Positions 1 to 64,000 of a DNA stretch of 64,000 nucleotides are shown here, piece after piece. The stretch comes from Bacteroidota bacterium (GTDB taxonomy: Bacteria > Bacteroidota > Bacteroidia > Chitinophagales > JADIYW01). The position numbers were made by a program, and so were the translations under genes. How positions within the stretch are numbered: position 1 is the first letter of the stretch; each line of letters opens with the position of its first letter. The notes under the pieces were generated by a model that made no database searches, was not told the DNA's origin, and saw only the letters and a program-made list of their open reading frames with translations. The stretch covers positions 469,923 to 533,922 of the forward strand of contig CAUJCO010000013.1 in assembly GCA_963169645.1 (NCBI GenBank), written 5' to 3'.

Positions 1-236
1 CATTCATCTTACTCAATTTATTATTTTCTACGCAAGCAGCGTATGCTGCTCCGATTATTATGATGGCACAAAATAGGCAAGCACAACGCGATAGAGCACA
101 AGCAGAAGCCGATTACAGAACCAACATCGATGCTAAACTTGAAATAGAAAATTTGCAGCGCAGATTAGATGCTATTGAACAAGAAAAACTAGATAAGATA
201 ATTCAATTATTACAAGAAATAAATCCTAGAAACTAA
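1..236 (+). CDS. 3' end of a gene truncated by the window edge; DUF1003-like membrane protein C-terminus
   Basis: The frame starting at nt 3 is open to TAA at 234-236. It translates to ...FILLNLLFSTQAAYAAPIIMMAQNRQAQRDRAQAEADYRTNIDAKLEIENLQRRLDAIEQEKLDKIIQLLQEINPRN. The AAPIIMM.QNRQ..RDR motif followed by a coiled coil is what I remember for DUF1003 proteins. It is absent from the ORF track because there is no start codon in the window. Confidence 0.5.
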   Translation, partial: FILLNLLFSTQAAYAAPIIMMAQNRQAQRDRAQAEADYRTNIDAKLEIENLQRRLDAIEQEKLDKIIQLLQEINPRN

Positions 237-373
237 CATCTAAAACAGACTTTCCAGAACGAATAGCATTCCATATTTTTTCTTATTGTAATTACAACCA
301 CAAACTTTAATCTGATAGTATTATCATACTAAAATTGAGCTGTTCTAACAACGGGAAAAGTAAATCCTCTTTA

Positions 374-1018
374 TTACACAAATTTTATTTTTTGTTGTTG
401 AATGATGGCACACAATTCACTTACCATCATGGCGGTAGCACCCCATAAAAATTTACCTTCAATGTCGTAATAGGGAGCCATTAATGTTAATCCCATCGCA
501 CTTTTCATTGGTTTTTCCTTAATTATTCCGGGTTCAAAAAAACGTGTTAATGGGACTTCTAACACATTTGCTACTTCTTTTTGTTCTAACTTTAAGATAG
601 GTGCTGTTTCTAACAAACCCACATACGGATACACCATAAAATTACTTGCGAGAACAAATACTTCCGTTAAATTTCCAATCACATCTACTATATCTTTCTT
701 CACACCTACCTCTTCTTCTGTTTCGCGCAAAGCGGCGTCCAAAATACTCAAATCTGTTTTTTCAATTTTGCCACCCGGAAATGCAATTTGTCCGCTATGA
801 ACACCATTATATATTGGTCGTTCTATAAATAATAAATGCGGCGTATCATTTTTAGGATAAATCAACGATAGCACAGCGCCTTGCTTCGGTTTTAAAATAG
901 GTGGTGCATCCAAATCCGGTTTTAATTTTAAATAAGGTTTTAATAATGCTTGAGCCGACTTGCCCGGAAGTGGTTGTTCAAATGCAATTTTTAAGTCGGC
1001 AGCAAACTGTTTAAACAT
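374..1018 (-). CDS. Nudix hydrolase, CoA pyrophosphatase type
   Basis: Nudix box GGKIEKTDLSILDAALRETEEEVGV. The upstream LLFIERP...SGQIAFPGG motif is typical of the CoA pyrophosphatase subgroup. Confidence 0.8.
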   Translation of the reverse strand: MFKQFAADLKIAFEQPLPGKSAQALLKPYLKLKPDLDAPPILKPKQGAVLSLIYPKNDTPHLLFIERPIYNGVHSGQIAFPGGKIEKTDLSILDAALRETEEEVGVKKDIVDVIGNLTEVFVLASNFMVYPYVGLLETAPILKLEQKEVANVLEVPLTRFFEPGIIKEKPMKSAMGLTLMAPYYDIEGKFLWGATAMMVSELCAIIQQQKIKFV

Positions 1019-1208
1019 AGTCCAAAACTAAATAAAAAATATACTTTATGCGTCTAATCACAAGTAAATTAAAATAAAAAAATGTGTGTTTATTTATTAT
1101 TAAAACGATATAAAAATGTGTATATTTGTTGTATATAGAAATTTGTTCACGCAAAGTACACATTATTCAACATTCAAGTATATTTCATAAAAATTAGATA
1201 CACATAAA

Positions 1209-2315
1209 ATGAAAAAATTAATTACACTTCTTACGATTTCGGCCTTGTTTTTTGGCTGCACAAAGAACAACACAGAGGATAATGAGGGTGAAGAAAATTT
1301 ATCCAGAATTGCATTCGGTTCATGTTGTGCACAATACCTGAGCGAAATGAAAATTTTCGACAGAATTGTTGAGTTAGAACCGCAAGTGTATATTGCAGGT
1401 GGCGATAACGTATATGCAGATTTCTTTGCATTAGCACCCGGAACTAAAGAATACATAGAAGGTGCTTACAGACAATTAGGTGGCCGTGGTTATTGGTCTG
1501 GTTTCCGTGCTAAAATACCGGAAATACTACCTATTTGGGATGACCATGATACCGGCGAAAACGATGCTACTGTTACCAATCCGGTAAAAGGGATTGCAAA
1601 GCAAGCTTTCTTTGATTTTTGGAAAATTCCGGTAGATGCACCAAGAAGAAACAGACCGGATGGTGCTATCTATGATTCAAAATATTATGGCGATGATGCA
1701 CACAGAGTTCAAATCATTTTATTAGACCTTCGTTGGAATCACTCACCTTACAAAACGTCCGGACCGGCAGCAGCATTAACAGGCTATGATACCTTAATGT
1801 CGCCTACAGCAACCATGTTAGGTGCTGAACAATGGACTTGGTTAGAAGAAGAATTAAAAAAACCGGCAAAAGTAAGAATTATCATGTCGTCCTTACAATT
1901 CAACTCTAATTACGATGGAAGCGAAAACTGGGCTGTATTACCTTTGGAAAAACAAAAAATGTTAGACTTAATTAAAAGCACCGGAGCAAATGGTGTTATT
2001 TTCTTGAGTGGCGACGTTCATTACGGTGAGTTAACAAAAATACAACCGGCAGGCATGTACCCGATTTACGATGTAACGGCAAGTGGTATTACACACCACG
2101 AAAGTAAAATACCTACAAGAAATGACAATATCCGTGTTGGAAATGGATGGAATTGGGTAAACTTTGGTTTCATAGATATAGACTGGCATGCAACACCTGT
2201 AAAAATTCAATTACAAATTTATGGCAACACCAAAGGAACAGGTCCAAATGGAAAATTCACTACGGCTGATGCAAAAATTTCACACACCGTTACCTTAGAT
2301 GAATTAAAATTCTAA
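1209..2315 (+). CDS. PhoD-like (alkaline phosphatase D family) metallophosphatase lipoprotein
   Basis: Lipoprotein signal LLTISALFFGC. Metallophosphatase motifs GSCC, GGDNVYAD, WDDHD, GDVHYGE. Confidence 0.75.
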   Translation: MKKLITLLTISALFFGCTKNNTEDNEGEENLSRIAFGSCCAQYLSEMKIFDRIVELEPQVYIAGGDNVYADFFALAPGTKEYIEGAYRQLGGRGYWSGFRAKIPEILPIWDDHDTGENDATVTNPVKGIAKQAFFDFWKIPVDAPRRNRPDGAIYDSKYYGDDAHRVQIILLDLRWNHSPYKTSGPAAALTGYDTLMSPTATMLGAEQWTWLEEELKKPAKVRIIMSSLQFNSNYDGSENWAVLPLEKQKMLDLIKSTGANGVIFLSGDVHYGELTKIQPAGMYPIYDVTASGITHHESKIPTRNDNIRVGNGWNWVNFGFIDIDWHATPVKIQLQIYGNTKGTGPNGKFTTADAKISHTVTLDELKF

Positions 2316-2340
2316 TTAATTAATTATTACAATCCGATAA

Positions 2341-2369
2341 AAGAGACGTGAATTGCGTCTCTTTTTTTT
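2341..2369 (+). terminator. Rho-independent terminator after the PhoD-like gene
   Basis: Stem agagacg (2342-2348) pairs with cgtctct (2356-2362). It is followed by a T-run to 2369. Confidence 0.65.
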
Positions 2370-2376
2370 ATTTTTG
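2369..2376 (+). promoter_or_regulatory. Bacteroidota-type -7 promoter box (TAnnTTTG) upstream of pheS
   Basis: TATTTTTG ends 5 nt before the pheS ATG at 2381. Confidence 0.4.
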
Positions 2377-2380
2377 AACT

Positions 2381-3406
2381 ATGGATATTTTTGAACAAAC
2401 CGAGAACTTACAAAAAGAGGTTCAAGAAACTGTGATTACCGATGCCGAAGCATTAGAAAAATTCCGTATTCGATTTTTAGGAAGTAAAAATATTTTGAAA
2501 GATATTTTTGGTGAGATTAAAAATGTACCAAATGAACGCAAGAAAGAATTTGGTCAATTAGTAAATAAAGTAAAACAAACAGCAGAAGAAAAGTTTGCCG
2601 CCTTACAAGAACAATTTCAACAACAAAATACGACTGCCGAAACAATTGATTTAACCTTACCGGGTGATGTTACCAACTTGGGTGCAAGACATCCGATTCA
2701 AGTTGTAAAAAATCAAATCGTAGACATTTTTAAACGATTAGGTTTTGCCGTGCAAGAAGATAGAGAAATTGAAGACGATTGGCATAATTTTACTGCATTA
2801 AACATGCCGGAAGATCATCCGGCACGCGATATGCAAGACACGTTTTTCATTAATGTAAATCCGGATATTGTATTACGTACGCACACATCATCTGTGCAAG
2901 TACGCACCATGGAAAATCAAAAACCACCTATACGTATTTTATCGCCCGGAAGAGTGTATAGAAACGAAACGATTTCTGCCCGTTCACATTGCTTTTTCCA
3001 TCAAGTAGAAGGCTTGTATATTGATGAAAATGTTTCGTTCGCCGATTTATTGCAAACCTTAGATTTCTTCGTAAAAGAACTATTTGGAAAAGACACTAAA
3101 ATAAAATTACGTCCATCTTATTTTCCATTTACTGAACCAAGTGCCGAAGTAGATGTAACATGCTTCATTTGCGGCGGTAGCGGTTGTACCGTTTGTAAGC
3201 AAAGTGGTTGGGTAGAAATTTTAGGCTGTGGCATGGTGGATCCAAAAGTGTTAGAAAACTGTCAAATAGACACCAAAAAATATGCAGGATTTGCCTTTGG
3301 AATGGGCGTAGAACGAATCACGATGTTGAAATATCAAATAAAAGATATTCGATTATTATCTGAAAATGATACGCGTTTCTTAGAGCAATTTAAATCGGCA
3401 AGATAA
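2381..3406 (+). CDS. pheS: phenylalanine--tRNA ligase alpha subunit
   Basis: Class II aaRS motifs: HPARDMQDTFF, RTHTSSVQVR, GRVYRNE, FPFTEPSAEVD, GFAFGMGVERI. Confidence 0.95.
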   Translation: MDIFEQTENLQKEVQETVITDAEALEKFRIRFLGSKNILKDIFGEIKNVPNERKKEFGQLVNKVKQTAEEKFAALQEQFQQQNTTAETIDLTLPGDVTNLGARHPIQVVKNQIVDIFKRLGFAVQEDREIEDDWHNFTALNMPEDHPARDMQDTFFINVNPDIVLRTHTSSVQVRTMENQKPPIRILSPGRVYRNETISARSHCFFHQVEGLYIDENVSFADLLQTLDFFVKELFGKDTKIKLRPSYFPFTEPSAEVDVTCFICGGSGCTVCKQSGWVEILGCGMVDPKVLENCQIDTKKYAGFAFGMGVERITMLKYQIKDIRLLSENDTRFLEQFKSAR

Positions 3407-3457
3407 AACTAAAATTGAAGTTTTCAGGATGTTGTCTGTACTTCAAAAAACGTTCAT

Positions 3458-3784
3458 TTACAAACTAAAACTTTCACCACAAGAACAGGTGCGTGCTGCA
3501 TTCGGATTATTAAAGTAAAATCCTTTGCCATTTAATCCTTCCGAAAAATCCAATTCGGTTCCTAATAAATATAAGATACTTTTAGGATCAACAACTATCT
3601 TAATACCTTTATCTTCAAAAACCTCATCAGTAGGACGTTGCTCATTATCAAAGTGCATGTTATACGTTAATCCGCTGCAACCGCCACTGGTTACACTCAC
3701 CCGTACAAAATGTTCCGAAGTTAAATTATCTTCTTTCCAAATTTTTAGCACACGTTCTTTTGCTATGTCTGAGATAAATATCAT
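3458..3784 (-). CDS. iron-sulfur cluster assembly accessory protein (HesB/IscA/ErpA family)
   Basis: 108 aa with the GGCSG motif and C-terminal CSCGESF, matching the family's conserved Cys triad. Confidence 0.85.
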   Translation of the reverse strand: MIFISDIAKERVLKIWKEDNLTSEHFVRVSVTSGGCSGLTYNMHFDNEQRPTDEVFEDKGIKIVVDPKSILYLLGTELDFSEGLNGKGFYFNNPNAARTCSCGESFSL

Positions 3785-3873
3785 TTTATAGTAAGTAGTA
3801 AGAAATTAGAATTTTAAAATGAAATAATTACATTTCTAATTAAACAAAGTTAGTCCACATTAAGTTCAGCTGT

Positions 3874-5145
3874 CTATGAAATCATCTCAAACTTGGTATA
3901 TGGCACTAATGCACTTGGTATGCGAATGCCATTTTCTGTTTGATGATTTTCTAAGATACTTGCTAAGATACGCGGCAAAGCCAATGCACTTCCATTTAAT
4001 GTGTGTGCCAATGTTTTTTTATTTTCTGCATCTTTTATTCTCAATTTTAATCGGTTGGCTTGGAACGTTTCAAAATTAGAAACCGAGCTCACCTCTAACC
4101 AGCGCTCTTGTGCGGCAGAGAATACTTCAAAATCATACGTAAGTGCAGAAGAGAATGTCATGTCGCCACCGCACAATCTCAAGATTCTATAAGGTAGCTC
4201 TAATGCTTGTAATAAACCTTCTACATGGTTGAGCATTTCATCTAAGGCAATGTAAGAGTTTTCCGGTTTTTCAATCCGAACAATTTCTACTTTATCAAAT
4301 TGGTGTAAACGATTTAACCCGCGTACATCTTTGCCATAGCTTCCGGCTTCTCTGCGGAAACAAGGTGTGTACCCAACATTTTTAATCGGTAGGTTTTTTT
4401 CCTCTACAATTTCATCTCTATAAATATTGGTAATTGGCACTTCTGCTGTTGGAATCAAATAGAAATCATCTACTGTAACGTGATACATTTGCCCTTCTTT
4501 ATCAGGCAATTGTCCTGTACCAAATCCGGAATCTTTGTTTACTAAATGTGGGACTTGTACTTCTGCATAACCTGCTTCAATAGCTTTATCTAAGAAAAAT
4601 GAAATTAAAGCACGTTGCAAAGCAGCACCTTTGCCTTTATACACCGGAAATCCGGCTCCTGTAATTTTGTTTCCTAATTCAAAATCAATTAGGTCATATT
4701 TTTTGGCTAAATCCCAATGTGGTAATGCATTTTTGGGCAAGTTAGGAAATTCGGTAACGCTGAATGCCACCACATTATCTTCTGCGGCTTTTCCTGCCGG
4801 AACAATTGCATTGGGGAAATTTGGCAATTGCACTAACATGTTATATTGTTTTGCTTCTAAATCGGCTACTTCTGTTTCTAACTTTTCCGCTTGTTCTTTA
4901 ATGGATGCGATTTTTATCTTAGCTTGCTCGGCGGCTTCTTTATTTCCTTCTTTCATCCACACACCAATTTCTTTCGAAATAGCATTGCGTTGTGCTAACA
5001 ACTCATCTAATTGACCTTTGAAAGATTTACGTTGATCATCTATTGCAATAATTTCATCTACAAAGTGAACCTCTTTAAAATGTTTGTGTGCCAAACGTTC
5101 TTTGGCAAATGCAGTATCGCGTCGTAATTGTTCTAATGTGAGCAT
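3874..5145 (-). CDS. serS: serine--tRNA ligase
   Basis: N-terminal coiled-coil arm followed by the class II core: TAEVPITN, CFRREAGSYGKDVRGLNRLHQFDKVE, TLNGSALA. Confidence 0.95.
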   Translation of the reverse strand: MLTLEQLRRDTAFAKERLAHKHFKEVHFVDEIIAIDDQRKSFKGQLDELLAQRNAISKEIGVWMKEGNKEAAEQAKIKIASIKEQAEKLETEVADLEAKQYNMLVQLPNFPNAIVPAGKAAEDNVVAFSVTEFPNLPKNALPHWDLAKKYDLIDFELGNKITGAGFPVYKGKGAALQRALISFFLDKAIEAGYAEVQVPHLVNKDSGFGTGQLPDKEGQMYHVTVDDFYLIPTAEVPITNIYRDEIVEEKNLPIKNVGYTPCFRREAGSYGKDVRGLNRLHQFDKVEIVRIEKPENSYIALDEMLNHVEGLLQALELPYRILRLCGGDMTFSSALTYDFEVFSAAQERWLEVSSVSNFETFQANRLKLRIKDAENKKTLAHTLNGSALALPRILASILENHQTENGIRIPSALVPYTKFEMIS

Positions 5146-5486
5146 CTTATTTAAAAATTGAATACAAAGATAACTTTTATGTTATTGCAATAGTTGAAAT
5201 ACACTACAATTAGGTATTTTTTCAAAAAAAAGTAACATATTACGTGCATTATAGGTAATAATTTCGTTTATTTGCATTACAAATCAATACAACTTAGCGT
5301 TTTATTGTACAGTCACTAACGTATTTCAGTACCCATTTAATGCAATTTTTTTCCATCCTATTTGGCTTATCTTTTGTGTAGCCGTGTTAATAAACCAGAA
5401 TCGTATTTAATATACATTATATCCTTTATTTTTTATCCCAATATTCAACCCATTTTCCTCTATTGAAATTTATTTAAAAGAAATAT

Positions 5487-6929
<1,443 letters not shown>

Positions 6930-7049
6930 TTCGGGCAAAGTACTTGGTTTTAGCAAAGTAGCATGGTTTCTAAATGGTTAAATCATTGATTTTTAGCGTT
7001 AAAATCGCAATTTCAAATCAATCGGTTTTCCATATCTCAAAAAAAAGAG

Positions 7050-7057
7050 TATCTTTG
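7050..7057 (+). promoter_or_regulatory. TAnnTTTG -7 promoter box upstream of rpmH
   Basis: TATCTTTG lies 78 nt upstream of the rpmH ATG. Confidence 0.4.
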
Positions 7058-7134
7058 CATTCCAAAATTTGCCAAAGTGCGTTTATAGCAACTTGTAAAA
7101 TTTTTAAACTTTTAAATTTTCAAATTATAATAAA

Positions 7135-7290
7135 ATGAAAAGAACGTTTCAACCATCTGTAAGAAAGAGAAAGAACAAACATGGTTTCCGTGAGCGTATG
7201 GCTACAAAAGGTGGTCGTGCAGTATTGAATGCTCGTCGTGCTAAAGGCAGAAAAAAATTAACTATTTCGGACGAAAGAAAAGGCAAATAA
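7135..7290 (+). CDS. rpmH: 50S ribosomal protein L34
   Basis: Not in the ORF track because it is under 60 aa. Translates to [51 protein letters not shown], a canonical L34 sequence. Confidence 0.95.
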
Positions 7291-7691
7291 TCGCTGGAAA
7301 AGTACATCAAAAACGATTTAGCTTCGTAAAAGAAGAACGACTGAAAAGCAAAAAATTAATCGACTCGCTTTTTAGCCAAAAAACTTTTGTCCAAAATTCA
7401 ACTATCAGAATATACTACCAATGCGTAGCTGCAAATTGTGCCTTTCCGGCACAATTTGCATTTGTAGCCTCTAAACGAATATTTCCAAATGCCGTTGATA
7501 GAAATCGTATTAAACGATTAATGCGAGAAAGCATACGATTGCAAAAACCTGATTTCTATACTACTATTTCCGACATGGATAAAACAGTCATCTTATTGCT
7601 TAATTATCAAGCAAAAGAAATAAAAACACACACTGAAATCCATCAGGCAATAGAAAATTTATTGGCTAAACTTTGTGAGAAAATCAACTAA
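7290..7691 (+). CDS. rnpA: ribonuclease P protein component; start codon unresolved because no ATG/GTG/TTG is available
   Basis: The frame is open from 7245 to TAA at 7689-7691. It encodes ...KRFSFVKEERLKSKKLIDSLF...FAFVASKRIFPNAVDRNRIKRLMRESIRL (RNR motif). The only in-frame candidate starts before the conserved N-terminus are ATT 7257, ATA 7287 and ATC 7290. The 5' coordinate given is therefore approximate. Confidence 0.8.
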   Translation: MAGKVHQKRFSFVKEERLKSKKLIDSLFSQKTFVQNSTIRIYYQCVAANCAFPAQFAFVASKRIFPNAVDRNRIKRLMRESIRLQKPDFYTTISDMDKTVILLLNYQAKEIKTHTEIHQAIENLLAKLCEKIN

Positions 7692-7694
7692 AAA

Positions 7695-8277
7695 TCAAGT
7701 AGATTCTTTATTCAACCATTTAGGCACGTTGGGTGCTTTATAATGTTGGATTTGTTCCAATAAACTATTGATACTATCACTACACAATAACATTTGTTGG
7801 TTTTCTTTTCTAAGAAATCCTTTTTGCACCATCGATTGAATCATCGCTAATAAATCATCGTAAAATCCATTGACGTTTAAAATGGCAATAGGCTTTTTAT
7901 GTAAACCAAGTTGTGCCCATGTCAACATTTCAAACAATTCTTCCATGGTGCCAAATCCGCCGGGCATGGCAATAAATGCGTCCGAAAGGTCGTTTAAAAT
8001 CGTCTTTCGTTGATGCATGGTATCCCACTTTAATAACTTCGGTGATGTCATTATTTTCTATTTCTTTCGTGCATAAAAAATGTGGAATTACACCAATTAC
8101 TTCGCCACCATATTCCATTGCTGCATTTGCCATTACGCCCATCAAACCTACTTTGCCACCGCCATATACCAATGTAATTTTTTTTTGTGCCAATGTTTTG
8201 CCTACTTCATACGCTTGTTGAGCATAAATCTTGTCTGTTCCTATATTTGCACCACAATAAACCGTAATTCTTTTCAT
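7695..8277 (-). pseudogene. LOG family (TIGR00730-type) cytokinin riboside 5'-monophosphate phosphoribohydrolase-like gene, split by a 1-nt frameshift
   Basis: The N-terminal ORF (7930-8277) matches LOG proteins up to ...GVIPHFLCTKEIENNDITEVIKV. The C-terminal ORF (7695-8051) continues in another frame with DTMHQRKTILNDLSDAFIAMPGGFGTMEE. The span is 583 nt (3n+1). Removing one C from CCC at 8024-8026 restores KVDTMHQRK. Confidence 0.75.
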
Positions 8278-8292
8278 ACGAATAATTTTGTA

Positions 8293-9588
8293 TTACACTA
8301 TCATTCCGGCAGCAACCGTTTCGTTGGTAGCTTCATCTACTAAGATAATGCTTCCGGTAATTCTGTTTTTTCGATAGCTATCAAAGAACAAAGGTACCGT
8401 TGTTCGGATGGAAACACGACCGATATCGTTTAATCCAATCTCAACATCATCTTCTATTCGTTGTAAAGTATTAATATTGAGTTTGTATTTTGTTTCTTTT
8501 ACAATACACTTGCATTCTCTTGATGTATGACGCAAAATATATTTACCGCGAGGTACCATCTTTTTCTCGTTCATCCAACACAACATCACATCAAATTCTT
8601 GTTCTATAGTTGGTACATTATTTTCGCGTACCAACATATCACCTCTGGAAATATCTATTTCATCTTCCAACGTAATGGTAACGCTTTGAGGAGCAAAGGC
8701 TTCTTGCAAATCACCATCCATGGTAACAATCGATTTGATTTTAGAAGTGAAACCACTTGGTAATGCTCTTACTTTATCGCCAACTCTGAAAACGCCACCG
8801 GCAATTCGTCCGGCATATCCACGAAAATCATGGTACTCATTTTTCATAGGGCGAACTACATATTGAACCGGAAAACGGGCATCAATATGATTCAAATCGG
8901 AACCGATGTGGATGGTTTCTAATAAATACATCAATGTTGGTCCATTGTACCAATTCATATTTTCGGAACGATGCACAACATTATCACCTGCTAAAGCAGA
9001 GATAGGTAAAAAATGAACATCTTTTATATCTAACTTAGAAGCAAATGCTTTATAATCTGCCACAATTTTATTAAATGTTTTTTCATCCCAATCTACTAAA
9101 TCCATTTTATTGATACATACAATAATATGTGGTATTTGTAACAACGAAGCGATGTAGGAATGTCGATAGGTTTGTTCAATAATTCCTTTTCTGGCATCTA
9201 CCAAGATAATAGCTAAATTGGCTGTTGATGCACCGGTAACCATATTTCTGGTATATTGAATATGTCCGGGTGTATCGGCAATAATGAACTTTCTTTTGGG
9301 TGTAGAAAAATAACGATACGCTACGTCAATGGTGATGCCCTGCTCGCGTTCGGCACGCAAACCATCTGTCAACAATGCTAAGTTAACGTATTCCTCGCCT
9401 CGTTTTTGTGAGGCTGCTTCAATCGCATCCATTTGATCTTGGAAGATAGATTTGCTATCGTATAATAATCTTCCAATTAAAGTAGATTTTCCATCATCCA
9501 CGCTTCCGGCGGTAGAGAAGCGTAGTAATTCCATATCTAAATAAGCTTTCGAATCGAAGTTTTCTATTTCTTGGGTGCTTGTTGTCAT
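8293..9588 (-). CDS. cysN: sulfate adenylyltransferase subunit 1 (GTPase)
   Basis: GTPase motifs GSVDDGKST, DTPGH and NKMD, in an EF-Tu-like domain arrangement. It lies immediately downstream of cysD. Confidence 0.9.
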   Translation of the reverse strand: MTTSTQEIENFDSKAYLDMELLRFSTAGSVDDGKSTLIGRLLYDSKSIFQDQMDAIEAASQKRGEEYVNLALLTDGLRAEREQGITIDVAYRYFSTPKRKFIIADTPGHIQYTRNMVTGASTANLAIILVDARKGIIEQTYRHSYIASLLQIPHIIVCINKMDLVDWDEKTFNKIVADYKAFASKLDIKDVHFLPISALAGDNVVHRSENMNWYNGPTLMYLLETIHIGSDLNHIDARFPVQYVVRPMKNEYHDFRGYAGRIAGGVFRVGDKVRALPSGFTSKIKSIVTMDGDLQEAFAPQSVTITLEDEIDISRGDMLVRENNVPTIEQEFDVMLCWMNEKKMVPRGKYILRHTSRECKCIVKETKYKLNINTLQRIEDDVEIGLNDIGRVSIRTTVPLFFDSYRKNRITGSIILVDEATNETVAAGMIV

Positions 9589-9647
9589 TTTATATTTTTT
9601 ATGTATGAAATTCCATATTATTTATGCAAATAAATCTGGTTGATGTT

Positions 9648-10553
9648 TTAAAAATAGCCTTGTTTTTTGCGGTCTTCCATTGCAGCTTCACTGCGTTTGT
9701 CATCAGCACGTGTGCCGCGTTCAGTAGTTCTGCTGGATGCCACTTCTTGAATAATATCTTGTAATGTTGCTGCTTCTGAAAAAACAGCTCCGGTACATGT
9801 AATATCACCTACTGTTCTAAAACGAACGATACGTTCTTCAACTACTTCATTTTCTTTTTTCTGCATATATTCTGAATCGGCGTACCAAACACCATCGCGT
9901 TCAAATACTTTACGTTTGTGGGAGAAATACAAGCTCGGCATTTCTATTTGTTCTTGATAGATGTATTGCCAAACATCCATTTCTGTCCAGTTAGAAATTG
10001 GGAATACACGGAAATGTTCACCCATGTGTTTACGACCATTAAAGATATTCCACAATTCCGGTCGTTGATTTTTTGGATCCCATTGCCCAAATTCATCTCT
10101 ATGAGAGAAGAAGCGTTCTTTAGCTCTTGCTTTCTCTTCATCGCGGCGAGCGCCACCCATTGCACAATCAAATTTATTTTTTTCAATTGCTTCTAACAAT
10201 GGTACAGTTTGCAATGCATTTCGAGAGGCATTGTAGCCTTTTTCTTCTCGTACCAAACCTTTATCAATAGCTTCTTGTACGGATGCAACCATTAATCGCA
10301 ATCCATATTTTTCTACTAAGTTATCTCTGTAGTCTAAAGCTTCTTGAAAGTTGTGTCCGGTATCTACGTGCAACAATGTAAAAGGTACACTTGCCGGATA
10401 GAATGCTTTACGTGCCAAATGTAAAACCACGATGGAATCTTTACCTCCTGAAAATAACAAGCATGGATTTTCAAACTGTGCTGCTACTTCGCGAAGCACG
10501 AAAATTGATTCGGATTCCAGTTCCTTTAGATGATTTAAATGATAATCGTTCAT
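9648..10553 (-). CDS. cysD: sulfate adenylyltransferase subunit 2
   Basis: PAPS-reductase-fold PP-loop FSGGKDS, plus the conserved ...RDEFGQWDPKNQRPELW... and C-terminal KKQGYF. Confidence 0.95.
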   Translation of the reverse strand: MNDYHLNHLKELESESIFVLREVAAQFENPCLLFSGGKDSIVVLHLARKAFYPASVPFTLLHVDTGHNFQEALDYRDNLVEKYGLRLMVASVQEAIDKGLVREEKGYNASRNALQTVPLLEAIEKNKFDCAMGGARRDEEKARAKERFFSHRDEFGQWDPKNQRPELWNIFNGRKHMGEHFRVFPISNWTEMDVWQYIYQEQIEMPSLYFSHKRKVFERDGVWYADSEYMQKKENEVVEERIVRFRTVGDITCTGAVFSEAATLQDIIQEVASSRTTERGTRADDKRSEAAMEDRKKQGYF

Positions 10554-10568
10554 TTTATTTTGTATAAT

Positions 10569-11186
10569 TTATTTTTCTGTTGAATAGGTAATTTTGGGTA
10601 GCATGAAATTATAAATACAAGCAACACTTTCTTCGATACTTTGGTTCGTAGTTACTATTTCTAACGACGGATTTTCCGGTGCTTCAAACGGTGCATCTAA
10701 TCCGGTAAAATTTTTGATTTCTCCATTCAATGCTTTTTGGTATAAACCTTTTACATCGCGTTTAGCACATTCATCAAAGCTCGCATTGATATATACTTCA
10801 AAAAAATCTTGTTCGCCAATGATGTTTTTTGCCAGTGTGCGAATATCATTCGTTGGACTCACAAAACTATTGATAGTAATAATCCCATTGTTCAAAAAAA
10901 GCTTATTTACTTCTGCAATTCGTCGGATATTTTCTAATCTATCTTCTTCCGAAAAACTAAGATTTTTATTGATGCCGGTTCGAACATTATCACCATCTAA
11001 AATTGCTGTCATAAAACCTTCTTTATGCAATTTTTGTTCCAAACCTTGTGCTATAGTTGATTTTCCTGAACCCGACAAACCGGTCATCCAAATGCAAATC
11101 GCATTTTGATGCAACAACGTTTCTTTTTCATTTCGTTGTATCATCTTGCTAAAAATTGGATGTATATGTTTTGTATTATCCGACAT
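10569..11186 (-). CDS. cysC: adenylylsulfate (APS) kinase
   Basis: Walker A GLSGSGKST, plus LDGDNVR and FSEEDR motifs. Confidence 0.9.
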   Translation of the reverse strand: MSDNTKHIHPIFSKMIQRNEKETLLHQNAICIWMTGLSGSGKSTIAQGLEQKLHKEGFMTAILDGDNVRTGINKNLSFSEEDRLENIRRIAEVNKLFLNNGIITINSFVSPTNDIRTLAKNIIGEQDFFEVYINASFDECAKRDVKGLYQKALNGEIKNFTGLDAPFEAPENPSLEIVTTNQSIEESVACIYNFMLPKITYSTEK

Positions 11187-11316
11187 AGCTTGTTTACTGT
11201 TTTATCGAGCGTAACAAATTTACTATCTTTTTTAAATATCTAATAGTATATCGACTTTATAGAGTATTAATATATTGTAAATTACTGACTGAATGTCGGT
11301 CTATAAAAACAGGAAA

Positions 11317-12549
11317 TTACAAATCGATTTCTATTTGAGTAGCCAATAAATCCTCTAAATTTTCACGTCTGCGTATCAAAGATGCTTTTCCATCGTGAAT
11401 TAGCACTTCTGCCGGACGATAACGCGAATTATAGTTTGATGACATTGAATAACCATAAGCACCGGCGTTGTGTAATGCTAAAATATCGCCTTCGTGTACT
11501 TCGTTTAATTTTCTGTCCCAACCAAAGGTATCTGTTTCGCAAATATAACCTACAACGGTATAAATACGTTCCACACCATTGGTATTGGAAACATTGGTAA
11601 TGTGGTGATATGCATCATACATCATTGGACGAATAAGGTGGTTTTGACCGGAATCAACACCGGCAAAAACAGTTGCTGTAGTTTGTTTAATTACATTTGT
11701 ACGCACGAATAAGAAACCACATTCACTCACTAAAAATTTTCCGGGCTCAAAAACTAACGTTAATTCTCTACCGTAACTTTTGCAAAATTCTTGAAAACGA
11801 TCACTAATTTTTTGTCCTAAATCTTCGATATTCGTTGTGTTATCGTTTTCGTGGTATTTTACTTTAAAACCACTTCCAAAATCTAAGTATTCTAAATCTT
11901 TAAAATTCTGAGCTGCTTCAAACAAGATATCGGCACCACGCAAGAATACGTCTGCATCTAAAATATCGGAACCGGTGTGCATGTGCAACCCAACTATCTT
12001 AAGATTAGTAGATTTCACTACGCGTTCTAAATGGCGAATTTGATAGATGGAAATACCAAATTTAGAATCAATATGTCCGGTAGAAATTTTTTGATTACCA
12101 CCCGCCATAATATGCGGATTGATTCGCACACAAACCGGATATTTATCTTTATATAAATTTCCAAATTGTTCTAAAATCGATAAGTTATCAATATTGATAT
12201 TGACACCAAACGACACGGCTTTATTAATTTCATCAATGTTCACGCAATTCGGAGTGTACATAATGTCTTTCGGTTCAAATCCTGCTTTTAAACCCAATTG
12301 TACTTCTTGTATAGATACCGTATCTAGGCTGCCACCCAATTTTTTGATAAATTTTAAAATAGAAATATTGTTTAATGCTTTACAAGCATAATGAATATCA
12401 ACTTTTGTGTTACCAAATGCATTTTTTAATCGATTGTATTGACGTTCGATAATTGCTGCATCATACACATACAACGGTGTTCCATATTCTTTGCACAACT
12501 CTAATACCGAAATTCCGCCGATTTCATATTTACCATTCACTAATTCCAT
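11317..12549 (-). CDS. lysA: diaminopimelate decarboxylase
   Basis: Fold-III PLP decarboxylase motifs: YACKA (PLP Lys), HMHTGS, EPGKFLV, GAYGYSMSSNYN. Confidence 0.9.
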   Translation of the reverse strand: MELVNGKYEIGGISVLELCKEYGTPLYVYDAAIIERQYNRLKNAFGNTKVDIHYACKALNNISILKFIKKLGGSLDTVSIQEVQLGLKAGFEPKDIMYTPNCVNIDEINKAVSFGVNINIDNLSILEQFGNLYKDKYPVCVRINPHIMAGGNQKISTGHIDSKFGISIYQIRHLERVVKSTNLKIVGLHMHTGSDILDADVFLRGADILFEAAQNFKDLEYLDFGSGFKVKYHENDNTTNIEDLGQKISDRFQEFCKSYGRELTLVFEPGKFLVSECGFLFVRTNVIKQTTATVFAGVDSGQNHLIRPMMYDAYHHITNVSNTNGVERIYTVVGYICETDTFGWDRKLNEVHEGDILALHNAGAYGYSMSSNYNSRYRPAEVLIHDGKASLIRRRENLEDLLATQIEIDL

Positions 12550-12758
12550 ATATAAAAAATTGATTGGACTACTAAGATACTTATTGATTTTAGAATTCAG
12601 ATTTTAGAATTCAGATTTATTATTTCGATAATAGTATGCATGACATGAGAGATGAGACGCAAGATATGCAATTTGATATATGAATTGATAATACTTACAT
12701 CTTGCTACTTAACTCTTATTAAGTTCGTATCATTTCTACCTCAACTCTTGAATTTGTA

Positions 12759-13508
12759 TCAATCCCAAGGAATTGCTAATTGGTAATTACCCAAGCTATC
12801 ACAGCCTGTTATTTCTCCAAGCATTTTATGCGATTCAAAAAAGCGATACATCGGCTCTAATGATTTCCAGAATGGTTGCCAATCGGGAAATTGTGCGTAC
12901 AACGTTGCTGCATTTTTTTCATTCATCTTGCAAGGAAAAATATGAATCGGAATCATGGAATTTACGGAATAAGCAGCTACACACATCCAATATAATTCGC
13001 TGATATTTTTATCACCTAATGGAATACATCCAACTGTTTTGTTACTACCGTGAATATAAATATCGCCTCCAATTTGGACTTCGTCTATATTTCTAATGCG
13101 GTCGGCAGTATTCGGATAATTTACTTTAAATGATAAATGATAGTTACTTATAGGATTAAAGGTTTTTAATTGATAAAATCCTTCCGGAATTTGCAAATCG
13201 CCTTCTCGCTGTTTAGGTCCCAATTTGCCGGAAATAGCAGTAAATGAATACGATTTTATAAAAGTATATTGCACTTGGTCACTCGCCCAAACTTCGACTA
13301 CTTGTTCTTTTTTGAATACTCTTAGATATAGATTTTTGGGTGGAAATGATAGTTCTTTATTTCGGAACATCGAACGTAAAGAGGTATCATAAAGTTGATA
13401 TGCTTGATGCACGCGTTGGAACTGTAATTGTTTTTCCAAAAAATTAGGTTGCATTATCTGAGTGAATACATTGAATGGAAAAAATAAGCATACGATAAGT
13501 GTCTTCAA
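12759..13508 (-). CDS. L,D-transpeptidase (YkuD) family protein
   Basis: Catalytic signature IYIHGSNKTVGCIPL (His...Gly-Cys). N-terminal signal sequence. Confidence 0.7.
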   Translation of the reverse strand: MKTLIVCLFFPFNVFTQIMQPNFLEKQLQFQRVHQAYQLYDTSLRSMFRNKELSFPPKNLYLRVFKKEQVVEVWASDQVQYTFIKSYSFTAISGKLGPKQREGDLQIPEGFYQLKTFNPISNYHLSFKVNYPNTADRIRNIDEVQIGGDIYIHGSNKTVGCIPLGDKNISELYWMCVAAYSVNSMIPIHIFPCKMNEKNAATLYAQFPDWQPFWKSLEPMYRFFESHKMLGEITGCDSLGNYQLAIPWD

Positions 13509-13990
13509 TCTTTATACCGCATTTGAGGCTCTATAACTTCTGTTTGGTGTCGGGTTTTATAGCGCTCTTCATTATTATACAAAATATTATCTTGGTTGGC
13601 ATTTTCTTCATCAAAAGATGTATTGCCATACGGATTATTATAATCTATAATCATTTCTCGTCCATCAACAGACATTTCTGTTGAATAGTTATTATTATCA
13701 AATTTTTCTTTTAAATATGGGTCATTAGATGCATCAATTAAAGGCCCGGTGCCATACATATTTGGATTTACACCTTCGCCACCTTCCAATGTTCCTTCTG
13801 TTGTGCCTGCTAAAGCTGCCTGTTGCAATTGTGCTGCCTGTGCACCCCAATCGCGTCCTAATGTATCATTACCAACCATAATAATTGCTTCCGAGTTGGA
13901 AGCAGTTGGCACACGCAACGAATCCATTATAAAATACCCAAAGACGAGTACTATACCAGCTATCGTAAATATTTTACCTTTTATCTGCAT
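13505..13990 (-). CDS. hypothetical membrane-anchored protein
   Basis: A single N-terminal TM helix (IFTIAGIVLVFGYFI) followed by an N/D/E/G-rich soluble part. Its stop overlaps the L,D-transpeptidase start by 4 nt. No family recognised. Confidence 0.45.
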   Translation of the reverse strand: MQIKGKIFTIAGIVLVFGYFIMDSLRVPTASNSEAIIMVGNDTLGRDWGAQAAQLQQAALAGTTEGTLEGGEGVNPNMYGTGPLIDASNDPYLKEKFDNNNYSTEMSVDGREMIIDYNNPYGNTSFDEENANQDNILYNNEERYKTRHQTEVIEPQMRYKD

Positions 13991-14026
13991 TCCTTTAATA
14001 AACGAAAAATAAGAGAATTTAGTTCA

Positions 14027-15568
14027 TTATTTAGAACTATTCATCCAGCGTTTTAATAAGGGCACTAATATTAATAATACTATTCCGCCACCAATAGAAA
14101 CATAAAATATTTTCATAAACACACCACTATAAACGGACAATGATTCTGTTGCAGAAACGGTGGTTGTACCACCTTCGGATGGAATAGCCATCAATGTACC
14201 TATAACACCTGCTAAATGCTGTCCTAATGCAGATGCTAAGAACCAAAAACCCATCATCATGCCGGTGAATTTTGGTGGTGAGAGTTTGGTAATCATGGAT
14301 AATCCAATTGGTGAAATACATAATTCTCCTGTGGTCAACATTAAGTAACCCAATGCATACCAAAAGAAGCTTACTCTTCCGTCTAATGCTAATTTGGCAC
14401 CTACGACAAACAATAAAAATCCAATCCCTAATTGGAAGAAAGACATAGAAAATTTCATTGGCGTAGAAGGTTCTTTATCTCGTTTAGAAAGTGCCAACCA
14501 TAGCCATGCAAATGGGAAACTCAATAAAATAATATAAAATGGATTAATGAAATTATTGATTGCTGCTGCCGGAAAACCGAATGTATTAACATTACGCTCT
14601 GTATATAAATTTAATGAGCCTCCACCTTGTTCATAAAATGCCCAAAACAACACAGAAAATGCCACTAATACGATAGCGGTTAGCATTTTATTTCTTGCCT
14701 CTACATCTTGTCGGAAGGCAATATACAACATCGCAAGCGTAGCAACAATACAAATTGGGAACATGATTTTTCCCATCAGTGTATAATTATTAAACAAGAA
14801 AATAAAAATTGGAATTATCACCAAAGAGCCAATAAATACGGCCATTTGACTTTGTTTACTAACTTCTACGCCATTTTCATCCTTTGCTGTCAATCCGATA
14901 TTACCTAAAGATTTTTGTCCAATTAAAAATGTAATCAAACCCACCACCATAAAAATTCCGGCTAATCCGAAACCGTAATGCCAATTAATTTTTTGACCTA
15001 CATAACCACAGATTAAACCACCAATTGCTGCACCTAAGTTAACACCCATATAAAATATGGAAAATGCACCATCTCTTCTGGAATCGCCGGGACGATACAA
15101 TTTACCAACCATCGTAGAGATATTGGGTTTAAAAAAACCATTACCGGAAATTAAAAATGCCATACCGGCAAAAAATGACCACTCTTCTGGAATGGCCAAT
15201 ATTAAATGGCCTAATGCCATCAACGCACCGCCTAAAATTATTGCTTTTCTATATCCTAAAATCTTATCGGCAGCAATGCCACCAAACAATGGCATAAGAT
15301 AAACCAATGCTGTATATGTTCCGTAAATTAAATTAGCTTTCGCATCGGCATAATGTAATTGATGCACCATAAACAATACCAGCAATGCACGCATTCCATA
15401 AAATGAAAAACGTTCCCACATTTCCGTAAAAAATAATAAAGCTAATTGTTTAGGATGCCCTTCAATAGCATCTGCGATATAGGTTTCTTTGTCCACTTTT
15501 AAAATATCATCATCTAATAATGCCGTTTCGTTAGCCATAAAATTTTGATTTTCAGTGTAAAGATACAT
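14027..15568 (-). CDS. proton-dependent oligopeptide transporter (POT/PTR2, DtpT-like)
   Basis: PTR2 signature FFTEMWERFSFYGMRALLVLF, with about 14 predicted TM segments. An alternative start at Met11 (15538) is possible. Confidence 0.9.
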   Translation of the reverse strand: MYLYTENQNFMANETALLDDDILKVDKETYIADAIEGHPKQLALLFFTEMWERFSFYGMRALLVLFMVHQLHYADAKANLIYGTYTALVYLMPLFGGIAADKILGYRKAIILGGALMALGHLILAIPEEWSFFAGMAFLISGNGFFKPNISTMVGKLYRPGDSRRDGAFSIFYMGVNLGAAIGGLICGYVGQKINWHYGFGLAGIFMVVGLITFLIGQKSLGNIGLTAKDENGVEVSKQSQMAVFIGSLVIIPIFIFLFNNYTLMGKIMFPICIVATLAMLYIAFRQDVEARNKMLTAIVLVAFSVLFWAFYEQGGGSLNLYTERNVNTFGFPAAAINNFINPFYIILLSFPFAWLWLALSKRDKEPSTPMKFSMSFFQLGIGFLLFVVGAKLALDGRVSFFWYALGYLMLTTGELCISPIGLSMITKLSPPKFTGMMMGFWFLASALGQHLAGVIGTLMAIPSEGGTTTVSATESLSVYSGVFMKIFYVSIGGGIVLLILVPLLKRWMNSSK

Positions 15569-15570
15569 AT

Positions 15571-16539
15571 TTATTCTTCACTAAAAAACTTAAATCGGAG
15601 AGCGGAAATACCACCAATAATGGCCGGAATGATTAGATTAATAAACCAAAGCGTAACCGTAGTAGCAATGATGGTGATAGGATTTTGTACAAATGGAATT
15701 AAGAAAAATGCTGCTACATTATTTCTAAAACCAAAATCAACTAATGCGATGTTAATCGGATTGATGGTTTGCACAAAAAAAATGGCTGCCACTACCATCA
15801 TGGCTGTCAAAAACGGTATTTGAATCCCAAAAAAAGAAAGTAATAAGACAAACTGAACACAATAAATGATATACCGTAAAATAGAATAAACTTCTAACTT
15901 AAGTAAATCTTTGGTTGAGTATAAATCGATAATATGTAAATATCTCGCTGCTTTATCCAAAAGCGGAAAATGAGAAAATTTGGTACTTACAACATCAATA
16001 TTATAATAACAAAAATGAACGGCAATAACCATCAAAATATAAATAAATATAAATGCAGCAGCAAAATACGTATCGGTTTTATCAATTAATAAAACATACA
16101 ACAATAACCCGAATGCTCCAATAGATAAATTAACCACAATTTGTGCCAAACTACCAATAATAGTTGACACTATCGCCTCTTTTCTTTCTGTATTTAATGC
16201 AAAAACCCGACCACCAAATTCACCAATCCGGCTGGGTGTAAACATCGAAAATGTAACGCCAAATAAAATTCCTTCAATCGCTTCTAACCACGAAATAGGA
16301 TGCAAGCGATCAATTAAATATTTCCATTTAATGGCCTCTATACTCCAATTAAGCAACATCAATAAAATAACAGTAAATAACAAATAAAAATTTCCGTGAA
16401 AATTGATCCAGAAATGCGTAATGGCAACATCCATTTTTTCGTTGGAAAATAATTGCTTGTATAACACCATCAACAAACCGCCAAAAATCACCAACTTTAT
16501 CAGGGCGTTTAAGAGTTTATTTTGGAATATTTTTTTCAT
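15571..16539 (-). CDS. polytopic membrane protein, lysylphosphatidylglycerol-synthase-TM / flippase-like domain family (tentative)
   Basis: About 8 TM helices. The size and the PSRIGEFGGR-type loop are reminiscent of UPF0104/LPG_synthase_TM proteins. This is recognition-level evidence only. Confidence 0.5.
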   Translation of the reverse strand: MKKIFQNKLLNALIKLVIFGGLLMVLYKQLFSNEKMDVAITHFWINFHGNFYLLFTVILLMLLNWSIEAIKWKYLIDRLHPISWLEAIEGILFGVTFSMFTPSRIGEFGGRVFALNTERKEAIVSTIIGSLAQIVVNLSIGAFGLLLYVLLIDKTDTYFAAAFIFIYILMVIAVHFCYYNIDVVSTKFSHFPLLDKAARYLHIIDLYSTKDLLKLEVYSILRYIIYCVQFVLLLSFFGIQIPFLTAMMVVAAIFFVQTINPINIALVDFGFRNNVAAFFLIPFVQNPITIIATTVTLWFINLIIPAIIGGISALRFKFFSEE

Positions 16540-16621
16540 GTGAATGCATAAAGATAATAGGTTTCAATAAAATTTCTGAAAGAGAGAAAGATACTGCACG
16601 CTAAATTGTAATTTTACACCA

Positions 16622-17182
16622 ATGGCAACAAAGAAGCAAATCATCCTTGGTATCGATCCCGGAACGCAGGTTACAGGTTACGGGCTAATTTTATCTGACG
16701 GCATATCCATGGAATTATTGGCAATTGGCTGCATACAAACAGAAAAATTTGACGACCATTACGACCGACTTCAATGTATTTTTGATAGAATATTGGAAAT
16801 AATTTTAGCCTACAAACCGACCATCTTAGCTATTGAAGCTCCATTTTTTGGAAAAAATGTGCAATCTATGTTGAAATTGGGAAGAGCACAAGGTATGGCA
16901 ATTGCAGCCGCTTTATCACAAAAAATTCCGATACAAGAATACTCTCCTAAAAAAGTGAAACAAAGTATTACCGGAAATGGAAATGCCGCCAAGGAACAAG
17001 TAGCCGCCATGTTAGGTCATATTTTAAAAACGGATGTGTTACCCAAACAATTAGATGCAACCGATGGTTTGGCGGTGGCGGTGTGCCATCACTTTTCGAT
17101 GCGAGGAATGCCAAAAGGTGGTAAAAAATATTCCGGATGGGAAGCTTTTGCCAAGGAAAATGCAAGCAGAATTGTTAAATAA
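16622..17182 (+). CDS. ruvC: crossover junction endodeoxyribonuclease RuvC
   Basis: ILGIDPGTQVTGYG catalytic Asp motif. Also EAPFFGKNVQS and DATDGLAVAVCH. Confidence 0.95.
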   Translation: MATKKQIILGIDPGTQVTGYGLILSDGISMELLAIGCIQTEKFDDHYDRLQCIFDRILEIILAYKPTILAIEAPFFGKNVQSMLKLGRAQGMAIAAALSQKIPIQEYSPKKVKQSITGNGNAAKEQVAAMLGHILKTDVLPKQLDATDGLAVAVCHHFSMRGMPKGGKKYSGWEAFAKENASRIVK

Positions 17183-17311
17183 TTACATTGACAGCGTGTG
17201 TAACCCTAACAGATTGTTCTATACACTACCTTAGTTTAGGTATTTTTTAAAGTTGACCGAAAATTAACAATTTTATTTAGATTGGTTCTAATTTGAGTCG
17301 TATTTTTGAGT

Positions 17312-17461
17312 ATGCTTAAGTTGCCAATTATACAAAATCAGATATCCGCCGAATTGAATTTGGTTCGTGCTTGCAAATGCGAGTGCGATGGCAAAAAGAA
17401 ATGTTGTAAAAAATACAAACACGGTAAACGGTGCAAATCTTGTCCTAAAAGAAAAGATTAA
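17312..17461 (+). CDS. candidate small ORF encoding a 49-aa Cys/Lys-rich peptide
   Basis: ATG at 17312 to TAA at 17459-17461. Translates to MLKLPIIQNQISAELNLVRACKCECDGKKKCCKKYKHGKRCKSCPKRKD, with 7 Cys and 11 Lys in the last 29 aa. It is below the track's size cutoff, and I have no homology evidence. Confidence 0.4.
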   Translation: MLKLPIIQNQISAELNLVRACKCECDGKKKCCKKYKHGKRCKSCPKRKD

Positions 17462-17596
17462 TTGTTTATCAGAATCACAGATTTATTGTATTAAAAGATT
17501 TCGTAGATTTTATATCTGTGTTATTTATTAAATCATAATATTCGCAGTTCAGACAAAAAACTTACGTCTTACGACTTTGGACTTAAGACTAATTTC

Positions 17597-17604
17597 TATC
17601 TTTG
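17597..17604 (+). promoter_or_regulatory. TAnnTTTG -7 promoter box immediately upstream of cysS
   Basis: TATCTTTG ends 4 nt before the cysS ATG at 17609. Confidence 0.4.
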
Positions 17605-17608
17605 CCAC

Positions 17609-19099
17609 ATGTCAACACTTCATATACAAAATACACTTACACGACAAAAAGAAAAATTTGAACCCATCAATCCACCTTATGTTGGATTGTATTGCTGTGG
17701 TCCAACTGTATATTCTGATGTTCACTTAGGAAATACACGCACATTTATCTCTTTTGATTTAGTATATCGATATCTCAAATTTTTAGGTTATAAAGTAAGA
17801 TATGTCCGCAACATCACCGATGCTGGACATCTTACCAATGAAGCTGGTGAAGGTAAAAACCGCATGGAAGACCAAGCTAAATTAGAGAAATTGGAGCCGA
17901 TGGAAATTGTACAAAAATACACAGTCGGGTTTCACGATGTATGTCGTATTTTTAATATTTCACCACCAACCATAGAACCAACAGCAACAGGTCATATTGT
18001 GGAACAAATTGAAATGGCTCAACAACTCATCCAAAATGGCGTTGCGTACGAATCCAATGGCAGTGTATATTTTGACGTGCGTGCCTATAACGAAAAAGGA
18101 TATAATTATGGCATTTTATCCGGAAGAAATATTGACGAACTGATTGCAGGCTATCGCGATTTAGATGGACAAGAGGAAAAAAGAAATGCCATCGACTTTG
18201 CCTTATGGAAAAAAGCATCTCCGGAACACATTATGCAGTGGAACTCGCCGTGGGGCAAAGGGTTTCCGGGTTGGCATTTAGAGTGCTCTGTGATGAGTAC
18301 TAAATACCTTGGCAAACAATTTGACATCCATGCCGGCGGAATGGACTTAAAATTCCCGCATCACGAATGCGAAATAGCACAAAACGTGGGTGCTTGCGGC
18401 GAACAACCGGTGCGCTATTGGATGCACACCAATATGCTTAATTTTAATGGACAAAAGATGAGTAAATCTCTCGGAAACTCCATTTTACCGATGCAATTTA
18501 TTACCGGTGATCATCCGTTATTAGACAAACCTTACTCTGCCATGACGGTGCGTTTCTTATTTATGCAATCGCATTATTCATCCGAGTTAGACATCACCAT
18601 AAAAGGGTTACAAGATGCCGAAAAAGGATTGCGAAAGTTGATGAACGCTGCAAAATACCTTAAAGAATTACAATTTGATTCCATTACAGTAGAAGAAAAA
18701 CAAGATAAATGGATACGAGATTTATGTGCCACCTGTAAAGAAGTAATGGATGATGATTTTAATGCACCCAAATTAGTAGCAACTTTGCACGAATTGGCTA
18801 CACAAATCAATATCTATTATAACAACAGCAAGAAAATAAACAATCTGTCTGATGTTACATACAATAGTTTATTGGCTACATACAATGGTTTTTTATTCGA
18901 TGTATTAGGATTGATGGAAGAAGAACAATCCGGAGACAACACCGCTTTAGATAAAGCCATGCAATTAATTATTGATATACGCAAACAAGCACGTGACAAT
19001 AAAGACTGGACGACTTCCGATAAAATTAGAGATGCATTGAAAGAAGCAAATATTAGCATAAAAGATGGAAAAGATGGAACTACGTATGAGATTAATTAG
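17609..19099 (+). CDS. cysS: cysteine--tRNA ligase
   Basis: Class I motifs HLGNTRT (HIGH) and KMSKSLGN (KMSKS), plus GGMDLKFPHHECE. Confidence 0.95.
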   Translation: MSTLHIQNTLTRQKEKFEPINPPYVGLYCCGPTVYSDVHLGNTRTFISFDLVYRYLKFLGYKVRYVRNITDAGHLTNEAGEGKNRMEDQAKLEKLEPMEIVQKYTVGFHDVCRIFNISPPTIEPTATGHIVEQIEMAQQLIQNGVAYESNGSVYFDVRAYNEKGYNYGILSGRNIDELIAGYRDLDGQEEKRNAIDFALWKKASPEHIMQWNSPWGKGFPGWHLECSVMSTKYLGKQFDIHAGGMDLKFPHHECEIAQNVGACGEQPVRYWMHTNMLNFNGQKMSKSLGNSILPMQFITGDHPLLDKPYSAMTVRFLFMQSHYSSELDITIKGLQDAEKGLRKLMNAAKYLKELQFDSITVEEKQDKWIRDLCATCKEVMDDDFNAPKLVATLHELATQINIYYNNSKKINNLSDVTYNSLLATYNGFLFDVLGLMEEEQSGDNTALDKAMQLIIDIRKQARDNKDWTTSDKIRDALKEANISIKDGKDGTTYEIN

Positions 19100-19118
19100 T
19101 CGATGGCCGATGGATACT

Positions 19119-20123
19119 ATGCAACGGTTTACAAAATATATGCTATGTACAAAATTCTCGATACTATTCTTTGTATGCATTGTAATAGCTACATCTTGCA
19201 AAACAACAAAAAAAGAAAACAACTCAACAGAAACAACATCGACTATTACTCGTCCAAGTTTCTCTTCAGATTCAACTTATCTTTTTATACAACAACAAGT
19301 AGAAATGGGACCACGTGTTCCGGGAACTGTCGCACAAACTAAATGTGCTCAATATTTTGAACAAAAATTAAAAAATTACGGTGCTACGGTACAATTACAA
19401 AAAACAACCGTAACTATTTATAATGGAAAAAATGTTCCTTGTATAAATGTAATCGCCTCGTATAATCCAGGAATAAAAAGAAGACTTTTATTATGCACCC
19501 ATTGGGATTCACGACCATTTGCAGACCAAGGCGATAGTGCCGTAGCAGCACCTATTTTAGCCGCAGATGACGGGGCAAGTGGTGCAGCCGTATTGTTAGA
19601 GGTTGCCCGACAACTACAACAAAAAAATCCGGAGATTGGAGTAGATTTGGTATTTTTCGATGTGGAAGATTACGGGCAACCGGAATATGATTTAGACCAG
19701 AAACAAGGTGATTTTTATTGTTTAGGTACACAGTATTGGTGTAAAAATCCGCATGTACCTAATTACAAAGCAGAAAATGGCATTTTATTAGATATGGTAG
19801 GTGCCAAAGGTGCTACTTTCACTTTTGAAGGCGTATCTATGCTGTATGCACCGCAATACATGAAGCAAGTTTGGCTATTTGCCGAACAATTAGGTTATGG
19901 TAATTTCTTTTTGCGAGAAAATACCGAGCAAATTATTGATGACCATTATTACGTAAATACCATAGCAAAAATTCCGACCATTGATATCATCAACCGAACC
20001 AGACGCACCGCATCCGGCTTTGGTGCACATTGGCACACGCATGATGATAATATGGGAATTATAGATAAATTGACATTACAAGCAGTAGGTGAAACAGTAT
20101 TGGCATCCATCTATCATTTTTAG
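19119..20123 (+). CDS. glutaminyl-peptide cyclotransferase-like M28 family lipoprotein
   Basis: HWDSRPFADQ, DDGASGAAVLLEVAR and FFDVEDYG (M28 metal ligands). Lipoprotein signal FFVCIVIATSC. The ORF opens at 19065 but would then overlap cysS, so Met19 (19119) or Met16 (19110) is preferred. Confidence 0.75.
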   Translation: MQRFTKYMLCTKFSILFFVCIVIATSCKTTKKENNSTETTSTITRPSFSSDSTYLFIQQQVEMGPRVPGTVAQTKCAQYFEQKLKNYGATVQLQKTTVTIYNGKNVPCINVIASYNPGIKRRLLLCTHWDSRPFADQGDSAVAAPILAADDGASGAAVLLEVARQLQQKNPEIGVDLVFFDVEDYGQPEYDLDQKQGDFYCLGTQYWCKNPHVPNYKAENGILLDMVGAKGATFTFEGVSMLYAPQYMKQVWLFAEQLGYGNFFLRENTEQIIDDHYYVNTIAKIPTIDIINRTRRTASGFGAHWHTHDDNMGIIDKLTLQAVGETVLASIYHF

Positions 20124-20188
20124 ATTTTAAAGAAAAAATAATACGAACAAATATTAGTTAGCCATTAGTAGATTTAAAACTAAAATTG

Positions 20189-20196
20189 TAGATTTG
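20189..20196 (+). promoter_or_regulatory. TAnnTTTG box upstream of the tRNA gene
   Basis: TAGATTTG lies 50 nt upstream of the tRNA 5' end. Confidence 0.35.
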
Positions 20197-20245
20197 CACT
20201 CCATTCTGAAATCCATTCAGATAAAAGAATGAGGATATCATTCGC

Positions 20246-20319
20246 GGTCCTGTAGCTCAGCTGGTTAGAGCACCTGACTCATAATCAGGGGGTCCATGGT
20301 TCGAGCCCATGCAGGACCA
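20246..20319 (+). tRNA. tRNA-Met (anticodon CAT), elongator-like; a lysidine-modified tRNA-Ile2 cannot be excluded
   Basis: A perfect 74-nt cloverleaf folded by hand. Acceptor GGTCCTG/CAGGACC+A. D arm GCTC-AGCTGGTTA-GAGC. Anticodon arm CCTGA-CTCATAA-TCAGG. T arm CATGG-TTCGAGC-CCATG. No encoded CCA. It lacks the 1:72 mismatch and the 3 GC pairs of initiator tRNA. Confidence 0.9.
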
Positions 20320-20323
20320 CTAA

Positions 20324-20349
20324 ACTCCACCAAACGTGGAGTTTTTTTT
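20324..20349 (+). terminator. Rho-independent terminator after the tRNA
   Basis: actccac-caaac-gtggagt followed by T7. Confidence 0.75.
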
Positions 20350-20368
20350 ATTTTTACATCAATAAGTT

Positions 20369-20995
20369 ATGTCTTCCATCCAAACTATAATTTTCGATTT
20401 CGGCGGTGTTTTGCTCAATTTAAAACAAGAAAATGATTGGCGAACCCAGGATTTTTTTCCGTTATTTCATCTTCAAAAATTAAAACAACTGAAAGAAAAA
20501 AACTTTTTCGAAGATTTTGAAAAAGGGAAATTTAGTGCGGAAGAATTTCTATCCAAATTAAAAACTATCTCCATAAATCCTGACATAAAACAAGAAACCA
20601 TCATCAATGCGTGGAATAGTATTTTGTTGGATATTCCACCTCATCGTGTTTCCATTATCCAACAACTCAAAACAAAATATAGGCTCATCTTATTGAGTAA
20701 TACCAATTGCATCCACACGCAAAAGTTTACGAATGATATGAAGGAAAAATTCGGAGATGATATCTTACATAAATACTTCAACACGGTTTATTATTCGCAA
20801 GAAATCGGCTGTAGGAAACCGGAAAAGGAAATCTATCATCTTGTAATGGAGCAACAACAAATAAAACCGGAAAATATTTTGTTCTTAGACGATAAACCCG
20901 AAAATTTAGAAATACCAAAAACCTTAGGCTGGCAAACGCAACAAGTAAACTTTAATAAACTGTCAATTGTTGATGTGCAACACCTATTAAATTAA
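20369..20995 (+). CDS. HAD superfamily hydrolase (subfamily IA-like)
   Basis: Motif I IIFDFGGVLL, motif II LLSNTN, motif IV FLDDKPEN. Confidence 0.7.
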   Translation: MSSIQTIIFDFGGVLLNLKQENDWRTQDFFPLFHLQKLKQLKEKNFFEDFEKGKFSAEEFLSKLKTISINPDIKQETIINAWNSILLDIPPHRVSIIQQLKTKYRLILLSNTNCIHTQKFTNDMKEKFGDDILHKYFNTVYYSQEIGCRKPEKEIYHLVMEQQQIKPENILFLDDKPENLEIPKTLGWQTQQVNFNKLSIVDVQHLLN

Positions 20996-21035
20996 AAAAT
21001 CCGACTACTTTTTTCTTACTCCGTACTACTATTGT

Positions 21036-21043
21036 TATCTTTG
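21036..21043 (+). promoter_or_regulatory. TAnnTTTG -7 promoter box upstream of lysS
   Basis: TATCTTTG lies 19 nt upstream of the ATG at 21062. Confidence 0.4.
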
Positions 21044-21061
21044 CACTTCAATTTTAGAATC

Positions 21062-22591
21062 ATGCAACTTTCTGAACAAGAACAAATACGTAGAGAAAAA
21101 CTAGAAAAAATAAAAGCCTTAGGCATTGATCCTTATCCGGCTCCTTTATATCCGGTTAATGCTTCTGCTACGGAAATAAAAAATAATTACCAAGAAGAAA
21201 TTTTAGAAGACGGCACCAAAAACCGTCTAAATTACCAAGAAGTATGTATTGCCGGCCGTTTGATGGCAACACGTCCTGCCGGAAAAGCTACCTTTGCAGA
21301 AATCCAAGACAGCACCGGAAGAATCCAAATTTACGTGCGTCGTGATGATATTTGTCCTACTGAAGACAAAACCTTATACGATACTCTTTTCTCCAAATTA
21401 TTGGATTTAGGTGATTTTGTCGGAATAAAAGGCTACGCCTTTAAAACCAAAGTAGGCGAAATATCGGTACATGCCACCGGATTCACGTTGCTATCCAAAT
21501 CCTTGCGTCCGCTTCCGGTTGTAAAAAAAGATGAGGAAGGTAATATTTTCGATGCATTCACAGATCCGGAAATGCGCTATCGCCAACGCTATGTTGATTT
21601 GGTCGTAAATGAGCAAGTTCGTGATACTTTTATTAAACGCACGAAAATGATGAATTCCATACGTGAATTCTTAAACAGCAAAAACGCATTGGAAGTAGAT
21701 ACACCCGTTTTACAAAGTATTCCCGGCGGTGCCGCTGCACGTCCATTCATTACGCACCACAATGCATTAGATATTCCATTGTATTTGCGCATCGCCAATG
21801 AGTTATATTTAAAAAGATTAATAGTAGGTGGGTTTGATTGGGTGTATGAGTTTTCAAGAAATTTTAGAAATGAAGGTATGGACAGAACCCACAATCCGGA
21901 ATTTACCGTATTGGAGTTTTATGTTGCGTATAAAGATTATTTCTGGATGATGGAAACCACCGAGCAATTATTGGAAAAAGTAGCATTGGATACCAATGGA
22001 AATACGTATGTTCAAGTAGGTGAAAATATGATTAATTTCAAAGCACCATACAAACGTATTTCTATCTACGATGCCATCAAAACATATACCGGATTCGATG
22101 TTTCAGAAATGGAAGAAGATGGTTTACGCGATGTGTGCAAGCAACTAAAAATTGAGGTAGATAACTCCATGGGAAAAGGCAAATTAATAGATGCCATTTT
22201 TGGAGAAAGATGTGAACACAACTACATACAACCTACGTTTATTATTGATTATCCGGTAGAAATGTCGCCGTTAACAAAAAAACATCGCAGCAAAAATGGT
22301 TTAGTAGAACGTTTTGAGTTGATGATTAATGGAAAAGAAATTGCCAATGCTTACTCTGAGTTGAACGACCCAATTGATCAACGCGAACGCTTTGAAGACC
22401 AATTGAAACTACAAGAACGAGGTGATGATGAGGCTATGTTTATCGATCAAGATTTCTTACGTGCATTGGAATATGGAATGCCGCCAACGTCCGGAATTGG
22501 TTTTGGTATAGATAGATTGGCAATGTTATTAACGAACCAAGCTTCTATCCAAGAAGTACTATTCTTTCCGCAAATGCGACCGGAAAAATAA
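21062..22591 (+). CDS. lysS: lysine--tRNA ligase (class II)
   Basis: OB-fold N-domain followed by the class II core: FRNEGMDRTHNPEFTVLE, ELNDPIDQR, GMPPTSGIGFGIDRL. The track ORF begins at TTG 21032, which lies inside the promoter box, so ATG 21062 (MQLSEQEQIRREKL) is preferred. Confidence 0.95.
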   Translation: MQLSEQEQIRREKLEKIKALGIDPYPAPLYPVNASATEIKNNYQEEILEDGTKNRLNYQEVCIAGRLMATRPAGKATFAEIQDSTGRIQIYVRRDDICPTEDKTLYDTLFSKLLDLGDFVGIKGYAFKTKVGEISVHATGFTLLSKSLRPLPVVKKDEEGNIFDAFTDPEMRYRQRYVDLVVNEQVRDTFIKRTKMMNSIREFLNSKNALEVDTPVLQSIPGGAAARPFITHHNALDIPLYLRIANELYLKRLIVGGFDWVYEFSRNFRNEGMDRTHNPEFTVLEFYVAYKDYFWMMETTEQLLEKVALDTNGNTYVQVGENMINFKAPYKRISIYDAIKTYTGFDVSEMEEDGLRDVCKQLKIEVDNSMGKGKLIDAIFGERCEHNYIQPTFIIDYPVEMSPLTKKHRSKNGLVERFELMINGKEIANAYSELNDPIDQRERFEDQLKLQERGDDEAMFIDQDFLRALEYGMPPTSGIGFGIDRLAMLLTNQASIQEVLFFPQMRPEK

Positions 22592-22617
22592 AGCAAAATA
22601 CTACTTTCAATACATCA

Positions 22618-22653
22618 AAAATGGGATTTTTTACGTGTAAAAAATCCCATTTT
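22618..22653. terminator. bidirectional Rho-independent terminator between convergent lysS and murF-alr
   Basis: A 16-bp perfect stem, aaaatgggatttttta / taaaaaatcccatttt, with loop cgtg. A- and T-runs lie on either side. Confidence 0.8.
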
Positions 22654-22658
22654 TATTT

Positions 22659-25121
22659 TCAATCTAAAAAATACAATCGCTTTACACGGGCAGAAATTTT
22701 TGTAAGCAACTCGTACGAAATTGTGCCTATTTTTTTTGCTTGCGTAATGATGGAAACTTCTTTTCCATAAATCTCACATTCATCGCCTTCCTGCACATCA
22801 TCTATATGCGTAATATCTGCCATACACATATCCATACATACATTTCCAATTATAGAAGCATGCTTTCCGGCAATAAACAAATCGCCTACACCGTTGCCAA
22901 ATCTTCTATCAAACCCATCGGCATAGCCAATTGCCAATACTGCAATTTTCATGTCTTTATCTGCAACGCCTTTGCGTGAATAGCCGATGGTATCGCCTTT
23001 TGCAACCGATTTAATTTGAGCAATGCGTGTTTTTAATCTACCTACCGGCTCTAATTGTTTTTGTATCGTTTCAGAACTATCTATACCATATAATCCAATG
23101 CCTAAACGAACAAAATCAAAATGGGCTTCCGGAAAACGCAAGATACCGGCAGAATTAAGAAGATGTCGTTTTATCGGATATGGAAATGCAGACAAGATGT
23201 TGGAAGACATGAATTTAAATGAGGCAATTTGTTCTGTTGTAAATGCATCTAATTGTACATCTTCACTGGCTGCTAAATGAGAAAATACCGTTTTTATTTG
23301 GATGTTAGGATGTTGATGCAACACCGTTATCAGCTCATCCAGTTCATCCGATACAAACCCTAAACGATTCATGCCCGTTTCCAATTTTAAATGAATGGAA
23401 ATATTTTTACCCTCCACTTTTTTTATCAGATGATGTAAGATTTGTAGCGAATAAATTTCAGGTTCTAAATTGTATTCTAACATTCGATCAAAATCTACCA
23501 CATCCGGATTCATCACTATTATCGGTAATTGTATTGCATCTTTTCTTAATTCCACACCTTCATCAGCATAAGCCACTGCTAAATAAGAAACGTGTTGTTT
23601 TTCCAAAAGCCCGGCAATCTCTACACTTCCGCTTCCATACGAAAAAGCTTTCACCATAGCAATCACGCCACAATCTTTTGGCAAATATTTTTTATAGCAA
23701 TTTAAGTTTTGGATAAGTGCATTGAGGTTTACTTCTAACACGGTTGCATGTGTTTGTCCGATGAGTTGTGCCGTGATTTTCTCAAACGTATATTGGCGTG
23801 CACCTTTTAATAAAATTAATTCTCGCTCAAAATGTAATACGTGAAATTGCTCTAACAAATGTTGTGTGCTTTCAAAAACATACCATTCTTTTACAGTGTA
23901 TGCTAACGATTCTACCTGATGCACAAATGCTTTGCCAACACCAATTAACTTGTCGAATGTATTATTTTGTAAGATAACTTTGAGTTTTTGAATAAAATCT
24001 TTTTCACTCAATCCCGATTCATCAAACTCCGAAATAATCAATGTTTTTTTCTTGTGCGATGTTTGTTGTTTTAAGAAATCTAAGGCTATTTGCAACGAGT
24101 GAAAATCTGCACTGTATGAATCATCGATAATAGTACAATTTTGGATACCATATTTCAATTCTAAACGCATCGGCAAGTTGCGTAGTAATGAAATCTTTGA
24201 TTGAATTACTTCAACAGAATAACCCAAATACAACAAAGCAACCACACTAAGTAAACAATTCTCTATCGAAGCATCATCTACAAAGGGTATTACAACGTTG
24301 GTTTTATTTAATGCAAATCGAGCGGAGGATAATTCCACTATTACACAGTTACGTTGTTTGGTGTAATGATTGATTTTGACAACCGCATCATCACTTTCAC
24401 CAATCGAAATTTTTTGAAATGAAAAATCTGTCAACGTTGTAGTTGTAATATATTTTTCAAAAAATAAACAAACATCAGCATGTAGAAACAATCGCAGCTT
24501 TTCTCGTAATTTATCTTCTTTAGATGTGAATCCGGCATCGTGTGCACTACCGATATTTGTAAGTATGCCGATGGTTGGCTGAATAATTGTTTCCAACTTT
24601 TCCATTTCGCCTATTGTAGAAATACCGGCTTCGAAAATGGCTAATTCATTTTCCGTTTCCATATTTAATACAGAGAGAGGAACACCAATTTGCGAGTTGT
24701 AACTTTTTGGGCTTTTTACAATGTTTTTTTCTGAAGTTAATAATTGAAACAACCACTCTTTCACTATTGTTTTTCCATTACTGCCTGTAATACCAATTGT
24801 CGGAATACGAAATTGTGTGCGGTGATGTATTGCCAATTGTTGCAATGCATCACGCGTGTTTGAAACCAAAATAAAATTGGCATCTACATAGGTTTGAACA
24901 TCCAATTGGGTGGAAACAACAAAATTTCGAATACCTTTTTTGTAAGCTGTTTCAATAAATTGATGTCCATCATTTTGGGCTATTAAACAGAAAAAAAGGC
25001 TGTTAGCAGCATGTGTAATTTGTCGGGTGTCAATGCAAACGTGCGTAATTAACGGACTCGATTTTTCTTGCAAAAAACTTCCGTTTATAATTTTAGATAT
25101 GTCAACAACTGAATATTTCAT
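22659..25121 (-). CDS. murF: bifunctional UDP-N-acetylmuramoyl-tripeptide--D-alanyl-D-alanine ligase (MurF) / alanine racemase (Alr) fusion
   Basis: The N-terminal ~450 aa have Mur ligase motifs (GITGSNGKT, DDSYSA). The C-terminal ~370 aa have alanine racemase motifs (AMVKAFSYGSG PLP-lysine region, GIGLYG, GYADG, NVCMD). Total length 820 aa. Confidence 0.9.
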   Translation of the reverse strand: MKYSVVDISKIINGSFLQEKSSPLITHVCIDTRQITHAANSLFFCLIAQNDGHQFIETAYKKGIRNFVVSTQLDVQTYVDANFILVSNTRDALQQLAIHHRTQFRIPTIGITGSNGKTIVKEWLFQLLTSEKNIVKSPKSYNSQIGVPLSVLNMETENELAIFEAGISTIGEMEKLETIIQPTIGILTNIGSAHDAGFTSKEDKLREKLRLFLHADVCLFFEKYITTTTLTDFSFQKISIGESDDAVVKINHYTKQRNCVIVELSSARFALNKTNVVIPFVDDASIENCLLSVVALLYLGYSVEVIQSKISLLRNLPMRLELKYGIQNCTIIDDSYSADFHSLQIALDFLKQQTSHKKKTLIISEFDESGLSEKDFIQKLKVILQNNTFDKLIGVGKAFVHQVESLAYTVKEWYVFESTQHLLEQFHVLHFERELILLKGARQYTFEKITAQLIGQTHATVLEVNLNALIQNLNCYKKYLPKDCGVIAMVKAFSYGSGSVEIAGLLEKQHVSYLAVAYADEGVELRKDAIQLPIIVMNPDVVDFDRMLEYNLEPEIYSLQILHHLIKKVEGKNISIHLKLETGMNRLGFVSDELDELITVLHQHPNIQIKTVFSHLAASEDVQLDAFTTEQIASFKFMSSNILSAFPYPIKRHLLNSAGILRFPEAHFDFVRLGIGLYGIDSSETIQKQLEPVGRLKTRIAQIKSVAKGDTIGYSRKGVADKDMKIAVLAIGYADGFDRRFGNGVGDLFIAGKHASIIGNVCMDMCMADITHIDDVQEGDECEIYGKEVSIITQAKKIGTISYELLTKISARVKRLYFLD

Positions 25122-25155
25122 GTGTTTAAAACGATGTTATATTTTCAATACAAAG

Positions 25156-25491
25156 TTAGTATTGCTTAATGCCAATCCATAACTTATCGTCTTCTATTTT
25201 AAAAGGATAATGGTTGATTTTATAATTATTACCATCTACACTTCTTCCGGATTTCATATCGAATTTATAACCATGCAACGGACAAGTAACTACGCCTCTT
25301 TTGTTGCAATGACCATGATGTAGTTGAGCTCCGGCGTGCGGACACGTATTTTGTATTCCAAAGAAACCTTCTTCTAAGCGTGTTACGCAAATAGATTTAC
25401 CGTTAAAGTCTAATTTTGCCATTTGCAAAATTTGTAATTGCTCCAATGCTATTTTGGTTTCGTTTGTCAATTCGTGCCATTGCCACATCAT
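25156..25491 (-). CDS. Rieske [2Fe-2S] domain protein (NirD-like small ferredoxin)
   Basis: Rieske ligand motifs CPHAG...H and CPLHGYKF. 111 aa. Confidence 0.8.
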   Translation of the reverse strand: MMWQWHELTNETKIALEQLQILQMAKLDFNGKSICVTRLEEGFFGIQNTCPHAGAQLHHGHCNKRGVVTCPLHGYKFDMKSGRSVDGNNYKINHYPFKIEDDKLWIGIKQY

Positions 25492-25586
25492 ACATCAAAA
25501 ATAGAGATTATACTGTTTGTTTGTTCTAAATTAGAATTAATATACAGTGTACTAAAATTTATCTAAATTAGAATAAAATAAAATCT

Positions 25587-26273
25587 ATGAGAAATATCTT
25601 TTTGATGGCAATTGTTATTGCCTTATTCACAGCTTGTAAAAACAACACAACAGAGCAATCCGGCGAAGGAACCAACACAAGTAGCAGTTCCGTAGAAGTA
25701 TCATCAACGCCTGTAGAAAATATCAAATCGGTTATGTATGAATCCGAAACGATAATGCCTGAAGGAATGGGCACTACAACCTCTAAAGTTTATACGGATG
25801 ATTTTGGCAAAAAAGTTCGCACCGAATCTGTAACTTCTATTTCATTTGGTGGTAAATCTATGAACACTACTGCTAATATGCTTAAGTTGGATGATTATGC
25901 TTATACTTGGTCTAACATGTCAAAAACCGGAAGCAAAATAAAATTAGATCCATCAAAATTTGACCCAAACACGACAGACATTGCAACCTTAACGGAAGAA
26001 ATGAAAAAGAAAATGAATTTAAAGGATGAAGGCGAGGAAACAATAGATGGAAAGTCGTGCAAAGTATTTAGTTTTTCGATGGAGCAAATGAGTGGAAAAA
26101 TGTGGTCTTGGAAAGGAATTCCTTTAAAAATGGAAATGTCCATGATGGGAAAAACGGTAACAACAAATGTGAAGAAAATAGAAGAAAATCCGAGCATTCC
26201 AGCCGGTACATTTGAATTGCCTTCCGGTATAGAATTTAAAGAAATGCAATTACCGGCAACAGCACAACATTAA
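25587..26273 (+). CDS. hypothetical lipoprotein
   Basis: Lipoprotein signal AIVIALFTAC. No family recognised. Confidence 0.5.
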   Translation: MRNIFLMAIVIALFTACKNNTTEQSGEGTNTSSSSVEVSSTPVENIKSVMYESETIMPEGMGTTTSKVYTDDFGKKVRTESVTSISFGGKSMNTTANMLKLDDYAYTWSNMSKTGSKIKLDPSKFDPNTTDIATLTEEMKKKMNLKDEGEETIDGKSCKVFSFSMEQMSGKMWSWKGIPLKMEMSMMGKTVTTNVKKIEENPSIPAGTFELPSGIEFKEMQLPATAQH

Positions 26274-26291
26274 AAATCTTTAGACGAGAAG

Positions 26292-26331
26292 AAAAAAAGC
26301 AGGACACGCTGTTAGCGTGTCCTGCTTTTTT
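26292..26331. terminator. bidirectional Rho-independent terminator
   Basis: GC-rich 11-bp stem gcaggacacgc / gcgtgtcctgc with loop tgtta. It is flanked by A7 and T6 and lies between convergent genes. Confidence 0.85.
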
Positions 26332-26335
26332 AATA

Positions 26336-27406
26336 TTATTTCATTTCGGCAATCCACTGGCGAACAAGTTCCACACCTTCTACATGTGTTACACTTCTGC
26401 CTAATTCCGGCATACGCACTTCTGGGTCATTTTCCGTAATGCGATGCACTAAGATACTTTCATCCGGTTTTCCCGGAACGACATCGTATAGATTATCACC
26501 ACTGGCAGCACCCGCTGCTACCGGGCTTTTTATGATGCCCCAACTTTCCGGATTTTGCTCACTCAACAGCAAAAACAATCCCGAATTATTGGCACTTCCT
26601 TCCCTGCGATGACAATGTGCACAATTAATTTCCAAATATGATTTAGCTCTATGCTCCGTAGTTCCACTCATAGGATTAAAGGCATCAGCTATTTTATTGG
26701 TTGCATTTGCAGTAGCATTGTATCCGGTTAGGTAGCCAACGGAAGCCCATTTTTCTAACTGATTTTTAAGTCCGTCTGCAAATAAATAGTCTTTGTTTAA
26801 ATAACGAACTTTTGGTCCAATTGGCATCAATACGTTATTTAAGTTGTGGCAATTTTTACATTCATTTTTGTTGGGAACAGTATAGTCAATGTGAACAGCT
26901 TTTCCTTTCGCATTCGTATAATCTACTTTTTTAGAATCGCCTACTATATTTAAAGTTGCTTCGGTTTGTTCATCGTTCCATACGTATGCTAAAGCATCCC
27001 ATTTATCTTTGCGTTTAACCAATAAACGTGTTTCAATGATTCTTCTTCCTTTTTGAGCATTTTGTTCATCTATTTCATAAAAGAAATTTTTTATCAAGAC
27101 AGTTCCCACTGGAAAATCTAACACTTCATCTTTTACATATTTAGCAGTTGCTCCTTCGGGCATCCAAACAAAACGAGCCTTGTGTGCATAATCTGTAAAC
27201 AAGGCAGTTATCACATCGTAGGGTAACACTCTGTCATTTGGTTCTAAATTTTTCAGCACTCCTTTAAAAAAATGATAGTCTGATAATTTCTCAAAAGGCT
27301 TCGCAGCAACATCCATTGCAACAGCTTTATTGCCTATCTTACATTGATTGAAAAATAGTAAAATAAAGCACCCAATAAGAGAGAGTAATACAATTGTTTT
27401 TTTCAT
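26336..27406 (-). CDS. diheme c-type cytochrome (resembles the family I recall as 'SO_2930 family diheme cytochrome c')
   Basis: Signal peptide and two CxxCH heme motifs (CKNCH, CAHCH). C-terminal PEVRMPELGRS...WI. Confidence 0.75.
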   Translation of the reverse strand: MKKTIVLLSLIGCFILLFFNQCKIGNKAVAMDVAAKPFEKLSDYHFFKGVLKNLEPNDRVLPYDVITALFTDYAHKARFVWMPEGATAKYVKDEVLDFPVGTVLIKNFFYEIDEQNAQKGRRIIETRLLVKRKDKWDALAYVWNDEQTEATLNIVGDSKKVDYTNAKGKAVHIDYTVPNKNECKNCHNLNNVLMPIGPKVRYLNKDYLFADGLKNQLEKWASVGYLTGYNATANATNKIADAFNPMSGTTEHRAKSYLEINCAHCHRREGSANNSGLFLLLSEQNPESWGIIKSPVAAGAASGDNLYDVVPGKPDESILVHRITENDPEVRMPELGRSVTHVEGVELVRQWIAEMK

Positions 27407-27418
27407 GCGTACAAGATA

Positions 27419-28717
27419 TTATTTTGCGGTTGCCGGATTGGTATTATTTCCATTAATTGCAGCAATGGAACAATCAAACTTTGAGATATCATTGTCTTTA
27501 TAATTCATAATATCTTTTATGCCTTTGGCTTTCCATGCGTTTAAATTACCAAATTCAATGTTTCCATTGTTTCGGACACAAATACGTTTATCTTCCGGAA
27601 GTTGACCATTTTTATCTCTCAGTTTCGGGTCGGATGAGCCATCTATTAAAATATCAACGCCACCTTTAAATGTTGCAGTAAGCAATTTTCCTAAATCTGT
27701 AGTTAAATCCGGAACACGCTCTGTAAGTGACAATCCGCTACGATCAAATTTATTATCGTGGATATATATAGCAGTACAATATGGTCCGTAGGCAGTATCA
27801 TTTAATTGTTTTCCGGTCATTTGATAGCAAACTGTTGCAACACCAACGGTTTTATTGTTTGTAATGCGATTATTAAAGATATCTACGCTATCGGTTGCCA
27901 TAATAATCATTCCGGAGCCTGGCGGAATCATCGCTACAATGCTACCGGGTTTTCCAAAGTTTTTAAAGTTGTTATTCTTGCAATCATTGTCCCATACTTT
28001 TGCATTTCGTCCATTTGCTTGAAAGAGTTTAGGCAAATCAAAAACTAATATTCCACCGGAATTGTTTTCTGCTTTATTTTTATATACATCTGAATTGATG
28101 CAATTCTCAATTTCGATGCCGGCAACATTGTGGTGTGCATAGCAATGACGCACAATTACATTTGTAGATTGGCCAACATACACGCCTGCATCAGCACAAT
28201 ATGAAACCTCACAATATTCTAACAATACATTTTTGCATTCGACAGGATAGTATCCATAATTTCCATTGGATGTATCGGCTCCTGTAGTCCATGTCGAATT
28301 CATATTTCGGATGGTAACACCATCGCAATTTTTTAATTTCAAATTATCGCCTTTAGAATCTTGTATTGTAAAACCTTCCACCTTTACATTTTGGCAATTG
28401 GTAATATTAATTCCTTCAGCACCTTCCGTTTGTCCTAAAAAAGATAAAATCGTTTCTTTTGTGCCGGCACCTTTTATCGTTACATCTTTCTTGCCTTCCA
28501 TAGAAAGTGCTTTCTTAAACAGGAATTTTCCGGCAGGAAACTCGACTGTTCCACCATCTTCTACCAAAATCAATTTTTCTTGGAATTCTTTTTCTATTTT
28601 TTCATCGTACGTAAAACCTTGTGTGTCGCCTTCTTTTTTCCCATTAGAATTACACGATTGAAATACAAAAAGGGTGAGAATACCCATCATCCATAATAAA
28701 GAATTTCGCATATACAT
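27419..28717 (-). CDS. parallel beta-helix repeat lipoprotein
   Basis: Lipoprotein signal LTLFVFQSC. Repeated ~22-aa I/V-x-N/G-C/N turns (ITNCQNVKVEGFTI, LKNCDGVTIRNM, CKNVLLEYCEV, STNVIVRHCYA, IENCINSDVYKN) typical of CASH/right-handed beta-helix proteins. Confidence 0.65.
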   Translation of the reverse strand: MYMRNSLLWMMGILTLFVFQSCNSNGKKEGDTQGFTYDEKIEKEFQEKLILVEDGGTVEFPAGKFLFKKALSMEGKKDVTIKGAGTKETILSFLGQTEGAEGINITNCQNVKVEGFTIQDSKGDNLKLKNCDGVTIRNMNSTWTTGADTSNGNYGYYPVECKNVLLEYCEVSYCADAGVYVGQSTNVIVRHCYAHHNVAGIEIENCINSDVYKNKAENNSGGILVFDLPKLFQANGRNAKVWDNDCKNNNFKNFGKPGSIVAMIPPGSGMIIMATDSVDIFNNRITNNKTVGVATVCYQMTGKQLNDTAYGPYCTAIYIHDNKFDRSGLSLTERVPDLTTDLGKLLTATFKGGVDILIDGSSDPKLRDKNGQLPEDKRICVRNNGNIEFGNLNAWKAKGIKDIMNYKDNDISKFDCSIAAINGNNTNPATAK

Positions 28718-28906
28718 TTATTTATTTAGTGAATATAATGAAAAATAGATTACAAAAAAAACAGATTGCTGCTAGATTATTAATAGGGCAAAACTCGTTT
28801 TGTGTACTTGTTTAAACAAGAAAATAATTTGTTGCAACAACTATCTCAATATAATGGCGGCGTGTTAATACTTACAAAGCATACATACAATCTGTATAAA
28901 AACTAT

Positions 28907-28914
28907 TAAATTTG
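28907..28914 (+). promoter_or_regulatory. TAnnTTTG -7 promoter box upstream of the ABC substrate-binding gene
   Basis: TAAATTTG lies 19 nt upstream of the ATG at 28933. Confidence 0.4.
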
Positions 28915-28932
28915 CCAGCTAATCTAATATAC

Positions 28933-30714
28933 ATGTCTATAAAAAGAATACTTTATACAACATTGATTTTATTGTGTGCTATTGTTGTATTAAGTGCCAT
29001 TATTAGAAACACGGCTAACTCTAAAAAAGTATACAAAAATCAAGTTGCCATTCATGTTTTATCTGATGCGACAGGATTAAATCCATATACTGTTTCTGAT
29101 GCTACTTCTAGAAGATACATGATTCCAAACATTATGCAATCAATGTTGAATTATGACTTAAAAACTATGGCAATTACTCCTGTGTTAGCGGCAGCATTAC
29201 CGGAAGTAAAAAATATAGGAAATACCATCGAAATCACGTACGAGATTAGACCGGAAGCGGTATGGGACAATGGTTCACCTATTACAGCAAAAGATGTTGT
29301 GTTTTCGTATAAAGCAGTGCTTTGTCCTAAGGTGAACTCCGACAACGTAAAGCCATCCATTGATTATGTAAAAGATATTCGAACATATCCGGAAAATCCG
29401 AAAAAATTCACCGTTATCTGCAATGAATACATTGGTGCAGTAGAAGGCACCGGTTGTGAGATTATCATCTTGCCGGAATATGTGTACGATGCAAAAGGGT
29501 TGCTAAAAAAATATAGCCTTCCTGAATTCATAGTTGAAAATCCAAAATGTGCTGACGACGATAATATTAAAAAATTTGCCGACTTCTTTAACTCCCAACA
29601 GACTATGCGTGAACCTGCTTATGTGCAAGGTTCAGGTGCTTACAAATTGGTAAGTTGGGAAACAGGACAACGCATGATTTTGGAACGCAAAAAAGATTGG
29701 TGGGGCGATAAAGTACAGGATAAAAACATCTTCTTCGAGGCTTATCCAAACCGTTTGGTGTTTATCACTATTAATAACTTCACTACGGCATTAACGGCAT
29801 TAAAAAACGAGCAATTAGATTTCATTTATGTTACACCGGTGAAAGATTATAAAGACCTAGACAACTCACCTAAGTTTACTAAAAATTTCTATAAAAGCGA
29901 GCCGCAACAATTAGCATATCAATGCATCGGCTTAAACCATAAAGATAAAATACTGAGTGATGTAAAAGTTAGACAAGCTTTATGCTATCTAATCGATGTC
30001 AACCAAATATTAGAAAAGGTAATTTATGGCATGGGTGTCCGTAACAACAGTGCTATTTTACCGATGAAAAAAGATATCATCGATCCATCTATCCAATTAT
30101 TTCCTTTTGATTTGAAAAAAGGCGTAGCCTTATTGGAAGCTGCAGGATGGAAAGATACGGATGGCGATGGCATATTAGATAAAACTATGGACGGTGTAAA
30201 AACAAACTTTGAATTAACGTACACATATAATAGTGGCAATAGTTTACGAGAAATGGTGGGTTTATTAATGCAACGCACCTTTAATAAAGCCGGCATTCAT
30301 TTAAACATTAAAACATTAGAGTGGTCACTTTATATAGATGAATTGAAAAAACACAATTGTCAAATGTGGTATCAAGGTTGGGTTACCGGACCGGGTGTTG
30401 ACGACAACAAACAATTATTCCATACTTCAAGTGCCAATGGTGGTGCAAATTACATGAGCTTTGGAAATGCAAAAACAGATAAAATATTAGACAACATTCG
30501 TGTAGAATTTGATATAGAAAAAAGAAAAAAGCTATACTACGAATGGCAAGAAATTGAACATACTCAAATTCCGTATATATACTTATACGTACAAACCTAT
30601 AGAAACTGTGTACACAACCGCTTTGAAAACATCAATGCCGGACCTGCGTTATATCCGGGTGTGTGGTTTGCCGGATTTAAAGTAAAAAAAGGATATAAAG
30701 TAGAAGCTAATTAA
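28933..30714 (+). CDS. ABC transporter substrate-binding protein, family 5 (peptide/nickel type)
   Basis: About 590 aa with an N-terminal anchor/signal. SBP_bac_5-like segments (WDNGSPITAKDVVFSY, GSGAYKLVSWETGQRMILERKKDWWG). The track start at 28912 falls in the promoter box, so ATG 28933 is preferred. Confidence 0.8.
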   Translation: MSIKRILYTTLILLCAIVVLSAIIRNTANSKKVYKNQVAIHVLSDATGLNPYTVSDATSRRYMIPNIMQSMLNYDLKTMAITPVLAAALPEVKNIGNTIEITYEIRPEAVWDNGSPITAKDVVFSYKAVLCPKVNSDNVKPSIDYVKDIRTYPENPKKFTVICNEYIGAVEGTGCEIIILPEYVYDAKGLLKKYSLPEFIVENPKCADDDNIKKFADFFNSQQTMREPAYVQGSGAYKLVSWETGQRMILERKKDWWGDKVQDKNIFFEAYPNRLVFITINNFTTALTALKNEQLDFIYVTPVKDYKDLDNSPKFTKNFYKSEPQQLAYQCIGLNHKDKILSDVKVRQALCYLIDVNQILEKVIYGMGVRNNSAILPMKKDIIDPSIQLFPFDLKKGVALLEAAGWKDTDGDGILDKTMDGVKTNFELTYTYNSGNSLREMVGLLMQRTFNKAGIHLNIKTLEWSLYIDELKKHNCQMWYQGWVTGPGVDDNKQLFHTSSANGGANYMSFGNAKTDKILDNIRVEFDIEKRKKLYYEWQEIEHTQIPYIYLYVQTYRNCVHNRFENINAGPALYPGVWFAGFKVKKGYKVEAN

Positions 30715-30727
30715 AAAGAAAAACGAT

Positions 30728-32143
30728 ATGCTAAAATATATTTTAAAGAGGATTGTACTTTTTATTCCAACGTTATTTATCATTTCGTTGCTCACATTCT
30801 TTTTAAGCACCAGTGTTCCGGGCGATCCGGTGGAGCAAATGCTCAACTCCAACAGCGAAATGGGAAGTTCTGCAAAAGCGGTAGCTGCCGAAAAAGCATA
30901 CATTGCTAAAAGAAAACAATTAGGCTTAGACCTACCAACTTTTTATTTCAGTATCTCTAACCAAGCTACTCCAAAGGATTTATTTGTGATACCAAAAAAA
31001 TTCCACAGAGAAAATTTAGCTAAATTGATAAAACAATATGGTAATTGGAATGAGATTAGTGCCTATTATAAAGCACTTAGAAATTTAGAAATAAATACCG
31101 GCAGTGTAATTACAGATTCTTCCAATGCCGATGCATTAATTGATATTAAAGCCGGTATTCAAGAAATATTAATTGAATCGGAAAATCAATCCATACAATT
31201 CAACCTAAATAAAATTGAAAAATTAGCTGTTACCACGGGATTGCCAGCCTTAGCAACAGAAATTACAAACACAAAAAATTTATATGCATCCGTAGTAAGC
31301 AAAGCAACTACTTATAAAAATTACATTCCTGCAATTCATTGGTATGGCATTAATAACCAATACCATCAATGGATAACAAAATTTATGGTCGGTGATTTCG
31401 GCATTTCTTATCAAGATGAAAAGCCGGTAAAAACTGTAATTTGGGAAGCTGTACGCTGGACTGTTTTATTAAGTTTTATTTCCATTTTTCTTACGTATTT
31501 AATTGCTATTCCTTTAGGTATAGTATCCGCTGCCAACAAAGGAAATATTAAAGACCAGACCATCTCTACGTCTTTATTCATTTTATACTCATTGCCAAGT
31601 TTTTGGGTAGCAACTTTATTAATTATGTTTTTTGGCGGTGGTGATTTCCTTAATCTTTTTCCATCATTCGGTGTACCACAACCGACTGAAAATATGACTT
31701 TTTGGGGCAAATTTTTCAACTATGTATGGCATTTAACCTTGCCCGTTATTTGCTACACGTATGGCGGATTGGCTTTTATTTCCAGACAAATGCGTGGTGC
31801 CATGGTAAACTCTTTATCGCAAGACTATATCCGCACGGCTCGTGCAAAAGGTTTAAATGAAGAAGTGGTTTTATGGAAACATGCCATCAAAAACTCTTTA
31901 TTGCCAATCATCACTTTATTTGCCAATGTGTTTCCGTTGGCCATCAGCGGTTCTGTTGTGTTAGAATTGATATTCTCCATACCGGGCATGGGAAAAACCG
32001 CTTATGAAGCTTTAGTTGCCAGAAACTATCCTATAGTATATACTGTAGTCATGTTTTCTGCTATTCTTACTTTAATCGGATATTTAGTTGCAGATATTTT
32101 ATATGCTGTGGTAGATCCAAGAATTTCTTACAATAAAAAATAA
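30728..32143 (+). CDS. ABC transporter permease (DppB/OppB-like) with an enlarged extracytoplasmic loop
   Basis: N-terminal MLKYILKRIVLFIPTLFIISLLTFFL and GDPV are typical of DppB. EAA-type loop SQDYIRTARAKGL. About 150 extra aa lie between TM1 and TM2. Confidence 0.85.
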   Translation: MLKYILKRIVLFIPTLFIISLLTFFLSTSVPGDPVEQMLNSNSEMGSSAKAVAAEKAYIAKRKQLGLDLPTFYFSISNQATPKDLFVIPKKFHRENLAKLIKQYGNWNEISAYYKALRNLEINTGSVITDSSNADALIDIKAGIQEILIESENQSIQFNLNKIEKLAVTTGLPALATEITNTKNLYASVVSKATTYKNYIPAIHWYGINNQYHQWITKFMVGDFGISYQDEKPVKTVIWEAVRWTVLLSFISIFLTYLIAIPLGIVSAANKGNIKDQTISTSLFILYSLPSFWVATLLIMFFGGGDFLNLFPSFGVPQPTENMTFWGKFFNYVWHLTLPVICYTYGGLAFISRQMRGAMVNSLSQDYIRTARAKGLNEEVVLWKHAIKNSLLPIITLFANVFPLAISGSVVLELIFSIPGMGKTAYEALVARNYPIVYTVVMFSAILTLIGYLVADILYAVVDPRISYNKK

Positions 32144-32148
32144 ATACA

Positions 32149-33384
32149 TTGAGCACAAATCCTGAAATAAAACAAGATTATTGGTCGTATGTAAAACGGC
32201 AATTTAGGAAAAATAAACGAGCTTTGTTTTCCTTGTATTTGATACTATTCATGTCATTTATTGCATTATTTGCTGATTTTATTGCCAACGAGAAACCCAT
32301 TGTTTGTAAGTATCAGGGCAAAGTATATTTTCCCATTTTAAAAGAATACGCCGTAAAACTAAAACTCGCCAAATTTGCTCCGGAATTAAATAATATAGAT
32401 TGGGCAGATGTCGACTACGATTTTGTATTAAGAGCACCGATTCCGTACTCACCTACAACGCAAGATATTTTAAACTTCGGATTTGTATCACCATTTGGCA
32501 AACAAGATGTGCCTTCTGTTCGATGGAGACATTGGTTAGGAACGGAAGGCATTGGACGTGATATTTTATCAGCCTTGATACATGGAACTCGCATAGCTTT
32601 TATTATTGGTTTAATAGCTATGTCTATTGCGAGTATCATTGGTATTTTATTGGGTTCATTAGCCGGTTTTTTTGGTGATACCGGCATCCGTATTTCCAGA
32701 GCCGCTTTTTTAGTGGGATGCATCTTTGTGTTTTTGGGTTTATTTTATTTTAATGCTGTTGATGGTTTATTTATGGGTATTTTGGCATTTCTTGCCTGTA
32801 TGTTTATTGCGTATGTAGTATCCAGACCATTAAAATTAATCCCATTTTTAAAACCAAAAATGAATATTCCGGTAGATATTATTGTGCAACGCATGATTGA
32901 AGTTTTGGTATCTATTCCACGTTTATTTTTAATTATTGCTGTGGTTGCTATTTCCAAGCCGAGTATCTTTTTAGTGATGGTAGTAATCGGGTTAACTTCT
33001 TGGACAGAGATAGCTCGTTTTATTCGAGCAGAATTATTGCGTATTCGCAATTTAGAATACATCGAAGCATCGGAAGCCTTGGGTTTTCCGCGTTGGAGAA
33101 TCTTATTCAAACATGCTATTCCAAATGCTTTGTCGCCGGTATTAATTACTATTGCATTCGGAATTGCAGCTGCCATACTAACAGAGTCGTTTTTATCGTT
33201 TATAGGGTTAGGTATTCCGCCGGAAACATTAACATGGGGAAAATTGTTATCCTTAGCACAAGGCGGAAAATCACAACTTTGGGTAGCCATCTTTCCGGGT
33301 TTTGCCATCTTCTTAACGGTTACATTGTTTAACTTAATTGGAGAAGGTTTGACAGATGCATTAGACCCCCGACAAAAAAAATAA
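32149..33384 (+). CDS. ABC transporter permease (DppC/OppC-like)
   Basis: HWLGTEGIGRDILS motif, EAA loop YIEASEALGF, C-terminal GEGLTDALDPR. TTG start. Confidence 0.85.
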   Translation: MSTNPEIKQDYWSYVKRQFRKNKRALFSLYLILFMSFIALFADFIANEKPIVCKYQGKVYFPILKEYAVKLKLAKFAPELNNIDWADVDYDFVLRAPIPYSPTTQDILNFGFVSPFGKQDVPSVRWRHWLGTEGIGRDILSALIHGTRIAFIIGLIAMSIASIIGILLGSLAGFFGDTGIRISRAAFLVGCIFVFLGLFYFNAVDGLFMGILAFLACMFIAYVVSRPLKLIPFLKPKMNIPVDIIVQRMIEVLVSIPRLFLIIAVVAISKPSIFLVMVVIGLTSWTEIARFIRAELLRIRNLEYIEASEALGFPRWRILFKHAIPNALSPVLITIAFGIAAAILTESFLSFIGLGIPPETLTWGKLLSLAQGGKSQLWVAIFPGFAIFLTVTLFNLIGEGLTDALDPRQKK

Positions 33385-33385
33385 A

Positions 33386-34900
33386 ATGAAAACTACGTAT
33401 AAAGCAATACACCATAAGCAGCTTTCAAGAAACCAATTTCTTAAATACTTACTTTGTGGTATTTTACTTTTTCCGTTTTCCCTTTTTGCACAAACTATCA
33501 CCAAATCTATAGCAGAAAAAGTAGCCAGTCGTTTTTCCGATTATGAAATAATCGGGAAAAATAATTTGGGCATTGTAGTGCATTATTTTGGGAATAATGA
33601 GAGTGAATTAGTTACATACAATGCTCAATTAAAAGTGGACAAACGCAAAGAATTGCCATTTAAAGGAAAGGCTGCAACTTTGGAAGATTTGATTTTAATG
33701 AAAGATAAAATTTTGGCATTCTACACAACGGAAGATGACAGAAACCAATATCTAAAATTAAAAGTAATTGATGACAAATTAGATATACCCAACGTGGCGT
33801 ACGTTTTGGATTCTATGCCATTGATAAATATTGGAAAAGGGAAAGTATTTTATGTAAAAACATCACCGGATAAATCCAAGATTTTAACTTTCAATTTATT
33901 GCGTACTAAAAACTCCTATTTTGTTCGTTTTACTATCTTAAACGATTCCATCAAGATTGTAAATAGAAATTTATTTTCCTCTCAAGATGTTTCAAACAGT
34001 ACACTAAAATCTATCAAAATTAATAATGAAGGTAATGTGTTTGCGATAATTGGCACAGAAAATGGAAGCGCCAACAACGATTATCAATTTTCAGCTTATA
34101 CTTCATATACTTTTAACAGAGCAACCAACACGATTGGCGAACAAGTGTTACAACATCCTGATTATGTATTTAAAAATGTACTTACAGAAACCGGAAACAA
34201 TCGAAATATCGGCTATATCGCGGCTTGTTATAAAAACACAAAGAATAAAAACGACATCGGAATTTTTTATCAAATCATTGATTTTAGAACCAACACGGTG
34301 TTGTTAAGCAACAAAATGCCGTTCAATGAAGATGTTTTGAAAAAATATCAAACCAATGAATTTAAAGCATGGCAAGATAAAGCCACATTAGTAAAACCAA
34401 AACGTATCATACCACGTAGCGATGGCGGTTTTGTATTAATTACGGAAGGCGAATACAAATTTACCCGAACCGAAAGAATGGTGGACAATTATTCGTATTA
34501 CAATGCGATGCCATTGGCTTCGTCGCTAAAATATGTGGATCAGAATTTCTTTTATGATATCGGTGTTTTCTCAATAAATGTGGATGGTTCGGTAGATTGG
34601 CAAACCAATATGCCTAAAGCTCAAATTTCTGAAAATGATGATGGTTATTATTCGTCCTTTGCATTTTTTGAGGCCAATAACGTGTTGAAATTTCTATACA
34701 ACGAAGATTTCTATAATATCGGAAATTTTGTTGAATACAATATTAATCCAAACGGATTGGTAAAGCGTGCCAGCGTGCTAAACAGCGAAAAACAAGGCTT
34801 GGTAATGGTGCCACAAAAAGCCAAACAATTAGATGGCAACACCATTATTTTTCCGAGTGAGCAAAAAAGGAATGTACAGTTTGTATTGTTCCAATATTAA
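33386..34900 (+). CDS. hypothetical secreted protein (504 aa)
   Basis: Signal peptide ...LLFPFSLFAQ. It starts 1 nt after the permease stop. Composition suggests a beta-rich fold. No family recognised. Confidence 0.5.
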   Translation: MKTTYKAIHHKQLSRNQFLKYLLCGILLFPFSLFAQTITKSIAEKVASRFSDYEIIGKNNLGIVVHYFGNNESELVTYNAQLKVDKRKELPFKGKAATLEDLILMKDKILAFYTTEDDRNQYLKLKVIDDKLDIPNVAYVLDSMPLINIGKGKVFYVKTSPDKSKILTFNLLRTKNSYFVRFTILNDSIKIVNRNLFSSQDVSNSTLKSIKINNEGNVFAIIGTENGSANNDYQFSAYTSYTFNRATNTIGEQVLQHPDYVFKNVLTETGNNRNIGYIAACYKNTKNKNDIGIFYQIIDFRTNTVLLSNKMPFNEDVLKKYQTNEFKAWQDKATLVKPKRIIPRSDGGFVLITEGEYKFTRTERMVDNYSYYNAMPLASSLKYVDQNFFYDIGVFSINVDGSVDWQTNMPKAQISENDDGYYSSFAFFEANNVLKFLYNEDFYNIGNFVEYNINPNGLVKRASVLNSEKQGLVMVPQKAKQLDGNTIIFPSEQKRNVQFVLFQY

Positions 34901-34956
34901 TTTATAAAAGTAGCCGCAAATAAATTGTAACTTGCATCCAAATTGTGTTATAGAGC

Positions 34957-35925
34957 GTGTTATCCTTTTTTAAATCACAGCAGCCACTTACTTTTGTAGC
35001 GTTCATCTTGTTTTTTATTGCTATAAAAATCCCATTTTTATTTATAACAACACCGGACATTGCACCAATACAAAATTTGTGGGGAATTGGAGCGTTGTTG
35101 AGCAATAATTCGACACTCCATTTTTTATTGGCACAAATCTCGTTGTTAGCACAAGCGTTGTGGTTAAACCGTATGTTTCATCAAGCTGATTACCACGAAG
35201 GCAGCAGTTGGATTCCGGCTATTTATTACGTATTGTTATCCTCTTTGATACCGCAATTCAACGTATTTTCTATGTACACCATTTTAAATTTTATTTTATT
35301 GATGTTGTTTTACACATTCATACACATTACAGCAAAAGAAAATGCACGAATGGAATGTTTTAATGCCGGCGTTTTGGGTGGCTTATTGATAGTTTTAAAT
35401 GTGAATATGGTATTTATTTTCTTGTTCTTATTGTTGATTTTATATGCAATAAAATCATTCCGCTTTAATGATTACATCGTACTGTTTTTTGGGATGATTT
35501 TTCCAATTTATGTAGCATTGGGCATCAGTTATCTCGCCGATTTTTCATTAGATGTAGATGTGTTGCTACCATCTAATTTCTTTTTGCTTACGATACATTA
35601 CCATTTGTTTAATCTTATTTGTTTAATAATGGCGGCTGTATATTTACTATTTTCCTTTATCAGTATGCGTGGTTATTTATACTCTGTTAGTTTTAAACGC
35701 AGAAAAAACCTAAACATGCTCATTTTCTTGTTAATAGGCTTGAGTATTTCTGTTGTTTTTAGCAAAAAATTAGACGAAACTGCTTTTTCATTGTTATTTA
35801 TTCCGGCTACTATTTTCCTGACATTACTTATGTTAAGAATTCGTAAAAAGCGAATTGGTGAAATACTGAATGCTATCTTTGTAATTGTAATTTTTGTTAC
35901 AAATTGGATTCGGGTTTTCAGTTAA
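34957..35925 (+). CDS. hypothetical polytopic membrane protein (322 aa)
   Basis: About 9 hydrophobic segments and no catalytic motif recognised. Confidence 0.5.
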   Translation: MLSFFKSQQPLTFVAFILFFIAIKIPFLFITTPDIAPIQNLWGIGALLSNNSTLHFLLAQISLLAQALWLNRMFHQADYHEGSSWIPAIYYVLLSSLIPQFNVFSMYTILNFILLMLFYTFIHITAKENARMECFNAGVLGGLLIVLNVNMVFIFLFLLLILYAIKSFRFNDYIVLFFGMIFPIYVALGISYLADFSLDVDVLLPSNFFLLTIHYHLFNLICLIMAAVYLLFSFISMRGYLYSVSFKRRKNLNMLIFLLIGLSISVVFSKKLDETAFSLLFIPATIFLTLLMLRIRKKRIGEILNAIFVIVIFVTNWIRVFS

Positions 35926-35984
35926 TTTTACAACTGCAATTATTTGAAATCTGATGCATTTTTTTACTATTTAAAAAAAAGAAT

Positions 35985-36686
35985 ATGAAATTTGGTGTGG
36001 TGGTTTTTCCCGGTTCTAATTGCGATGCGGATGTAATACATGTTTGCAAAGAAGTAATGCAGTGCGAAACACGCGTACTGTGGCACAAAGACACACATTT
36101 ACAAGATTTAACCACGGAAGATTGCATTATGATTCCGGGTGGTTTCTCGTACGGAGATTATCTGAGATGTGGTGCTATTGCCCGTTTTTCACCTATCATG
36201 GAAAAAGTAATAGAACATGCCAACAAGGGTGGTTATGTTTTTGGTATTTGCAATGGATTCCAAGTATTGTGCGAAAGCCATTTGTTGCCGGGTGCTTTAT
36301 TAGCGAATAATCACCAACGTTTTATTTGTCAAAATCAATATTTATTGCCTCAAACAAACAACACGGCACTTACACAACAGCTTGATTTGACAACACCACT
36401 CAACATTCCGATTGCACATGGAGAAGGTCGTTATTTTGCGGATGCCGACACCTTAAAAATGTTAAAACAAAACGATCAGATTTTATTCAAATATTGCGAT
36501 GCTTCCGGAAATATTACAGAAGCAGCTAATCCAAATGGTTCTATAGAAAACATTGCAGGCATTTGTAATGTTAATAGAAACGTATTTGGCATGATGCCAC
36601 ATCCGGAACGCTGTGCCGAGTCGGTGTTGGGTAATGCCGATGGTAAAAAATTATTTGAATCTTTATTGAATCTGGTCTATGGATAA
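35985..36686 (+). CDS. purQ: phosphoribosylformylglycinamidine synthase subunit PurQ (glutaminase)
   Basis: [14 protein letters not shown]. Nucleophile elbow GICNGFQ. HPER catalytic His/Glu motif. Confidence 0.9.
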
Positions 36687-38715
36687 ATTTCAAACAAACT
36701 ACATAACAACTGCAAGCATACTTCCTAAAAATTGGCTGACAAAAATTGTAACCTTAGTCGCACTCTTACTATGCTTTGGATTATTCCCTTTAACAGCTAC
36801 CGCTGCAATGGAACAGCATTTAACTTGGAAAAGCGAAGTAGTTAAAATTTCGGAAAACACTTATAAAGTAAAATTCATTTGCAACTTAGATGACGAATGG
36901 CATACATTCTCTCAATTTACGAGTGAAAATGGGCCTTTGCCTACACAATTTCGTTTTGAAAATAATGCAGCTATCGAATTAATAGGAAAAGTAGAAGAAG
37001 AAGGAAAAAAGAAAACCTACTTCGATGAACTTTTTGGCGTAAAAGTTACCTCGTTTGTTGGGGATGCCATATTTGTGCAAACGGTAAAGATAAAAAATGC
37101 AAATGCTGTTTTAAAAGGTGAATTTGATGGACAAGTTTGCCGTGATGAAGTTGGTTGTATGCCATTTGGACCGGAAAAATTTTCCATCTCTTTCCAACAA
37201 GCATCGGGCAGCACCACCGCAACAACTATTGACACGCTTTCAAAAAACACCACAAACACGGACACACAAGCAACCGCTACAACACCCATCATTACAGATA
37301 GCATCAACCAAAAATTTGATTGGACACACGCTACCAATGCCTGTAGCACCACTGAACAAACAAACAGTGAAAAAGGTTGGCTTTGGATATTCATTGCCGG
37401 ATTCATCGGTGGTTTATTTGCTTTATTAACGCCATGTGTTTTTCCAATGGTGCCACTAACGGTTAGTTATTTTACCAAAGGCGGAAAAGAAAAAAAATCA
37501 GGCATCAGTAAAGCATTAATGTATGGCCTAAGCATTATTGTAATTTATGTTTCATTAGGATTAATCATTACGGAATTATTTGGATCTGATGCCTTAAATG
37601 CAATGAGCACCAATATCTGGTTTAATTTATTATTCTTTGTTGTGTTTGTCATTTTTGCACTTTCCTTTTTTGGTTTGTTTGAAATCACATTACCATCATC
37701 TTGGGCAAATAAAACAGACAGTTTGTCGAGTAAAGGTGGTTATTTAGGTGTCTTTTTTATGGCATTTACGTTAGCATTAGTTTCATTTTCTTGTACCGGG
37801 CCCATTATCGGAACGTTGTTGGTAATGGGTGGTTCATCCTTATTTTTTGGGTTATTAGGTTTTGGTATTGCCTTAGCACTGCCATTCACGTTGTTTGCCA
37901 TGTTCCCGCAATGGCTATCATCATTGCCTAAATCCGGTGGATGGCTAACTACAGTAAAAGTAATTTTAGGGTTTTTGGAATTAGCGTTAGCATTTAAGTT
38001 TTTATCTGTAGTAGATATGACAATGAATTGGGGCATCTTACGTTTTGAACCGTTTATACTTATTTGGATTCTCATTTTTGGGTTATTGTCATTGTATTGT
38101 TTAAATATTTTTTTCAAAACAAAACAAACCAATGTGGTAAAAGCCTTTGGTGTAGCTACTTTGCTTTTTACATTTTATTTAGTGTATGCATTAATTACCT
38201 ACAAACCGGTCAATATTTTAAGTGGAATTATTCCGCCAACAACGTATAATTTTAAATCAGAAAAAGAAACTACCTTCAAACATTTTAAAGATTACGAAGA
38301 AGGAATGGAATATGCGAAAGCACACAACATGCCTGTATTGTTAGACTTCACCGGATTTGGTTGTGTAAATTGCCGAAAAATAGAAGATAAAGTTTGGAGT
38401 GATGTACAAGTGAAACAACGTTTAAAAGCGTATGTCATCATCTCATTATATGTTGATGATAGAAAAGCTTTACCGGAAGATGAATGGTATATTTCTACAT
38501 CAACAGGAAAAGAACGCGAAGTAAAAACAGTGGGACAAAAATGGAGTGCATTCCAAGCAGAGCATTTTAAAACCAACTCACAACCATTGTATGTTTTAAT
38601 TAATACGAAAGAGCAATTACTCAATCAACCGGTGGCGTATGATTTTTCAAAAGATAAAAACAACTATATCCAATTTTTAGATTGTGGTTTAAAGATGAAT
38701 GAGCAATTGAAATAG
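36679..38715 (+). CDS. DsbD-family thiol:disulfide interchange protein (N-domain + CcdA-like membrane core + thioredoxin-like C-domain)
   Basis: TM-core Cys motifs LLTPCVFPMVP and FSCTGPIIG. C-terminal thioredoxin fold with CVNC (FTGFGCVNCR). Overlaps the purQ stop by 8 nt. Confidence 0.8.
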   Translation: MDKFQTNYITTASILPKNWLTKIVTLVALLLCFGLFPLTATAAMEQHLTWKSEVVKISENTYKVKFICNLDDEWHTFSQFTSENGPLPTQFRFENNAAIELIGKVEEEGKKKTYFDELFGVKVTSFVGDAIFVQTVKIKNANAVLKGEFDGQVCRDEVGCMPFGPEKFSISFQQASGSTTATTIDTLSKNTTNTDTQATATTPIITDSINQKFDWTHATNACSTTEQTNSEKGWLWIFIAGFIGGLFALLTPCVFPMVPLTVSYFTKGGKEKKSGISKALMYGLSIIVIYVSLGLIITELFGSDALNAMSTNIWFNLLFFVVFVIFALSFFGLFEITLPSSWANKTDSLSSKGGYLGVFFMAFTLALVSFSCTGPIIGTLLVMGGSSLFFGLLGFGIALALPFTLFAMFPQWLSSLPKSGGWLTTVKVILGFLELALAFKFLSVVDMTMNWGILRFEPFILIWILIFGLLSLYCLNIFFKTKQTNVVKAFGVATLLFTFYLVYALITYKPVNILSGIIPPTTYNFKSEKETTFKHFKDYEEGMEYAKAHNMPVLLDFTGFGCVNCRKIEDKVWSDVQVKQRLKAYVIISLYVDDRKALPEDEWYISTSTGKEREVKTVGQKWSAFQAEHFKTNSQPLYVLINTKEQLLNQPVAYDFSKDKNNYIQFLDCGLKMNEQLK

Positions 38716-38976
38716 AAATAAAAAATCTCAATTATCGGTGAGCATACTAACCGAAAAAACAAATTCTAAAACATCCTAGTAGTGCCTACTGAAAAAGTCG
38801 CTGCGTTGTTTAGATATACAGTGTCCACGACGAGAGACGCTGTTTACAAAGCAGAAAAATGGAAATTTAAACAGTCCCTTTTTTTAACAACAAAGTAAAC
38901 GGAGTTTCTATTTAGATAAGATTTATAAATTTTTATTATTTTATAAAAGTTAGCTGTTTAATTCGTAAACAATCGT

Positions 38977-39024
38977 TTCATTATTTCATTATCATATTGA
39001 TTCATTATTTCATTATTTCATTAC
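38977..39024 (+). repeat. octamer tandem repeat (TTCATTAT): 2 copies, an 8-nt interruption, then 3 copies
   Basis: Read directly: ttcattat ttcattat catattga ttcattat ttcattat ttcattac. It ends at the bshA -7 box. Confidence 0.85.
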
Positions 39025-39032
39025 TACCTTTG
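39025..39032 (+). promoter_or_regulatory. TAnnTTTG -7 promoter box immediately upstream of bshA
   Basis: TACCTTTG ends 7 nt before the ATG at 39040. Confidence 0.4.
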
Positions 39033-39039
39033 CATTGCT

Positions 39040-40179
39040 ATGAATATTGGAATTGTATGTTATCCTACCTTTGGCGGCAGTGGCGTAGTGGCTACTGAGT
39101 TGGGAAAAGGATTGGCACAAAAAGGACATAAAGTGCATTTTGTTACCTACAAAGAACCGGCACGCTTATTAGATACATTTAATGAAAATATCTTTTTTCA
39201 CGAGGTGAGTTTAAATGATTATCCATTATTTGATTATGCACCGTATGAAACAGCATTAGCCAGTAAATTAGTAGATGTGGCACTCAATGCTAAATTAGAT
39301 ATATTTCACGTGCATTATGCCATTCCACATGCTTCTGCAGCTTACATGGCACGGCAAATATTATTACAACAAGGAATAAATGTTCCGGTTATTACCACCT
39401 TGCACGGCACAGATATTACATTGGTTGGAAGAGATGCCACCTATGAACCCGTTGTAACCTATTCCATCAATCAATCGTGTGGCGTAACGGCCGTTTCCGA
39501 AAGTTTAAAGCACGATACTTTTACCAATTTCAAGATTAAAAATGAGATTGAAGTTATTCCTAACTTTATTGATTTTTCCAGATTTAAAAAAAGCAATAAA
39601 GATCATTTTAAAAAAGCCATTGCACCCAATGGCGAAAAAATAATTGTACATACATCTAACTTTAGAAAAGTAAAAAGAGTAGAAGACGTCGTACATGTTT
39701 TTTGCAAGGTTTCAGAAGCCATACCTGCAAAATTATTGATGATTGGAGATGGGCCGGAGCGACAAAATGCTGAAAAATTAGTGCGTTCGTTGTGTTCCAA
39801 TTTAGACGTGCGTTTTTTAGGTAAACAAGAAGCAGTAGAAGAATTATTAGCTATTGCAGATGTGTTTCTATTGCCATCAGAAAGTGAGAGTTTTGGATTG
39901 GCTGCATTAGAAGCGATGGCTTGCGAAGTGCCGGTGGTTTCTTCAAATGCAGGCGGCATTCCGGAAGTAAATATTGATGGAGAAACCGGCTATTTATTAA
40001 ATGTGGGCGATGTAAACGGCATGGCAGAAAAAACACTTTTGCTATTGCAAGACGAAGAGAAAATGGAACTATTCAGAAAGAATGCATTTGCGCAAGCACA
40101 AAAGTTTGATATATCCAATATCTTACCACAATACGAAGCATTTTACGAAAAAATTAAAGCAAGTGGTACTTGCAAATAA
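39040..40179 (+). CDS. bshA: N-acetyl-alpha-D-glucosaminyl L-malate synthase (bacillithiol biosynthesis glycosyltransferase, GT4)
   Basis: The N-terminus MNIGIVCYPTFGGSGVVATELGKGLAQKGHKVHFV is characteristic of BshA. GT4 C-terminal motif ESFGLAALEAMACEVPVV. Confidence 0.8.
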   Translation: MNIGIVCYPTFGGSGVVATELGKGLAQKGHKVHFVTYKEPARLLDTFNENIFFHEVSLNDYPLFDYAPYETALASKLVDVALNAKLDIFHVHYAIPHASAAYMARQILLQQGINVPVITTLHGTDITLVGRDATYEPVVTYSINQSCGVTAVSESLKHDTFTNFKIKNEIEVIPNFIDFSRFKKSNKDHFKKAIAPNGEKIIVHTSNFRKVKRVEDVVHVFCKVSEAIPAKLLMIGDGPERQNAEKLVRSLCSNLDVRFLGKQEAVEELLAIADVFLLPSESESFGLAALEAMACEVPVVSSNAGGIPEVNIDGETGYLLNVGDVNGMAEKTLLLLQDEEKMELFRKNAFAQAQKFDISNILPQYEAFYEKIKASGTCK

Positions 40180-40440
40180 GCCTAAATTTACTTTACGCAC
40201 ATACCACAAATGTGGAATTTTATGCTGAGGCGTTGTGCGGTTTAATTTACTATTCTATTTTCTTTATTTAATTATTTGTCCAATTGAACTTTTTGTCTCT
40301 TTTTTTTCATAGTCGAAAAATAGTCTAAAAATATAAGCTGTTGAATAATTATAATAAACACACATCAAGTCATTTATGAGCTTCCTTTTTTCTAGAGAAT
40401 GATATATATCCGAAGCATTTACCTGTACAAGCTACAAATG

Positions 40441-41265
40441 TTATGGTTCTATTTTCTCATTTCTATAAAACCAATACAACAAAAAAGCACTAATGCCGGT
40501 AAAAAAATGCCACAAGGCATGTCCTTGGTAAATGGATATCGGATTACAAGCTATTTTTTTTAAGTCTATGGTGCGAAGCACAAATGCACCTATCAAAAAA
40601 AGAAGACTTAAAATAAGTGTCGTGAAATGATAACGCTGTTTATTTCTTACATAATTCAATGCTGTAAACCCAATTAAAACTACTATTAATAACGGTAATA
40701 AAATAAAGCTGCTAACCACTAAATGTAGTTTTATAAATGCAACGATACAAACTATCAATAGTAAAATATAATAAATAGGACGTATTCGCTTTGGCTCAAA
40801 ATATCGGAAAATACTAATGCCAATTAACACAATGCAAATACTATACGTTGCATTCATATCCAACCGTTGCCCTATCCAAGAAAGTGATGCATGAAAAAAT
40901 GAACTTCCCATACACAAGTAGATGAGGCAACTGCCAAATAAAATGGTGATAGCCGGAAACTGTTGTATCGCATTAATTGGAGTTGCTGTTTTGTTTTTAA
41001 CATCGTGTATTCCAATCAACAAAACAATACAGCCTAAAAAGAAATACATTAAGTTGGAATACGTATTCATTGTTTGTCGAAAAAAATGCGTTGATTTATC
41101 TAACTCACAATACTCTGCAGTAAGTACTGATTTACTTTGTTGTATTTGCTGCCAATATTGACCATCATAATTGACATTCAAATAAAGATAAAGCAGCAAT
41201 AAAAACAACGTTGCTACTGCTGATAAACTATATATTTTGTAAATCTGTACTTTAGACATATACAA
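40441..41265 (-). CDS. 7-TM membrane protein with alkaline-ceramidase-like motifs (tentative)
   Basis: Ordered motifs NTYSNLMYF, SSFFHASL, QRLDMNATY and HALWHFFTG resemble the N-x-SN / FH / D / HxxWH pattern of the ceramidase (aPHC/ACER) family. Confidence 0.5.
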   Translation of the reverse strand: MYMSKVQIYKIYSLSAVATLFLLLLYLYLNVNYDGQYWQQIQQSKSVLTAEYCELDKSTHFFRQTMNTYSNLMYFFLGCIVLLIGIHDVKNKTATPINAIQQFPAITILFGSCLIYLCMGSSFFHASLSWIGQRLDMNATYSICIVLIGISIFRYFEPKRIRPIYYILLLIVCIVAFIKLHLVVSSFILLPLLIVVLIGFTALNYVRNKQRYHFTTLILSLLFLIGAFVLRTIDLKKIACNPISIYQGHALWHFFTGISAFLLYWFYRNEKIEP

Positions 41266-41270
41266 ATATA

Positions 41271-41299
41271 AAGAAGGGCTCGCTTCGCGAACCCTTCTT
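41271..41299 (-). terminator. Rho-independent terminator downstream of ftsH
   Basis: Stem aagaaggg / cccttctt, with an inner tcgc-ttc-gcga helix. T-rich downstream on the minus strand. Confidence 0.65.
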
Positions 41300-41320
41300 T
41301 ATATTATTCTCTAAAAAATT

Positions 41321-43261
41321 TTATGAAAATGAAACCGGTAGTGGTTCTTCATCAAATGCACGTTTGCCAATTAACGTTTCCAAATCAGATTTGAATAAGA
41401 TTTCTTTTTCCAATAATGCTTTTGCGATGGTAGTTAATTGTTCTTTTCGCTCTGTCAATAAGTTTAAGGTACGTTGGTATGCAGAGTCGATTAATTTGCG
41501 CACTTCATCATCGATTACTTTGGCTGTCTCATCAGAGTAAGGCTTCGTAAAAGTAGTATCTTGTTGTGGATCGTAAAAAGATACGTTTCCAACTTTATCG
41601 TTCATACCATAAACTGTTACCATTGCGTATGCCAACTGCGTAATGCGTTGCAAATCGTTTTGTGCACCGGTAGATACTTTTCCGAAAATAATTTCTTCTG
41701 CTGCTCTTCCGCCTAAAGTCATACAAATTTCGTCCATCAATTGTTCTGTGCGATACAGATATTGTTCTTTAGGTAAATACTGAGCATAGCCGAGTGCCGC
41801 AATACCGCGTGGAATTATGGTTACTTTCAGCAATGGATGTGCGTGCTCCAAGTACCAACCGCAGATGGCGTGTCCGGCTTCGTGGTATGCAATTATTTCT
41901 TTTTCTTGTGGTGAGATGATTTTATTTTTCTTTTCCAAACCACCGATACTTCTGTCAATTGCTTCGTTAAAATCTTCTACTTCTACTTGAGTTTTCTCTT
42001 TTCGTGCAGCTACCAAAGCTGCTTCATTACACACGTTGGCAATTTCTGCACCGGCAAAACCCGGTGTTAAAGAGGAAAGTTTTTCCGGTGTTACATCCGG
42101 TCCAAGCTTGGTTAATTTTTTTAAATGTACTTTAAAGATTTGCTCTCTACCTTTTTGATCCGGTTTGTCGATAGAAATTTGTCTATCAAAACGTCCCGGT
42201 CGCAACAATGCTGAATCTAATACATCGGGACGGTTGGTCGCCGCTAACATGATGATACCTTTATCGCCACTAAAACCATCCATTTCCACCAATAATTGGT
42301 TTAGCGTACTTTCGCGTTCGTCATTACTTTGCATTATATTTTTTCCGCGTGCACGTCCAACAGCATCTATCTCATCAATAAAAATAATACAAGGTGCTTT
42401 TTCACGAGCTTGTTTAAATAAATCGCGTACGCGAGAGGCACCTACACCGACGAACATCTCTACGAAATCCGAACCGGAAATGGAAAAGAACGGAACTTGT
42501 GCTTCGCCGGCCATTGCTTTTGCCAACAATGTTTTTCCGGTTCCGGGAGGACCCACCAACAAAACACCTTTTGGAATTTTTGCACCTAATGCCGTATATT
42601 TTTTCGGATTTTTTAAGAAGTCAACCACCTCTTTCACTTCTTCTTTTGCTTCGTCTAATCCGGCTACATCATCAAAAGTAACATTCACTTTCATGTCTTT
42701 ATCGTACAAGTTAGCTTTGGATTTTCCGATATTGAAAATTTGTCCACCGGAGCCGCCCATGCCACCGGTTGCCCGACGCATCAAAAACATCCACACACCG
42801 ATTAACAAAACGAACGGTAATAACCAACCGATAATATCGAAAATACCTTTTCTGTATTCGTTGGTACGTTTAATTCGGCTTTCATACGGAATATCTTTTT
42901 GTGCAGCGTCTAATTTTTGTTGAAATGTTTCGATAGAAGAAATTTCAAAAGCGTAATGTGGTCCTTTGTTGATGGATTTTAATTTTGTAGTTCGAACATC
43001 TGCATATTGTTTTTTGGCTTTTAACGAATCCAACTTGATATATACTTCTACTTGTTCTTTATTGACAATCGTGATTTTAGACACATCACCGGATGGCACT
43101 AATTTTAAGAAGAAAAAATCTTCGTCAATATTTTTTATTTGAAAGTTGAGCGATAAAAATTGTGTTGCCAGCAATCCTACAATAAGAATAGCGAATAGCC
43201 AATAGCTATTAAAACCGCCTTTCTTTTTTTTCGGCTCTTCGTTTTCGGGTTTAAAATCCAT
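41321..43261 (-). CDS. ftsH: ATP-dependent zinc metalloprotease FtsH
   Basis: Two N-terminal TM segments. AAA+ Walker A GPPGTGKT, Walker [12 protein letters not shown], and zinc motif HEAGHA. Confidence 0.95.
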
Positions 43262-43355
43262 TTTTAAGTATTATAATTTGAATAAACGTAATGTAAAAGA
43301 AAATTGTTCAATTAAGTTAACAGAAGTATTGTATTCTTAGTGTTAATTTTTGTTT

Positions 43356-43742
43356 TTAATCATAGTGTTTAAAGATGGCATCACTCCATAAATCTTCTAA
43401 TTGAAAAAATGCTCTTTTTTCTTCTTGAAAAACATGTACGATGATATCGCCAAAATCGATCAAACACCACTCTGCATTGGAACGACCTTCTATATGGTAC
43501 GGTTTGATGGCAACTTTGGTGCGTGCTTCTTCTTCAATATTATCTACAATAGCTCGAACTTGTGTTGTAGATGCTGCATGACAGATAATAAAATAGTCCG
43601 ACATTGCTTCCGGAATATGTCTTAAATCCAAGCTTAAGATGTTATTGGCTTTCTTGTCTTGCATGGCTGTAACAATCAGTTGGCTCAAGTCTTCTGCAGA
43701 CGTTGATTTTACTTTTGTTTTTCTTATTTTTGCTTTTTCCAA
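43356..43742 (-). CDS. rsfS: ribosome silencing factor RsfS
   Basis: 128 aa with DYFIICHAASTTQVRAI and W.LIDFGDIIVHVF motifs. Confidence 0.9.
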   Translation of the reverse strand: MEKAKIRKTKVKSTSAEDLSQLIVTAMQDKKANNILSLDLRHIPEAMSDYFIICHAASTTQVRAIVDNIEEEARTKVAIKPYHIEGRSNAEWCLIDFGDIIVHVFQEEKRAFFQLEDLWSDAIFKHYD

Positions 43743-43799
43743 TAGATATTTTTTTAATTTTTTTACTCTAAAGAGTACGTTCTACAAATCTACTAAATT

Positions 43800-44582
43800 T
43801 TGGATATTATAATAAACAATACCTTATTTACGGGCAAGTTATTAATACATTTACCGACGGTAGATTCTACCAATGATTATGCAAAAGCGTATATAGCAAA
43901 AAACAGTCCAATTGATGGAACTGTCATTTTAGCAGACGAACAATTTGCCGGACGCGGACAAGTTGGAAATACTTGGATTGCTGAAAGCCATAAAAACCTG
44001 ACATTTAGTATCATTTACAAGACTGATTTTTTGCTGGCAAGTGAACAATTTTGGCTCAACAAAGCAATTTCTATCGGCATTGCTGTTGCCACGTCTAAAT
44101 TTATTCAAAACAAAATACCACACCAACCCAACCGCATTGCTGTAAAATGGCCGAATGATATATTTTATGATGCAAATAAAATGGCGGGCATTTTAATTGA
44201 AAATACAATACAAGGTTTACACCTAAAGTATTCTATTATTGGAATCGGATTTAATATCAACCAAACCTATTTTCCGGAAAACATACGTGCAACCAGTTTA
44301 CATACTAGTATGGATTCGCACATAGATAAGTATGAATTTTTAGAACAACTTTTATCGTCTATTGAAAAATATTTGTTGTTGCTAAAAAACAAACACTTTG
44401 AAACATTAAAGCAACTTTATACCAACTTTCTATATCAATATAATTGCTGGGCAGATTATCAAAAAGGCGATAGTTGTTTTAAAGGAAAAATTTTAGATGT
44501 GGATGCGATGGGATATTTACAAATGGAAACTGCAAATGGAATGGAGCAATTTGGATTTAAGGAAATTCGGTTTATAGTATAA
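43800..44582 (+). CDS. birA: biotin--[acetyl-CoA-carboxylase] ligase (group I, no HTH domain)
   Basis: GRGQVGNTW (GRGRxGRxW motif), KWPNDI, GILIE. TTG start. Confidence 0.85.
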   Translation: MDIIINNTLFTGKLLIHLPTVDSTNDYAKAYIAKNSPIDGTVILADEQFAGRGQVGNTWIAESHKNLTFSIIYKTDFLLASEQFWLNKAISIGIAVATSKFIQNKIPHQPNRIAVKWPNDIFYDANKMAGILIENTIQGLHLKYSIIGIGFNINQTYFPENIRATSLHTSMDSHIDKYEFLEQLLSSIEKYLLLLKNKHFETLKQLYTNFLYQYNCWADYQKGDSCFKGKILDVDAMGYLQMETANGMEQFGFKEIRFIV

Positions 44583-44640
44583 GAAGAAAACCGTCTTGCA
44601 TGCAGCAAAACGGTCTGAAATATAGGTTGTTAATAAATTT

Positions 44641-45147
44641 TTAATCTATAAAACTAATTTGACCATTGGTGATAATAACAGAATCGGTTTGCGTAATATT
44701 ATATAAAACGCCGTAAAAAGTACCTTCTATATATCTTAAATGATCGGAAGCACTTCCTGCAATATTTGTAATAGTAAATATAAGACGTGATTTATTCGAG
44801 CCACCGCTGTTGGTAAACAAATCATCTCCATCTTCCCATTGAGCAAAATTAAAAAGCGAATAATTATTTTTATTGATGGTATAAGTACCTGTACCTATAA
44901 TTTTATTATAATTAATTGAAAAGTCTTTATCCCCTTTTTCTGCATCTAATTGGAAGACAGTATCAGCTCTGATGTGTGCATCAGCATCTTCTACATCTGT
45001 ATCACCGGTGGTTACTGAAAAAGGAACACCATTTGCTAATAAAGAAATTTGTTGTTGGTGTTTTGCACCTATATTGTCTTTGCCACAAGATGCAACAAGT
45101 GTAATAATACTAAAGAATGCTATTGCTTTTAATAATTGATTTTTCAT
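44641..45147 (-). CDS. hypothetical lipoprotein (168 aa)
   Basis: Lipoprotein signal FFSIITLVASC from Met at 45147. The longer track ORF (to 45222) would run through the upstream terminator. Confidence 0.5.
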   Translation of the reverse strand: MKNQLLKAIAFFSIITLVASCGKDNIGAKHQQQISLLANGVPFSVTTGDTDVEDADAHIRADTVFQLDAEKGDKDFSINYNKIIGTGTYTINKNNYSLFNFAQWEDGDDLFTNSGGSNKSRLIFTITNIAGSASDHLRYIEGTFYGVLYNITQTDSVIITNGQISFID

Positions 45148-45184
45148 GCGTATTGTTTTTAATTTTAGGAAATAATTTTCTTTA

Positions 45185-45214
45185 TAAAAAAGCCGTCTCG
45201 TCATAGACGAGACG
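45185..45214 (-). terminator. Rho-independent terminator after the 45276-46067 lipoprotein gene
   Basis: Stem cgtctcgtc-ata-gacgagacg, followed by a T-run on the minus strand (A-run 45186-45191 on plus). Confidence 0.7.
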
Positions 45215-45275
45215 ACAGACATCCTATTGAACCAATTAGTCTTTATGAAAAAAAACAGGATGCCATATTTTTTTA

Positions 45276-46067
45276 TTAATCTTTATAATAAAAATACTTT
45301 GTCGTATCCGAACTTGTTAGTACGTTTCCGGGCTGATTGTATGCTTTCCAAATTTGTTGTGTTACCAATCCATCGCTATCCAATTCATATTCGTATTCAA
45401 AAGTTCGACGAAGTGTCATACTATTTAGCATATCATAATACAATCGTTTTTTTACTAAGTGTTTGGTTGGTTTGCCAAAATATTTTTCTAATGCAAAAGA
45501 AAACAGCACATTCTGTGGTTTGTCTAAGTAATATTCAAATACAATGGAATCTTTTGTAGATAACAATGGAAAATCTAACCTATTAACTGTAGCAATCCAA
45601 TAGGTGTAATCATCCTCGCTATTATAATATTTTAAATAGTCGTTTATATAAGTATTATAATTAGATATAGATCTTATGTTTCTCTTTTCTGAATCATTAT
45701 AATAGCGATCTCGATTGTTAAAAAGTAATGTGTTTAGGTTTGTAAAACGAGCTGTATCAAAAAGTCCATCTGCATTTATTCGATAGAAACCGGAATGAGT
45801 ATTCGACGAATTCGTGTAATATTCTGCCAGAAATTGATTTCCACTCTTTGTAAATACTCTTCTATATACCGTTGACGGATTATAGCTGTAAATCGTTCTT
45901 GTTTCTACATTTTCGCCGGTATAAATGTAATTGGTCGTATCTGTATTCCCGTTTGAATAACGGATAGCTTGTTTTATCTTAATAGTAGTGTAATCAAAGG
46001 TGGTTTTTTCTTTTTTACAGGCACTAAATAGGAGTGTTATTATTCCAAAAAATAGTATTTTTTTCAT
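45276..46067 (-). CDS. hypothetical lipoprotein, 263 aa, with YD-like motif
   Basis: Lipoprotein signal ITLLFSAC. Tyr/Asn-rich. C-terminal YEYELDSDGLVTQQ motif shared with the neighbouring gene. Confidence 0.55.
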   Translation of the reverse strand: MKKILFFGIITLLFSACKKEKTTFDYTTIKIKQAIRYSNGNTDTTNYIYTGENVETRTIYSYNPSTVYRRVFTKSGNQFLAEYYTNSSNTHSGFYRINADGLFDTARFTNLNTLLFNNRDRYYNDSEKRNIRSISNYNTYINDYLKYYNSEDDYTYWIATVNRLDFPLLSTKDSIVFEYYLDKPQNVLFSFALEKYFGKPTKHLVKKRLYYDMLNSMTLRRTFEYEYELDSDGLVTQQIWKAYNQPGNVLTSSDTTKYFYYKD

Positions 46068-46091
46068 ATTTATTTATTTATATAATGATTA

Positions 46092-46883
46092 TTAATTGCA
46101 TATATATTCCAGTTTATAATTGGTGCTCTCAGTAAATGATGTATTACTTCGTAATTCATTGTATTCTATAACATTTCCATCACTATCAAATAAGTAGTTA
46201 TAACTGAAATTATCTACAAATGAGCCTTCCGTAGATACAATAGAAGTAGGCAAATTAGCTGATGATTTTCCTAATAATGGGTATAATGATAAATAGCCTG
46301 ATAAAATAGAAAAAGGTTCAGTGTGCCCATTCCAATAAAAGTTCCAAGTTTTGTTTTTATCTGTTCCGTAAGTGTAATTAATGGTTTGATAAATAGAATT
46401 ATTACTTAATCGTGTTATTTTTTGAGTTAAATTTCCATTGGTATATATCAAAGTGTCTCTTTTGTATAAATCATATGGTCCAGACAATGTTTGCTCAGTA
46501 GATATTAGATATCCATCACTATTATATTTAAAAGCATAATAATACCTTGTCAAACCAATTGTATATGCATATTCCTCGAATGAAATTAATCGTCCTTGTG
46601 AATCGAATAATAAAGTAGCTGAGTTATATAGAGTATCTACATTGGGATCTCGAAATTCTAACGTTCCGGACAATCCCGCATAAGTAATTTTCATCTTACT
46701 ACCACCAGGAACATAATACTCAGTTATTCGTCCTTGATTATCATACTTAATAGTACGTTTGTGGGTTATATCATTATTTATTGTAATAGATGAAATTGAA
46801 CACTTATTTGCATTCTTTTCTTTAGTGCATGAAACCGCAAAGATGATAAATAGTGTTGCTGTTAAAATACGTATCGTTTTCAT
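46092..46883 (-). CDS. hypothetical lipoprotein, 263 aa, with four YD-repeat-like motifs
   Basis: Lipoprotein signal LFIIFAVSC. Motifs YDNQGRITEY, FDSQGRLISF, YNSDGYLIST and FDSDGNVIEY resemble the YDxxGRL(I/T) core of YD/RHS repeats. Confidence 0.55.
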   Translation of the reverse strand: MKTIRILTATLFIIFAVSCTKEKNANKCSISSITINNDITHKRTIKYDNQGRITEYYVPGGSKMKITYAGLSGTLEFRDPNVDTLYNSATLLFDSQGRLISFEEYAYTIGLTRYYYAFKYNSDGYLISTEQTLSGPYDLYKRDTLIYTNGNLTQKITRLSNNSIYQTINYTYGTDKNKTWNFYWNGHTEPFSILSGYLSLYPLLGKSSANLPTSIVSTEGSFVDNFSYNYLFDSDGNVIEYNELRSNTSFTESTNYKLEYICN

Positions 46884-46904
46884 TTTTAAAGTATTTATTG
46901 ATTA

Positions 46905-48302
46905 CTACATTTTAATAAATTCAACGCGTCTATTATTGGCTTTTCCTTCAGCTGTTGTATTGTTATCTGCCGGTTGTGATTCGCCTTTACCTTCTGTTTC
47001 CATACGACTGTTATCAATACCAAACTCTTTGTTTAGAGCTGCTTTCACGGCATCTGCACGTTTTTTAGAAAGTGTCATGTTGCTGGCTTCATCGCCATCG
47101 CTGTCGGTATGGCCTACAATTTTTACACGCACATCCGGATTTTCTGTCATTACAGCAGCAAAATCTTTTAATGTACCATACGATTCACCTTTAATTTTAT
47201 CGCTATTTACATCAAACTTGATTCCGGTTGTAGAATATTTTCCGATTTCCAAAAATTTATGTCGCGTATCCGGAGCACCCACAGCCACTCGAATGTTACT
47301 CAAGAAATAAGCATTGTCTTCAACGTGGTATCCATCGGCTCTGAAACCCATAAAATTGTATTTTGCAGTAGCACTGAATGCTTTTGGAATATCCCAAATT
47401 TTTGTTTCGTTAATATACACGCGTAAACGTTGTTTTTGTCGCCAGATAGATACTTTCACTACATTTTTATTCTCGTGATTGAAGTCCGGAAAATCTGTTT
47501 GGTTTCTGATAATGTCTTCTCCGTTTTCATCATAAGTAGTAATAAATTTTTGTCCCATTGCATTTCCGCCAGCTGCTTCCGGATGAATGGCAATTTCTAC
47601 TCCATTATTTCGATTATTGCCAAAACGTTTCCAATTAATATAGTTTTTTGCAGGGTTCGCTAATGGTGCAAAAATGAAATTAAATGAAGTGGAATAGTAA
47701 CTAAAAGGTTGTGTACACGCAACATTAAACTCTACTGTAAAGTTTTCAGGTAAATTGGTTACAAATTCAGGATAAATGATGCTTTCCGGTCCAAACTTCA
47801 ACCATTTTCCTTGTTGTCCATCAATCGTAACTATTTCTCCGGTTCCGTTTGTATTCCACTTTGCCGGAAAATCGCCTACTGCATCTTGAGAGAAATTCTC
47901 TTCAGCAATTACTTTTTCACCCGGAATAAAATCAAATTTACCATATGCTTTTAAACTGCTGTTGGAAGTAGCATTGGAATTATTGTTTTTGGAAGATGAT
48001 TTTTCAGTAGAATTGCCTTCGCTGCCGTTCTCTTCATTATCTGCATTATTCGATGATGATTTTGAATTTTTAGATTTAGTGTTACTATTTTTCACACTTT
48101 CTTTTGCACTACTCTTCGACTTTTCGTATGCTTTGTCTGCCGCGTTATTAATTTCGCTCTCAATTTTTTGTTGTGCTTTATTACTAAGTCCATCTACAAT
48201 TCTATCACCTATGCTTCCCCATTGTGCAGATGCAGTTGGCATATAAATTAAAAAAGCCGCAAATACAGTAGCTAACATTACCCAATTTTTCATAGTGCTC
48301 AT
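46905..48302 (-). CDS. OmpA family protein with S/N/K-rich low-complexity region
   Basis: C-terminal OmpA_C motif: VGHTDSDGDEASNMTLSKKRADAV...NRRVEF. Signal peptide from Met at 48302 (MSTMKNWVMLATVFAAFLIYMPTASA). Confidence 0.8.
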   Translation of the reverse strand: MSTMKNWVMLATVFAAFLIYMPTASAQWGSIGDRIVDGLSNKAQQKIESEINNAADKAYEKSKSSAKESVKNSNTKSKNSKSSSNNADNEENGSEGNSTEKSSSKNNNSNATSNSSLKAYGKFDFIPGEKVIAEENFSQDAVGDFPAKWNTNGTGEIVTIDGQQGKWLKFGPESIIYPEFVTNLPENFTVEFNVACTQPFSYYSTSFNFIFAPLANPAKNYINWKRFGNNRNNGVEIAIHPEAAGGNAMGQKFITTYDENGEDIIRNQTDFPDFNHENKNVVKVSIWRQKQRLRVYINETKIWDIPKAFSATAKYNFMGFRADGYHVEDNAYFLSNIRVAVGAPDTRHKFLEIGKYSTTGIKFDVNSDKIKGESYGTLKDFAAVMTENPDVRVKIVGHTDSDGDEASNMTLSKKRADAVKAALNKEFGIDNSRMETEGKGESQPADNNTTAEGKANNRRVEFIKM

Positions 48303-48517
48303 TTTTTTGTTATTTACGAAAATGATTTCTTTTAAAATTATCATGATTTTATATAGAAATCAACCAATAAAATACAATTCTTGAATAAAATTAAACCATC
48401 AATAGTGAAACAGTAGCGTTAATGAGTATTCGGGCGAAATGAGTTAGTATTTGTATTCTCTTTAAAAATTGGAAATATAAAAATGCTTCTTTATTTTCGT
48501 CTTCTAAAGTTGAATAT

Positions 48518-49051
48518 ATGACAAACTATCCTATAGGAACAAAAGTAGAGCATCCAAAATATGGCATTGGTGTAATTATAGATGATAGTGATGAATATTC
48601 CTATAATCTTTATTTTAAAGAACATGGCGAAAAGGAAATATCTAAAACATTTGATGGTTATGTACTACTAAAGTTGGTAGAAAAAGATTCGAATGCTGTT
48701 TCGATAGATCAAATAAAATCTTTATTAGAAAATATTATTGAACCACTTACAGAACCATTGGAAGATTGCAAAATAGCAGAAAAATGGCAAGGTGGCAACT
48801 TGATACTGCAACCGCAAGACACCGCTTTGCAATCCAAGGAAATTCCGATAGAAACATTTTTTCATAAAATTGTAATGACTCGAGACAGGCTTCGCGTTAT
48901 GGAACAAAAAATCAATGCCTCTAAAATATCTGATGCAGACAAAGTAGAATTACAACAATATATCACCCGAATATATGGCAGTTTAACCACTTTTAATGTG
49001 CTTTTCCGTTTCAAAGAAGACCAATTTAAAGGCACCGGTGGTGGTGAATAA
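48518..49051 (+). CDS. hypothetical protein (177 aa)
   Basis: The ORF has coding-like composition. No signal peptide and no recognised motif. Confidence 0.45.
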   Translation: MTNYPIGTKVEHPKYGIGVIIDDSDEYSYNLYFKEHGEKEISKTFDGYVLLKLVEKDSNAVSIDQIKSLLENIIEPLTEPLEDCKIAEKWQGGNLILQPQDTALQSKEIPIETFFHKIVMTRDRLRVMEQKINASKISDADKVELQQYITRIYGSLTTFNVLFRFKEDQFKGTGGGE

Positions 49052-49127
49052 GCATCTTAATATTAATTTTTATTGCCATATAAAATATTTATGTGTAACT
49101 TTCGTTTAAGGTTTATACAATTTTATT

Positions 49128-49367
49128 ATGCAACAAATTTTTACACCAGAATTACTTGTTAAACATCTTTACAACGAAACGACACCGGAAGAAGCTATAG
49201 CCATAGAAGATGCTTTAACTACGAATGTCGCTTTACAAACAGTTTACAGACAACTTCAAGCTACAAAATATGCCTTAGATGAAGAAGATGGCGGCACACC
49301 GCCTTCATCCGTACTACAAAAAATAAAAGCTTATTCTGTAGCACAATCCTTGGTTATTGCTGAATAA
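49128..49367 (+). CDS. hypothetical protein (79 aa)
   Basis: ORF only. Acidic and helical in composition. Confidence 0.4.
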   Translation: MQQIFTPELLVKHLYNETTPEEAIAIEDALTTNVALQTVYRQLQATKYALDEEDGGTPPSSVLQKIKAYSVAQSLVIAE

Positions 49368-49438
49368 GCGGGTTTTCTTCTTTTTACAATTTCATACTAT
49401 GCTAATTCCGTATTGGTAATTGCATTTTTATATTTTAC

Positions 49439-49446
49439 TATTTTTG
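49439..49446 (+). promoter_or_regulatory. TAnnTTTG -7 promoter box upstream of trmB
   Basis: TATTTTTG ends 12 nt before the GTG at 49459. It lies inside the longer track ORF, which argues for the GTG start. Confidence 0.4.
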
Positions 49447-49458
49447 CAAAAAAATATT

Positions 49459-50106
49459 GTGGCCTCCAAATCAAAATTGCAGAAGTTTGCTGAATTAGCC
49501 GATAATCCGATCGTTTTTGAGAAGAACAACGCGATGAAAGGAAATTGGAATACTTCATTTTTTAAAAACAATCATCCAATTGTTATAGAGTTGGCTTGCG
49601 GAAAAGGCGATTACACCTTAGGTATGGCAAAACTATTTCCCGAAAAAAATTTTATTGGAGTAGATATTAAAGGCAATCGGCTTTGGAGTGCTGCACGCGT
49701 TGCCAACTTGGAAAATTTAACGAATGTTGCTTTTGTTCGCGAGCAGATAGACCAATTAGAAAATTATTTTGATGCCGGTGAGGTAAGCGAAATTTGGATA
49801 ACTTTTTCTGATCCGTTTCCGCGAAAAGGTGATGCCAAACGCCGACTTACATCGCAGAAATTTCTGCCTATTTATAAAAAAATCATACAAGCAAATGGAA
49901 TCATTCACGTAAAAACCGATAGCGATTTGTTGTATGAATTTACCAAAGAAATGCTGACCGTTATTCCATCTACTATTTTAAAAGATTATGCTGATGTATA
50001 TGCTATGCAAAAAAACGACGAATTGTACGGCATACAAACCTATTATGAAAAGATGCACTTGCGCGACAATCGGACAATTAAATACCTACGTTTTCAGTTG
50101 ATATAA
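49459..50106 (+). CDS. trmB: tRNA (guanine-N7)-methyltransferase
   Basis: SKLQKFAE N-terminus, SAM motif ELACGKGDY, and IWITFSDPFPRK. GTG start is preferred over the TTG at 49420. Confidence 0.85.
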   Translation: MASKSKLQKFAELADNPIVFEKNNAMKGNWNTSFFKNNHPIVIELACGKGDYTLGMAKLFPEKNFIGVDIKGNRLWSAARVANLENLTNVAFVREQIDQLENYFDAGEVSEIWITFSDPFPRKGDAKRRLTSQKFLPIYKKIIQANGIIHVKTDSDLLYEFTKEMLTVIPSTILKDYADVYAMQKNDELYGIQTYYEKMHLRDNRTIKYLRFQLI

Positions 50107-50115
50107 TCGAGTGCT

Positions 50116-50682
50116 TCAAAAGCCAATTATTTCTAATAAATCCGCGTATTTATCTACCATGCTAAAGCCTGTTTTTTCCTCTTTCTGACAGGTGATTTGA
50201 ATACCATAAGGTGCTAATTTATCGATGATAGATGTAATATTTTCGTTCGTGAAAGCTGTTTCAATAAAGACCTTGTTAGATGCAATAAACTGCTGAATAA
50301 TCGGGTTTTCTATCTCATTTAAATTCAATTTCAACACATAATAATCCGATGATACAGGTTGATTTTTTAGAATCGTATCTACATCAACGGTAATGAATTT
50401 TTCAAAATTTAAGTCGGACAAATCTGTGTGTTGTATGGGAATTTGAATCTCATTAAGCGATAATTGTTGTGCCAAATATTCTATTTCCTCTTTTGATTGA
50501 TGTACACCAAATTCGCCTACTACCACTGGAACATGCAACCATTGTATAATCTCATTTGCCTTCGGGAAACTAATATTATTTTCATCTAACACATCAAAAC
50601 AAAAACCAACATAATGTGCACCTGCAGCACTGAAAAATCGGGCATCCGTTAAGTTGGTAATGGAAGCTATTTTAAGTTGCAT
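50116..50682 (-). CDS. phosphoribosylanthranilate isomerase-like protein (divergent, not in a trp operon)
   Basis: The N-terminus MQLKIASITNLTDARFFSAAGAHYVGFCF parallels the TrpF KICGIT...A...GAD.LGF.F pattern. The rest is divergent. Confidence 0.45.
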   Translation of the reverse strand: MQLKIASITNLTDARFFSAAGAHYVGFCFDVLDENNISFPKANEIIQWLHVPVVVGEFGVHQSKEEIEYLAQQLSLNEIQIPIQHTDLSDLNFEKFITVDVDTILKNQPVSSDYYVLKLNLNEIENPIIQQFIASNKVFIETAFTNENITSIIDKLAPYGIQITCQKEEKTGFSMVDKYADLLEIIGF

Positions 50683-50738
50683 AAATTAATATTTTTAGAT
50701 TTAAAGAAAGATACTACCGAAAAGTACTCCATCTTATT

Positions 50739-51767
50739 TCATTTTTTCGCACTTCGATATTTAATAAAGTAATGCCCTTCGATAGAAAAAATTAAAAGCA
50801 AAAATGCACCCAACTGATGCAAAACACCTAATGTAATAGGAATTTCACCGGTTGTATATAATAAAGTAAAAATTCCCAACAATACTTGAACGCACACTGC
50901 CAACAACAACAACCATCGAGTGCGATGAAATGGAAATTGGGCTGCTACATTTTTAGTATAAAAGAAAATAAAAAGCACATAGAAAAAGATGGCATATGCT
51001 ATATTTCTGTGGATGAATTGTAAGATTAATTTGGTATCTGTTTCTTTAATATCAAACAATTCGGGAAAATAATTTCCATTCATCAATGGCCAAGTGGTGC
51101 TAACCAATGCTGCTTTTGAGCCGGCAACTAATGCACCAAATCCAATTTGAATAAAAACCAAGATAAAAAGCACCAAAAACAACCCTCTTTTTTTGGCATC
51201 AAACGGTGCTGTTTGTTTGGGATACAAATATTCCAAACCTACTCGCAATACATACGCAACAATGATAGTAGCAACTAAAATGTGCGACATTAAATTCAAC
51301 GGATTAACCAATACACTATTTTGGTTTAAACCACTCTGTACCATTATCCAGCCTACCACTCCGGCAACGCCACCCAACACAATTGCGATTAATATTTTGA
51401 TGATATCTTCTTTAAAAACTATTTTTTTATACATAAAATAGAACAACGGAATAATAGCGGCAACGGCAATAATTCGTGCCCAAAGACGATGAAACCATTC
51501 CCAAAAATAAATGCCCTTAAATTGCGATAATGTCATGGCTGTATTTTGCAATTTAAATTGTCCAAATTGCTGATATTTTATAAACGCTAAATTCCAATCT
51601 TGTTCATTCATTGGTGGCAACACACCCAAAATTGCTTTCCACTCGGTGATAGATAATCCGCTTCCTGTTAATCGAGTGATGCCACCTAATAAGATTTGTC
51701 CGAGCAGCATACCAACACCGATAATAAACCAAATCCCTAATATTTTCTTGCGTTTTGTTTCTTCCAT
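50739..51767 (-). CDS. ctaA: heme A synthase (COX15/CtaA family)
   Basis: GGITRLTGSGLSITEW motif, 8 TM helices, and conserved His pairs (WFHR, HILVAT, FIHRN, LHQLGA). Confidence 0.8.
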   Translation of the reverse strand: MEETKRKKILGIWFIIGVGMLLGQILLGGITRLTGSGLSITEWKAILGVLPPMNEQDWNLAFIKYQQFGQFKLQNTAMTLSQFKGIYFWEWFHRLWARIIAVAAIIPLFYFMYKKIVFKEDIIKILIAIVLGGVAGVVGWIMVQSGLNQNSVLVNPLNLMSHILVATIIVAYVLRVGLEYLYPKQTAPFDAKKRGLFLVLFILVFIQIGFGALVAGSKAALVSTTWPLMNGNYFPELFDIKETDTKLILQFIHRNIAYAIFFYVLFIFFYTKNVAAQFPFHRTRWLLLLAVCVQVLLGIFTLLYTTGEIPITLGVLHQLGAFLLLIFSIEGHYFIKYRSAKK

Positions 51768-51804
51768 TTCTAACGAATTAATGTTCCATATTCCATCAAA
51801 GCAC

Positions 51805-52779
51805 TTATGATTTATTGCTTATTTGTTGTGCAATTTTATTGATTGTTTCTTCTAATGGAATAAAATGATAGTTTAATTGTTGTTTTATTTTTTCGTTTGA
51901 ATATTCAAAATGTTCCAAAGATACGGTCATATTTTCTTTGGTTAAACCACGCTTACGCGATGTGAAAGCCGAAGCCAACCAATCTACACATAGAAATATA
52001 TTTCCTATTATCTTATTCAAAGCACGTTTAGGTGCCGGTACCTGAAAAGTAGAAGCAATCGTTTCAAAATAATTTTTAAATGTAGTATTTGTACCTATTA
52101 AGATAAAACGTTCGTTGGTGATAGTGGAATTCATAAGTTGTATGCAACAATTGACGACATCTTCCACATCAATGAAACCATTGGTTCCGTTGGAATAAAA
52201 GGGCATTTTTTGAGCTCGAATTTTATTAAAAACGCGCATCGTTGCTTTATTTTCTTTACCATATCCCAAAATAATTCCGGGATTGACAATCACCGCATCT
52301 AATCCTTCTTGAATACCACGCCATACTTCTCGCTCAGCCAACATTTTGGTGATGCCATAGTGTGTCGTCCATTCATTCTTTTCCCATTTGGTTTCTTCGG
52401 TAATCAATTCATTCGGTCGTCCGCCAATGGCAGCAATCGAACTAATGTGTACTATCTTTTTAATTCCTTTATCAAGTGCCACATTCACCACATTTGCAGT
52501 GCCTTCAATATTGCACTTATACATGGCATTGTAATACGAACTATCATAACCAATAACTGCAGCACTGTGGTATATCTTATCGATACCATCGAAAGCAATT
52601 TCTAAAGATGAAATATCTAAAATATCTGCTTCAACAATTTCAATTTTATCTTTAATAGCATACAGGTGTGATATATCTGAATTAGCACGTTTAATGATGC
52701 GTACAACTTCACCGTTTGCAACAAGTTGTTTGACCAATTCGCCGCCTAAGAAACCGGATGCACCTGTAACCAAAATCAT
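51805..52779 (-). CDS. NAD-dependent epimerase/dehydratase (extended SDR) family protein
   Basis: Rossmann motif ILVTGASGFLG and catalytic YGITK (YxxxK). Confidence 0.8.
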   Translation of the reverse strand: MILVTGASGFLGGELVKQLVANGEVVRIIKRANSDISHLYAIKDKIEIVEADILDISSLEIAFDGIDKIYHSAAVIGYDSSYYNAMYKCNIEGTANVVNVALDKGIKKIVHISSIAAIGGRPNELITEETKWEKNEWTTHYGITKMLAEREVWRGIQEGLDAVIVNPGIILGYGKENKATMRVFNKIRAQKMPFYSNGTNGFIDVEDVVNCCIQLMNSTITNERFILIGTNTTFKNYFETIASTFQVPAPKRALNKIIGNIFLCVDWLASAFTSRKRGLTKENMTVSLEHFEYSNEKIKQQLNYHFIPLEETINKIAQQISNKS

Positions 52780-52842
52780 GGAACAAATGTAAAATTTATA
52801 AGTGGTAACTACCTATCTTTTATGTTGTAAAGTTGTTATAAA

Positions 52843-53922
52843 TTATGGTAAATAAACGGCACCACCTATAACATCTTTTTGGGCACCTGTTACGGAAGAC
52901 AAGCAATTCGGGATTTCTAGGATACGCAACAACCCAAAAAATGCCATTGCCAAGGCTTCTTTGTATTGCACTGTTAATACATCCGGAACGATTACTTTTA
53001 AAGAACAACGATGTTGGATACGTTCTACTAAAAATGTATTTAATGCACCTCCACCGGTTAGAAATAAAGTAGTAGCACGGATGTTTTTGTATTGTTCCAA
53101 TGCACAATTAAGTTGCAAGGCAATATGCTCTACGGCTGTTGCCATTTTATCTGCAGATGGAATATTTAATGAATCAAACAATGGAATCCATTGCGAATAC
53201 ACATGCTCTGTGCCTAATGATTTAGGTGTTTTTTGATGACAATATTCAATGGCATTCAGCTGTTGTAATAACTCCGAATGTATTTTTCCGCCGCGGGCTA
53301 TTTTCCCATCTTCATCATACACTTTATTTAGTTGATGAGCGATATAATTTAGCATGGTATTGGCGGCACATACATCGAATGCCGCCACTGTATTATCGGT
53401 ATGAACGGCTATATTGGCAATGCCTCCTAAATTTAAAAAAACGGAGTAATCGGGAAATAAAAAACGTTCTGTAATTGGCACGATGGGAGCACCTTGCCCG
53501 TTATAAGCAACATCAGCTGTGCGTAAGTCACTCACTACTTTACAACCTGTTTGTGCTGCAATTGCGGCACCGCATCCAATTTGGGTTGTAAATCCAATAT
53601 TGGGTTGATGAAAAATAGTCTGACCATGTGAGCAGATAAAATCCAACTGCTCAATCTTATTTTCTTGGATAAAATGATGCGTTAAAGTACCAAAATATTT
53701 TCCTAAATCAACGTGTAATTTTGATAAATTAAAGCCGGATAGTTGAGGTGCGTTTTTAAGTTGTGTTCGAAACGCATCTGTATATTCTATACAATCAGCG
53801 TGTAGTATTTCATAATCAAAATGGCCATCCGATATATTAAATCGCACATAGCAAATATCCAATCCATCTAATGAACTGCCACTCATCAATCCAATGGCGT
53901 AAAAAACAGTCTTGTGTAACAT
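52843..53922 (-). CDS. anmK: anhydro-N-acetylmuramic acid kinase
   Basis: GLMSGSSLDGLD N-terminal motif, NLGGIANI, and FDVCAANTMLN. Confidence 0.9.
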   Translation of the reverse strand: MLHKTVFYAIGLMSGSSLDGLDICYVRFNISDGHFDYEILHADCIEYTDAFRTQLKNAPQLSGFNLSKLHVDLGKYFGTLTHHFIQENKIEQLDFICSHGQTIFHQPNIGFTTQIGCGAAIAAQTGCKVVSDLRTADVAYNGQGAPIVPITERFLFPDYSVFLNLGGIANIAVHTDNTVAAFDVCAANTMLNYIAHQLNKVYDEDGKIARGGKIHSELLQQLNAIEYCHQKTPKSLGTEHVYSQWIPLFDSLNIPSADKMATAVEHIALQLNCALEQYKNIRATTLFLTGGGALNTFLVERIQHRCSLKVIVPDVLTVQYKEALAMAFFGLLRILEIPNCLSSVTGAQKDVIGGAVYLP

Positions 53923-53970
53923 AGATTACAGATAAATAGTGCTATAAGTTGTAAATTTACACAATTTTTA

Positions 53971-54786
53971 TTGCATACTATTTTGGAAAGCATCGGATAT
54001 TTAGCAACCTTATTAATCGGCTTATCACTGGGTTTAATTGGTAGTGGCGGCACTATTTTAGCATTGCCTATTATTGTGTATTTATTTGGCATAAAAGAGA
54101 TGCAAACCGCAACGCATTATAGTATGTTTGTGGTGGGAAGCACCGCATTTATTGGTGCTTTCAGAAAATATCAAGAAAAATTAGTAGATATAAAAACGGC
54201 TATATTTTTCTTAATTCCATCAATAATCAGCTTATCGCTTACCCGAAAAATCATCTTGCCTTTATTACCGGATATTTTATTAAAATGGAATCAATTTGAA
54301 TTAACGAAAGACATTTTTCTACTTTTACTATTTGCAATGGTCATGTTAATCTCATCTATATCCATGATAAAAAATGCTCAACAAAAAGATGTTGATTGTT
54401 TTGCTAAAATTCCGGATGCTAATGCTCATCATTTACAAACTACATTCATTGCTATTGCAGTTGGAATACTAACGGCCTTATTGGGAGCCGGTGGCGGTTT
54501 TTTAATTATTCCGGCATTAACGCTTTTGAAAGAACATTGTATGCGCCGTGCTGTTGGCACTTCTTTAATCATTATAACGGTTAATTCTATTATTGGTTTT
54601 TTGAGTGATGCCTCTATGCAGATTGATTGGTTATTTTTACTTCCATTTACAGGAATTGCTATACTCGGCATGTTGATTGGTATTAAATTATCCGACAAAA
54701 TTCCGGGTGAAAAATTGAAAAAATTATTCGGTATTACAGTGCTGATACTTGGACTATTTATTATTATAAAAGAACTTTTTTTATGA
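53971..54786 (+). CDS. sulfite exporter TauE/SafE family membrane protein
   Basis: Two internal repeats each carrying the G-S/A-GGG motif (GLIGSGGTIL, LLGAGGGFLIIPAL), with about 8 TM segments. Confidence 0.8.
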   Translation: MHTILESIGYLATLLIGLSLGLIGSGGTILALPIIVYLFGIKEMQTATHYSMFVVGSTAFIGAFRKYQEKLVDIKTAIFFLIPSIISLSLTRKIILPLLPDILLKWNQFELTKDIFLLLLFAMVMLISSISMIKNAQQKDVDCFAKIPDANAHHLQTTFIAIAVGILTALLGAGGGFLIIPALTLLKEHCMRRAVGTSLIIITVNSIIGFLSDASMQIDWLFLLPFTGIAILGMLIGIKLSDKIPGEKLKKLFGITVLILGLFIIIKELFL

Positions 54787-55406
54787 GTGATATAAAATGT
54801 ACGAATGGAGAAACGCCCATGCAATTGGATGCTACTTTTTGGGATGAATTATGGAAAAATAAAATCACGGGTTGGGATTTAAAGAAAGTATCACCGCCAA
54901 TTCAATCATATATTGATGCCATGACGTGCAAAAACAAAGCTATTTTAATTCCGGGATGTGGTAATGCATACGAGGCGGCCTATTTATTGGAACAAGGTTT
55001 TAAAAACGTAACCGTTATCGATATTTCGGCAACATTAGCACAGCAACTTATAGCGCGATTTGCAACACATATTGGCAAAGAATTAACGGTGATTTGTGGC
55101 GATTTTTTTAAACACAGCGGACAATATGATTTCATTTTAGAACAAACTTTCTTTTGTGCTATTGACAGAAACAGACGCGCAGCTTATGCTGAAAAAATGG
55201 CTACACTTTTAAAACCCAATGGAAAATTAGCAGGTCTATTATTTGACAGAGAGTTTGAGGTAAGTCCGCCACATGGTGGCAACCAAAAGGAATATGAAAC
55301 CTTATTTTCAGAAAAATTCGACATAGAACAAATGGTACCGGCTAACAACTCCGTAACACCAAGAAAAGGCACCGAATTATTTTTTGAGTTAAGTTTAAAA
55401 AAATAA
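54783..55406 (+). CDS. SAM-dependent methyltransferase, thiopurine/halide-thiol methyltransferase (TPMT) family
   Basis: FWDELW...ITGWDL N-terminal motif, SAM motif ILIPGCGNAYEA, and FFCAIDRNRRAAYAEKMATLLKPNGKL. The ATG overlaps the tauE stop (ATGA). Confidence 0.75.
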   Translation: MSDIKCTNGETPMQLDATFWDELWKNKITGWDLKKVSPPIQSYIDAMTCKNKAILIPGCGNAYEAAYLLEQGFKNVTVIDISATLAQQLIARFATHIGKELTVICGDFFKHSGQYDFILEQTFFCAIDRNRRAAYAEKMATLLKPNGKLAGLLFDREFEVSPPHGGNQKEYETLFSEKFDIEQMVPANNSVTPRKGTELFFELSLKK

Positions 55407-55535
55407 GCAACGCCAAAGATTAAGCAAATATTGCATTAAGATGTATAAAAAGACAAATTCATTTTCCGATTTATAGGAGCTGAAAATTGTTGCGTAACTT
55501 AGAATTACAATATCAAAACAACTAAATAATTATAT

Positions 55536-56102
55536 ATGATTGAGCTATTAAAACAAGCTATGCCGTGGTACATTGCCGGTCCGCTCATCGGACTAACTGT
55601 ACCCATTTTATTACTGATTGGGAACAAACATTTTGGTATTTCATCGTCTATGCGGCATATTTGTGCGGCATGTGTACCGGCAAATATTTCCTTTTTCAAA
55701 TACCAATGGAAGAAGGAAGTTTGGAATTTGTTTTTTGTGGGTGGAATTTTTATCGGTGCTGTATTAACCGCCGTATTCTTTAAAAATCCCAATCCGGTAG
55801 CTATTTCCGAGAGCACCAAAACGATGTTAGAAGGTTGGAATATTACCGATTTTTCCGGATTGTTGCCCACCGATATTTACAATATCAACCAACTATTTAC
55901 ATTGAAAGGATTTATCATAATAATTGTGGGTGGTTTCTTGGTTGGCTTTGGTACTCGTTATGCCGGCGGATGCACGAGTGGACATGCTATTATGGGATTA
56001 TCTAATTTACAATTGCCTTCACTTATTGCTACTTGTTGCTTTATGGCTGGTGGAATTATCGTATCCAATTTTATTGTACCATTTATCTTTAAATATTTAT
56101 AA
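55536..56102 (+). CDS. YeeE/YedE family sulfur-compound transporter component (half-size)
   Basis: GTRYAGGCTSGH motif with 4-5 TM segments. Confidence 0.8.
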   Translation: MIELLKQAMPWYIAGPLIGLTVPILLLIGNKHFGISSSMRHICAACVPANISFFKYQWKKEVWNLFFVGGIFIGAVLTAVFFKNPNPVAISESTKTMLEGWNITDFSGLLPTDIYNINQLFTLKGFIIIIVGGFLVGFGTRYAGGCTSGHAIMGLSNLQLPSLIATCCFMAGGIIVSNFIVPFIFKYL

Positions 56103-56103
56103 T

Positions 56104-56496
56104 ATGTCAGATGTAAAATGGAGATATGTATTCACGTTGAAATGCCCTACTTGCGGCAAATCACCGTTATATATAGCGAAGAGTTCATTTAATTTTAGCA
56201 AATTCATGGATATGCACGACAACTGTTCTGCATGCAAAGAAGATTTTGCCGTAGAGCCCGGATTTTATCAAGGTGCGATGTACATTAGTTATATCCTTTC
56301 GTGTGCCTTATGTTTATCGCTGTTACCCATCTATGTTATATTTAATAATAGTCGCGATGCATTTTTAGACAATGCCTTATATTATTTATTTGGTTGTTTC
56401 GCGATGTTATTATTAACAGCACCCTATCTCACGCGTTTATCACGGGCTATTTGGCTCACTTTGCACATTCGATTTTTAAAAAATAAAGACTATTAA
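56104..56496 (+). CDS. DUF983 family zinc-ribbon membrane protein
   Basis: CPTCG...x25...CSAC zinc ribbon followed by two TM helices. The ATG at 56104 is 1 nt after the upstream stop. The 55924 track start is an out-of-gene extension overlapping yeeE. Confidence 0.75.
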   Translation: MSDVKWRYVFTLKCPTCGKSPLYIAKSSFNFSKFMDMHDNCSACKEDFAVEPGFYQGAMYISYILSCALCLSLLPIYVIFNNSRDAFLDNALYYLFGCFAMLLLTAPYLTRLSRAIWLTLHIRFLKNKDY

Positions 56497-56497
56497 C

Positions 56498-57007
56498 ATG
56501 ACAGAAATAAAAAATAAAATAGAAGAAAATACCGACTTTGAATCTCGTTCCTTGGATACCATTTGTATCAACGAATCGGAATTAGTGCACCCTTGGTGGT
56601 ATAATTTTAAATACCTGTTGTTGGGCATTTTTATTGGATTTGTGTTTGTAAAATCTGAAGTGGTTTCGTGGTTTAGAATTCAGGAAATGTTTCATTTCCA
56701 ATCGTTCCACATGTATGGAATTATTGGTAGTGCTGTAATGGTCGGGATGGTATCTGTGTGGCTTATCAAAAAATTTAAGGTTACATCTATTTATGGTGAA
56801 GTGATAGATTTTCATCCAAAACCATTTAACAAAGGCCAAATTTTTGGTGGTTTATTATTTGGTACAGGATGGGCTTTAACAGGTGCTTGTCCAGGCCCGC
56901 TGTATGCGCAAATAGGTTCCGGATTTTTAGTAGTTGGCATTACTTTATTAAGTGCTATCACCGGAACTTGGGTGTATGGTTTACTTCGAGATAAATTACC
57001 ACATTAA
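56498..57007 (+). CDS. YeeE/YedE family sulfur-compound transporter component (second half-size subunit)
   Basis: GWALTGACPGP motif with 4 TM segments. The ATG is 1 nt after the DUF983 stop. Confidence 0.8.
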   Translation: MTEIKNKIEENTDFESRSLDTICINESELVHPWWYNFKYLLLGIFIGFVFVKSEVVSWFRIQEMFHFQSFHMYGIIGSAVMVGMVSVWLIKKFKVTSIYGEVIDFHPKPFNKGQIFGGLLFGTGWALTGACPGPLYAQIGSGFLVVGITLLSAITGTWVYGLLRDKLPH

Positions 57008-57025
57008 TACACATAAAACGTCCAT

Positions 57026-57062
57026 AAAAAAAAGGATTCGTTACAACACGAATCCTTTTTTT
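57026..57062. terminator. bidirectional Rho-independent terminator
   Basis: Stem aaggattcg / cgaatcctt with an 8-nt loop, flanked by A8 and T7. It lies between convergent genes. Confidence 0.8.
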
Positions 57063-57091
57063 GTTTATTCATTTATTGAAAAATTAAAAAA

Positions 57092-58285
57092 TTAATGCTC
57101 ACCTTCTTCGTTTATTTCTGTAGTAACATCTTGTACCGGTGCAGAATTTTCTATTGTTGTATTTTCTACTTCCGTAGTCGATGTTGATGCAGCGGCTTTA
57201 GTAGCTTGTTTTGCTGCCAACTCTTGTTCTTGTTTTATTTTCTGAGCAGCTCTTTCTTCCTGAAGTTTCTTCTCTTTTTGAAGCTCATTTTTTAATTGGG
57301 CAATGGTTTGCATAATGCCGGCAACCTTGGTTTCTTTCTCTTTGGTTTTATCCAAAATATATCCAAAACGAGTTAGCAGTTCATCCGTGCTAAGTTTACC
57401 GCGTGTGTAATGTTGCATTTTCTCTACTTGAGCCTGATAACTTTCTTTATCTCTATCAATAGAATCTTGAAGCCCTTTGGCAATTTTGGTTAATTGTTGA
57501 ATGCGATCGGATGTTTTAGAGACTCTTTCTGTTGTTCTATATTTTTTTAAATCATCGAAAATAGCATTGATAGCATCGTATATATTGCGTTTATGGCTCC
57601 AACGCATTTGGATGTCTTTAATTTCTGCTTGAATCTTCTTTAATTCTTCTACAATGCTATTCCATTGGTCGTTGTAAATAAGTTTGGCTTGTAACTCTTC
57701 GATGCGTTTTAGATAGCTTTTTACCAATGTTGCATTCGCATGTTCTTCATTTTCTGTGTTGATGCGTTTAACTGCTTTTAATGCATTAAAAATGGTATCA
57801 ATTTTTAATTTGAGTGCACTTGTTTGCTCCCAAGTAATTTCATTTTTCTTTTGATAAGATGCTATTTTTTCCCATTGTACTTTGGTTTTATCCCAAAGTG
57901 TTTGATCGTATTCTGCTACTACCGATGCTTTCTCTTCCAATAACTTTACTTCATCTTCCAGCAGTTGATTGATTTTAGCACTCATCAATTTTTTGCTCCA
58001 ACTGTGTTGTGCTTGCAATACAGTTTGGATGCGGTCTACTTTTACTTCTTCCGGTAAGATGGAATCATTATTAGCATCTATTTCCCAATGGATGGTATTT
58101 TCGGGAAAGGTAAATTCGCCACCATTTTTCCATTCCACAAAAAGCATATCTTGTATTTCTTTAGAAGCTTCTTCTTTTGGAAAAGCATACGTATGAATCT
58201 TCGCTGTTTGTTCGTCTAAATGAATGGCAATTAAGGCTTTTCTATCGGTACCGATTTCACCCCATAAAACTAATCGTGTGTTCAT
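57092..58285 (-). CDS. hypothetical coiled-coil protein (397 aa from Met at 58285)
   Basis: Long K/E/Q-rich helical repeats with spaced Trp (LWDKTKVQWEKI, RWSHKRNIYDAINAIFDDLKKYR), loosely reminiscent of DUF349 repeats. The track start at 58381 would run through the upstream terminator. Confidence 0.5.
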   Translation of the reverse strand: MNTRLVLWGEIGTDRKALIAIHLDEQTAKIHTYAFPKEEASKEIQDMLFVEWKNGGEFTFPENTIHWEIDANNDSILPEEVKVDRIQTVLQAQHSWSKKLMSAKINQLLEDEVKLLEEKASVVAEYDQTLWDKTKVQWEKIASYQKKNEITWEQTSALKLKIDTIFNALKAVKRINTENEEHANATLVKSYLKRIEELQAKLIYNDQWNSIVEELKKIQAEIKDIQMRWSHKRNIYDAINAIFDDLKKYRTTERVSKTSDRIQQLTKIAKGLQDSIDRDKESYQAQVEKMQHYTRGKLSTDELLTRFGYILDKTKEKETKVAGIMQTIAQLKNELQKEKKLQEERAAQKIKQEQELAAKQATKAAASTSTTEVENTTIENSAPVQDVTTEINEEGEH

Positions 58286-58342
58286 GTTTAATCGTGTGTG
58301 TACGTGTTTGTCGGTGTGTAACTCAACATCTATTTTTATTAA

Positions 58343-58374
58343 TAAAAAAACAGTTTGTAGAACATACAAACTGT
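58343..58374 (-). terminator. Rho-independent terminator after the 58397-59086 gene
   Basis: Stem acagtttgta-gaaca-tacaaactgt, with a T7 run on the minus strand. Confidence 0.8.
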
Positions 58375-58396
58375 TTTGCAAAATTACGGTTTATAT

Positions 58397-59086
58397 TTAA
58401 TTTTTCAATGAGGAGCGTTTGGATTTAACAGTCTCTATGATTTGTTGTTGCAAGGAAATTTGTTGTTGTTTTGCTGCTTGATCTGCATCGTTTTTCACAA
58501 TTTCTTGCTCCATTTTTACAATAGATTGTTTGGCTTCTTCAATTTTTTTCAAGGTTTTAGATTTTGTTTTTTGTAAGCTACTCAATTCTTTATTCATCGT
58601 TTTTAATAGCTTTTCTTCTTCTTTAAGTTGATCACCTACGGAAGTAAGTGCTTGATTTTGTGCAAATTCTCTTATTACAGCATCCATGGCGGTATATTGT
58701 GAGCCGTAAGCCGAAGAAGTAATAAATGCACCGCCTAAATCGGTGAAGAAAGTGGCTTTTGTTCCGTTCGTAATTGGCGTTAAGATAGCATAGATATCGA
58801 CTGTATTTGCACTCGCAGTTGAGATTTGTGCATTATCGAGCATTATTTCCGGTGATTTTTTTTCGGAAACTACTTTGGCTTTATACTTTTTGGCTAATTT
58901 TTTTAAGCCATCTTTGGCAGCATTTGTATTGGTGCCATTTAAAATAATTTCGATTCCATTTTGTTCGCCTTTACTCATAAATTGGCGTACCTCGTTGGTG
59001 GTGAAATTGCCCTGTGCAAAAGATACGATATGAAAACTAAGAAGGAATAGAAGTATAGTTATGGTTTGGATTGATTTTTTTCTCAT
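58397..59086 (-). CDS. hypothetical secreted protein with C-terminal coiled coil (paralog B)
   Basis: Signal peptide. TNEVRQFMSKGEQNGIEIILNGT. The C-terminus ...DADQAAKQQQISLQQQIIETV is shared with the gene at 59162-59845. Confidence 0.55.
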   Translation of the reverse strand: MRKKSIQTITILLFLLSFHIVSFAQGNFTTNEVRQFMSKGEQNGIEIILNGTNTNAAKDGLKKLAKKYKAKVVSEKKSPEIMLDNAQISTASANTVDIYAILTPITNGTKATFFTDLGGAFITSSAYGSQYTAMDAVIREFAQNQALTSVGDQLKEEEKLLKTMNKELSSLQKTKSKTLKKIEEAKQSIVKMEQEIVKNDADQAAKQQQISLQQQIIETVKSKRSSLKN

Positions 59087-59105
59087 GATGTTTGATTATT
59101 GTATT

Positions 59106-59144
59106 AGAAAAAAAGACAGTTTGCCGAAAACGGAAACTGTCTTT
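59106..59144 (-). terminator. Rho-independent terminator after the 59162-59845 gene
   Basis: Stem aaagacagttt...aaactgtcttt, with an inner ccg-aaaa-cgg helix. T7 run on the minus strand. Confidence 0.8.
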
Positions 59145-59161
59145 ATATTGAAAATATATAA

Positions 59162-59845
59162 TTAGTTTAAGGTTGCTCTTTTAGCATTTACGGTTTCAAT
59201 AATTTGTTGTTGGATGGAAATTTGTTGTTGTTTGGCCGCTTGTTCTGCATCGTTTTTGATGATATCTTGCTCGCGTTGTTGAATCAAGGCTTTGGCTTTT
59301 TCGATATCTTTTAAATAATCTTCTTTTTTACCTTTTAAGCTTTTCAAATCGCCATTTAAAGATTTCAACACTTTTTCTTCTGCTTTTTGTTGATCTTCTA
59401 CTACTTCAATTGCTTGTGCCTTTGCAAATTGTTTCATTACGGTTTCCAACGCTGTATATTGTGTTCCATAGGCAGCTGAAGAAACAAAAGCACCACCTAA
59501 ATCTGTATAGATAGTTACTTTTGAGCCATTATCGATTGGTGTTACAACGGCATACATATCAACTGCATTGGCACTCACCGCCGGCATTTGTGCGTTATCG
59601 ATAAAGATTTCCGGATTTTTCTTGTCGCGGACAATCTTTGCTTTCATTTTTTTGCCCCATTTTTCAATGGCATCTTTAGCATCTTCCGGTTTGGTACCGT
59701 TTAATAAAAACTCTATGCCATTTTGTTCGCCTTTACTCATAAATTGGCGTACTTCATTGGTTACAAATTGCGTTTGAGCATGCATTGTTGAAAATGAAAA
59801 AATGGCAATAGCTACGAGCAAGGTGTGTTTGAATACTTTATACAT
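59162..59845 (-). CDS. hypothetical secreted protein with C-terminal coiled coil (paralog A)
   Basis: Signal peptide ending HAQ. TNEVRQFMSKGEQNGIEFLLNGT. C-terminal DAEQAAKQQQISIQQQIIETV. Confidence 0.55.
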   Translation of the reverse strand: MYKVFKHTLLVAIAIFSFSTMHAQTQFVTNEVRQFMSKGEQNGIEFLLNGTKPEDAKDAIEKWGKKMKAKIVRDKKNPEIFIDNAQMPAVSANAVDMYAVVTPIDNGSKVTIYTDLGGAFVSSAAYGTQYTALETVMKQFAKAQAIEVVEDQQKAEEKVLKSLNGDLKSLKGKKEDYLKDIEKAKALIQQREQDIIKNDAEQAAKQQQISIQQQIIETVNAKRATLN

Positions 59846-59857
59846 ATTGATAGTTTA

Positions 59858-62578
59858 TTAATTAATAATTCCTGTAATTTTCTCTTTATTATACTGCAAA
59901 ATAAATGCCACAAAATATCCTTGTGAGCGAACGACACTTAAAACGTCTTTTGCTTTCTCCAAATTATCAAAGTTTCCGACTCTATATATGTATTTATTAT
60001 ACGCATTTACTTCTTCAATTGTTCCAAACTGTTCAAATTCTGGGAATTTAACATTCTTTTCGTCAAGGCTAGAAATTTGAACTTTATAATACACTTCCGG
60101 TAATTCTATCGTATTTTTTTTAGGAGCCGGTTGTGTTGCAGGTGCATTTGTGTTTACACTTTTCGGTGTAGAGCTTATTTCTGTTGATGAAGGTTTCTTA
60201 TCGACAACCGATTTATTTGCAACCGGAACACCGGTTTCTTTAATTGTTGGAATTGGTTTAATCGTTGGTTGTTCTATTAATGTTTTTATCGTGTCTAATT
60301 GGTGTTGTACTTCAACAGGAACAACTACATTATTGGGTGTTGGTTTTACATCAGGAATAGATGCTATAACAGGTGCTGCAATTTCTTCTTTTGTAGCATG
60401 CTCTTTGATGTCTTCTAAAATAACTTGTTCTATCTTTTTATCTATTTTTTTAGATTTTGGACTGTCATTTGTTTTCTCTACTTTTTGGGTGTTTATCATA
60501 TTGGCAGCAAGTTGAGCCTCTTCATCAACCATAGGTGTTTCTTTAGCTGTCTCTACAACTGTTGTTTTCGTCGTTGCTAAAACGCTTTCCTGTTTCTTTT
60601 CTTCTGTTACCAACATAGTTTTTACGGTATCTTTTAGTGTTACTATCGGTGTTACTTTAGGAACAGCCGATGTCGTATTGGTTGGTATATTGGTTGGTGC
60701 AGTTGGTGTATCTATTTTATTATTCAACACAATAGTTGATGGTATATTATTTTCTTTGTATACTCTGTTTTCGGTTAACTTAAATTTATTACCTGTCAAC
60801 AGATAATCTTTCACTTTTACATTATTGCGTTCTAATCCTAATGTGGTAAGTTCATCGGTGATTTTAAATTGCGGTGTTTCGAAAATAATTTTATAATTGT
60901 TGTTTAATAACAATCGAATTTCAAATCTACCAGAACTATCTATTTCTAATTCTCTTAGTTTTTGCGTTGCGTAGTTCACCATGCGCATTTTTACTTTTGC
61001 CGGTTTATTGGTGCTTGCATCTATCACTTTACCGGTGAACACAATAAAATTATCTAACGATATGGCATTGATGTTGTTATTTTTTATTGCAAATTTTGCA
61101 TCTGGAACCAAGTAATTTTCTACGACAACAGAATCTCCGCTTAGCTTACCATTGGTATTTACTTTGATACTACTTGTTCTGTAGTTATCATTTGAGAATT
61201 TCACTGTAAACGTTTTATTTTTATCTACATTAAATGTAGCTCTACCATTATTATCTGTAACACCTTCATATATTTTATTGCCATTTTCCAGTACTTGCAC
61301 CATTGTATAACTCATGGATTGTTCTGTCAGCGAATCAAAGGCATGTGCAATTAATTTTAAATTAAACGGAATAAATCTGTAAATATCAAAGCCACCATTT
61401 CCGCCTATTCTGTCCGAAACAACATAGCCTGTTTTAATAGCATCATCATATATAATTCCGATATCATCGCCGGCAGAATTAACGGGTGCCGGTTGCATTT
61501 CTACACCTTCCCAAGCTCCGGAAACAGCTGTTGCTTTAAAGATGTCATATCCGCCAAAACCACCATCTCTGTTCGAAGAAAAGTAAAGTTCATTTTCTGC
61601 TTTATTTTGTACCACAAATGGGCTTATCTCATCAGAAGTGGTATTTAGCAGTTTACCTAAATTTGTAGGCTTGCTCCATTTTCCATTTTCCATTTTACTT
61701 TGCCAAATATCAAAACCACCAAGACCGCCCACTTGATTGGATACAAAGAAAAGCGTAGTTCCATTGGCGTTATATGACGGATTTTTGAGCGTTGCATTCG
61801 GTATATTGTGCGGAAATGGTTGAACGTTTAAGAAATTTCCGCCTAAATTTTCTGCAAAATAAAGTTGGTCGTGTGGTTTATTTTGTTTTGCAGTTGCTGG
61901 ATCGTATGCTGAAAAGACAACAAAGTTTCCGTCTTGTGTGTAAGACAAACCGGTAATTATTAATTTTCCGGCACCACTTTTATAGGCAATTTGTGGTTTA
62001 GCGAAATTATCAAAAGAGCGTACAATTTGTTTAATATCATTGGTTGCATTTTTATCATCTGATTTGGTGGTGATATAAATCGGATTGGTACGCAATACTG
62101 CTATTGATTTTTCGTCATCTTTGGTGTTGTATGTATAATTTTCCAATTTATAATTGGCAGTCTGTGAAGATGCTTTTAAAACTGTTTCGCATTGATTGGC
62201 TAAACCCATCACTTTGCTTACATCGCCTGTTTGTGCAGCATACATCAAATAAGCATCTAAAGCTTTTTGATAATTTCCCATTAATTGATTGGTGTATGCA
62301 TAATTATATAAATTGGTTCTTGAGGTATAGATTAGTTGGCTTTCCTTATTATACCATAACATGGCGGTTTCGTAGTCTTTCTTTTTCACATACAGCTCTG
62401 CAATTCTAAATGCATCTTGTGGATCTCTATTTGTGCTGTAATATTGATCTTGATAATATTGAATAACTTTATCCAGTTCGCCTGTAGCAATCAATTTTCC
62501 TATATAGATGGCATCCCATTTTTTTGCAAATGAGACACTCAATATCAACATAAAACTTAAAAAGAAGAATTTTTTCAT
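59858..62578 (-). CDS. large envelope protein: TPR + PD40 (TolB-like beta-propeller) repeats + CarboxypepD_reg-like domains + P/T/K-rich linker + C-terminal SPOR domain
   Basis: Signal peptide from Met at 62578. TPR-like helical N-terminus. PD40 signatures GGLGGFDIWQS, GGFGGYDIFKA and GGNGGFDIYRF. SPOR-like C-terminus YYKVQISSL...YIYRVGNFDNLEKAKDVLSVVRSQGYFVAFI. Confidence 0.7.
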   Translation of the reverse strand: MKKFFFLSFMLILSVSFAKKWDAIYIGKLIATGELDKVIQYYQDQYYSTNRDPQDAFRIAELYVKKKDYETAMLWYNKESQLIYTSRTNLYNYAYTNQLMGNYQKALDAYLMYAAQTGDVSKVMGLANQCETVLKASSQTANYKLENYTYNTKDDEKSIAVLRTNPIYITTKSDDKNATNDIKQIVRSFDNFAKPQIAYKSGAGKLIITGLSYTQDGNFVVFSAYDPATAKQNKPHDQLYFAENLGGNFLNVQPFPHNIPNATLKNPSYNANGTTLFFVSNQVGGLGGFDIWQSKMENGKWSKPTNLGKLLNTTSDEISPFVVQNKAENELYFSSNRDGGFGGYDIFKATAVSGAWEGVEMQPAPVNSAGDDIGIIYDDAIKTGYVVSDRIGGNGGFDIYRFIPFNLKLIAHAFDSLTEQSMSYTMVQVLENGNKIYEGVTDNNGRATFNVDKNKTFTVKFSNDNYRTSSIKVNTNGKLSGDSVVVENYLVPDAKFAIKNNNINAISLDNFIVFTGKVIDASTNKPAKVKMRMVNYATQKLRELEIDSSGRFEIRLLLNNNYKIIFETPQFKITDELTTLGLERNNVKVKDYLLTGNKFKLTENRVYKENNIPSTIVLNNKIDTPTAPTNIPTNTTSAVPKVTPIVTLKDTVKTMLVTEEKKQESVLATTKTTVVETAKETPMVDEEAQLAANMINTQKVEKTNDSPKSKKIDKKIEQVILEDIKEHATKEEIAAPVIASIPDVKPTPNNVVVPVEVQHQLDTIKTLIEQPTIKPIPTIKETGVPVANKSVVDKKPSSTEISSTPKSVNTNAPATQPAPKKNTIELPEVYYKVQISSLDEKNVKFPEFEQFGTIEEVNAYNKYIYRVGNFDNLEKAKDVLSVVRSQGYFVAFILQYNKEKITGIIN

Positions 62579-62595
62579 GCTTGTATTTAATTTAA

Positions 62596-64000
62596 TTAAT
62601 GTGCTTCTAACCAATTTAATCCAAAACCGGCACTTACCTCAATAGGAACTTGTAAAGGTAATGCATTTTGCATTTCTTGAATGACCATTTGCTCGATAAT
62701 TTCTTTTTCCGGAAGATATACATCGAACAATAACTCATCGTGCACTTGTAATATCATTTTAGATTGTAATTTATGTGCTTTTAGTTGCATGTGAATACGA
62801 ATCATAGCCAATTTTATCATATCTGCTGCGGTGCCTTGTATTGGTGCATTGATGGCATTTCGCTCTGCAAAACCACGTACTGTCCAGTTGGCCGCATTGA
62901 TATCTCGCAAATATCTTCTGCGTTGCATTAAAGTTTCCACATAGCCTTTTTGTTTTGCATTGGCAATCGTATCATCCATATATCGTTTAATACCCTTGTA
63001 TTTAATAAAATACTGCTCGATTAAATCGCCGGCTTCTGTTCTGGAAATTCCCAAACGTTGTGCCAACCCAAATGCAGAAATTCCATAAATAATGCCAAAG
63101 TTTACCATCTTAGCTTGTCGACGCATTTCAGAGGTTACATCACTTAAGGCAACATTAAAAACATTGGCTGCGGTGGCTGCATGTATATCTAAATTTTTAT
63201 TAAATGCATCTATCATGTTTTCATCGCCACTAATGGAAGCTACAATTCTTAATTCAATTTGAGAATAATCGGCAGACAATAAGATATGTTGTTCATCTCT
63301 TGGAATAAAAGCCTTTCGTATTCTTCTTCCTCGTTCTGTTCGAATTGGAATATTTTGCAAATTGGGATTAACAGAGCTCAGCCTTCCGGTGGCGGCAATT
63401 GCTTGATTAAACGTAGTGTGAATGCGATTTGTTTTTGGATTTAGCATTGTTGGAATGGCATCCACATACGTTGATTTCAGCTTCGTTAACTCGCGATAAT
63501 CCATTAATTTTTCGGCTATCGGATGTTCGTGTTGAATTTTTTGCAAGGTTTCTTCATCCGTAGAATATTGGCCTGTTTTTGTTTTTTTTCCGGGATATTT
63601 GATGCCCATTTTTTCAAACAAAATATCACCTAATTGCTTCGGTGAATCAATATTAAATTGCACGCCACTATCTGATAAAATCGCTTCTTTTAAACGAATG
63701 ATTTCTGTACTTAATTCAGCTGCATACGTTTTCAAAAAATCGACATCAATACGTACGCCTTCATATTCCATATCTGTTAAAACAGAAATTAATGGTGTTT
63801 CCACTTCATAGAATAATTTATGCAAATGTGTATTATCAATTTCTTTTTTAAATACTTGTTGCAATTGCAAAGTAATGTCGGCATCTTCTGCGGCGTATTC
63901 CGTAATTTTTTCAATCGGCACATCGCGCATATTGCCTTGCTTAGCTCCTTTTTTACCAATTAATTCTTCGATGGAAACCGGTGTATAGCCTAAATAATTT
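62596..64000 (-). CDS. polA: DNA polymerase I, C-terminal polymerase domain (5' part lies beyond the window edge)
   Basis: Family A polymerase motifs DYSQIELR, RRQAKMVNFGIIYG and QVHDELLF. The reading frame stays open to nt 64000 (…YLGYTPVSIEELIGKKGAKQGNMRDVPIEK). Confidence 0.95.
   Translation of the reverse strand, partial: NYLGYTPVSIEELIGKKGAKQGNMRDVPIEKITEYAAEDADITLQLQQVFKKEIDNTHLHKLFYEVETPLISVLTDMEYEGVRIDVDFLKTYAAELSTEIIRLKEAILSDSGVQFNIDSPKQLGDILFEKMGIKYPGKKTKTGQYSTDEETLQKIQHEHPIAEKLMDYRELTKLKSTYVDAIPTMLNPKTNRIHTTFNQAIAATGRLSSVNPNLQNIPIRTERGRRIRKAFIPRDEQHILLSADYSQIELRIVASISGDENMIDAFNKNLDIHAATAANVFNVALSDVTSEMRRQAKMVNFGIIYGISAFGLAQRLGISRTEAGDLIEQYFIKYKGIKRYMDDTIANAKQKGYVETLMQRRRYLRDINAANWTVRGFAERNAINAPIQGTAADMIKLAMIRIHMQLKAHKLQSKMILQVHDELLFDVYLPEKEIIEQMVIQEMQNALPLQVPIEVSAGFGLNWLEAH

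What the first reader, a model, noticed from the sequence alone, without database searches (positions are those of the whole stretch)
17312..17608. Cys/Lys-rich 49-codon small ORF directly upstream of cysteinyl-tRNA synthetase
Seen in sequence: an unannotated ORF (17312-17461) encodes MLKLPIIQNQISAELNLVRACKCECDGKKKCCKKYKHGKRCKSCPKRKD. It has 7 Cys codons, including CKCEC and CC clusters, within 29 codons. It ends 147 nt before cysS on the same strand. The spacer contains inverted repeats: cacagat...atctgtg at about 17472-17517 and gtctta...taagac at about 17565-17587. Established knowledge: several aaRS and amino-acid operons, such as E. coli pheST with pheM, are controlled by leader peptides enriched in the cognate residue. 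Inference: this may be a Cys-sensing leader ORF for cysS. Alternatively it could be an independent small metal-binding or metallothionein-like peptide, or a RiPP-like precursor with a hydrophobic leader and a Cys-rich core. Two caveats apply. At 49 codons it is long for an attenuation leader. A TAnnTTTG box at 17597-17604 also suggests cysS has its own promoter.
Basis: partly seen in the sequence, partly recalled or inferred. Interest (0 to 1): 0.55.

Follow-up and report, generated by a model that had tools for sequence, protein, structure and literature searches.

The report
Conserved Cys/Lys microprotein, not cysS leader
The 49-codon Cys/Lys-rich ORF is a real gene with its own promoter, belonging to a widespread and so far undescribed Bacteroidota small-protein family with an invariant KKCCKKYKKGKRCKxCP tail, and it sits next to cysS only by lineage-specific accident.

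Summary

**It is a real gene.**
- Orthologues keep the frame. The window versus L001 comparison gives 14 synonymous against 4 non-synonymous changes (dN/dS about 0.04).
- It belongs to a family of at least 603 protein clusters, 42-60 aa long, in four Bacteroidota classes.
- N-termini vary, but the C-terminal motif CC-x8-C-x2-C-P sits in a tail of about +10 charge.
- No Pfam, NCBIfam, PDB or literature match was found.

**The cysS-leader reading fails.**
- Family members lie in at least seven other neighbourhoods, several with a convergent downstream gene.
- Close relatives with the same ruvC-cysS synteny lack the ORF.
- cysS keeps a conserved TAnnTTTG box 4 nt before its ATG whether or not the ORF is present.
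- The 147-nt spacer is unconserved and folds no better than shuffles.

**The gene has its own promoter.** A TAnnTTTG box lies 3 nt before the ATG, which suggests a leaderless mRNA. Just upstream is a 21-bp dyad (TATTTAGA-N5-TCTAAATA) that accompanies the gene in most neighbourhoods.

**Function is inferred only.** The best guess is a Cys4 metal-binding, polycationic microprotein. It resembles the SecA metal-binding domain and the FhuF C-terminus but is not demonstrably related to either.

The parts
17312..17461 (+). Microprotein gene: 49 codons plus stop. The start is ATG 17312, not the upstream TTG 17306.
   Evidence: Orthologues of the same length and frame occur in L001, L003, L007, L008, L037, L092, L095, L096, L098 and L113-115. 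dN/dS is 0.04 for window versus L001.
17396..17446 (+). Codons 29-45, KKCCKKYKHGKRCKSCP. This is the family-defining CC-x8-C-x2-C-P polybasic motif and the putative tetrathiolate metal site.
   Evidence: Invariant columns are K29, C31, C32, C41, C44 and P45 in 113 sequences. Among 240 members, CC-x8-C occurs in 224, P follows the last Cys in 240/240, and the +4 position is Y, F or W in 216 of 224 and His in 8. In the last 22 codons pN is 0-0.05 in most orthologue pairs (up to 0.13 against L037) while pS is 0.5-1.0.
17301..17308 (+). TATTTTTG, the sigma-A -7 box of the microprotein gene, 3 nt before the ATG. It predicts a leaderless mRNA.
   Evidence: Conserved in all orthologues, 3-4 nt before the ATG. 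The box occupies -12 to -5 relative to the TSS in Flavobacterium (PMC9723704).
17274..17294 (.). 21-bp dyad TATTTAGA-TTGGT-TCTAATTT (consensus TAtTTrGA-N5-TCTAAATA). It overlaps the -33 region and spacer of the microprotein promoter and looks like an operator.
   Evidence: The 20-nt pattern occurs only upstream of family genes in the window and the 94 loci held at the time. TCTAA[AT]T-N3-10-TAnnTTT[GA] gave 24 hits in 812 kb, 20 of them directly upstream of family genes. The dyad is in about 20 of 31 distinct upstream regions, with 5-8 of 8 arm positions palindromic.
17227..17248 (+). Short hairpin (TACCT-N6-AGGTA) followed by T6, after the ruvC stop. Possibly the ruvC terminator; weak.
   Evidence: Conserved in position. 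L003 and L007 have CTAAT-N4-ATTAG followed by GTATTTTTT instead. The energy is not significant against shuffles.
17462..17546 (+). Non-conserved spacer after the microprotein stop.
   Evidence: Orthologues differ greatly in length and sequence. Fold z-scores range from -1.6 to +1.0 with no common structure. No terminator-like site was found and no Rfam match.
17547..17596 (+). cysS promoter-upstream module: an A-run followed by 3-4 tandem ~7-nt units (CTYACKA).
   Evidence: The same module lies directly upstream of cysS in relatives with and without the microprotein gene (L002, L004, L005, L009, L010, L012).
17597..17604 (+). TATCTTTG, the -7 box of cysS, 4 nt before its ATG. It predicts a TSS at the A of ATG 17609.
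   Evidence: Conserved (TAYCTTTG) in 14 of the 16 related loci listed, including ones that lack the small ORF. Positional rule from PMC9723704.
17609..19099 (+). cysS (cysteinyl-tRNA synthetase). It is a neighbour, not part of the microprotein unit.
   Evidence: Pfam tRNA-synt_1e E=4.7e-96.
16622..17182 (+). ruvC, the upstream neighbour.
   Evidence: Pfam RuvC E=1.1e-45.

Best explanation
The ORF is an autonomous, translated microprotein gene, not a regulatory leader.

Shown:
- It is conserved and under strong purifying selection.
- It belongs to a large Bacteroidota family with a variable, mildly acidic N-terminus and an invariant C-terminal KKCCKK[YF]KKGKRCK.CP motif.
- Family members sit as stand-alone genes in many unrelated neighbourhoods.
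- cysS keeps an identical promoter module whether or not the gene is present.

Inferred from sequence:
- The gene is transcribed from its own sigma-A promoter, whose TAnnTTTG box abuts the ATG, giving a leaderless mRNA.
- The promoter overlaps a conserved 8-5-8 dyad that is probably the site of a dimeric regulator.

Inferred function:
- The four invariant Cys (CC-x8-C-x2-C) form a single tetrathiolate metal site, binding Zn/Fe or a [2Fe-2S] cluster.
- That knuckle sits in a tail of about +10 charge, which would dock on a polyanionic partner such as the ribosome or RNA, DNA, or an acidic membrane surface. This is the way the SecA-type metal-binding domain works.
For: Real gene:
- Orthologues of identical length occur in 13 or more related contigs.
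- Window versus L001 gives 14 synonymous and 4 non-synonymous differences, dN/dS 0.04. In the C-terminal 22 codons pN is 0-0.05 in most pairs while pS is 0.5-1.

Family:
- 211 representatives at 50% identity and 603 clusters at 90%.
- Named hosts are Fibrella, Solitalea, Taibaiella, Sphingobacterium and Saprospiraceae.

Independence from cysS:
- Other neighbourhoods are polA>X>ribE, gyrB<X, peptidase<X>rSAM, CoA-transferase<X><glutaminase, udk>X><MFS and ETF<X><gldH.
- L002, L009, L010 and L012 keep ruvC-cysS only 61-157 nt apart with no ORF.
- The cysS promoter module is the same in both kinds of locus.

Own promoter:
- The TAnnTTTG box lies 3-4 nt before the ATG in the window clade and at most 8 nt in most other members.
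- The dyad is specific to family genes.
- In the window, 6 of about 12 detectable TAnnTTTG promoters lie 3-7 nt from an ATG.

Metal and polyanion binding:
- Four Cys, the following Pro and the Lys two residues before the CC pair are invariant; the other Lys and the Gly/Arg are about 90% conserved, and the +4 position is aromatic in 216 of 224 members, with His in the other 8.
- C-part charge is +10.3 against -1.5 for the N-part.
- The anatomy parallels FhuF C-C-x10-C-x2-C, which binds 2Fe-2S (PMC8068687).
- It also parallels the SecA MBD CXCX8C[HC] with a KKYK loop, which binds Zn/Fe and ribosomes (bioRxiv 10.1101/613315).
Against: - There are no expression, translation or metal-binding data.
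- AlphaFold2 gives no confident fold (pLDDT 55 and 54).
- Profile comparisons with FhuF_C and the SecA MBD are not significant (probability 4% and 1.8%).
- None of 113 members hit SEC-C in Pfam, and only one hit FhuF_C, at E=0.13. The functional analogy therefore rests on motif anatomy alone.
- The transcription start sites are predicted, not measured.
- Leaderless mRNAs are rare in the Bacteroidota studied so far: 5.5% in F. psychrophilum and 3.7% with 5'UTR under 10 nt in B. thetaiotaomicron.
- Read-through from the small gene into cysS cannot be excluded, because no terminator was found.
- About a third of family upstream regions lack the dyad.
Confidence: 0.6

Rival explanations
1. Cys-sensing leader peptide. 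Ribosome stalling at the Cys codons under low Cys-tRNA charging would switch an attenuator in the 147-nt spacer and raise cysS transcription or translation.
For: - The ORF is on the same strand, 147 nt upstream of cysS, with 7 Cys codons.
- No terminator was found for the small gene, so read-through is possible.
Against: - Family members lie in at least 7 neighbourhoods without cysS, several followed by a convergent gene.
- Relatives with 77-91% identical CysS and the same synteny lack the ORF.
- The cysS -7 box lies 4 nt before its ATG and is conserved with or without the ORF, so those transcripts carry no leader.
- The spacer is not conserved and is no more structured than shuffles.
- Rfam gives no T-box or other match.
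- Lys, Tyr, Gly, Arg and Pro are as constrained as Cys, and dN/dS is 0.04.
- Cys number varies from 5 to 7 within the clade.
Confidence: 0.03
2. RiPP precursor or secreted cationic Cys-rich antimicrobial peptide. The N-terminal part would be a leader and the Cys/Lys part a core that is modified or exported.
For: - The architecture is two-part, with a variable or acidic N-terminus and a cationic Cys-rich C-terminus.
- The Fibrella member is followed by a radical-SAM gene.
Against: - No maturase, protease or transporter recurs next to the gene in any of the neighbourhoods examined.
- The Fibrella rSAM carries a HemN_C domain, typical of a housekeeping HemW-type enzyme, and is not seen elsewhere.
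- The pattern is the reverse of RiPPs: the 'core' is nearly invariant and the 'leader' hypervariable.
- No signal peptide or double-glycine leader is evident.
- There are no PADLOC or PHROG hits and no viral copies.
Confidence: 0.07
3. Metallothionein-like metal buffer or store, acting by sequestering Zn, Cu or Cd with no macromolecular partner.
For: - The protein is Cys-rich (4-8 Cys in about 54 aa) and small.
- The operator-like dyad could belong to a metal-responsive repressor.
Against: - Only 4 Cys are invariant, and 45 of 240 members have just 4, enough for one site rather than a cluster.
- There is no Pfam metallothionein hit.
- No ArsR/SmtB-type regulator or metal-efflux gene lies nearby in any neighbourhood.
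- The extreme, conserved Lys content and the invariant aromatic, Gly and Pro are unexplained by simple sequestration.
Confidence: 0.12
4. A chance ORF in AT-rich intergenic DNA, not a gene.
For: Many 30-60-codon ORFs occur by chance in this window. Neither the protein-family libraries nor AlphaFold2 recognise it.
Against: - There are hundreds of homologues with an invariant 17-residue motif.
- Synonymous sites are saturated while replacement changes are near zero in the motif.
- The promoter is conserved.
Confidence: 0.01

Closest known systems
SecA-type metal-binding domain (SEC-C motif, CXCX8C[HC]; also in YecA and YchJ)
   Same: - A mini-domain of about 20 residues with two Cys pairs separated by an 8-residue Lys-rich loop.
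- The loop contains a conserved aromatic (KKYK).
- SecA's binds Zn/Fe and docks on ribosomes and SecB (bioRxiv 10.1101/613315; E. coli sequence).
- Read backwards, the family motif (C-x2-C-RKGKKYKK-CC) nearly matches the SecA-type pattern as I recall it (C-x-C-GSGKKYKK-CC); the E. coli sequence actually read here is CPCGSGKKYKQCH.
   Different: - The Cys pairs are in the opposite order (CC-x8-CxxC against CxC-x8-CC/CH).
- The conserved Ser is missing.
- No PF02810 hit in 113 members, and hhalign aligns only KKYK at probability 1.8%.
- This protein is free-standing, not a tail on a larger protein.
FhuF C-terminal [2Fe-2S] motif (PF11575, C-C-x10-C-x2-C)
   Same: - Vicinal CC, then a loop, then C-x2-C.
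- Basic residues before the CC and an aromatic 3 residues after it: RRTCCQRYR in E. coli FhuF against KKKCCKKYK here.
- A few family members have x9 or x10 loops.
   Different: - The loop is 8 residues in 93% of members.
- The FhuF N-terminal helical domain is absent.
- Only 1 of 113 members touches PF11575, at E=0.13, and hhalign probability is 4%.
- Cluster binding is untested.
Attenuation leader peptides upstream of aaRS and amino-acid genes (E. coli pheM and trpL; D. deserti 10-aa Cys-Cys leader of cysS)
   Same: A small ORF rich in the cognate residue on the same strand, just upstream of cysS. It may be translated from a leaderless start, as in D. deserti (PMC4007540).
   Different: - 49 codons long, with protein-level purifying selection.
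- No attenuator structure.
- cysS has its own promoter.
- Linkage to cysS is absent in most of the family and in close relatives.
bL38 and similar lineage-specific basic microproteins of Bacteroidia
   Same: A Bacteroidota-restricted protein of about 50 residues, overlooked by annotation. bL38 (5.6 kDa) was only recognised as ribosomal through cryo-EM (PMC11851116).
   Different: bL38 is encoded in the bL28-bL33 operon, whereas this gene is monocistronic in variable neighbourhoods. There is no evidence yet of ribosome association.
SCIFF/ranthipeptide-type Cys-rich RiPP precursors (from my own knowledge)
   Same: About 45-55 aa with a Cys-rich C-terminal half.
   Different: Those always sit next to a radical-SAM maturase. 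Here no maturase recurs and the Cys pattern differs.

Membership tests
Ribosome-mediated attenuation leader peptide for cysS | The ORF lies within the 5' leader of the regulated gene's mRNA, with no promoter in between. | tested here: not met
   A conserved TAYCTTTG box sits 4 nt before the cysS ATG in loci with and without the ORF. The box maps to -12 to -5 (PMC9723704), so the predicted TSS is the A of the cysS ATG. The TSS is predicted, not measured.
Ribosome-mediated attenuation leader peptide for cysS | Alternative terminator/antiterminator hairpins overlapping or following the ORF end. | tested here: not met
   No terminator-like site lies in 17462-17608. Fold z-scores are +0.39 and +0.43. 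The spacer varies in length and sequence among orthologues.
Ribosome-mediated attenuation leader peptide for cysS | Linkage to the regulated gene is conserved wherever the leader occurs. | tested here: not met
   At least seven other neighbourhoods lack cysS. The ORF is absent from ruvC-cysS in L002, L009, L010 and L012.
Ribosome-mediated attenuation leader peptide for cysS | Constraint falls on the regulatory codons rather than on the whole peptide sequence. | tested here: not met
   dN/dS is 0.04. Lys, Tyr/Phe, Gly, Arg and Pro are invariant or nearly so alongside Cys.
Ribosome-mediated attenuation leader peptide for cysS | cysS expression responds to Cys-tRNA charging through translation of the ORF. 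| not testable with these tools
   This needs a reporter, Term-seq or Ribo-seq under cysteine limitation.
T-box or other known cis-regulatory RNA of aaRS genes | Match to an Rfam covariance model upstream of cysS. | tested here: not met
   cmscan of 16500-18200 at E<=10 returned only 4 chance-level hits, none of them a T-box or riboswitch.
FhuF_C [2Fe-2S] domain (PF11575) | C-C-x10-C-x2-C spacing. | tested here: not met
   CC-x8-C occurs in 224 of 240 members, x9 in 10 and x10 in 6. The window protein has x8.
FhuF_C [2Fe-2S] domain (PF11575) | Significant profile similarity. | tested here: not met
   One of 113 members hits at E=0.13. hhalign probability is 4% against an enterobacterial FhuF C-terminal alignment of low diversity.
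FhuF_C [2Fe-2S] domain (PF11575) | Binds a [2Fe-2S] cluster through the four Cys. | not testable with these tools
   This needs UV-vis, EPR or Mossbauer spectroscopy on purified protein.
SecA-like metal-binding domain (SEC-C, PF02810) | CXCX8C[HC] motif with a conserved Ser and an aromatic residue. | tested here: not met
   The family has CC-x8-CxxC, which is the mirror order. An aromatic is present but the conserved Ser is not. Only 3 of 224 members contain C.C-x8-C[CH] anywhere.
SecA-like metal-binding domain (SEC-C, PF02810) | Significant profile similarity. | tested here: not met
   No PF02810 hit among 113 members at E<=10. hhalign probability is 1.8%, aligning only KKYK.
Bacterial metallothionein (SmtA/BmtA type) | Many Cys (about 9 or more) forming a metal-thiolate cluster, and a Pfam match. 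| tested here: not met
   Members have 4-8 Cys, of which only 4 are invariant. There is no metallothionein family hit.
RiPP precursor | Adjacent maturase or transporter genes, with a conserved leader and a variable core. | tested here: not met
   No recurrent neighbour was found. The C-terminal 'core' is invariant and the N-terminus variable.
Ribosomal protein bL38 (DUF4295) | Encoded downstream of bL28-bL33, with a DUF4295 match. | tested here: not met
   The neighbourhoods differ and there is no Pfam hit (PMC11851116 abstract).
Bacteroidota sigma-A promoter (for the microprotein gene) | TAnnTTTG -7 box, with a TTTG-like -33 element about 19-21 nt upstream. | tested here: met
   TATTTTTG lies at 17301-17308. 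A TTTA/TTTG element within the dyad lies 21 nt upstream, and the arrangement is conserved in orthologues and other family members. Promoter activity and the TSS are not testable here.

The most novel reading that the evidence does not exclude
This would be a previously undescribed, Bacteroidota-wide leaderless microprotein. Its invariant CC-x8-C-x2-CP site would be a free-standing iron or [2Fe-2S]/Zn knuckle in a polylysine tail. It would act as a metal- or redox-responsive factor that docks on the ribosome, RNA or the nucleoid. It would be controlled by a dedicated, equally conserved 8-5-8 dyad operator and an unidentified regulator. Together that would be a new small regulatory module of the phylum.
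Probability: 0.25. Interest if true: 0.75.

Novelty: new variant of a known kind. Interest (0 to 1): 0.5.

Why it matters
- It removes a tempting but wrong annotation: a Cys-rich ORF upstream of cysS is not necessarily a leader peptide.
- It defines a conserved small-protein family of hundreds of clusters across Chitinophagia, Saprospiria, Sphingobacteriia and Cytophagia. The family has no entry in Pfam, NCBIfam or the PDB, and no match in the searched literature.
- The 17-residue motif is as invariant as that of a core cellular component.
- The gene carries its own operator-like promoter element, which gives two direct experimental handles: the metal and partner of the peptide, and the regulator that binds the dyad.
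- It also hints that leaderless transcription may be far more common in this Chitinophagales lineage than in the Bacteroidota studied so far.

Tried and rejected
- **Family libraries.** Pfam, NCBIfam, PHROGs and PADLOC scans of the peptide and relatives gave nothing significant.
- **Solved structures.** A PDB profile search returned only a chance hit at E=2.
- **Structure prediction.** Two AlphaFold2 runs, on the window protein with 113 sequences and on P0213 with 63, gave pLDDT 55 and 54. I did not run fold searches because the models are meaningless.
- **Known RNAs.** Rfam at a permissive threshold found no cis-regulatory RNA.
- **Viral origin.** The viral contig scan found no relatives.
- **Literature.** A search for the motif strings found no papers, and general Cys-rich/Lys-rich Bacteroidota small-protein terms found nothing relevant.
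- **bL38.** Considered and rejected, because it sits in a different operon.
- **Longer homologues.** Those of 80-276 aa have no Pfam domain upstream of the motif and are probably over-extended ORF calls.
- **Weak window hit.** A Cys/basic tblastn hit at 61080-61139(-) lies out of frame with the 906-aa ORF there and is noise.
- **FhuF_C search.** The last protein-database search returned only enterobacterial fragments, so the profile used for hhalign had low diversity.
Full report
**1. Observation**

The ORF is exactly as described. It runs from ATG 17312 to TAA 17459-17461 and encodes 49 residues with 7 Cys. Upstream lies ruvC (16622-17182). Downstream, after a 147-nt spacer, lies cysS (17609-19099). 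The TATCTTTG box is at 17597-17604.

The two inverted repeats exist at 17476-17482/17514-17520 and 17566-17571/17584-17589. They are unremarkable. One search lists eighteen inverted pairs of at least 6 nt in the 438-nt region. The spacer folds no better than dinucleotide shuffles, with z = +0.39 and +0.43.

CysS relatives place the window in an uncultured Chitinophagales lineage.

**2. The ORF is a real gene**

An orthologue of the same length lies between ruvC and cysS in L001, L003, L007, L008, L037, L092, L095, L096, L098 and L113-115. L006 also has it but is cut at the contig end.

Window versus L001 differs at 14 synonymous and 4 non-synonymous sites (dN/dS 0.04). In the last 22 codons the synonymous sites are near saturation (pS 0.5-1.0), while pN is 0-0.05 in most pairs and reaches 0.13 against L037. 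The DNA alignment shows third-position changes inside the ORF and a collapse of conservation right after the stop codon.

**3. It belongs to a large, undescribed family**

A single-sequence search found proteins of 50-56 aa with unrelated N-termini but the same C-terminus, KKKCCKKYKHGKRCKSCPKG. Profile searches found 211 representatives at 50% identity with E<=1e-3 and 603 clusters at 90% identity.

Every source name is 'hypothetical protein', apart from one evidently spurious JGI label. The named hosts are all Bacteroidota:
- Fibrella (Cytophagia)
- Solitalea and Sphingobacterium (Sphingobacteriia)
- Taibaiella (Chitinophagia)
- Saprospiraceae and Ca. Parvibacillus

In 240 members the mean length is 54 aa. 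CC-x8-C-x2-C occurs in 224 (x9 in 10, x10 in 6). Pro follows the last Cys in all 240. Cys number ranges from 4 to 8. The N-part carries -1.5 net charge and the C-part +10.3. The consensus is K-K-C-C-K-K-[YF]-K-K-G-K-R-C-K-[SK]-C-P. Only four of the window protein's seven Cys are family-invariant.

No Pfam, NCBIfam, PHROG, PADLOC or PDB match exists. The motif strings occur in no searchable paper. There are no viral copies.

**4. It is not tied to cysS**

Family members occur in these other neighbourhoods:
- polA > X > 191-aa gene > ribE (L081, L088, L102)
- gyrB < X > (L083)
- S8 peptidase < X > HemN-like rSAM (L084)
- CoA-transferase < X > < glutaminase (L086)
- udk > X > < MFS (L089)
- CoA-transferase < X > < MFS (L101, L104, L105, L108, L109, L111)
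- ETF < X > < gldH (L093)

In several of them the next gene is convergent, so there is nothing downstream to regulate.

Within the window's own clade, relatives with the same synteny (LPG-synthase-like membrane protein, ruvC, cysS) lack the ORF. These are L002, L009, L010 and L012, with 77-91% identical CysS. Their ruvC-cysS gap is only 61-157 nt and holds no remnant. L004 carries a different 176-aa ORF at that site.

The roughly 64 nt in front of cysS are the same with or without the ORF: an A-run, 3-4 heptad units and TAYCTTTG 4 nt before the ATG. In F. psychrophilum the sigma-A box occupies -12 to -5 (PMC9723704). That places the predicted cysS TSS on the A of its ATG, which leaves no leader RNA on which an attenuator could act. 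Rfam finds no T-box or other element.

**5. It has its own promoter**

TATTTTTG (17301-17308) lies 3 nt before the ATG. It is 3-4 nt away in all clade members and at most 8 nt in most other family members. This suggests a leaderless mRNA.

Leaderless promoters seem common in this genome. Of about 12 long ORFs in the window with a TAnnTTTG within 80 nt upstream, six have it 3-7 nt from the ATG.

Immediately upstream lies a 21-bp dyad, TATTTAGA-TTGGT-TCTAATTT (17274-17294; consensus TAtTTrGA-N5-TCTAAATA).
- The 20-nt pattern occurs once in the window and only upstream of family genes in the 94 loci held at the time.
- The composite TCTAA[AT]T-N3-10-TAnnTTT[GA] occurs 24 times in 812 kb of fetched DNA, 20 of them directly before family genes in different neighbourhoods.
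- About 20 of 31 distinct upstream regions carry it, and it is a perfect 8/8 palindrome in L095 and L098.

The left arm overlaps the -33 TTTG-like element. The better-conserved right arm has no known sigma-A role. I read the dyad as the site of a dimeric regulator, which is an inference.

A 5-bp hairpin followed by T6 after ruvC (17227-17248) may terminate ruvC. It is conserved in position, and two subclades use different stems, but it is energetically weak.

**6. What the protein probably does**

This section is inferred. Four invariant Cys, with an invariant Pro, a near-invariant Gly and an aromatic residue, form a metal-site signature rather than a codon-usage signal.

Two known mini-domains have the same anatomy.
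- **FhuF** binds a [2Fe-2S] cluster through C-C-x10-C-x2-C (PMC8068687). The E. coli sequence RRTCCQRYRLPDVQQCGDC compares with KKKCCKKYKHGKRCKSC here.
- **The SecA-type metal-binding domain**, CXCX8C[HC], has the sequence CPCGSGKKYKQCH. It binds Zn or Fe and docks on ribosomes and SecB.

The family motif read backwards (C-x2-C-RKGKKYKK-CC) almost reproduces the SecA-type motif as I recall it (C-x-C-GSGKKYKK-CC).

Neither relationship is statistically supported. hhalign gives 4% and 1.8%, and Pfam hits are absent or marginal. AlphaFold2 gives no fold. I therefore claim analogy, not membership.

The most likely mechanism is a single metal-thiolate knuckle that organises a polylysine tail for binding a polyanionic partner such as the ribosome or RNA, DNA, or an acidic membrane. 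The variable N-terminus would supply lineage-specific contacts. Several subfamilies carry a recurrent [FY]x[AL]LP[IV][IV]Q motif there, and the window protein has LPIIQ at residues 4-8.

**7. Rivals**

- The leader-peptide model is contradicted on every comparative test, despite a genuine precedent in D. deserti (PMC4007540).
- A RiPP or antimicrobial precursor is unlikely. No maturase or transporter recurs, and the conservation pattern is inverted.
- A metallothionein-like buffer is possible but does not explain the invariant polybasic scaffold, and only four Cys are conserved.
- A chance ORF is excluded.

**8. Verdict**

The headline interpretation is rejected. What is there is a member of a new, widely conserved Bacteroidota microprotein family with its own promoter and operator-like element.

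Confidence that it is an autonomous protein-coding gene unrelated to cysS control is about 0.9. Confidence in the metal-knuckle and polyanion-binding mechanism is about 0.4. Interest is moderate (0.5): the family is new and sharply defined, but its function is still only inferred.

Noticed in passing
window 17547-17596; same position in L002, L004, L005, L009, L010, L012: Directly upstream of the cysS -7 box lies an A-run followed by 3-4 tandem ~7-nt units (CTYACKA; CTCACTA x4 in L010; GACyaTC in L005). The module is conserved in relatives with and without the small ORF. It may be an upstream promoter element or a regulator site for cysS.
   Followed up: partly
window, promoters of ORFs at 373-1018(-), 2380-3406(+), 39039-40179(+), 40440-41259(-), 51804-52779(-), and cysS: Six of about 12 long ORFs with a detectable TAnnTTTG box have it only 3-7 nt before the ATG. 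This suggests a high share of leaderless mRNAs in this Chitinophagales genome. The reported shares are 5.5% leaderless mRNAs in F. psychrophilum and about 3.7% of 5'UTRs shorter than 10 nt in B. thetaiotaomicron.
   Followed up: partly
window 17274-17294; L083 5944-5963; L086 4949-4968; L093 4955-4974; L095, L098 and others: A 21-bp dyad, TAtTTrGA-N5-TCTAAATA, accompanies the microprotein gene across unrelated neighbourhoods and orders. The regulator and any wider regulon are unknown.
   Followed up: partly
L004 2322-2852: In one close relative (88% identical CysS) the ruvC-cysS gap holds a different 176-aa ORF with a lipoprotein-like N-terminus (MRFLLPFFCFILLTSC) in place of the microprotein gene. 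The site appears to tolerate insertions.
   Followed up: no
L002 and L009 (both MAG STL-BAC17): One MAG holds two contigs, each with ruvC-cysS and each CysS 91% identical to the window's. This suggests a mixed bin of two strains or a duplication.
   Followed up: no
window 17227-17248: A short hairpin followed by T6 lies after ruvC. L003 and L007 have a different but equivalent stem (CTAAT/ATTAG) at the same place. It may be a weak intrinsic terminator.
   Followed up: partly
window 19065-19099: The M28 peptidase-like ORF (19065-20123) overlaps the end of cysS by 35 nt if its first ATG is used. The same overlap is called in L092 and L113-115.
   Followed up: no
P0213 (Sphingobacterium allocomposti, L089 5001-5177): One source (JGI) names this 58-aa family member 'tRNA U34 2-thiouridine sy...'. 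This is almost certainly an annotation-transfer error.
   Followed up: no
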